DNA of 64,000 nt, from NCBI RefSeq assembly GCF_016433145.1, contig NC_058131.1, positions 42,434,291-42,498,290 of the forward strand. Reading direction: 5' to 3'. Shown here piece after piece: positions 1-64,000 of the stretch (position 1 is its first letter; each line of letters starts with the position of its first letter). The position numbers and the translations under genes were made by a program. Source of the stretch: Gracilinanus agilis. Taxonomy: Eukaryota. The notes beneath the pieces were generated by a model. It had not been told where the DNA came from, made no database searches, and saw only the letters and a program-made list of their open reading frames with translations.

Positions 1-1130
1 GGCCGCGAGCGTGGCCGTGGCCCGGGGCGGCGGGAGTGCGGCTCTCGGTTCGCTGCTGCGCCCGCGGTCTCGGCTCTCCGGCCCCGCGTCAGCTGCCGCC
101 GCCGCCGCCGCTGCCTCCTCCCCGCAGCCAAAGCCCCCCCGGCGGGGCTGAGCGCGGGGCCACTGGAACGTACCATGTCCCCGACGGGCGCGGGGGAGCG
201 CGGCGGCACGGGGCAGGGACACTAGGCGCCCCACCTCGGCCGCGCGCGGGAGCGGTCGTCCGCCGCGGGACTTTGGGCCGGGGGCCATGAGGCCGCGGCC
301 GAGAAGCGCGCAGGGAGCGCGGGGGCGGCCTCCCTCCTCCCCCTCAGGTTTCCCTCCCCCGCAGTGGCGGCGGCCGAAGCTCGGCCCGAGGGGCGGGGCT
401 GCGGGGGGAGGGGGCGGGGCCAGGCGCAGCCCGGGGGAAGCGGGCTGCAGGAGGGGGCCACCCTAGTGCTGACACCTGCGAACACTCACCTGCGTGTGCG
501 GGCGAGCACTTCTGAGCTCCGCGACACCCGCACCCTGAGCACAAGCGCGCCTATTCATAGGCTGCAGGCGTGAGCTCGGCTTTGGGGCCACGCGTGCATT
601 CACACGCGTGCACGTCCTCCATCGACACAACGCCCCCAGGAGCAGATTTGCAAACCCAGAAGTACACAGACATGGCCCCGGGAGGAATCCCCATGCATTT
701 CTCTGGGCTTGTGGCGAATCTAATTAAAAACAACCCGGATGGCTGACGTAGAGACAGCCCGGAGGTTGGCCGAGCTCCTTAGAAACCTTATCTCAAACCT
801 CACAGCCCACCTGCGCAGGGTTTCTACTGGAACGACGAGGATCGGAAGGCCTCGGCCGTTAGCCGCTCTCGGGCCTGCTTCCCTAGCAGAGATGGGGATG
901 AGTCAGAGTAGACGGAGCGACAAGGGCTCCTCCCCCTTTGGCTGGCTGGACCGGAGGGAGCCGAGCTCCGTCTGTCTCTCTGGGCACACTTCGCCCCTGG
1001 AAAAGACCGAGGCTCTTGTGTGACCCTGGGCAAGTCACCGGGCCCGCCGCCCAGCGCTGCCCGCTCTTCTGCCTGGGACCCGAAATCCTGCACGGATCCT
1101 AAGGCGGAGGGTGAGAGTTTAAAAAAATAA
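1..1130. promoter_or_regulatory. CpG island, probably the promoter/5' end of an unidentified minus-strand gene continuing left of the window
   Basis: Very high GC and CpG density; (GCC)n run at ~95-112; perfect minus-strand donor CAG|GTGAGT with the exon ending at 490. Confidence 0.75.
1016..1130 (+). mobile_element. SINE1_Mdo-like SINE 3' half, strongly GC-shifted
   Basis: tgtgtgaccctgggcaagtcac ... ctcttctgcct ... ggtgagagtttaaaaaa aligns to other copies in the window. Confidence 0.8.
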
Positions 1131-1280
1131 GGCTCCAATGAAGATAATTCTGCTGAATTGCAAAACAGGGGGCGCCAGAAGTGGCCCTAAAAGGCGGACA
1201 GACGTTCTTCGGAAATAAATTTCATTCCTTTCCATTATCTCTGTCTGTCCTCTGAAAGAGGGAGATTTTAGGTATTTTAT

Positions 1281-1894
1281 TGATATATATTTAAAGTGTG
1301 GCCGCCAGGAATCAACAATTCAGATTGATTCCATAATTAAATAGACCCAAGTCAGGATCGGGTTTTAGGTAGTTTATTTACAATTAGGAAGGTAAAAGGT
1401 AGGGAAATAGAGAGAGGGAGAGGCCAGTTCAGGCCTGCAGAGGCCTGGACGGAGAGAGAAGGTTAAAAGGCTAATTAAACTAGGCTACAAGCCTCAAGAG
1501 CTTAGAAATCAGAGAGGCTATAAGCCTACTTAAGGCAGAGTCTGGAAACGCCCAGGTAGGCCAGGACCATTCAGAGTGGAAGCATTCTGAGGTCTCAGCA
1601 GAGCACCTCCAGCACCAGGTCCAAAGCGGGAACTGCCTCCCCCTGAAGTAACCACATGCTTGAAGAGATAGTGTCCCTCCCCGTGGGTCCACCTCTAATT
1701 CAAGTGGACAAATGGCAGCCTCAACACTGTTTTGGACTGCCCAAAGGGCCGTCCCTTGTTCTTGATTTGTTACTTATTGTCTGGTGTGGGTCACTCATCT
1801 CCCCTCCCCACTGAGGGAGGTGGGATGATACAATCTAGATGCCCAGGGTAAGTAGACTTTTACTATGAATGGGCTAGAGCTAATTCCATTTACA
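1281..1894 (-). mobile_element. Probable solo ERV LTR
   Basis: TG...CA termini, minus-strand AATAAA at 1373-1378, minus-strand end ...tttaaatatatatca; no clear target-site duplication. Confidence 0.5.
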
Positions 1895-3154
1895 CACCTC
1901 CCTCCCGTGGTCTTCCCGTGGGTAGGGGGAGATTGTGGAAAGAATAAGGGACCAGGCAGGAGAGTCGTCCAGGGTCTGCCACGCATCCTGCATGACTTCA
2001 GACCAGAGGTCTCAGTTTCTCCATCTGAGCAACAGTCTCTAAGCTCTGGCCCACGGAGCATCCTCTATCTCTCTGGATGGTTTTCCTATTTTTCAATCTG
2101 TTCCTAAGGGATCAATTCGTCCACAACCATTTATTAAGCACCTACTGTGTGCTGGGAATCAGCCGCCTCTGAGTATCAAATGGCCCTACACGTATTTCTG
2201 TGGCAATTAAATGGAGCTCTTGGCAGGCAGCTTTTCCCACGTCTAAAAAAAACCATGTAAACCCGTGGAAGCACCTATATATACTCAGGTACGGGCTCCG
2301 GGAGGAAAAGCATCACAGCTTATGGGGCCGGAGACAGAAGATCGAAAGCAAGGGGTGAGACTTAGTTGGACTCCAGGAGAGATCTGATGGAGTTCTATTA
2401 GGATGAGCAGGAAAGAAGGGTAAGAATTTTAGGGTCCTCCCTCCCTTCTTATCTCTACAGCTGCTAGTATCGGAGCAGTCAGAAATGAATAACATTTGGA
2501 AGAAAGAACCAATAAACTAATTTTGAAAGAAGCGTGTAGAATTTAAATACTTAAAAAGGTTTTTTTTTTTGCTTTTTTCCTCCATTTTTTAAATCTTAAA
2601 AAATATTTTTCCATAGTCACATGATTCATGTGGTCTCCCTCCCCTCTTCCCTCCCCACTCCTGAAGCTGACAAGCAATTCCACTGAGTTATACAAAAGGT
2701 ATCACTTAATACCTATTAAATACTTTAAAAAATCAAGCCATATGAAATGGAAATTCACAATTTCCTATAGAATCGTCTTTTGTGTTCTACTATGTCAATG
2801 GAAATACTGTTTTGGGTATTAAGTTCAGAATAAATTTTGTTAACAAGGGATGAGTGGTCAAACATGTTGAGCAGCAAGGATAGACCCGGGTAGGACTGTG
2901 ATTGGGTGAATAGATTAGGAAGCTAATTTGGGAGTGAGGTTCCCCCCAAAATATGCTTAGAGCTATATCTCTTATCATGGAAAGATCCTTGGACTTGGAG
3001 GCAGAAACTCTGAAATAGAGTCCAAATTTCAACACTGGGAAGTGTGTGACTGGAGAAATGATTTAATCTAATGGAGTCTGTTTTCATGTCTGTAAAGTGG
3101 AGTCAGTGACACCATTCCTAATCTCCTTCACAAAATGTGTGTGCAAATGAGAGA

Positions 3155-3335
3155 ATACAGTGGATTGAGAGCCAGGCCGTCCTGGGTTCGAATCTGGTTT
3201 GAGATACTTCTTAGCTGTGTGACCCTGGGCAAGTCATTTGACCCCCCTTGCCTAGCTTTTAGTGCTCTTCTGCCTTGGAACCAATACACAATATTGATTC
3301 TGAGATGGAAGGTGAGGGTTTTAAAAATAAATCAA
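3155..3335 (+). mobile_element. SINE1_Mdo-like SINE
   Basis: tRNA-like head (agtggattgagagccagg, ggttcgaatc), CORE gctgtgtgaccctgggcaag, family tail and A-run. Confidence 0.8.
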
Positions 3336-5095
3336 TGAGAAAGTGCTTTGAAGCATTTGGAATGAGGGAAAGTGGAAGTTGGAAGATACAGACTTCTGAT
3401 GACTGCCATTAACCCATTTCTCTGCTCTCAGCCTTAGTCAGCTTCCCATCAGAAAAAACAGGGCTGGGGAAGAGACTGAGGGGAAGAGCTAGAGGAAGTA
3501 GACCTCTAAGGTTCCTCTCAGCTTTGTGATTTATCATAAGGATCACAAATTTTACAGGGGGAAAGGACCTGAGGGGTCACCTCTTCATTTTACAAATCAG
3601 GAGACCAAGACCCAAGAGATATGGAGACTTGTCCAAGGACACATAGGTAGCTTTTCTTATTCTCCTGTTCCCATAATCTGCCCAGCACCTGGCACTATAC
3701 CAGGCACTCAGGGGCTCAACTGATATTTGTAAACAGCCGGGTGTGTGGTGATGGGGAGGGCAATTCCCAGAGCCTAGGGTGCCCTCTAGTGTCTTTTCCA
3801 TAATCCTTGGGTCTACAGAATCCACCCTGGTACCCTGAGGTGGCTCAGAGAACCACAGAATCAGCCCTCCCCTCCCCATCCCTCCAGCCAGCTGCAGACT
3901 GCCCTAAAGGGACACACTCCCCCTGCCCTTCTTCAAAGACACCCCATTGGTCACACAACCTCAGCTCCATCCTTTGCCAGGCAGCCTCCTTTGCTATACT
4001 TTGAGAGGCAGAGCTGGCTGAAGAGTGGGAAGATCATATGGAATGACAGCTAGGAATGACATATGTGGATCATTCAGTCCACATACTAGGTGTCTGAGTG
4101 GGTAAAAGAGCTAGACTTGGGATCGGGAAGACCCGAGTTCAGAGCCTACTTAGGAACCAATACATAGTATTGATTCCAAGACAGAAGGTAAAGGATTAAA
4201 AAAAAAAAAAAAAAAAAAGCTAGATCTTCTTGTTAGTGCAGATTGTGGATTCTACCTCCATAACATCTCCCAAATTCACTTCTTTTCTACCTGCCTATGG
4301 CAGTGGTGTCCTAACTGGCTTCCCCGTCTCGAGTATCTCCCCTTTTCCATCTATCCTCCCCAAAGTCGCCAAAGTGATTTTACTAAAGTACAGGGTTGGC
4401 TGTGTTACTGCTCTTTTCAACAAACCTCAGTGGCTCCCCATTACTTCTACTTAAAGGACTCATCTAGGAAAACACTCAGAAACCAGGTCCTTTTCTACCA
4501 AAATCTTGGTCCTTTTCTACCAAAGTCTTGGGTTCAAATTCTCACTCTATGTGACCTTGGATAAGTCACCAAATGAATAAGCATTGTTTATGTATAGATA
4601 GTTTATTATATTACATTATCATATTATTTGTTGTAAATAGTCATTTAAAATAAATAATGACTGTCCTTTAACTGTTCTGCATTGAGTTGAAGAATTGAAC
4701 CGTATGTTCTTTAAAGTCTCTCCTTGGGGGGGGGGAGGGAAGAGGGGAGGGAGACGACATGAATCCTATAACTTTGGGAAACTTATGTGGAAGTCTGTTA
4801 CTGGAATAAGTAAGGAAAAAATTTTAAAAGATAAAAATAAAAATGACAAAACAAAGTCCCTCCTGGTTCAAGAGTCAAGGTTCTTAGCCTGGGTCCACAG
4901 GGTCTTTTAATAGACTTCAGGGTGTCTATGAAACTGGCTGGGAAAAATACATCTCAATATAACCGGTTTCCTTTAGTCTCCCATGCATTTTATTTTATAG
5001 ATTTAAAAGAATGATTGAGAAGGGCAGCTGGGTGGCTCAGTGGGTAGAGAGCCTCGACAGCAAAGAAAACACCCCCAAGTTTAGGCATAAATTAG

Positions 5096-5101
5096 TTTAT
5101 T
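5096..5101 (-). terminator. CLEC18A: Candidate polyadenylation signal (AATAAA) for CLEC18A
   Basis: TTTATT on + strand ~820 nt past the stop, followed on the minus strand by a GU/U-rich element (ttgggggtgttttctttg). Confidence 0.55.
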
Positions 5102-5918
5102 CCTTCACAAGGTACATTCTGAATGCCCAGAGATGCTCATTTGCTATGTTATTTGCTCAATACTGTCCCTAGCCAGGTCCTAAGACCCAGATTCACTATC
5201 GCACACACTGAGAGGGGCGGGGAGAGAGCTGGCAGTAGTCCGGCTGCCCATGCTTCCTGCCAGGGGCATTGAACACTATAATGAACAAGAGCTCACAGTG
5301 TGAGGCAGAGGCCCTTCAGGATGGCCAGGGACACTTGGCCCTCCCTATGTATCAGCAGAAGCAAAAGGAAAGATGCCCCAGCAGAAAGCATTAAGAGAAA
5401 GACCTGGCCCAGAAACCCCTCTGCCGCAGTGCCACGAGAGCACAGGGGCGGCAGGGTGGTCAGTGACTAGGAGTCTCTCGTGGATACTTCCCTGTGCCCT
5501 CAGGTGCCCTCACAGACACCCCTTCCCTAGTGGTCAGTGAGCCTTGTGCCCCACTCCCTGGGCCCCTTCACTCTTCCTTGGGGATACAGAGATGCCAGAT
5601 TAACAGCAGCACATGTTAGGGGGAGGTATCCTCCATGATCCAGAACCACCTTCTGAGCCGCCCAAATCTTTTTCTTCCAGATGGGTGTCAAGGGCTTAGG
5701 GCAGGGGAAAGAGCGGTGGCCTGGAGGCTGGCAGAAACAACAGGAGGGGCCACCTCAGGGCTCCAAGTTCCACTGAGAAATGTGCTTCTGGGCTGTGAAA
5801 GAGCCCAGAGCCAAGGGTCAGAGACCTCCTCGGGGCAGCCCGTTCCAAAAGGGCCAGGTTGAAAGGTAGGGCGCATTCAGTGAGGTGCCCTCTGGGAAAG
5901 ATATGTCCATCGGAAGAC

Positions 5919-25974
<20,056 letters not shown>

Positions 25975-26949
25975 CGTACGTGTGGTAGGCTGGCTGGCAC
26001 CCGGCTGGGCAGAGCAGGGCAGAGAGACTGACTGGGACGCTGAGCTCCCTCCGTCTCTGCTCTCCCAGGGCACGTTCCCAAGCACTGATGTCTATTCAAA
26101 ACTTTAGACTGTCTGGGCTGGGCAGGGAGAGACAAAGGGGAGAGAGACTGTTGAGTAATGGCTCTGTCCAAACAGTGGTTGGCTTCCTGAAAGGAGAGAA
26201 AGGCGAAATGGAGAGCCTGCAGAATCCCCTCTGTCCTCCCTGCTTGTCCCCGAAGCCCAGTGTGCACTGACCCGGCCCCTGCTAATCATTGGAGCGTTAT
26301 TAGAATGCTGGGGAGCCCCAGAGGCCCCTGCTGATTGGCTAGAAGACATTCCAAGACGGTGGATTAATGAATTGATGGTGGGCCCAGGGGGTGCTCGCTA
26401 TGGCATCTGAGCCTATTCTCCACCCCCTGAACTCTCCCCCCTCGCACTCCAAGAGAAGAATATTGGGCATGGGGGAGAGGGCAGTTATGGTGGGAGATGG
26501 AAGGGTCACACAGGACCCCAGGGGAGTTCTTCTCTTTCCCAGGAAGCTCGCCTCCACCTTGCCATGAATTAAACATGGGCAGAAGGTAACAGCACACCGT
26601 GTGCCACCTGAGAGGGGCGGGCAGCTCCCCTGCCAAGGCTGGAAGGCCCCAGGTCCTGGGAGGGCTGGGAAGGGAACGTCGGGGCCGGGAGGTAACAACA
26701 AGGGGAGAAGGAGGCAGAGGGGAGCCGGGTCAGGATTGCACCGCTGCCAAAGGGCATCGGAGGCGGGAGCAGAGAATCTAGTTTGAATCTAGGCTGTCTA
26801 GAAAGGAAGGGAGCTGGATCCCAGGCAAGTCTCTGGTGCCCTGAGAGGGAGCAAGAGAGACGACTTAGTTAAGGGGAACAGGAGGCAGAGACCCAGCTGG
26901 CCGAGGCAGACAGAGCCCCGCTGGGTGGCTTCTAGGGTCTGGGGACAGA

Positions 26950-27850
26950 GGACTGGAGGACGTTGGGAGGCTGTAGGGCTAAGGGCAGGAGAGGGGTGGA
27001 AGGGACCCTTGGGCTCTACGGGCCGGCCGAGGGCCACGAATCTCCTCTGGGCGGGTCCAACCCCTGGGAATTGCTCTCCAATGAGATAATTGTTTAAAGG
27101 GCTCAACGCCATCCCCGGCCCATGGAAGGGGCTTACTAAATGCTCGTTCCCTTCACTCCTTCCCCTTCCTGGGACCCCAAATGTCCGTGTGGGACCGCTC
27201 CGAGCCGCGGGAGACGAGCTCTCCTCTGCAGTCATTTTCCTTATGGGACCGCAGGCGCGGCGCTCGGTGCTCTGCCGCGGGGTGAGGAGGGGAGAGCGAG
27301 AAGACGGAGACGAGGGTCTGTGGGTCTGTCTGCGCGTGTCCAAGAACAGACAAGCGTCGTGACGCACCGGGCGGGCCCTGGACACTCAGCAAGAGCCAAG
27401 GCCCTTCCTTCGCGCTAGCTTTAGCTCTCCGTCTTCAGATTTCACCCCTCTTTGCCCCCCGCCAAGAATTCTTTTCTATTATTCCCCCAAACTACTTGGA
27501 AAAGGTCTTTGGAGATCTCGCGGCTGCTCTGACGTTTTCTGAGCGAAATCTACAGTCACGGCGTCATTTCTAAAAGGACATTTTATTGGCGTTTCCGCAT
27601 CCCCGGCTTCCGCTCCCCGGAGCCGAGGAGGGGCCGTCCAGCTCTCAGTCGCCGCGGGCGAATCGCCCGCCTCCCCGGGCTTCCGTGTGTTTGTCAGGAA
27701 GGATGGCGCTGGGCCACCTGCCCGCCAGGGTCCCTTCTGACCCCGTGGCCCAGAGCTGGGGAGGACGCGGGCCCGGGGGATGCCGCCCACTCCTGGCTCT
27801 CACCAGCAGAGAGCACCGTTCCCTGTGGGATCCAGGAGCGGGCACTGCCA
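26950..27850. promoter_or_regulatory. CpG island between the divergent CLEC18A and fibulin-7-like start codons; candidate bidirectional promoter
   Basis: Local CpG enrichment, GC box (gggcggg ~27370), CRE/ATF-like half sites and a reverse CCAAT (attgg ~27585). Both ATG-bearing exons are preceded by splice acceptors, implying upstream non-coding exons. Confidence 0.65.
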
Positions 27851-28246
27851 GCCATTCCCCACTGGGTGTGAATGAGGGATTCTTTCCCTTTGAATGGACA
27901 CAGTGTGTGGGGCTGGGCCGACTTGGCAGAGGCTCCAGCCTCCAGCCTCTCGCTCGTTCCCTTGCCAACTCCTCTCCCTCCCAGGCTGAAGGTCTGAGTG
28001 TTGTTTCCACCAGGGGCCCCAGATGCTAAGGACTCTTCCTGGGGCAACTTTCCTCCCCAGCAGGGCTCTTGGGAACAAGAGGAAGGTTCAAGGATCACTG
28101 AATCCTGAAGTCTCCAGTGAGAAGAGACCTCAACAGCCGGCTTGCTCCACCCCATTGCTCGAGCTAACTGCATGCCGGACACCGGGCTAAGCACTGAGAA
28201 TACCAAGAAAAAAATAGTCCCTGACCTCAAGGCGTTTACAGTCTAA

Positions 28247-28372
28247 GTCTAGCCTCAGACACTTCCTGGCTGTGTGACCCTGGGGGAGTCACTTAACCCT
28301 CATTGCCTAGCTCTTACTGCAATTCTGCCTTGGAACCCATATAGAGTACTGATTCTAAGGTGGTTTTTAAAA
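28247..28372 (+). mobile_element. SINE1_Mdo-like SINE 3' half, preceded by a short L2-like fragment
   Basis: ctagcctcagacacttcctggctgtgtgaccctggg...attctaagg. Confidence 0.75.
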
Positions 28373-30131
28373 AGCCTCTACAGCCAGTCTAGGGTGCTGC
28401 CTTGCTGCTGGGGGGGGGGGGGTAAGAGCAGTCCCTTGTTCTGGGGTTCCACCTTTTTGGGGGTACTCGGGGACCTTTCTCATGCATCCCATGGCCTCTG
28501 ACCTCACTCAGCACCCTCTGCCTTAGAGGGTTCTTTCTAAGGTTCCCCCAGAAACAGGACCCACATTCTCATTTTTCTCTGGTCCAAGGTGCTGCATGCA
28601 GTAGGACTCCACAAACGTAAGCCCAGGGAGGAGCGCAGGCTCTAGTATTCCTCCTGCCTTTCTCCATCCTCATAGCCCAAGGAGTAAGGGCCGGNNNNNN
28701 NNNNNNNNNNNNNNNNNNNNNNNNNNNNNNNNNNNNNNNNNNNNNNNNNNNNNNNNNNNNNNNNNNNNNNNNNNNNNNNNNNNNNNNNNNNNNNNNNNNN
28801 NNNNNNNNNNNNNNNNNNNNNNNNNNNNNNNNNNNNNNNNNNNNNNNNNNNNNNNNNNNNNNNNNNNNNNNNNNNNNNNNNNNNNNNNNNNNNNNNNNNN
28901 NNNNNNNNNNNNNNNNNNNNNNNNNNNNNNNNNNNNNNNNNNNNNNNNNNNNNNNNNNNNNNNNNNNNNNNNNNNNNNNNNNNNNNNNNNNNNNNNNNNN
29001 NNNNNNNNNNNNNNNNNNNNNNNNNNNNNNNAGAGATAGAAGGCAGAGAAAAAGAGAGAGAGACAGAGAGACAAGAGACAGAGAAACAGAGAGGTCTTTA
29101 AGAGGAGAGACAGAGAGACAGACAAGAGACAGAGAGAGAAACAGAGAGGTCTTTAATCTAAATCAGCCTGCCTTGCTCTCTGCTCTCTACCTCACCTTCT
29201 CCCTCAATGCAGGCAGGGAAGAAGGAGAGGACAAGTTTCTGAATGCTGGGGTAGAAAATTTGGGGTCCCTCCTCTCACTCAGGCATAGACACCCCCAAAC
29301 GAGTCTGGCTTGCCCATAAGCCCCTCCCCTTCAGGCAGATCTCCGGTGGTAAGTAGGGGGACCCTTGAGAGGGAAGGTGGCAGCCCCTCCCCGTCCCCGC
29401 CCCCTCAAGTTGGAAAGTCAAAGGGAGAAGGGTGGCAACATCTTTCAAAGCAGACCAAAGGACCAGCCAGCCCAGCACTCAGGGACCCCAGGTCATAGCT
29501 GTGCCTCCACGTAGGATCCAGCCTGCTCCCAACAGGTACGTTGGCTTTGGGGAGAAGGAGGCATCTTGGGGGAGGAGAAAGCCTGGGAATCTTGGAGCTC
29601 TTGTTCGGGAAATGAGTGTGCTCCAGGGCTCTGGTCCTGGGGAAGCCCAGCCTGAGGGAAACTCCTCACTAGACCCTCCAAGGCTGCAGCCAGGCAGGAT
29701 GGCTGAACAGAAAGGAAGGCTGAAAGATGCCCATTTTGGGGACTGGCCAAGGACACCCCAGAGGAGATGCCTCCAGGAAGCAGAAGGAAAGAGGTGCCAG
29801 AACTTGGGGGCAGGGAAGCTCTCAGAAGCCAGTGGCCATCTCCTCACCACAGATATTCTAAGGAGGCTGCTCTGAGCGGTCATGGGCAGAGGATTCCACC
29901 CCAAACTCCCTTCCTTCTCCCCATCCCCTGCCCCATCCCCTGCAGCCTTCAGTGCTCCTGAATGAAGGGAGAAAATCAGAGTTCTGGGAGAGGGCTGCGA
30001 CTTACCCTGCCCTCGTTTGCTACCCACTGTGATGCTCTGTGTGCCCTAGTGTTGTCTCTTCTTCTCTCCTCCAGGCTCCCTAGACCCCAGCTGCCACCCA
30101 CCCCAGGGATAGCCGACCTTCTCCGGGCACC

Positions 30132-30197
30132 ATGATTTTTGGGTTGCTGTTCCTCATGGCCCTGAGCCTTCTACAGGTCCCTCTCAGTGATGGACAG
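30132..30197 (+). CDS. Fibulin-7-like exon 1 (signal peptide [22 protein letters not shown])
   Basis: ATG in good context (gggcaccATG); hydrophobic stretch; donor CAG|GTAATT; 66 nt. Confidence 0.85.
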
Positions 30198-33100
30198 GTA
30201 ATTCATTTTGCCCCAAGATTTCTCCTCCTCCCTCCTCCCTCTGGGAGCAGGCAATATCATTTAGGCAGATCCCACCACAGGATACACATCTTGGACTGGA
30301 AGATGAGCATACCCATTGCCCAAATGGAGAAATCAAGGCATAGAGAAGTTAATGTGACTTAGTATCCAGCCTTCTTGAATTTGATCAGGCTCTTTTCCAC
30401 TTGACTTATATACTTTTTGTCCTGAAAGGCTCAAGTAGATATTCGTGTGTTTACCCCCCCCCCTTTGGCAATAATGATTAATTATTACATAATTATAATA
30501 ATTATTAATATTGACATAATAGCCAGCTCTCAGATAGCACTTCACATTATTTCATTTGATCCTTACAATGTCTCTATGAGGAAGGTGCTATGATTATTCC
30601 CATTTTACAGTTGAGGAAAATAAAAATAGGAGAATTTAATGACTTGCCCAGGGCCACACAGCTAGGGGGAGGGTCTGGGGCAGGATTCAAACTCAGGGCT
30701 TCCAGACTCTAGGTCCACTGCTCTGTGCACTGTGGCACTCCCTAGCTACTTCTCCATTTTGGGCAATTTATTTCAACTCTGGGCCTCAGTTTCCTCATTT
30801 GTAACATGAGGTGACTTCCAAGGTCCCTTTCTGTTCTAAATCTATGATCCTCTGAATTGGATGTGTTGAGATTGGAGAAGACTCAGGGTTGATGTGATAG
30901 CAGTTTTCAAGGTTCTGAAGATGGTTTTCATGGAGAAGAGGATTTATGTAGACTTGTGATGTTTGGCTGCAGAGGGCCTGGGGACTTCTGGGAAGGGATA
31001 GCCTTTTGGAGAAGCAAAGGGGCAGGTTTTGTCCCATATAAGAAACAAGCTCCAGAGCCCTCTGAGCTGTCCAGAAGTGGAAGGCACTGCCTTGGTCCAA
31101 AGGAGTAGGTGGGCTTTCCATAGGTGGAGAACTCAACACAGGGTCCTCTGCAGACCTGCTGGCTTTCACGTGTCTCTCTTCCCATCCTCTGACCTCCAGG
31201 GCTGCTTGAGCAAGCGGTCAGTGCTCGCCACCATCCGCCAGATGCAGAAACTGCTGTCCACCCAGGAAGCTGCCCAACTGCAGGGCCTGCGCAGCCTCAG
31301 GAAGCAGCTGACCATGCTCCAAGGGAATGTCCACAAGCAGGCCACACGGAGGAATGGTAACAATGGAGCCTGGGGAGGTGGCTTGAGAGGGGCCAGACCT
31401 CTCATCCAGAGAGCTGCTGAGGAAGGATAGCCCTCTGGACCATTCCGATCTGCGAGACAGTCTGGTTTCACAGTGAATTGGGAGCCCCTATCAGTGCTGG
31501 AAACAGGGTGGGCCTATCCCAACTACTCATATTTTTGTTGTTCAGTCATTTTTCGTGACCCCATTTGGGGTTTTCTTGGCAAAGATACTAGAGTGGTTTG
31601 CCATTTCCTTTTCCAGCTCATTTTACAAATGGGGAAATAAAGGTAANNNNNNNNNNNNNNNNNNNNNNNNNNNNNNNNNNNNNNNNNNNNNNNNNNNNNN
31701 NNNNNNNNNNNNNNNNNNNNNNNNNNNNNNNNNNNNNNNNNNNNNNNNNNNNNNNNNNNNNNNNNNNNNNNNNNAGTATCTGAGGCCAGATTTGGACTCT
31801 GGAAGATGAATTTTTTTGACTCCAGCCCCAATTCTCCATCCATTGTGCCACCAGCTACTGAGATAGCAGGTCCCCAAATTGGACTTTTTTTGCCAAACTG
31901 TTCACATGGAACTAAGTTTTTCTGTGTAGACCTAGCCTTTGGGCATCAGTGGGCCTGTCTAGGTGCAGAGGCAAGTAAATGAGTGTATAGAGGGCCTGCT
32001 TCCTATTTGGATAAACTGATGCCCAGTGAAGACTGTTGCCACGGTGATGACTTTGTCACTTATAATCTATGTCACTTTGGAGAACTCATTTCTGTCCTTT
32101 GGACCTGTTTCATCATCTGTAGGTTGGGGGTGGGGGTGGGCCTAGATGACCTCTCAGGTCTCTTACAGCTTGGAAATCCCATGATCCTATGAATTGACCA
32201 GACAAGTTTCTATAGACTATCCATTCTTCTACTGTTCTGATTTTCCTCTAACATACAACTTTCCAGATTGAACAAATGAGTACTTCTCCACTCCCTATAT
32301 CTGGCCCTCCCTTAGCCCCCCAACTCCTCCATATCATTTATCAAAGGATTCACAAAATTGCAGCTAAAAGGGTCCCTAGAAATTAATGGGTCTAAGAGCA
32401 GCAAGGAGGCTCAGTGGATGGAGAGTCAGGCCTAGAGAAGGAAGGTCCTGGGTTCAAATCTAACCTCAGACACTTCCTAGATGAGTGATCCTGAGCAAAT
32501 CACTTAACCCCCATTGCCTAGCCTTTACCACTCTTCTGTCTTAGAACCAAAACACAGCATTGATTCCAAAATGGAAGGTAGGGTTTTAAAAAATAAAGTC
32601 AGTGGGTCAGCTCCCACCATTTTGCAGATGATGAACTGAGCCCCCCAAATTATATAACTTGCTTGAGGTCATACAACTAGTAAGTGTTTGAGGGAGACTT
32701 CGAACCCAGGCCCTCCCGACCTTGGCTCTTCAGGTCTGAGCATCCTCTCCTAGGGTAAGGTGGAGCAAAGCTTGAACAAGAAAGATTCTGATAGCCTCCC
32801 CAACCTAGTGGAGTGATTTCTGGACTTTGGGTGGTTCTTCTGGGTTTGAATTCCAGTTTTCAAATATACTAGCTGTGTGATTCTGAGAAAGACATTCATG
32901 CCTCAATTTTGTCACCCATAAAATGGGAATGATATCGATGCAATAGTGTGATTCTTTTTTTTTATTTAACTCTTACCTTCCCTATATTGGTTCCAAGATA
33001 GAAGAGCAGTAAAGGTTAGGCAATGGGGGTGAAGTGACTTGCCCAGGGTCACCTGGCTAGGAAGTGTCTGAGACCAGATCTGAACCAGGTTCTCTTATCC

Positions 33101-36100
33101 ACTGAGCCACTTCGCTGCCCCAATAGCCCGACTCTTTGGGTTTCTGTCAACTATAAAGCACGGCACAAACGTGAATTATTTTTATTTTCCTCCTCATCCT
33201 AGAGACGTGCCCCCATCTGGCGATGCCAGCACACGGCAGGAAGCTAGGCAGGAAAGCGGGCATAGGGCACGAGGTGCATTTCCTGTGTGATGCTGGCTTC
33301 CAGCTGGTGGGCTCCGAGTCTCGGCTGTGCCAAGAGAACCGAACGTGGAGTGGACAGCAGCCCTTTTGCAAGAGTAACGTATCTGTAGCAGCAGGGGATG
33401 GATGGGCAGGTGTGTCGGAGGGCGATGGAGGGGGTTCACAGCAGGGCAAAGGAATCTTGGGGAATGTGGGGGCTCTGGAGGGGCCGGGATCCCAGCCCTA
33501 CCTTCTGGGTCTGGTCCAGGATCTTGGTCCGGCCCCAGGGAAGGGGTTTCAGATGCTCACAGCCCGCCGGACCCCAGGCACCAGGCACAGATCCCCCTCT
33601 TACGGGTCCCCACCACCAGACTATCCCAGAACCGAATCAGACTTCAGGGATGAGTTTTTGGGGTGTCTGCCAACTCTTGCTGGGGCGAAATCTCTCTTGA
33701 ACTGGGCATGGAGTGAAGGACGCCCTCTCCCTCCTGGCCCCCAGGTATCGATGACTGTGCCAGCCATCCCTGCACCAACGGGGGCACCTGTGTGGATGAC
33801 GTACAGCGATACATCTGCCTCTGTCCAAGCGGCTGGATTGGAAGCAACTGCCAGACTCCTGCCACCTCCTGTGAGTGCCGCCCTCTCCTCCGGGCCCCTG
33901 CGGGACCATCTGCAGGGAATCACCCCAATCCCACCCCTCCAAGGGGAGACAGGAAGAAGCTTCCGTCTCCTAGAGACAAAGCTGTTACGGATACCTGGGC
34001 TGGGGCAAGCGACAGATCATGCCTGACAATGGGCCATTGGAGGGGGAGCTGAGAAAGCAGGGGGGATGCAGGCAGAGCCGGGAAGGGATTCTCTTTCATG
34101 AGGGCCTCCTGGGTGCCCAGTCTGGTGCTAAATGCCTCTGGGGATCCCTGGCCAGAAGGAACTGGGGCCATGAGTCCGCGTGGTCAAACGTATCTTTCGT
34201 GGGCACACACACGTCCTTCTGCAGTCCAGCAGCTGTCTAGACTTAGAGCACCCCATATTCCTAGGCTATCCCCCTTCTGAGCTCTCTGACCCTCAGCATC
34301 TTCTTCTTCGACTCTACTACTCTGGGAATTTTGACTAAATTCAGTCCATCCGGCTAAGGAGAGCCAGGAGGCTGGAGGGAGAACTTGCGCCGGGGGCCCT
34401 TCTCCCAAGAGCTTAGGCTGAGACTTAGCCGTACAGACCGGGAGGTCCGTGGGGAGACTGCCCTCTCTGTTTGACTGTGACCTCTTCTGCCTACCCCACC
34501 CCAACTGCCCCCAGACTGGGTGTCTCTGAGCAACTCCTCCTTCAGCCGCCAGCCCCGCTGTGCCGAGAACGGGCAGGGCGCCCGTCAGTGCAGCTGTGAC
34601 ACGGGCTTCCAGATGCGTGCCGGCGGCTTGTGTCAAGGTAAGGGTGGCCGAAGAGATGGCAGGCGCGTCTCCTCCGAGAGAGGAGAGAATCTGAGAGCCG
34701 GAGGGCCCTAGGAAGGACTTTAGGAATCATCTAGTCCGCCACTGTCGTTTCACAAAAGAAAAAAGAGAGCCTCAGAAAGGGGGTGCCCAAGGCTCTGAGC
34801 AAGGGGCTGTAATGGAGACAGTCTTGAATTTGGAGGCAGAGTTCAGGGTTCAAATTCCAGCTTTATTTACTACCCGAGTGGCCTTGAGCAAGTCAACGTC
34901 TCTGGGCTTCGGGTCTTCATTTATGACATGGAAGGGACTAGAGTCCAACCCAGCTCCGTTCCTGCCTCAGCTGTTTCGGGAGTGTTGGGGAGGCAGTGAA
35001 GGCAGGAGGGCTCTCTTGGGTTGTCTCTTCAGCCCACCCTCTGCTCCTCCCTTTCTCAGATGTTGACGAGTGCCAGCTTTTCCAGCTGAACCAACAGAAC
35101 AGAATCTGCGTCCACAGCTGTATCAACCTACCTGGGTCTTACCGCTGTGTCTGCCCCGCGGGCTACCTGCTCAACCCTGACCAAAACACGTGTGAAGGTG
35201 GGCACCAATGTTCCTCCCCAGGGGGTATTAGAGCAGGCTGGGAAGTGGGCTGAGAGCACCCCTGACCCTCCAGCATCTTCTGCGGGGGAGCCTGGCTTCG
35301 TGGAGACTCGGCATCCACTCTCTGCCCTCTGCGCCATCTCCCTCCTGCCCTTCCTCTCACCCTGGATGTCAAACCTGCCCATCACATGGCACACTCTAAC
35401 TCTCCGAAGGGCCCAGAGACAGCCTCTTGTGGGCTCTCCCCATAGCCCAAGGAGTGTGGGAAGGGTTTTGGTGGTCTCTCCCACCTCCCAGGACTTAAGA
35501 GGAAATTGAGGAGGCACCAAAGGGACTCTGGGTGAGAACTCAGGAGTCCTAGCTCCTGCGCTGAGACCTCTCCCCTTATCTCTGTGAATTCCCCTTGGAC
35601 ACAAGGAAAAAGTTCAGACTCCCAGGCCAGCCCTTGCTGGGAAGAATCAGGAGGTCCTGTTTTGAGATACAGCCCAAAGGGTAGGAACATCGGGTGATAG
35701 ATTTGGAACTGGAAGGGACCTTAGGGACCATCATGTCCAACCAACCCTCTCGTGTTACCAATGGGAAAACTGGGGACTAGCAAGTGACTTGTCTAAAGTC
35801 ACACAGTAGTAAGTAGATTCAAACCCAGATCCTTTGATACCAAATCTAGAGCTCTTTCCACTGTATGTTTTCTCTCATCCTCTCTTGCCCTGCCTAATGT
35901 ATGTGCTTTTGTGAGAGACAGGCAGATAGANNNNNNNNNNNNNNNNNNNNNNNNNNNNNNNNNNNNNNNNNNNNNNNNNNNNNNNNNNNNNNNNNNNNNN
36001 NNNNNNNNNNNNNNNNNNNNNNNNNNNNNNNNNNNNNNNNNNNNNNNNNNNNNNNNNNNNNNNNNNNNNNNNNNNNNNNNNNNNNNNNNNNNNNNNNNNN

Positions 36101-38285
36101 NNNNNNNNNNNNNNNNNNNNNNNNNNNNNNNNNNNNNNNNNNNNNNNNNNNNNNNNNNNNNNNNNNNNNNNNNNNNNNNNNNNNNNNNNNNNNNNNNNNN
36201 NNNNNNNNNNNNNNNNNNNNNNNNNNNNNNNNNNNNNNNNNNNNNNNNNNNNNNNNNNNNNNNNNNNNNNNNNNNNNNNNNNNNNNNNNNNNNNNNNNNN
36301 NNNNNNNNNNNNNNNNNNNNNNNNNNNNNNNNNNNNNNNNNNNNNNNNNNNNNNNNNNNNNNNNNNNNNNNNNNNNNNNNNNNNNNNNNNNNNNNNNNNN
36401 NNNNNNNNNNNNNNNNNNNNNNNNNNNNNNNNNNNNNNNNNNNNNNNNNNNNNNNNNNNNNNNNNNNNNNNNNNNNNNNNNNNNNNNNCAGAGAGATAGA
36501 GACACAGAGAGAGAGGCAGACAGACAGACAGACAGAGACAGTGTCTGTGTCTGTGGGGGTGGGCTGGGAGAGACAGAGACCCAGAGAGAGGACAGAAGAG
36601 AACATGTGTGTGCTAAGAGAAATGTCGTGCCTTTGCCAGATGTAGACGAGTGTGCAGATCAACAGCACAATTGCAGCCGAGGCGAGCTGTGCATCAACGT
36701 CTTTGGGGGCTTCCAGTGTGTGCGACCAGAATGTCCTCGGCCCCGCCACAACACCAGTTACGTGAAGACGTCAGCCTTGTGAGTGACTTCTTGGACTTTC
36801 CTGACTTGCCCGCCATTTTCCCGTCTCTCACCTCCAGCCTCCCTGGTCTCAGTCTCTTGGGATGAGCCCATTATTCAGGTCAAGTTAAGAAGCCATTTAT
36901 GAAGTCATACTATGTGCCAGACAGTGTGCCCCCAAGATGCAGACAGTCTAACAGGAGAGACAGCCCCCCGCAAAGCCCCCAACCAGACACTAACAAGATC
37001 AATGCAGGATAAACTGGAGATAATGGGAAAGGGAGAGCTCTGATATTAAAGGGGAAACTGGGAAAGCCTTCTGGCAGAAGGTGGGAAACTTGAAGGAAGT
37101 CAGGAAAAGCAGGAAATGAAGAGGAGAATGCCATCGGAGGTATGTGCGAGCCCTTGTGTGAGGAAAAGAAAAGAGACAAGATCACTATGTGGTGTGGAGG
37201 GAATCGTAAGATGTAAGAGGACCAGAAAAGGAAGAAGGGGCCAGGTTATAAAAGGCTTTAGAAGGGAGAACTAGGTGGCTCAATGGATAGAGAGCCAGGT
37301 TTGAAATCAGGAGGACCTGGATTCAAATCTGGCCTTAGATTCTTCCAAATTTGGTGACCTTGGACAGGTCACTTAACGCCCATTTGCCTAGTCCTTTTTG
37401 TTCTTCTGCCTTGGAACCAATGCACAGCATTGATACTAAGAGGGAAGGTAAAGATTAAAAAAAAAAAAAAAAAAAAAGGACCTATTATTTGCCTGATTCC
37501 CAGCTGCCTAACAAATGAGATATTTGTAAAATATTTAAAACAGTGGCTGGCCCCTAGTAAGTAAGAGCTAAATAAATGGGAAGATCATTCCATGCCTCAG
37601 TTTCCTTGATTGTAAAATGAGTAGAATAATAGCACTTACCTCCCAGGGTTGTTTACATTTATTAGATGTATTAGTTTATGTTTATTATTAATGTTAAACA
37701 TTATTTATTATTATTAATTACCTCGTTTATCAAAATCCTCCAAAGTGCCAGGGCTACAAAGAAAGAGGAAGAGAAAATGAGTTCTCTGCGAACCTTAGAG
37801 GGCTCCGTAGTTACGGTGTCCATTGGAGAGGGGCAGCAGGAGCTCTTTGGGGACCAGACCGTCGGGAAGGAGGGGTTTGGGGGCAGGGTCCTCAGCCTCT
37901 CCTTCTGCCTCCGACTTCCTCCAGCCAGTGTGAGCGGAACCCGTGCCCAGTGGACAGCCAAGCCTGCCGCCAGGCGGCCAACTCCATCTCCTTTCACTAC
38001 CTGCCGCTGCCGTCCAACCGCACGGTGCCCCGCGTCCTCTTCAGGATGTCCACCACGCGCTTCCTCGGAGACAGCCTGCGCTTCGCCATCACGGGTGGCC
38101 GGGGCCTCGGGGCTTTTGCTGTGCAGCGCTCAGACCGGCACACGGGCGAGCTGGTGCTGACCAGCCCGGTGCCTGGCCCCGCCACCTTGGAGGTGCAGCT
38201 GGAGATGAGCGAGCTCTCCAAGAAGGTTCTGCTGGGCAAGCACGTCTTCAGGATCACCGCTTTCATCTCCCCCTATGAGTTCTAG
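30132..38285 (+). CDS. Fibulin-7-like protein (FBLN7 paralogue, possibly the gene called fibulin-8), full gene model: join 30132-30197, 31200-31356, 33203-33373, 33745-33870, 34515-34637, 35060-35197, 36640-36778, 37925-38285 (426 aa)
   Basis: Architecture and exon layout match FBLN7 as I recall it: signal peptide, [12 protein letters not shown] coiled coil, Sushi (4 Cys), EGF, 4-Cys partial EGF, two DVDEC cbEGFs, C-terminal domain ([34 protein letters not shown]). All GT-AG, frame continuous, no stops. Confidence 0.93.
31200..31356 (+). CDS. Fibulin-7-like exon 2 (coiled coil, [19 protein letters not shown]...QATRRN)
   Basis: Acceptor ctccag|, donor ATG|GTAACA, 157 nt; heptad-like L/I/M spacing. 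Confidence 0.9.
32398..33122. mobile_element. Inverted SINE1-type pair (32398-32597 +, 32955-33122 -) with MIR pieces between, in fibulin-7-like intron 2
   Basis: Head, CORE and tail motifs in opposite orientations. Confidence 0.75.
33203..33373 (+). CDS. Fibulin-7-like exon 3 (Sushi/CCP domain, [12 protein letters not shown]...WSGQQPFCK)
   Basis: Acceptor tcctag|, donor AGA|GTAACG, 171 nt; C..HG..V.F.C..GF.LVG....C....WSG..P.C pattern. Confidence 0.93.
33745..33870 (+). CDS. Fibulin-7-like exon 4 ([45 protein letters not shown])
   Basis: Acceptor ccccag|, donor CCT|GTGAGT, 126 nt; six-Cys EGF. Confidence 0.93.
34515..34637 (+). CDS. Fibulin-7-like exon 5 (linker plus 4-Cys partial [19 protein letters not shown]...GGLCQ)
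   Basis: Acceptor ccccag|, donor AAG|GTAAGG, 123 nt; FSRQPRC resembles FBLN7 FSRAPRC. Confidence 0.9.
35060..35197 (+). CDS. Fibulin-7-like exon 6 (calcium-binding [11 protein letters not shown]...DQNTCE)
   Basis: Acceptor ttctcag|, donor AAG|GTGGGC, 138 nt; DVDEC and C.N.PGSY.C.C motifs. Confidence 0.95.
36640..36778 (+). CDS. Fibulin-7-like exon 7 (calcium-binding [12 protein letters not shown]...SYVKTSA)
   Basis: Acceptor tgccag|, donor CTT|GTGAGT, 139 nt. Confidence 0.95.
37262..37478 (+). mobile_element. SINE1_Mdo-like SINE with poly(A) tail
   Basis: ctaggtggctcaatggatagagagccagg head to aaggtaaagattaaaaaaaa. Confidence 0.8.
37925..38285 (+). CDS. Fibulin-7-like exon 8 (fibulin C-terminal domain, FQCERNPCP...ISPYEF*)
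   Basis: Acceptor cctccag|, stop TAG at 38283-38285; overlaps the 111-aa ORF 37950-38285. Confidence 0.95.
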
Positions 38286-38606
38286 CTCGCTGGTGGTGGG
38301 GGCCCTCCTCCTCGGGGTTCGCAGCGGCTTCACCTCAGGGTGCAAAGGGGAGGGTGTTCCGAGGCTGCTGTTTCTGTTTTTGCTTCCTCAGCCTTTGTTA
38401 TAGTCCGCAGGGCTGGGATGCTAGGGAGGGTGGGGGAGAGGCCAGCCACCATGCCTTGGGGACCTGGAAACCTGGGCTCTGGCTCTCACTCTGCCATTTG
38501 TGACTTCTAGGAGCCTGAACGAGTCACCTCCCCTGCTCCGGGCCTCAGTTTCTCCATCTAGCAGTAGAGTGCTAGACTAAATTAGGTCTCTTTTGCCTCT
38601 GAGAAT

Positions 38607-38612
38607 AATAAA
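38607..38612 (+). terminator. Candidate polyadenylation signal (AATAAA) for the fibulin-7-like gene
   Basis: First AATAAA I found after the stop, ~320 nt downstream. Confidence 0.45.
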
Positions 38613-39796
38613 AACTAAAATCATTCCGTATCGGGCTCTTTGGGTAGGCATTGTAGAACAGATGCCAGTGGCTTCCCCCATCGCTGCCTCCCAACCCTTC
38701 ACCCAAACCACACCAGGAAAAACCAGTGTCCAGAGCATCAGGGTGTGCGGTGGTAAACACCAATTCTTTCTGAGAATGGACAGGGGTACAAGAGTCCTGG
38801 AGGAACCTACCAGCTTGTTATCCCTAACCTCCAAGACTAACCACAGATTACGCATCTGTTACCATGGAAACTAAAGGACTCTGGACAGTGACCAGAGCCC
38901 CTTCTCTCCATCCCAGTGGTAGCATTCTGACCAGTTGGGGCCAGATCACAAAAAAAGAGAAACAAAGAGATCTAAAGCCATCTATGGGGGTCAGTGGGTC
39001 AGTCAGGCATTGATGCTATGCCACCTACCATACTACCTAATTATTTCTCCCTCTACATAATGCATAATTATTTCTGTCCCAGGTACCTTTCCTCAGCATC
39101 CTCTGCATTTCCTATTGTTGTCCCCCCATGTCTCTATATCCCCTCTGAACAAACCAAACCCTTATTACCTTGGGCACACTGTCTCCTGGTGTGTGCTGGA
39201 TTTTGACTCAGGAAGCCATGGGTTCAAATCCTGCCTCTCCCTGTCGGATAGGGCTAGTATTAGTATATTGGACAATAGCTCTTGGATCGTGGGTAAACCA
39301 TGAAGCCTCTCTGAACCTCAGTTTCTTTGACTATAAAATTGGAGAGAGGAGTCATAATTCCCACAAGACCTACCTTACAGGTAGGTGAAATAATTCATAT
39401 AAAATGATATGCAAATGCCAGTTATCACATTGTCATCATCCGTGTCTCTGAGTCAGTATTCCTGGAATGCCAGAATAGACCCGGGCAATTTATGAGGCCC
39501 CAGTGCAGGGCATGCCAACATGGCCTGGAGATCTCAGCCAATCCAGCCACAGCTGAACATTCCAGGGGAGCACTGGGATTTCCCAAACCAATCAGACACA
39601 TGGACCAGACTGGCATTGCCCAATATTCGCACACTCCCGTCTTTCTTATGCACAGACCCCAGGGTCTGGGACCTGCCATCATCTCTATTGCAAAAGCTTA
39701 GGAAATACCTTCTTGTTTGGCTTATCTCATACTTTTGTGGCCCAGAATTCTAAGTTCCCCGTGTGTTATCTCACCATCATCTTTCTGCATCATGGA

Positions 39797-40154
39797 AGGC
39801 TCTGAGGTAAGAAGAGAGAGAAGTGCGAAGATCATTCTCCTTACTGAGAACCAATGGGAAGACATGACTTTTCCAAGGTGATAGCACTGGGCTTGGAACC
39901 TGGTCTCTCCTACTCTTGCCCTCCCAGGCAGAGCCTGTTTCTATCATCAGTCAGGGCTAGTATATTTTCCCAAAACTATTCCACATCCCCTTGAGGTTAA
40001 AGAAGGAAATGGGATCCAGTGAGAGAGGGGCACGTGCACGTGCGTGCACACACACACATGCATGCATGCACACACACAAAGCAGAAAGTTTGGGCTGGAC
40101 AAGTAAATGTTAAGTTCATTACTCTGTCCACTTACCAATAACAATAAACTCTCC

Positions 40155-40224
<70 letters not shown>

Positions 40225-40585
40225 TCCCTCTCCCTCTCCCTCTCCCNAGGCTCTGAGGTAAGAAGAGAGAGAAGTGCGAAGATCATTCTCCTTACTGAGA
40301 ACCAATGGGAAGACATGACTTTTCCAAGGTGATAGCACTGGGCTTGGAACCTGGTCTCTCCTACTCTTGCCCTCCCAGGCAGAGCCTGTTTCTATCATCA
40401 GTCAGGGCTAGTATATTTTCCCAAAACTATTCCACATCCCCTTGAGGTTAAAGAAGGAAATGGGATCCAGTGAGAGAGGGGCACGTGCACGTGCGTGCAC
40501 ACACACACATGCATGCATGCACACACACAAAGCAGAAAGTTTGGGCTGGACAAGTAAATGTTAAGTTCATTACTCTGTCCACTTA
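39797..40585 (+). repeat. Exact 338-bp direct duplication (39797-40134 and 40248-40585) around a (CT)n tract and N positions
   Basis: The copies look identical base for base; the second starts right after the single N at 40247 and ends at the gap starting 40586. Confidence 0.9.
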
Positions 40586-40881
40586 NNNNNNNNNNNNNNN
40601 NNNNNNNNNNNNNNNNNNNNNNNNNNNNNNNNNNNNNNNNNNNNNNNNNNNNNNNNNNNNNNNNNNNNNNNNNNNNNNNNNNNNNNNNNNNNNNNNNNNN
40701 NNNNNNNNNNNNNNNNNNNNNNNNNNNNNNNNNNNNNNNNNNNNNNNNNNNNNNNNNNNNNNNNNNNNNNNNCTATCTCTCTCATTTATTGTTGTCTCTA
40801 TGCAGATGACTCCTTAATCTAAAAAGTCTTAAATCTTAAAAAGTCTGAGTTTTACTCCTGAGCTCTAGTTTCCCATTACCA

Positions 40882-41520
40882 TTGTTATATTCAATAATCT
40901 GGGAAGAGATGGATGCCACCTTGAGTGAAAGGGATGGCAATTGAGAGACTCGGAATGTTCCCAGGTGCTGTGAGCCAGGGGGCAAACATCAGTTGACCTC
41001 ACCCTATAAATATCCCTCACAGCCACTTTGAGGAGGTCTCTGGACAGAAAGAAGTCTCTGGACTGAGAAGTCTCTGAGCTCTGAAGTCTCTGGACTCAGA
41101 GGTTAAGAACTGCAGATCACAGATCTCTGCCAACCTCTGTGGTTCAATCTGGGCAGTGGGTAGCTGGAAGCATGGTTTGAAGGGTGGTTGAAGGGTTGCC
41201 GTGTGGTTTAAGAAGAAGAGGGTAGGAATAAACCTGAATCTATTTCCTGATAGACTGTGAGAGCTAGTGAATCATCAACACTGGTGATAAGAGAGCTGAG
41301 AGAATAAATACCATCAATACATCTGTGGCAATAGCCTCCCTATTCTCTGGCTTGGCTGTGGCCAGGTCCAGCCTGAGGTAGAGGAAAGGTAAAATATCCA
41401 GCTTCCACTTGATCAATAGCCTCCAGTCCTGATTGTTATTTAGCCCATAGATAATAGATCAATAGCGTTTCCAATCCCCAATCTTTGACCTTGTTATCCT
41501 TTCCCTATTTATAGATAAAG
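40882..41520 (+). mobile_element. Probable solo ERV LTR
   Basis: Starts TGTTATATT; TATAAA at 41005-41010, four gaagtctctg repeats, AATAAA at 41303-41308; 3' end uncertain. Confidence 0.55.
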
Positions 41521-42946
41521 AGTGTTTAAAAACAAGTACCTTCCTGAGTTGTCTATCAAGGCCCTTAGGAAGGGAATCAAATGCAGTCAGATCCTGAACA
41601 TTATCCAAGGCAGATCAATAACCCAATACTAATTTATCCAACCCCAGGTTGGACCTGGAAAGGTTACCCATCCATCTAATCTCTCGAGGGTCCTTACTTG
41701 GGCAGCTATTAGAGGAAGGGGAGAACTTGCAGCAGCAGTCAGGGTGACAGGAGTAGGTGTTCCTCCAATCAACTGCAGCTGAGGAGATCATAGATAGATA
41801 CACATCATCACCATCACTATCTCTATATCTCCCTATAACACCATCACTCATTTTTTATTGTATTGGACTTGGACTGGAAGTTCCTTAAGGGTAGGAATTA
41901 GTCTTTGCCTCTTTTTGTTCCCTTAGTGTTTAGCACAGCATCTGACACATTGTAGATGATGAATATAAATATTTATTGACTGACAGAAAATGGAAGGAAT
42001 GAGAAAGGTTTAAGATGAAAGGAAGCCTGTTCCTTATGGAGCAGGCATTCCAGCGAGCCCAGTGGAAGAGTCAATCTGATCTAGGATGGAACTCTATCCA
42101 GGGAGGATTAAGGCACGTAAGTTTGAGGGAGGGGTGATTAGGGATGGGGAATGAGTAGCTGGGGGTTTTGAATTATTGTGATGGGGCAAGTATAAAAGAC
42201 CTAGAGCAACCTGACCATTGACTGATAAGTCCAGACAGACTGAGTAGTGTGGTTGGAGAATGGTCCATTGAGGAAGTCACAAGGTTAGACTGTGCAGGGC
42301 TTTCCTTAAGGCTCATCCTGGCAGTGGGTATTAATGCTCGGTCTTTTGAAGTCCCAGGAGGCTTGTCTCAGAGCAGAGCAGCCGGGTCAGGAAGCCAGGG
42401 TGCCCTACGCATCCTAGAGAAGGTGGGGAAAAAGAAGTGGAAAAGGTCTTGTCTCTAAAAGATTTGGGGGTGCTGAAAATGGTCCTGAGGCTGGACCTCA
42501 CTGAAGCAGAAAATAGACAGTGCACACCCCATAGCTTGTACCCTCTTTTCCTGTCTACTTTGTCATTATTTTGGATTTCTTCTCTATCTCCTCTGTGTAG
42601 ACTTGGATACATACATGCATGTCTCTCTCAATGATATAAGGAAGCTCTTTGGGAGTAGAAATTGTGTCACTTTTTGTCATATATTCCCAGTATCTGGTGG
42701 AGGCTAGGAGCTTAATAAATGTTTGATTGATGCTCTTGGATCTTTGGCTCATAAATGAAGTTAAATAAGAACAAAAGCTAAGCAGAGCAGTAAAGGGAAG
42801 CGACTGCCCTGACTTTCCTAGCTCACACTTCTAGCCTTATACATTTCTGCAGGTAACACTCCCCATCTCTTTTCAAGCCACTGCAAATCATCATTGGATC
42901 CTCATACATAAAACAGAATTTGTCAGACATACAAAAACTACGAGAG

Positions 42947-43135
42947 GGGCAGCTAGGTAGCACAGTGGCTAGAGAGCTCCAGGCCAGGAGTCAGGAGGAC
43001 CTGGATTCAAATCTGAACTCAGAAACTTCCAAAGCTGTGTGACCCTGGGCAAGTCACTTACTCCCACTTACATATTCCTTTCCCGTCTGCCTTAGAGTTG
43101 CTACTAAGATAGAAAGTAAAGGTTTAAAAACAAAA
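42947..43135 (+). mobile_element. SINE (SINE1/WSINE1-type)
   Basis: ggggcagctaggtagcacagtgg head, CORE, tail. Confidence 0.8.
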
Positions 43136-43897
43136 ACATAAGGACTGAATGGTGGGAAATCATTCTATATTGACCTTTTGCATGTATTTTGTGGTCCTGG
43201 GTAGTAGCTACTGAGACCTCATACCATTAAGAGAGAAGCTTATAGCATTAAGCATCTATGGGACTCCAAGCTTCCATTTCCCTTTTCAAGGAAACAGGGG
43301 GAAAAAGGACCCAAAGAGGCCTGATTCGCCTTGGAGTGAATCAAAGGCAATGGTAGGGAATTAGCAAGACTGGCCTTGCCAAGATGAATCTCATCTCACC
43401 ATCAAAACTACTCCAAGCCTGGTCCGAGATTAGCTCCTCTGATGCTCAACGGCCAGGCATTTGCCTATTTAAGGGCCTTTTCACGCCACTCGGCCCACAG
43501 AGAACACAGAAATACCACGTGAGCCTTTGGGATCTCTTGTGACATACCCAATCAGACAGGAAGACCTCAAAGGGGCACAAGCAGGCCAAGAGTCCAAAGA
43601 GCCATATAACCATCCATCAAGATCCTTCTGGGAACAATTTCTAGCAAGAGCTAACCCCTTCCACTTGCTGGAGCCGAGCTCCTTCTCCTTCCATTACTTT
43701 ACCCAAGGGTGGCTTCTATCCTTTATAAGCCTTTCTCTAGTTCCTAGTGACTGAGAATAAGGGAAGTGGAGCTGCATCCTAGCTGGTGGAGTTATCACGG
43801 CCATGGCCGTGATCTGAAGGAACCTACAGAAGGAAGCTCATGAGAAGCCTTTGGAGAAAACCCAACATTTAAGTCCTGACATCACCAGGTTGGGGGA

Positions 43898-44222
43898 AGA
43901 AGATGACATTCTGTAATGGACTTCTCTACTAGCAGCAACGCAATGACCCAGGACAATTCTGGGGGACTTATGAGGAAGATGCTATCCATATCCAGAGAAA
44001 GAACCTGGGTATCCACCCATGACTGGGGATGTAGACTCTAAACGATCACTCTAGTGCAAATATCAATAATATGGAAAAAGGTCTGGATCAATGACACATG
44101 TAAAACCCAGTGGAATTGCTTGTTGGTTATGGGAGGGGGGGGGGAGGGGAGGGAAAGAATACAAATCACATAACCATGGGACAATTTTCTCAATAAAAAA
44201 ATTTAAAATTAAAAATTAAAAG
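43898..44222 (+). mobile_element. L1 (L1_Mdo-type) 3' end
   Basis: gtaatggacttctctactagcagcaacgcaatgacccaggac, G-rich tract, AATAAA and A-rich tail. The upstream 43160-43890 may be a further LTR (low confidence). Confidence 0.75.
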
Positions 44223-47200
44223 ATAACACTGTCTTCCTTAAAGATTAACACTAGTTTTAGGCTAGAAGAGGGGCTTTACTTTCCCCCAGGACCAGACAGT
44301 CATCCATTAAGTTGAGGAGAATGAGAAAAGGGAGAGAAATGAAAAGATTAAGGAATGCAGAGATATCACTAATATTTGTATTTTTCAAGACCTCTGCTCA
44401 GTCTAGGGGTCAGATTTTGAGGGGGCTGGAAGAGGGGAGGAATTAGAATTGGAGATCCTAAGGGATGTCCAGAATTAAGAATAGCTATGGACAAATCATA
44501 TTAGGGAGAATAAATAAACCACTGGGTGACTTTAGGTAATAAATCACTGTGCCCCTCTGAGCCTCAGTCTTCATCTGTAAAATAAGGCCATTGGAGAAGA
44601 TGAACTCCAAGGTCTCTTCCAGCTCTTACCTGGGCCCTGTCACTACCTTCTCCTGACTCCTACAGTTCTAGCCCTTTGGGGGTCCCCTCAGCTCCCCACT
44701 CTGACCCCAATAAGCAGAACCTCTTTCACCTTTGCTTCAACCCTTCTCTTTTCCACCCTTCACACAGAGCTGCCCTTGTCCAACTAGAAAGGAAGATGTG
44801 AGTAGCAGGGGTGAAGCGAGGGGGAGGAGGGTGGCCCAAGTTACAAAGGCCGCCTTATGGAACAGTAAGCCATTCCAAAGGCCTCTGCCCAAGAGCCGCA
44901 GAGGTTGCACGGTCCAGCTGGCCTCTCCTGCCAGCCCCCACAGGGCCTCCCGGGCTCCTGGAAGAAGAGGAGAATCAGAGACTGTGGAAGCTGGAAGGTA
45001 CCTCTTCTTCGCCAAATGTCTTATTTTTACAGAAGAGAAAGCTGAGAGGTGAAGGGATTTACCCACGAGGCTACTTAGTGGTCATTTTAGGATTAGGACA
45101 GAAGTGTCCTGACTCCCAGGCCAGGACTCATTCCACACTAGCTTGTGCTGGGAAGAGACTAGTTTAAAAAGAGTCTGGCAAGAGACTTGCCATCTGCCGC
45201 CATTTTTGTTTTTTGAGGGCTGGGGAAAGGGAAAAATTGAGGGCAAAGCAAGTCTTCCTTAAGACACAAACTTTTTGGTTGACCTCCCTGAAATAGGTTT
45301 TTTTGGGGTTTTTTCCCCCCTAATGCTATAACCCCAAAGCCCCCACTGGTGGTACTTCCTGCCATGATTATTTACTGATATTTTCAGTTGGCCAGGCTCA
45401 ATATTGCCTTTAGAAAGCTAAAGCCTTCATATAGTGCCTGGCACATAGTACATACTTAATAAATGTTTATTGACTGAATATTTATTGGCTGGATAAGGTG
45501 GACTAATAAGAACAATTGGAATCAACATCTCTTAAAAGTCTCTCCATCGAGCCCCTACAAAAACACGAGTCAAGTGGGTTCAAATTTAGAGCCCCATAAT
45601 ATGTCAAAGTAGGTCACTCATACTTCCTAGTTTCTGGGAACCCCTGTCTCCTCTTTGTAAGGGACTCGATTCTCTTCTCCTCTCCATGGATTGTCTTCTC
45701 TGCTGTTTCTTTGCTTGGCTCCTTGTAGAATTGTGGATCTGTCATCTTTCATTTTCCTGAACTAGAAATCATCTTATTCTTCAGACGAGAAATCAAACCA
45801 GCTTGACTTGTTGCTTCTGTAGTACCCTGGTCCAGGATTCTCGGTGGGGCTGGGGTCCCCATCTGTCACCTCTTCTGCTCTCTATTGGGCACCAGGTGCT
45901 ACAACAAAACCAGTCCTGGATCCTGGGAGCACTGGGATGTTTTGCTCTTTCCTTTTCCCTCTACTCTGGACCCTCACAAACATGCTGGATTTAACAAACA
46001 GCCAACTTCAAAAGGAAGGGAGTTAGGTGGCCCAGTGGATAGAGAGCCAGGGCTTTGGAAAATTAATATTGAATTGGGATGTCTTTTGTGAAATAATCTC
46101 GCCTTTAGCCCTCCAAGAACAGTTTGATTTGAAAACTCCAACTGGTTTCTCCCTCAGGCTTTGAGGCTGGGTTGGGTGCTCCCTTATGCTGATTTTTGTT
46201 GAGGATTATAGGATTAGGGGCAGGGCTGAGCCACTTGACCCACTTGAGAGATTAAATAAAATCAGCAAGCTCTACCAGCCATTTTGGATTACAGTGACCT
46301 AGCCAAGTGGCAGGGAAGAAAAGGGCTTGTTGTCAACCTTAAGACCCTCTTCTTTCTGCAAAGTAATGAAGGAGAGGTTGAGGTCTCCTAACCCACCTCC
46401 TCAAATAACTGTTTACCCATTAGAAATGGTTTGGGATGTCCAGGATAGGGACTCCCATGGGGTATATATTGGTGTATGCCCAGGAGGTTCCCCAGGTCTC
46501 TCTGGTTGAGTTTGACCCAACTCTCTTTCCCAGATGCTTTTGTTTGGCCCAGGTCTCTGTTTTGCCCTCTTCCCAATCCTCAACATCCATTCGAATTATG
46601 GAAGGAGTTTACTGGTTAATTTAGATTTTTTTTGAGTGGCTGATTAATAAATGGACTTAAAAATTAAGGATTATTCCTCTCGAGAATTTCAGTCATTATA
46701 CTTCAGATAGTCAAGGGGGCTAATGACACAAAAAAAGTTAAGAACTCCTGTATTAAGAGCATGCCCCTACTTGCCCTGGATCCTCGCACTCACAAAGTAG
46801 GTTTAATGTTATAAAATTCCTTTGGGTCCTGAAATGACTCGTGAACCCCAATTTTCTCCAGAGATCTCTGAAACGCACAGGAAATCCAACTGAAATCTAA
46901 ACAAAATCTCTGGGTGTTTTCTGACATTTTGTGATCTAAATTCTTTCCTCCCCTTCCCAGAGAGCAAATAATCTGACAGAGGTTACACATGTGCTGTCAT
47001 GCCTTCCAGATTTCCATATTCTTCATGTTGTGAAAGAAGACACATATCACACATACAAGAAAAACAGAAGAAAACTCACAAAAGAAAAAAGAGTAGAATG
47101 ATATACTCCAATCTGCATTCAAACTCCATCAGTTCCTTCTATGGCAGTGGATAGCACTTTTCATCATGAATCCTTTGGAGTTATCCTGGATTCTTGTGTT

Positions 47201-49364
47201 GCTGATCATCACAATTCACATTCACAATTGATCGCCTTACAGCTTTTTCTGTGTTCCCTGGTTCTGCTCATTTCACTTTGCATCAGTTTATATAAGCCTT
47301 TTCAGGTTTTTATGAAATCATTGTTCATCGTTTCTTATGGCGGAAGAGCATTCCATTACAATCTTATACTACAACTTGTTCAGCCATTCTGAAATGGATA
47401 GGCAAGCCCTCAGTTTCCAATTCTTTACCACCACAAAAAGAGCTGTTATAAATTTTTTTTTTTAATAAATAGGCAATTTCTCCTTTTGTTGATTTCTTTG
47501 GGATACTGACCTCAAAGTGGTATTTCTGGGTCAAAAGGTATGGATTTGCTCTTCTTTGTGCAAGTTCAGATCTTGCCTCAGACACTTAGAAACTGTGTGA
47601 CTTTAGGCAAGTCGCTTTACCCTGTTTGCCTCAGTTTCCTCATCTGTAAAATGAACTGGAGAAGGAAATGGCAAACCACTAGTATCCTTGGCAAGAAAAC
47701 TCCAAGTGGGGCACAAAGAGTCAAAATGACTGAATAACAGCAACGATGTAAATTTATTCGATTATAAATAACCCTTGACCATAGAAGAAAGACTTAACAC
47801 ATAGTTCCCTCTGTGGGTCACTTCAAAATTCCCTCCTGGGTGCTCCATATATTTTGAAAGCACCGCTGGGTATTTTGCCACTTTTGAGCTTGTTGTCAAC
47901 TCTGCTAAGGACCTGTTAGGGGTACAGTGGGGGGTGGGATTCGAAAGGAGAGAAGGTGGTTTTGGTGGGAATGAAAGGACTGGAAAAATGTTCCTTCTCT
48001 TCCAACCAGGTTCTGTATGTAGAAGGTGGGGATGGCATTTGGGTCCCTCTCAACCGTGACTTGGTGAAGATGAAATAATTTCGTCATTTGGGTGGGACGG
48101 GGTAGAAGACAGATGAAGATCGTTGCAAGGGTAAAGCTTGCTACTGGGGCTCAACAAACAGCGAGCCTCATTCACCGGCTCTGCAGAGGGTGGCTTTTTT
48201 ATTTTTTATTCTTTTGATCCTGAAATCTGGCAGCAGCACACATCTCTTGGGGACCAGCCAGAGGAGGGCTAAGTGCCAAAGCAAGTTTAGCCCGGGTTCC
48301 CGAGCCGTGCGAGCCAAGCCAGGACTCGGGAGGCAGCTCCAGTTCATCCCTGTATAGCTGCTTTGTGCCCGGCCATCCCAGACTCGTAGGAAGAAAGAGA
48401 GAGTGTTTGAGCGGCTCTCCCGGCCGGGGAGACGGCTCAGAGGCCACAGCAGGCAGATTGTGCATGGCTGCCGGGGGGGACAGGAAAGAAAGCATGAGGT
48501 TACACACTGAGCCCTCCAAAGTCAGATGGCGCACGGATGTGGGGCTGGGCGGGGACCAGCCCAGCCCAGGAAAATCTCCGCTTCTTCAAGTGCCATCAGA
48601 TTCACCTGTGCTCTTCCCATGGCTTCAACTGGCAAGAAATGCAAGCTTCTAGTTTCAGGAACACCTTCTCACCTACACACAAACAGCTGAATAAATGGAG
48701 CATGTGGATGAATTAATGCTTAATTATAAAATTATAGTAATAATGAATGAATAAATAAATGGAGAAAATATCCCAACTGGGTCCACTACAAATAGATTGC
48801 ATGACCCCAACTGGACTCTCTCTACTCCTTAGCAATCCTAGCATGCCTCCCTCATCATCTGACTTTTCCGCTCTCCAAAGTGGCAGCTCCAAAGGTTCTC
48901 GTCCCTCCTGGAAGCTTCCGCGGCTCCTCGTCCCCCCACACTCTCGGCCTCGGATCTGGCCTCATGTTCTCCCAAAAAAGCCAACGTAATGGAGGCAAGC
49001 TCCTCCTTCCCTCCTCGTCTCCCTTCGGCCAGATACCTCGTGTCCCTCTGCCCGCCTCCTTACCAAGGCCAGCCTCTGCTTCTCACGGGATGCCATCCCA
49101 CCCCATCTGTCTCCCTCCTCTGCTCTCTACTCTTCCATTAACTTTGCATCTCACCCACTCCCCCGCTTCATTTCCTGCTGCCTATGAACATGCCCTCATC
49201 CACTCCATCCTGGCTAAGTTTTGTCCCAGATCTCTTCGTTTGCGGCTAAACTCCCCCAAAAGGCCATCTACAAAAGGGGTGTCTGCTTTCTTCTCTCCAA
49301 GTCCCTTACAGTCTGCAACTATCATCCTACTGAAACTACTCCCTCCAAAGTTCCCAATGATCCT

Positions 49365-49570
49365 TTTTTTTTAAATTTTGAAAAACCCTTACCTTCTGTT
49401 TTAGAATCAATACTATTGGCTACAAGGTATCAGAATGGCAAGGGCTAGCCAATGGGGGTTAAGTGACTTGCCCAGGGTCACACAGCTAGGAAGTATCTGA
49501 AGCTAGATTTGGTCCTAGGATCTCCCATCTCTAGGCTTGGCTCATTCCACTGAGCCACCCAGTTGCTCCC
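49365..49570 (-). mobile_element. SINE1_Mdo-like SINE
   Basis: Full reverse-complement copy with T-run. Confidence 0.8.
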
Positions 49571-49599
49571 ACAAGTATTTTTTAGTTGACAAATCCACT

Positions 49600-50720
49600 T
49601 ATTTGTCTGGGCCTCTCTGCAGTCTTTGACACTGTTGATCACTTCCCTCCTTGATAGTCTTTCTAAGTTTTCCTGGTTTTCCTCTGTTGTATCTGACCAG
49701 TCCTTTGTCTCCTTTGCTGGATCTTCCTCTGGATCAAGCCTCCTCACTGTAGGTGACCTTCGGGGGTCTCCTGCCACACACTTGACTTGATTATCTCATC
49801 AATTTTCAAGGGTTTGACTACTCTCTATTCTGATGACTCTCAACTTGACCTCTCCTTCTCCAGGCTCTTTGCTGACTTCCAGTCCTGAATCACCAACTGC
49901 CCTTCAGACATCTCAATCTGGATGTTCAGAACTCGCTATCCTTTCTCCCTAAACCCACCCCCTTCCTACTTTCCCTATTGTTGTTGTCAAGGGCGCCACC
50001 ATGCTTTGTCCTTCAGGCTTACAACCTAAAAGTCATCCTCTACTCCGACGCTGCCAGCCTCCGGAGTAGACCCTCATCACCTCATGCTTGGACTATCGAG
50101 ATAGCTGCTGGGGAGTCTGACTGACTCAAGTCTTTCTCCATTCCAATCCATCTTCCATTCAGTCACCAAAGTGATTTTCCTAAAATAACAGCTCTATGTC
50201 ATACACCCAGCTCCCCCCTCACCCCACCATTCCCTGACTCATTAAACTTTAGTGGTTCTCTGTGGCCTCTAAAGTGCTCCATTTTGGCATCCAAAGCCCT
50301 TCATAATCTAGACTCCTCCTACCTTCCCAGTCATATCCCTTACTCTCCAAAACATACTCTTGGGTCCACTGGCAATAGCCTCCTGGCCTTTACACCAAGT
50401 CTCTCCAGCTCTCTGCTCTGGTCATTTTCTGACTCTTCCCTATGCCTGGAGTGATCTCCTCTCTACTCTGACAACTGATCTCTCGGATTCCCTTTAAATC
50501 CCATCTAAAATCCCGCCTTCTACAGGAAGCCTTCCCTAACCCCTCTTAATTCTACTTCTTTCCCTCTGTTCATTATTTCTTATTTATCCAGTATAGAGCT
50601 TCCTTTGTAATATGTTTGCATGTTGTCTCTCCCATTGGATTGTATTTCATTGGAACCTTGGGGAAGGGGCTGTCTTTTGCCTCTTTTTTGTATCCCCAGT
50701 ACTATAGTACATATAGTAGA
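49600..50720 (+). mobile_element. L2 LINE fragment (~1.1 kb, 3' region)
   Basis: Pyrimidine-rich L2 hallmarks (tttgacactgttgatcac, ccctcatcacctcatgcttggact, caggaagccttccct) ending at tatttgactga. Confidence 0.7.
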
Positions 50721-51272
50721 TATTTAATATTTGACTGATTGCAATATATGAAGGAAGCTCTAATGACTAGGTGTTTCTGGAGTCCTGTGGATTTGATTTT
50801 GCATAGTCTACACTTTTCTGCCTCAATCTCCTTATCCATCATCTCATTGATTATCACTGAATCTAAAGAACCAAGAGACCCAAAGTATCATGGTAATGCC
50901 AAATGTATTAGCAAAAAAAGCTACTTTCCAACCCCAAAGGAGTGCATTCCATGGCTGTTTAAACAAAAAGTCTCTCCCAGCACTCAGCTTCTGGTTTTGT
51001 TTCCAGTTCTAGAATTTTCTTTAATACTATGCTCATAATTGTCTACTCAAGAGCCTTTGGGCAAGAGGATTTTTTAAATGGAAGATCTCATTTCAAGGCT
51101 TATAAGGTAAAAAGCCAAAGAAGGGTATCAGTGGCACAATTCCACATTTCTTTCCACATCCTCCCTATGTTCCAGAAAAATTCACCTTTTGGATTGGCTT
51201 GATTGATTTCTAATTTTCCCCAGCAATAGTGGAGTGCTCAAGCTCTAAGTCTCCTTAATTTACATGCAAATG

Positions 51273-51286
51273 GTGCCATCTGCTGG
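51273..51286 (-). promoter_or_regulatory. CTCF consensus motif CCAGCAGATGGCAC, next to an octamer ATGCAAAT (51264-51271)
   Basis: Exact match to CCASYAGRKGGCRS on the minus strand; motif only, no binding data. Confidence 0.45.
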
Positions 51287-51757
51287 TTTCCTCTCATAAC
51301 AAAGGAAATGAGACATCCATCATCACTGATATCTGGCATTGAGGCAATTTTGCCTAATGCTAATCCCGTTGAACATCAGAGAAATAGCCTCATTTTGACC
51401 AAGTGAATCATGGAAAAGGCCAGTAAGGTAAAGCTTGCTTTTGCAGGTTTATTCCCAGCATACACCTTGCAAGGCTAATTTGAAGGCATAGTTGGAGGGT
51501 CATTTCAACTTAGAACTTTAGCAATGAGCATGCTGGGTAGAATGCAGGATGGGCAGCAATTCTGGATACAGTCATTTATTTTCTCTTTAAGATCACATCT
51601 TTGAAGATTTTACAAAAGTAAATTCTCAAAATGGTGGGCCTAATTTTATCCTTCCTTCACTAATCAATAAATACATGTAAGGCACAATGTTTAAACTCTT
51701 TCTAGCCCAAACAGTGAAAAGTATTTAGAACGTGGAACCCTTTAAAAAAGAAAAAAA

Positions 51758-51975
51758 GGGGGCAGCTGGGTAGCTCAGTGGATTGAGAGCCAGGCCTAGA
51801 GACAGGAGGTCCTAGGTTCAAATCTGACCTCAGACACTGCCCAGCTGTGTGACCCTGGGCAAGTCACTTGACCCCCATTGCCCACCCTTACCACTCTTCT
51901 GCCTTGGAGCCAATACACAGTATTGACTCCAAGATGGTGGTAAGGGTTTAAAAACAAACAAATAAATAAATAAAT
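51758..51975 (+). mobile_element. Young full-length SINE1_Mdo-like SINE
   Basis: Near-consensus head, CORE and tail, with (AAAC)/(AAAT) tail. Confidence 0.85.
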
Positions 51976-52997
51976 GGGGGGGGGGGAAGCTAGGAAGAAC
52001 CTTGGAGATTATTCAGTCCTCTCCTAGCATTCTAGATGGAGGACAATAAGGTCTAGTGAGGGGAAGATAACTTATCCAAGGACATAACATTGGTGAGAGG
52101 CAGTGCTGTAACGAGGGTCTGCCCAGGCATCCTTAGGGAATTCAGTGCCCTCATTACACCTTCCACTCCTTTTGGTGGCAATTCTGGATGGTACATCTGC
52201 CTTCCACAAGAACACACCAGAAAAGCCCTTCACAGAAGCAGCTCCAAGTCCAAAGAGTTGCTTTGGAGAAAGATTTAATGACTAGTTCACTTTGAGGTTT
52301 CTTTTTTCCATCTTGCCACTACCACACAGAACATCATTCACCACTTTCTTTACCTGTTTCAAACTTTTCACCATTTCAAGCCTTCAAAAAGATCTCACTA
52401 TTTTATGAGTATTTCCATGATCAACGGAGAGTACAATTCCTTCACATCAAATCCCCTGGATGACAGCATATTATTCCTCAGCCTCTCTGAAGGCAGTTCA
52501 ATTCGTTGGCCAACAATATTGTCGAGTCTGCATTCTGTCCCAATGTGGAAGGAACTTGTGGAGCCCAAACTTGTGTCCAAATGGCGTTTGTTTATAGGAG
52601 GCTTCAAGTATACAAAGTGCTCTGATCACAGGTCCTAATGATAACCCTGAAAGCAGGTATTTTTATCCACGTTGTACAAATGAGTATATTGAGCCTCTGA
52701 GGGGGTTTCAGTTCCTTCCATGGCCAAAAGGTGGGTTTCAAAGTGAAGACTTCTGATTCTGAATCGCATCCCTCCTGCTACACCTTCTCTGAAGGTCCAC
52801 GAGGGCACCTTTAGGATGAGGCATTGGTTTGGGGCAGTTGTGGTGGTTCTTCTCATATAAAATAATAATACAGAATTGTCATATATATATTTACACACAC
52901 ACACACACACACACATACCTGGAGGATGGGAGAAATGCATTTGCTACATACAAAAAACATTTCACAAGGTGCTAGGGCTAGAGTAATTAAATGCTTG

Positions 52998-55186
52998 TTT
53001 ATTCATAAAGAAAAACTGTGATATGTATACAGACCAGGAGATCTAATTGAACTACAACTCAATATAGACACAACACACGATGCTCAGCCAACCTGGCCAC
53101 CAGGGAGGCAGGGGCCCATGCTGTGTGCCCAATGGCAGCCCACCATCAGCACCCCACAAAATGATTCCAATTCGCTAAAGTGCCTCATGTTTTCAGGATC
53201 CTGTTCTTACCCTAAGCTCCAGCAGACAACGCTGGGCTTTGCTGCTCTGCATAAACATGAAGGGTTACAACAACTTGCGATAACAAGAATGGCATTTTCA
53301 TATAGACTGAGAGTTTAGTTAAAGCATGAATTGTGCTCCTAGAACAATGTTCATTCAAATACATCTGCGGAGAGCCTTTCCTTCCTGCTATGTGAGAGAG
53401 AAGTGTGGCTATGAGGAGGAAGGGATGGACCGAAATGGGGCCTCTCTCTGTGCTGGCCACCTCCCCCGTGTGTGTGTAAGGCACTAGAAAATGGCGGCAG
53501 AGCTCAAGTTTCCTGAGCGCTCTTCTCATCTGCAGAAGAAACACTGGCCTGGTTCTTGTAACAGTGTCAGTCCCTTCCTCAGGAGCCAGAAGAAGGCTGA
53601 AGAACAAAATGCAAGTCCATTCACAGAGGAAAAGCAAAGGTGACCAAGAAGGTGTCTTGCTTTGCCCAACACAACAGACTGTCTGTCCTATGGCGCACAG
53701 AGTCACTCAGGCGCTCGGGAGAGAAAAGGCCAGTCAAAGGATCAGTCCTGGAAAGCTACTCTGAGGAAGAAAAGCATTCATGAAGAGTCTAGGGATTTAG
53801 CACCTTAAACCAGGGGCCCAAAGTGGCGATGGCTGAGGTACTGTAGACACAGAGCAGATTCATTATTTTCTGAGTTTGAAAGCAGGACAGACAGCTGATT
53901 TCAGAACTAACCGTATCCTATTTTCGTGGCAGGGGTAGAGGGGCAACTTTGTTTATTCAAAATCCACCTGTCAGAGCACATGTGAGATGGTGTTTTCCTG
54001 ACTGTGGGAGTCGTCTCTACACCATGACACTGATATCGAGGAAGTTGTTAAAACCACAGAGCCCTTTCCATGAACAATACAGTAGTCAACATCAACAGAA
54101 TTTGCCTTAGGCTCTCTTAGGACTCTCTTTGTGAACTACCGTGTGCAAAGAGGCAGCCCAAGAGAGACCAAAAGTGTATCTCACTACTGAGAAAACTTGT
54201 CTGGTTCTACTTAGCTGGAGAGCTGTACCCTACATGCTGGGGAGGCCATGGAGATGGAACCGAGTGATTACTGCGGATGGATTCACCTTTAACAGTTATG
54301 CCATTTGGGGGAACTGCCAAAGTCCTTCAGCATGATGCTCAAAGAAGATGACAGCTGCCCTCCCACGTCTATCATAACCAACTGTCTAGCATATGGAAGT
54401 AAGCTCAGAAAGCTACAGTTTATCCTCTGCTAATAACATTTGAAAATGTAAAACCTGGGGTTAATGAGAACAAAAAGGTCAAGGGTATTTTTTTTCAGTT
54501 ATATTTGCCAAACAAGATGTGACAGTAAGCAAAGTAACTGAATCTTCTAGGTATAAAACCTGAGAATTACCTTAGAAATAGTGCTGGGGGTACAGAACTT
54601 AAACTACTTGGTTCTACTTTCCCAGAAAAAACAAACAAACAAAAAAACAGACCTGTTGGGCCAATTTGGGATTTATCAAGTTAAATCAGTGCTGTTCCTT
54701 CCATTCTGATACAGAAATTCATATGCTATTCTAAGGAGGCCTAGCTAGCACTGGGGCTATAGTAATAACTGCCCAGCTCTTTTAGTTTCCAAGTAGTAAT
54801 GTACCTGAGAAATTACATTTGACTAAAAAATGATGCCAAGGCAAAAAAGTCTGTCTCCTACTCAGAACTAATAAAAGTAACGCTCCTTAACAGACAAGCC
54901 AAATTTCTTCTTAAGAATATTTAGTCAAAATCGGGAACAGGGAAAGGACAAAAATTCCCAGAATCTTTGTGTTATTACCAAAAAAAAAAAAGGTGGGGGT
55001 GCGAGTTAGGAACTATGACAAATAAAAGGAAACTATTTCTCCTGAATTATGATTGCTTATAAAATATTTTTAAAATAAAGGGGGTATGAGGTGCCAGAAG
55101 CCTACAAATAGACAGGATTTGATTGCAATCCTATTTTTGTTTGGATAATAATTTAGGCTTTTGTTAAGATATTTGGCCAATGCCTT

Positions 55187-55238
<52 letters not shown>

Positions 55239-58200
55239 GCGCACGCACGCAGTTATGACTTGACAAGTGAGAATTTCATTCAATTTGGTCCAGTAATTAT
55301 GATGTTGTTTTCTTTAACGAAAGAAGTTGGGATGTTATCCAAGTAATAAATCTTGAAAGTTGATTTTATAATATATGGAAAGTAAGAAATACTTAATTGA
55401 GACCACATGGCATAGATACCCTATTCTTCCAGGCTCCAATGGATTTTATAACCACACTGCAGTTCATGGAATTCATTCCTGTAGTAGAAACCCTTTAAGG
55501 CTAGAGACTTTTACCCAGGTCAAAAGGACAGCTGAGAAATTACTTCTCCCTTTATCTACCAGAAAAGTTAAGACAAATACAATATTTGTCCTTTAGTGAT
55601 AACAGAAGTATGGATCACACACATTATTGTTAAATTCTGGGTGTTTTTTTTCCTAGGTGCTCATTTCTATTGCCCTACACTTCTCTAAGCACACATCAAT
55701 CAATATAGAAATGATGCACCAGTCTTTACAATAAAGCAAGAGTTGATTTTTCTCCAGAGAATGACTAAGAATTAAGCTACCCTGGGAAGAAGAAAACCAT
55801 TTTTACTGCAGGGATTTAATTTAGTCATTATATTGCATTTGTTGCTGGCAGTCTGGGATACTGGTAGCAGCTAAACCATAAAGAAAAGACAAAGCAACTT
55901 GTTTTCCTTAAACTCTTCCCAAATTCCATCAAGGGACTGATTTACTTAAGTAAACAACATTCAATTCTACAGTAGTGATTAGTCATTAAAATCTCCAAAC
56001 TCTGAAATCACATCAAAGTACTTTGTTTTCCCAAAGCTTCTAGGACTAGTTCTTGACCTCAGTGCCTCTGCTCTCTGGGAGGAACCTGCCAAGCAAACCT
56101 AATAGTCTCTGGTTGAAGTTCAAATTCCCAATGCCAAATGACTTTTCCTACAACAAGAAAACAGGTCCAAATGCACAGACACAACTAGAAGGAAAGTTCT
56201 CATTAGCTGTTTTCTAGGGAAGCCCAAAGAAAACTTGTAGCCAGGAGTATGCAGCCCAAACTTTCCTGACTTAAGGCTAAAAGGAGAGAGAACGAATTTA
56301 GGTGGAAATGGCAAGAAGGAAGATGATAAAGAATAATGTGACCATCCATGAAGACTACCTCAGAAAATGTTTGTAGGATTGAATTTGTTGTTGGAGAATG
56401 GCCTGTCAATACAACAACTGTACTGAATCCCTCTCTTCCACAGGAAGCACAATCATCTCTCAAATGCCTTAAAACTCCAACAATCTGATTGGATGGCTGG
56501 GATGAAATAACATGTATTTCGGAGAAGGAAAAACAATACCCAACCCAATAAAATTCTCTTTGCTTCGCCAGCTGTTTGGTTCATCTTAAGCCTGTTGGAT
56601 CAAGCTCTGCTCTTACTAAAAGGATAATTTACAGAAGATCTTTTTTCTCCAAAGGACACTGGCCTGTTCTAAAGTGGATCAAACTGGCTACTTCTTGTCC
56701 TGGGCCTACTGTTATAGCCACAGAGCACCACTGTCCAGTCACCTGAATCATGCTCCCAGGGAAGCTTGAAACCAAAGTAAGTGAACGAACATTTCAGATC
56801 TCACTCTCAAAGAAGTCTGTTCTATCCTTGGACAGAGCAAAAGCCCCAAAGTATTGAAGACCAATGCTGGCTTGGCTTTCAGAAGCCCTAGGCCTCTTTT
56901 TAGATGAGATGCCAACAAACTGTGGTCTGACCCACCCATCTGAATGAAAGAAGTGATTTGATTTTAAAGACAAACACACCAGCCTGGGAGGTTCTGACTG
57001 GCTCAAACTGGTTTTTCCCCACCTAGAGTTTTCTCATTAGTGAGAAGGGGATACTTCTCCTTTCCACCCAGGGATCTGAAGAGAAACAGTAACTGAAAAA
57101 CAAGAAAGCCAAGTATCCTTTTTGCCAGGTAAGTTTCTAGCCAAATGTTTTTGAGGTGACTACGCAGCTGCCTTTTTTCTATTTCTCTAAGCAATGATAT
57201 GGTATCATAATGCAACCACTAAACTCTATCTTGTCCCTAGAGAGGACGGGCCTCTCCTAGGAGACAGTAACTCCTGTGCATACAACTGGGAAGTCCACAT
57301 TTCTATTTACAAAGAAAGAACCTGGATTAGTGCAAAATCTCCAAGTAGTAGGGGCACCCTACCCACAGCCAGTGGTACTGTGTTCCAAACAAACAAAACA
57401 CCCCCTGCCAGGCCTTTGGCACATCACTACAGAAAACCTCATCCACTATATTTGTTCCTCCACCTTCCTCAACTCCTAAATCTCTGGTCTCAAAAGTCTT
57501 TCCTGAAAATTCTATCCTTTGCTCTGTTCTTAGGTTGGGAGACAGTTCTCTTCCCCTCCTCCTTTTGCCCAGCTTTGTCTCAGCCAAAGAATTATATGGA
57601 ATGCTAAATGTAGCAGAAATCTCGAGGTTTTGACTCAAATAAAAAGACATACTAGGTAAAGGGAGTCTAAATAAATGAGCTGTGAAGGAGATCACAGACC
57701 TCACACTCACCAAAACTGACAAGAAAAGCCAACTTCTTTGGGCGGCTGCTAGCAAGTTATCTAAACCATAAATTAGTTTCACCTTCAGGTCTCTCTCTTT
57801 AATTAATGAGCAAAGGCCCAAGAAAAAAAGCCAAGCTTGAGTCCAAAAGTATTTTACTAAAGAAGGAATGACCTAGACTGATTAGTGGGTAAATAACTGT
57901 GTTACAATTCAGAAGGTAGGGAAAGGAAGGAAAGGGAGAGATTCCAAAGGCAAACCAACCCTATTCCTAAGTTCTGAAGACCTTGGATTTATTGCTTCCA
58001 AGATTTGAGGGGGCGAAGGGGTACAGAGAAGGCCAAGTTCATGAATCATGTGTACTAGTTCTTTGTTCCTTGGTTTTAGCAGTTTTAATTGGGGAAAAAA
58101 AGTCTAGAGGCTAGATCTCATAGCAGTTTGTAGCATCTGGGGTTTCACTTCAAGGTCAAAGAAATACTCCACTCAAAACAGTGTGCAAAGACATTTTTTT

Positions 58201-59533
58201 TAACCTTTTCTCTTGAGAAAACAAAGCAAACCCAAAAACTGAAACTAATTTTCCATTTCAGTGGGTAAGGATAAACAGAAAGAAGAAAACTCAACGAGTA
58301 ATAGAGGATAATTTCCTTGATGGAGAAGATGACAGGAAGCCAGGATCAAAGTCCACATGAATCAAGTTCTTGGAGAGAATGCTTCCCTCTTCAACAGAGC
58401 CAAGTGGGTCAATGGTATGGCTATTACTCAGCGTGGCTGGTGAGGTGTACTACTGAACTCGCCATACAGATATCATTCCAGTTGATCTTCCCTCAAAGGA
58501 TCAGAAGCTTATATGCCTACGACAGATAGGCCAAGTAAGGCTGAACTGGCAAAAAGAAAGTGCATCATACCTGGAGAAAAGAAAACCAAGAAGGGGAAAC
58601 TAGACTTTTTGAGAGAAAGAACAACAGCATCACTTGCTTTTATCACTGACAGGGATGTCATCCCTGGCTTTGCTCAGACTTGATGTCCTCAGCCTAGTGC
58701 AGCTAAAGGAGCCCATCAAGACAGCAGACAGTTACCTGCAGGGTTTTCCCCCACTGGAGGATCCAATAATCAAACCTCTTCAATGACTGCTTTGAGAGAG
58801 AATACAAAGACCAAGTTGGAGACTGCTCTTCTGAGACATCACTCCAATAAAAACCCTTATCAAGTCTCACACCAATGAGGTAGCTAATCGTTCTATTGCT
58901 CAGTGTGTCATTGCACCAAACCCCTCTGCACAATGTACATGAGGAAATGTAAATTGGAATATCCCCAACGAACTGCCTAAGAGGAGCATCTCCTCAAGCC
59001 ACTGTCTGGATGTAGCCTGAATGGGTATGATATCTGGCCACACTACTGAAATTGGTATGCAGAATGCCCAAGTGAAGAAAGGAGAGTTAACGCTAAGCTA
59101 GAGGCCAGCAAATACCAGCTATTCTTGGTTGTAGGTGGCACAAAGAGCAAGTACTTGTATCAGACGGCCACCCTTCAAAGGGCAGCCACAATGGTGCAAC
59201 TGTTTCTGCTCAACAGATATTCACTTCCGTTCAGCCTGTTAGGCTATCTGCCAACATCAGAATTGGGAGAGAGGAGACCTGAAAGGAACAAACACGGGGA
59301 GAATGTACTGGATGGAGTAAAGATGAAAAATAATTTAAAGCAAAAAAAAAGTTACTGTAGGTGAAGTTTCAAACAATCTCAAGATTTTAAAAATAAGCTT
59401 CAAAGTGAAGAAATGGAGAATAGACTATGGAGAAAGAATAGGAAACGACGAAGGAAGGAGGAAGCAGTTGGCGAGATGATCCTAGTAGGATATCCTAGTG
59501 TGAGAAAGAAGGCGACGGGGTTCCCTCCCAGAA
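52998..59533 (-). other. PDPR: Probable long (~6.5 kb) PDPR 3'UTR ending at an AATAAA at 52998-53003
   Basis: Downstream of the stop, nearly free of the SINEs that fill the flanks; TTTATT at 52998-53003 (another near 53952). Human PDPR has a multi-kb 3'UTR as I recall. Confidence 0.5.
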
Positions 59534-59938
59534 TTACTTTCCGTGCACGTCACTCATTTCTATCTCATCCTTTCGTCGTTTGTAAGCGAAAAGGGAGACG
59601 AAGGGGTAAAGTTTAGCCTTGGCCTGGAAGCGATGCCCTGCAATGTCGATCTCATACTCTCCACGGTTAATGAAATCAGTTGTTACCACTAGCTGTTCCC
59701 CGGTCTCCTCATTAAAGTTGTGTACAAAGCCAAGGCAGATGTGACGCTCCAGAGTGTAGCTGTAGGCGCTGCTGGTGGTCATACCGACATACTGCCCATT
59801 CCGATAAATGGGCTCTCCCCACCAGGGCCAGAAGTCCAGGTCTGTGTCGTGGTCTTCAAGGATGAACATCGTGAAGCGTTTATACACTCCATTCTGCTTT
59901 TGCTTTAACAGTGCATCCCGACCAATAAAGTCCATCCC
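59534..59938 (-). CDS. PDPR: PDPR terminal coding exon
   Basis: Acceptor ttccag|GGG ATG, 134 codons plus stop; WPWWGEPIYRNG and EYEIDIAG motifs. Confidence 0.96.
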   Translation of the reverse strand, partial: GMDFIGRDALLKQKQNGVYKRFTMFILEDHDTDLDFWPWWGEPIYRNGQYVGMTTSSAYSYTLERHICLGFVHNFNEETGEQLVVTTDFINRGEYEIDIAGHRFQAKAKLYPFVSLFAYKRRKDEIEMSDVHGK

Positions 59939-62579
59939 CTGGAAAAGAAAAAAAAACACAGACCTTCAGCATGCAGGCCACCATTATTTGATTTTGAGAA
60001 ACAGCACTAAGAATCTTTGATCTCAATACATTACAATGCCACCCTCTAGTCATTTCTGGTGAGGTCTTTATCCTTACACTGGAGGTGGCCTACTTCACAC
60101 CTCTTTAGCAACAGCAGATTAAATACTTGTTAAAAATTTAAATAAGACTTCAGTCATAAGACAAATTAGCATGAATTTTTTTTAAAACTTAGATATTGGT
60201 ATAACAATACAAATCCCATAATTACCAAAGCATTAAAAAAAGTAGTCAATCTAAAGGATTTCACAGCTACAGCATTAGAACAAGAATTTTCTATAGACAC
60301 TTTGTTATTTTCAAGTAATTGAATAAAAGGATATTCTATTCATAATAATCTATTTGCTGTTGCAACTCTGGCATTTCCAAGTGTATTATTCTATGAACAC
60401 TCTTTCCTAATCTGACAAGAGCATCCTCCCATAGAGGATCTGAATCTGGGTGTATGCAGTACCTTATCCAATTTCACTCGAAACTCTCGTCCACACTCCA
60501 TGGGTGTTGTGTAAGCATTCAAATCTTGACCCCAAAAGGCAAAAAAATTCTCAATGCGGAGGCTTCGGAGAGCATAATATCCAGCATTTCGGATTCCATA
60601 TTTCTGTCCAACACTCATGAGCTCATTGTACACATGCAGGGCATACTGTAAGGACAAAGAAATTAAGTTTCCTGATGCATTTTAGGGAATTATGACTGAT
60701 GAGGAAATGAGATCATGCTATATGACTCCCATGTCCTTCTTGCTCAAATGCATAGCTGAGAGTTCCTGAGGCTCCTTCCAGGCCAAGCCAATGTGTAAAG
60801 TTCAACTAGGTAGCATCAGTTAATCTCCTCCTTAAAAACAAATTCAGCAGGATACTCTGTGGTATAGACTACTAGCTCCCCTAAAGAACAAATAACACCT
60901 CATTATCCATGATCTGATATGCTAGAAGGACACAAATAAAATTTTCTGATTTGCATTTGGAAACAGTTAATAGCTGATGTCATTTGGATACTATTGGATA
61001 CTATACTCCCAAACTAGGCAGCAAGATCCTTGAAGGAAGGGACCATTTTTTAAAAAATACTTCTTTGCTCCTCTACAATACCACATAGTGTCATGCAAAG
61101 GTCTTTAATAAATACCTGTTAAACAAATACACTTATAGCTTAAAAGCAGAAATTCTATTACTATTGTAATATGACTATTACAATAGGATCCATTTCTTCT
61201 TTCACACCTTTCATCCCATTGTGGCCTACTATTGCTCTCACCACTTCTCAAGCTACTACTCATTGTTTTTATCTCTTTCCTCACACTTTGCTTCTTTTCA
61301 TAAAATGAATATTGGGTACTGTTCTGACCAACTCTAAGTCTGTGTAATAGTTTCTAATTTCTCAGAGATACCAACAATAATAAACTCTGGAAGCATGGAA
61401 GAACCAAAAGAAAAACCATGAAGTCAATCTCTTCTATTTTCTCTAACCCTAAATCTAAAAAGATTCTTTTGGTGACATCAACACCTTTCTCTTTAAAAGA
61501 TCAAGAAATCATTCGCTTCAGGAAAAGTCCTAGTCATGCTTCAGTTAAGCCCTCCTCTCACACTTCTTCCTCTATGTTACTAGCCACTGTGCCCCTTGAC
61601 AAGGGCTCTTTTCTCACTCCTCTAAATTCTCGAGATCAAATGACTCGGTTACAGGACGAAGTGTATCAATCTACTTACCCAAGGCCCCACTCAAACATCC
61701 CAGTAACTATGTAGGGGCCAAAGACCCCTCAGAGGGTGATCTCAACCATTAGAATTAAAGATCCTTCAGGGCAGGGGTTATTTGTACCTTTTGCATTTGT
61801 ATTCCCAGCACAGTGGTTTCTGGCACAGAATAAATACTTTATAAATGCTTTTTTCATTCATTCATTTAAACGCTGGTTTCAGAAACTTACACAGCAACTA
61901 ATTTAAATGTACATAAGTGTCTCTGAATTAGAAACAAATTTAGGATACTTGATGTCAACTAAGAAAATTAATGACTGCAAGGGGTAGCTAGGTAGAACAG
62001 TGGATATAACACCAGGGCTGGAGTCAGGAGGATCTGGTTTCAAATATGGCCTCAAACACCTCCTAACTGTGTGAACCTGGACAAGTCACTTAACCCCAAT
62101 TACCTCGCCCTTACTGCTCTTCTGCCTTAGAATTAATTCTAAGACAGAAAGTAAGGGTTAAAAAAAAAAAGAAGAAAGAAAGAAAATTAATATGAATGCA
62201 TAAAAGTCACATAGTCTCATTCACAAGACAAACTGAACATCCAAATAGCCTCTCTAACCCTGCCTTGTCTGGTTACTGGCACACACTGCACTCAGCTATA
62301 TCCCTATGTGAAATAATATGTATGGAGAAATGGAATTCAAGTAGAAAACCTCCTTTAAAAAAAACTGTCTTAAATTTTGCTTCCAATAATTAAGAGTCAC
62401 CAGCTATGTGGGTGGCCTGACAGATAGATTTGATCAATCATCAACAACTGAATCTTATCAACACTGAAAAGCTCTTATAACTCTCTTACCTCTATAGGAA
62501 TGTAGAGCATGAATCCAGGCTCTCCCGTGTGAGTCATGCTCATCACTCTGATTCCATTCGCATAACCTACACTCATCTC
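59534..62579 (-). CDS. PDPR: Pyruvate dehydrogenase phosphatase regulatory subunit, last three coding exons (62490-62579, 60463-60645, 59534-59938); 5' part lies beyond the window
   Basis: Translation EMSVGYANGIRVMSMTHTGEPGFMLYIPIE|YALHVYNELM...RVKLDK|GMDFIGRDAL...SDVHGK* matches the PDPR GCV-T-like C-terminus; phase-0 GT-AG junctions. Confidence 0.96.
60463..60645 (-). CDS. PDPR: PDPR penultimate coding exon
   Basis: Acceptor ttacag|, donor AAG|GTACTG, 183 nt. Confidence 0.95.
61981..62170 (+). mobile_element. SINE in a PDPR intron (antisense to PDPR)
   Basis: ggggtagctaggtagaacagtgg head, CORE, tail and A-run. Confidence 0.8.
62490..62579 (-). CDS. PDPR: PDPR antepenultimate coding exon
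   Basis: Acceptor ctacag|, donor GAG|GTAAGA, 90 nt. Confidence 0.95.
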
Positions 62580-62922
62580 CTGTAGAAACAAAGCAGAAGA
62601 GAAATTTAGAAAGAGAGGATGGTAATCATTTAAGACCTCTACTAGGCAAAGGCCATTCATTAACTCTGAACTCTGGTCTAAACCTGAGAAATATACACTT
62701 CAATGAAAAGGAGAATACCATTCTTGGGACTCCCCCTTTCTAGTCTGCTGGAATTTAATTCAACAAATATTTATTAAGTGCCTACTTACTATTACACTCT
62801 CCTGTGAATCTCAGGTCCTTGAAGTACTAAAATCATTCCTCTATGCTCTGTCTTTGATTTATAGACAGAAATTACAATCTTTGCCCTCAATTCTATTGAA
62901 TGGGAAGGGGTGGGGAGAGTTA

Positions 62923-62972
<50 letters not shown>

Positions 62973-62974
<2 letters not shown>

Positions 62975-63160
62975 TTTTTTTTTTAAACTCTTAACTTCTG
63001 TCTTAGTAGCAATTCTAAGACAGAGTGGCAAAGGCTGGGCAACTGGTATTAAGTGATTTGTCCAGGGTCATACAGCTAGGAAGTGCCTAAGGTCAGATTT
63101 GAACCCAAGTCCTCCTAACTCCAAATGTGATACTCAATCCACTGTGCTACCTAGCTGCCC
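62973..63160 (-). mobile_element. SINE in a PDPR intron (sense to PDPR)
   Basis: Reverse-complement copy ending atccactgtgctacctagctgccc. Confidence 0.8.
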
Positions 63161-63199
63161 TACAATCAAATTTCAAAAGGGAAAAAAAAACACTCTACC

Positions 63200-63830
63200 T
63201 GGGAAGTTCAAGGAAGGTTTCAAGCAGAAAGAGCACCTGCACTGTCTCAAAAGGATCTATGGATTCTAAAGGGCAGAGGTGAGAAGAAATGTATTCCAGG
63301 AATGGGGGCATTCTGAGGACAGGCAAAAACAAGCAGACCAGTCTGTCTATAAGAGAGTGCCTGAAGGGACAGATTTACAAAGTGAGTCTCCAGAGTGAGG
63401 GAGGACATAGATGATGACTGGATAAAGAGTGTTATTTTATCCTCAGACCACATAGAGCTACTGAAGCTTTTTGAACTGAGGAGTAACATGGTTAGACTAA
63501 TGACTGAGGATAAGATGGCTTTGGTAGCTTAGTAGAATATAAATTAGAGAGAAGCTGCAAGAAAGGAGTCCCATTAGGCTATTGTATGAAATCAAGTGAA
63601 AGACAAGGTGAAAGCTGTGGGGGTGCAGAAAAAAGGATAGATGTGACATGCTATAAAGAAAGGACTTGGCAAAACACTGGAATGCTGCTAGTGAAAGAAA
63701 GGAAAGATTCTAAGGTGACTCTATGGTTATCCAGGGTACTAAAAGAATGGTGCTGCCCTCAAAAGAAATAAGGATGTTATTAATTGTTAGAGAAGGAATA
63801 GGTTGCTTTGGGAGAAGTATAATGAATCAT
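63200..63830 (-). mobile_element. L2 LINE fragment
   Basis: Purine-rich reverse-complement L2 pattern (gagctactgaagctttttgaactgaggagtaacatgg, aaggtgactct). Confidence 0.6.
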
Positions 63831-64000
63831 TTTGGGACACTAACATGTCTGTTTGCCATGAGTTGCCTTACAATACAGATATAATGGACATAGAATGAGC
63901 CTGTTTGCAGGAAAGAGCCAAACAGAAGCCTGCAGCACTCATTCCCAGATGCCTTCACTGTGTTTGATGGCTGACCTTGCTGAGCTGTCCATCACAAACT

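Follow-up and report, generated by a model that had tools for sequence, protein, structure and literature searches.

Canonical fibulin-7 (FBLN7, also TM14) is located at 2q13 in human. It is described as an adhesion protein that acts via beta1 integrin and heparan sulfate receptors (PMC8147605), and its N-terminal coiled-coil is reported to bind heparin (PMC7238533). In reviews the fibulin family has eight members, all of them defined from human and mouse (PMC8147605). Among them, the name fibulin-8 designates hemicentin-2, a protein of about 600 kDa with a VWA domain and Ig repeats (PMC8147605, PMC3707829, bioRxiv 10.1101/2025.03.28.645931).

We analysed a window of 64,000 nucleotides from the marsupial Gracilinanus agilis. 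It contains a gene that we consider, with a probability of roughly 0.85, to be the G. agilis FBLN7-like gene (FBLN7L), the second gene of the fibulin-7 subfamily, separated from FBLN7 by a duplication that took place before cartilaginous and bony vertebrates diverged. The gene is already listed by automatic annotation, and its product belongs to a known type of protein. No account of it as a distinct family member, or of its absence from eutherians, was found in the searchable literature, which agrees with the original prediction, made from the sequence of the window, that it is functionally uncharacterised. The same prediction guessed that it might be fibulin-8, a name which belongs to hemicentin-2.

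Gene structure and the Sushi exon

The gene occupies 30132-38285 on the forward strand, and its 8 exons (Table 1) form an open frame of 1281 nt, or 426 codons and a stop. This stop is the only one in the frame, and all introns (7/7) are GT-AG with pyrimidine-rich acceptors. The initiator ATG lies in a Kozak context with A at -3, 17 codons downstream of an in-frame stop, and the signal peptide has a hydrophobic core of mean Kyte-Doolittle value 2.3. Exon 2 encodes 10 K/R versus 1 D/E, giving a net charge of +9, together with a conserved Cys; it aligns with the N-terminal coiled-coil region of FBLN7, of which it is the equivalent.

Tandem EGF_CA domains (exons 6 and 7) followed by Fibulin_C (exon 8) place the product in the fibulin family, and a Sushi domain preceded by a Cys-bearing basic coiled-coil segment, in a short fibulin, places it in the fibulin-7 subfamily. 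The Fibulin_C match covers the full profile (2-99 of 99), and 117-119 of the 119 residues of exon 8 are identical among marsupials. An AlphaFold model of this exon (pLDDT 85) predicts a seven-strand beta-sandwich, for which the closest solved folds are cadherin/Ig-like, a generic resemblance. A sequence search of solved structures with exon 8 returned no match, and look-alikes in the ESM Atlas were resolved to phylum level only. An intact 8-exon, 426-aa gene of FBLN7 architecture with all structural cysteines had been predicted. Frame, splice sites and Pfam domains agree with this, and each of the 29 Cys encoded by the frame aligns with a Cys in the orthologues and in canonical FBLN7, including all 4 Cys of exon 5, which are kept in both paralogue clades.

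Two introns are interrupted by assembly gaps. On the 426-aa orthologues of Macrotis and platypus the exon peptides abut, with one split-codon residue between neighbours, and exons 6 and 7 also follow each other directly in the DNA of platypus, alligator, sparrow and gar. Because the peptides tile these orthologues without a break, neither gap conceals a coding exon, and the uncertainty concerns intron lengths alone.

Table 1. Features of the window, with the exons of the fibulin gene and its neighbours.
Feature	Position	Strand	Basis or remark
CLEC18-like gene (CAP + EGF + C-type lectin)	6175..25974	-	gene call with Pfam CAP, Lectin_C
Exon 1: start codon and signal peptide	30132..30197	+	22 codons, ends in phase 0, GT donor
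Exon 2: single free Cys, then basic helical (coiled-coil-type) segment	31200..31356	+	Cys/charge alignment
Assembly gap	31647..31774		within intron 2 (31357-33202)
Exon 3: Sushi/CCP domain	33203..33373	+	171 nt, phase 1/1; Pfam Sushi 7e-11
Exon 4: EGF-like domain 1, 6 Cys	33745..33870	+	Pfam EGF 7e-11; Cys conserved
Exon 5: linker with N-glycosylation sequon and truncated 4-Cys EGF-like module	34515..34637	+	Pfam matches weak
Exon 6: calcium-binding EGF (DVDEC...N...Y)	35060..35197	+	Pfam EGF_CA 2e-9, cEGF 8e-9
Assembly gap, AGAC/AGAG simple repeat on its flanks	35931..36488		within intron 6 (35198-36639)
Exon 7: second calcium-binding EGF, first five Cys	36640..36778	+	ends in phase 2; Pfam EGF_CA 2e-10
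Exon 8: final cbEGF Cys, fibulin-type C-terminal module, stop	37925..38285	+	Pfam Fibulin_C 5e-32
Candidate polyadenylation signal: first AATAAA 3' of the stop	38607..38612	+	sequence motif; 3' UTR would be ~340 nt
PDPR-type gene, 3' exons	59537..64000	-	GCV_T_C 6e-14, GCV_T 3e-15; runs past the window edge

The RefSeq model of this gene, XP_044515299.1, is named "fibulin-7-like". Seven of the 8 exons are 100% identical between model and window, including all residues of the exon 1 peptide (22/22). The model (369 aa) splices exon 2 straight to exon 4 and omits the intact Sushi exon, so that the 426-aa product rests on the sequence and on the models of other marsupials. It could be that the main G. 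agilis product is the 369-aa Sushi-less protein, exon 3 being minor or unused: the junction is there in the RefSeq model, the phase 1/1 of exon 3 lets the frame survive skipping, and annotated isoforms that lack Sushi exist in many species for canonical FBLN7 and in a jay for FBLN7-like. Yet exon 3 shows no damage and has good splice sites, its protein is the same as that of Monodelphis at 56 of 56 residues, and its whole length aligns with the DNA of platypus, alligator, sparrow and gar. The 426-aa models of 8 other marsupial species, platypus and echidna contain it, and the gap in intron 2 may have disturbed the automatic G. agilis model. We therefore find a predominantly Sushi-less product unlikely, and infer that the Sushi-containing 426-aa form is the main product, next to which a Sushi-less isoform is possible. 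The Sushi exon had been described as clearly diverged from FBLN7; at 52% identity, versus about 50% for the whole gene, it is not unusual.

Two fibulin-7 genes with different neighbours

The G. agilis genome has its own canonical fibulin-7, XP_044516708.1, which spans 80 kb at another place on the 725-Mb record that contains the window and is about 50% identical to the window exons. Proteins of both kinds were placed in a careful IQ-TREE tree of 47 rows (LG+G4, outgroup EFEMP2, 20 rows of a 67-row set left out) and in a larger maximum-likelihood tree of all 67 rows (C20 mixture, quick mode). In the 47-row tree, canonical FBLN7 forms a clade, F7, supported at 99/95, and the FBLN7-like proteins form a clade, L, at 93/93, both following the species tree. 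The window gene falls in L, where monotremes and marsupials (100/99) are sister to sauropsids (100/98). In the quick tree F7 has an SH-aLRT of 100 and the window gene is again outside it; support for the base of L is only 48. F7 and L are joined at 100/100 versus EFEMP2 (47 rows), and at 95 versus EFEMP2 and fibulin-1 (67 rows). Since each clade contains cartilaginous fish, ray-finned fish and tetrapods, the duplication is older than the split between cartilaginous and bony vertebrates. The phylogeny and the second FBLN7 in the genome thus bear out the predicted paralogy, and the chondrichthyans and bony vertebrates in both clades its ancient origin.

Identity to the window gene decreases from 97% in Monodelphis and 96% in Macrotis to 82% in platypus, 77-78% in alligator, 68% in birds, 57% in gar and 55-56% in sharks. 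FBLN7-like is present in monotremes, birds, crocodilians, turtles, squamates, amphibians, coelacanth and lungfish, and also in ray-finned and cartilaginous fish. The marsupial-specific biology originally proposed for the gene does not follow from such a distribution. Automatic "fibulin-7-like" names are found in 12 marsupial species, 2 monotremes, many sauropsids, amphibians and fish; the models XP_044515299.1, XP_056667604.1 (Monodelphis) and XP_028930417.1 (platypus) are the window gene and its orthologues.

Database names mix the two genes: FBLN7-like orthologues are also labelled "fibulin-7", "FBLN7 protein" and even "calcium channel gamma-3 subunit". Studies of "FBLN7" in chick, frog, zebrafish or opossum must therefore specify the paralogue. 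A chick gene reported as "FBLN7, formerly fibulin 7-like" (PMC5007377) was rejected as a source of data on FBLN7L, because the cloning primers encode MASGL... and ...AYEF*, which fits galliform canonical FBLN7 (SAYEF) and not galliform FBLN7-like (SQYEF).

Upstream of the window gene, the 5' end of a CLEC18-like gene faces it head to head at 4.2 kb; its ORFs carry Lectin_C on 6175-6423 and CAP-like matches on 16297-16689 and 24180-24494. Downstream, tail to tail, lies a gene whose closest solved relatives are dimethylglycine dehydrogenases, and which we take to be PDPR from its family and its position. The CpG-rich start of the window was tried as EXOSC6, and this was ruled out by tblastn with the sparrow protein. 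In Gracilinanus, wombat, Petaurus, platypus, sparrow and gar, FBLN7-like is preceded at 1.8-9.5 kb by a CAP plus Lectin_C gene on the other strand; within 10 kb of FBLN7-like in alligator and zebra shark, no CLEC18-type gene was seen. As to canonical FBLN7, the emu gene adjoins an Ig-fn3 tyrosine kinase of the MERTK type and the porpoise gene is fused with TMEM87B in one model; within 10 kb of XP_044516708.1 in G. agilis, no neighbour gene was seen. That the two genes have separate neighbourhoods had been anticipated; the pairing with CLEC18 is conserved in monotremes, a bird and gar.

The domain order and 8-exon layout, which match those of FBLN7, could suggest that the window gene is a relocated canonical FBLN7 orthologue, or else a recent marsupial-specific duplicate. 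Against this, canonical FBLN7 is present separately in the same genome, the trees place the window gene outside F7, the MERTK/TMEM87B neighbourhood is absent, the window gene is nearer to shark FBLN7-like (55%) than to the FBLN7 of its own genome (50%), and CLEC18 synteny is conserved as far back as gar. Relocation or recent duplication is in effect refuted. Membership of clade L and the head-to-head CAP plus C-type-lectin gene assign the locus to the FBLN7-like orthogroup.

A more speculative idea, doubtful as it stands, is that FBLN7L and CLEC18 are held head to head at 2-10 kb by shared regulatory DNA or by joint action in the matrix, where CLEC18 might be a secreted lectin partnered by the fibulin. 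The pairing would then predate the split between ray-finned fish and tetrapods. If so, the eutherian stem lineage, in losing FBLN7L, would have split up the pair and given up a non-redundant component of the matrix which all other sampled jawed-vertebrate lineages kept.

Selective constraint and absence from eutherian proteomes

Nei-Gojobori dN/dS of the window gene was 0.115 versus platypus and 0.108 versus alligator, at dS values of 0.8-1.2 that are near saturation, and 0.20 versus sparrow. A ratio near 1, which would have spoken for a gene without function, was thus not observed. Exon boundaries are identical in the window gene, platypus, alligator, sparrow and gar, and in the 47-row tree the marsupial branch lengths of FBLN7-like equal those of canonical FBLN7. 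Over deep time, 132 columns are conserved at 90% or more in FBLN7-like versus 206 in canonical FBLN7; 101 columns are conserved in both clades with the same residue and 4 with a different residue. Substitution patterns indicate that the FBLN7-like gene is under strong purifying selection.

The promoter has no CpG island, and one may ask whether the gene is silent or decaying, its frame being intact by chance. This is very improbable: 426 codons over 8 exons are free of internal stops, every splice site is intact, dN/dS is about 0.11, all 29 Cys are kept, and protein identity with marsupials of the American and Australian lineages, which separated ~75-80 My ago, is 96-97%.

The original prediction of placental absence holds at the level of protein databases. 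With a marsupial query, no eutherian was found among the best 120 of 868 protein matches (all E <= 4e-154), nor among the top 120 matches of a turtle query, and the six eutherian proteins placed in trees all fall within F7 (6/6), none in L. Rather than a true absence, this could be an artefact of annotation or of word-based search, eutherians keeping FBLN7L unannotated or otherwise named. The absence was read from proteins, among the best 120 of 868 matches, and decayed exons could exist; moreover, segmental duplications abound in the human PDPR-CLEC18 region and hamper annotation. However, a eutherian orthologue is expected to be ~70-80% identical (platypus 82%, birds 68%) and hence near the top, and none appears among the best 120 listed. 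Eutherian canonical FBLN7 clusters of 114, 94, 43 and 34 members in the same database show that eutherian proteomes are well covered. An overlooked eutherian gene is thus quite unlikely, and FBLN7L appears, from these protein comparisons, to have been lost on the eutherian stem.

Jawed vertebrates, then, ancestrally had one more short fibulin, the sister of fibulin-7. Its constraint is about equal to that of FBLN7, and the gap is confined to annotated placentals, which have been the subject of nearly all work on fibulin biology. Species with two copies may not show the phenotypes that Fbln7 loss causes in mouse, and FBLN7L offers a clean case for asking how eutherians manage without the gene. 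Its value lies in family bookkeeping and comparative biology more than in mechanism.

Predicted function and comparison with described fibulins

By analogy with FBLN7, we infer that FBLN7L encodes a protein of the pericellular matrix that is secreted, N-glycosylated and calcium-binding and works like its paralogue. The basic N-terminal helix would bind heparan sulfate, making FBLN7L probably a heparin-binding protein, and the C-terminal half would bind cells or other matrix proteins. The unpaired Cys might allow a disulfide-linked oligomer. Two features of the sequence, the basic N-terminal helix and the conserved C-terminal module, are possible pointers to heparin and cell binding.

FBLN7 and the window gene have in common a signal peptide, the Cys with its basic coiled-coil, Sushi, EGF, the 4-Cys module, two cbEGF and Fibulin_C. 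The exon pieces of the window gene are collinear with canonical FBLN7 proteins, nearly end to end, and 29/29 Cys are shared. They differ in sequence (about 50% identity), in clade and in neighbours, and in G. agilis FBLN7 spans 80 kb whereas the window gene is compact at 8 kb. In annotated eutherians sampled, only FBLN7 was found. EFEMP2/fibulin-4, fibulin-5 and fibulin-1 likewise have cbEGF repeats followed by Fibulin_C, with 29-35% identity from exon 8; in contrast, they are without Sushi or N-terminal coiled-coil, have more cbEGF repeats, and lie at the far end of a long branch, of 1.3 changes per column, from the FBLN7 and FBLN7L clades. With fibulin-8/hemicentin-2, the window gene shares only its membership of the fibulin family.

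Gene structure and genomic neighbourhood

Eight coding exons, read from sequence and checked by script, make up the fibulin-7-like gene (FBLN7L). They total 1281 nt, that is 426 codons and one stop, at the very end. Each of the seven introns is of the GT...AG type with a pyrimidine-rich tract before the AG, the ATG has an A at -3 and an upstream in-frame stop at 17 codons, and the first AATAAA lies 320 nt 3' of the stop codon.

Coding exons of FBLN7L, neighbouring genes and assembly gaps (window coordinates; FBLN7L domains from Pfam, by single-exon scan)
Feature	Coordinates	Strand	Domain or remark
FBLN7L exon 1	30132-30197	+	
FBLN7L exon 2	31200-31356	+	
FBLN7L exon 3	33203-33373	+	Sushi, 7e-11
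FBLN7L exon 4	33745-33870	+	EGF, 7e-11
FBLN7L exon 5	34515-34637	+	EGF-type, weak matches only
FBLN7L exon 6	35060-35197	+	EGF_CA, 2e-9; cEGF, 8e-9
FBLN7L exon 7	36640-36778	+	EGF_CA, 2e-10
FBLN7L exon 8	37925-38285	+	Fibulin_C, 5e-32, entire profile covered
CLEC18-like gene	6175-25974	-	CAP, EGF, C-type lectin; head to head with FBLN7L
PDPR-type exons	59537 onwards	-	GCV_T, GCV_T_C; tail to tail with FBLN7L
Assembly gap	31647-31774		intron 2 of FBLN7L
Assembly gap	35931-36488		intron 6 of FBLN7L
Assembly gap, 187 nt	40586-40772		between FBLN7L and PDPR-type exons

On the 426-aa Macrotis and platypus proteins, the exon peptides occupy residues 1-22, 23-74, 76-131, 133-173, 175-214, 216-260, 262-306 and 308-426, where a spacing of exactly one residue between adjacent peptides corresponds to a split codon. 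The exons are moreover co-linear and consecutive in the DNA of platypus, alligator, sparrow and gar. A coding exon hidden in either FBLN7L gap is thus ruled out, and the gaps affect intron lengths only. An AGAC/AGAG simple repeat is found on both sides of the 558-nt intron-6 gap (region 35880-36560), which is therefore probably an unresolved microsatellite.

Searches, family scans and fold prediction used as queries single FBLN7L exons or the stand-in proteins P0134, P0246 (Monodelphis) and P0138 (Macrotis). A full HMMER scan with exon 8 and two word-index searches retrieved proteins that NCBI calls "fibulin-7-like". One of them, P0134 (XP_044515299.1, 369 aa), comes from G. agilis. It matches exons 1, 2 and 4-8 at 100% identity, and exon 3 is all that it lacks; RefSeq already carries the gene as a model without the Sushi domain. 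In the window, exon 3 is nevertheless intact (phase 1/1, GT-AG flanks, 56/56 residues the same as in Monodelphis). Platypus, echidna and eight further marsupial species have 426-aa models that include it. The omission reflects either annotation disturbed by the intron-2 gap or a genuine exon-skipping isoform. The Sushi exon, described in the original prediction as clearly diverged, displayed no unusual divergence from FBLN7.

Misleading public names occur among the database proteins P0130, P0326, P0002 and P0003. The "voltage-dependent calcium channel gamma-3 subunit" of Platysternon is in fact a fibulin-7-like protein, and the "TMEM87B isoform X5" of Neophocaena is a fusion model containing fibulin-7. 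Two turtle records named "Fibulin-7", M7B2M1 and A0A674JTG6, are incomplete fibulin-7-like models padded with intron-derived sequence.

The predicted position between CLEC18 and PDPR was borne out, with a CAP+Lectin_C gene on one side and GCV_T/GCV_T_C exons on the other. The CLEC18-like 5' end, at about 25974, is 4.2 kb from the FBLN7L start codon. The same head-to-head pair was found in wombat (about 4.8 kb), Petaurus (about 4.2 kb), platypus (about 5 kb), sparrow (1.8 kb, with AARS1 and an RNase_PH, EXOSC6-type gene beyond) and gar (9.5 kb); in alligator and zebra shark, no CLEC18-type partner was seen within 10 kb. Canonical FBLN7 has different neighbours: the emu gene comes after an Ig-fn3 tyrosine kinase of the MERTK type, and one porpoise model joins FBLN7 to TMEM87B. 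The human order PDPR-CLEC18C-EXOSC6-AARS1, with PDPR and CLEC18C on one strand, would place a missing FBLN7L exactly where it was predicted.

Between the FBLN7L stop and the last PDPR-type coding exon (38286-59536, about 21 kb), no open frame of at least 90 aa with a recognisable domain was detected; this interval is probably a long PDPR 3' UTR plus repeats. Past the CLEC18-like 3' end, positions 1-2000 are CpG-rich (GC 0.60, CpG observed/expected 0.73); EXOSC6 as their identity was rejected by tblastn with the sparrow protein. Positions 26001-28000, at the CLEC18-like 5' end between the divergent genes, are moderately CpG-rich (GC 0.61, observed/expected 0.51), and the FBLN7L start has no CpG island (0.12).

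Relationship to canonical fibulin-7

The same assembly encodes a canonical fibulin-7, P0400 (XP_044516708.1, 439 aa, from an 80-kb gene), with which the FBLN7L exons share 50% identity. Their identity to fibulin-7-like proteins is 55% for zebra shark, 57% for gar, 78% for alligator, 82% for platypus, 96% for Macrotis and 97% for Monodelphis.

A 47-row maximum likelihood tree (IQ-TREE, careful search, LG+G4), with two EFEMP2 proteins as outgroup, separated a canonical FBLN7 clade (99/95) from an FBLN7-like clade (93/93). Both contain mammals, sauropsids, amphibians and coelacanth, along with sturgeon, bowfin and either gar or bichir, and chimaera and sharks; in each, the branching order approximates the species tree. 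The G. agilis gene groups with Monodelphis (100/95), within marsupials (100/99), beside monotremes (100/99). Long branches or near-duplicates had been left out: L_Gastrophryne, L_Trichomycterus, L_Pseudorasbora, L_Crotalus, L_Erpetoichthys, L_Dromiciops, L_Macrotis, L_Lepidochelys, L_Pleurodeles, L_Tiliqua, F7_Corvus, F7_Protopterus, F7_Cavia, F7_Sorex, F7_Lissotriton, F7_Myxocyprinus, F7_Rhincodon, F7_Notechis, OUT_FBLN1_Cyprinus and OUT_Naja_P0079. In a 67-row tree (C20 mixture, quick search), the FBLN7 clade had an SH-aLRT of 100 and the base of the fibulin-7-like group was unresolved (48). Since on either tree both genes exist in cartilaginous and bony vertebrates, the duplication preceded crown jawed vertebrates.

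We therefore assign the gene at 30132-38285 to the FBLN7-like paralogue rather than to an FBLN7 orthologue, with a probability of about 0.95. The separate P0400 and the two clades uphold the ancient paralogy of the original prediction. The marsupial-specific biology that it proposed does not follow, as FBLN7L is also found in monotremes, sauropsids, amphibians and lobe-finned, ray-finned and cartilaginous fish.

In the 67-row tree, the fibulin-7-like proteins of Gastrophryne (P0020), Trichomycterus (P0016) and Pseudorasbora (P0009) lie on branches of 0.7-1.6 changes per column, which is very long; in anurans and teleosts, FBLN7L may be evolving rapidly or undergoing decay.

Constraint, and absence from annotated placentals

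Nei-Gojobori dN/dS, summed across exon-wise codon alignments, was 0.115 against platypus (dS 0.83), 0.108 against alligator (dS 1.2) and 0.20 against sparrow (dS 0.98), all near saturation, and 0.31 against gar (dS 0.95, saturated). Among marsupials, 117-119 of the 119 exon 8 residues are identical, and the opossum-koala path in the 47-row tree is as long for FBLN7-like (0.056) as for canonical FBLN7 (0.050). An interpretation as a pseudogene is untenable.

The marsupial protein P0138 gave 868 matches, of which the best 120, all with E <= 4e-154, came from marsupials, monotremes, sauropsids, amphibians, and lobe-finned, ray-finned and cartilaginous fish. These best 120 include no eutherian protein, nor do the matches listed for a turtle query, which supports the predicted absence from placentals. 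An orthologue in a eutherian would be expected to rank below platypus and above birds, near the top of the list. The database covers eutherians well, given that a ray FBLN7 query retrieved eutherian canonical FBLN7 clusters of 114, 94, 43 and 34 members; all six eutherian proteins in the trees fall inside the canonical clade. This is good evidence that placentals have no intact annotated FBLN7L, a statement about protein databases that does not extend to decayed remnants. Loss in placentals of an old gene under constraint is a well-supported reading at the level of those databases.

Naming, domains and predicted function

Reviews count eight fibulins (PMC8147605). The suggestion that FBLN7L might be fibulin-8 fails, because that name denotes hemicentin-2 (PMC8147605, PMC3707829, bioRxiv 10.1101/2025.03.28.645931). 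In the searchable literature, "fibulin-7-like", "FBLN7L" and their variants turned up in two papers only, an Atlantic-cod muscle RNA-seq paper, which has the phrase once, and a chick study, and no description of a distinct family member was found. As far as can be searched, FBLN7L is automatically annotated yet undescribed. The clone of the chick study (PMC5007377) was rejected as FBLN7L, its primer-encoded termini being those of canonical FBLN7; the paper illustrates how the two names are swapped in birds. The case is useful to fibulin biology and naming, but it brings no new mechanism, and a gene of this kind is not unexpected.

Exon 1 encodes a hydrophobic signal sequence, and exon 2 a single Cys followed or preceded by a helical segment that is strongly basic (K/R 10 versus D/E 1). 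The protein has five N-x-S/T sequons. For exon 8, AlphaFold (31-row alignment, pLDDT 85) gave a beta-sandwich of seven strands, to which cadherin and other Ig-like domains come closest among solved folds; a sequence search with exon 8 detected no solved structure.

FBLN7 is a pericellular-matrix adhesion protein. It works through heparan sulfate receptors and beta1 integrin, with heparin bound by the coiled-coil at its N terminus (PMC8147605; PMC7238533). By analogy, the FBLN7L product would most likely be a secreted, glycosylated, calcium-stabilised matrix protein, whose basic N-terminal helix may bind heparan sulfate and whose cbEGF and C-terminal half may attach to cells or to partners in the matrix. 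An unpaired Cys that is conserved suggests oligomers linked by disulfides. Taken as a whole, this scheme has roughly even odds of being right. Every structural element of FBLN7 is present in FBLN7L, and each of the 29 FBLN7L cysteines is matched by an aligned cysteine in orthologues and canonical FBLN7. Of the columns conserved in both clades, 101 have an identical residue in the two and just 4 a different one.
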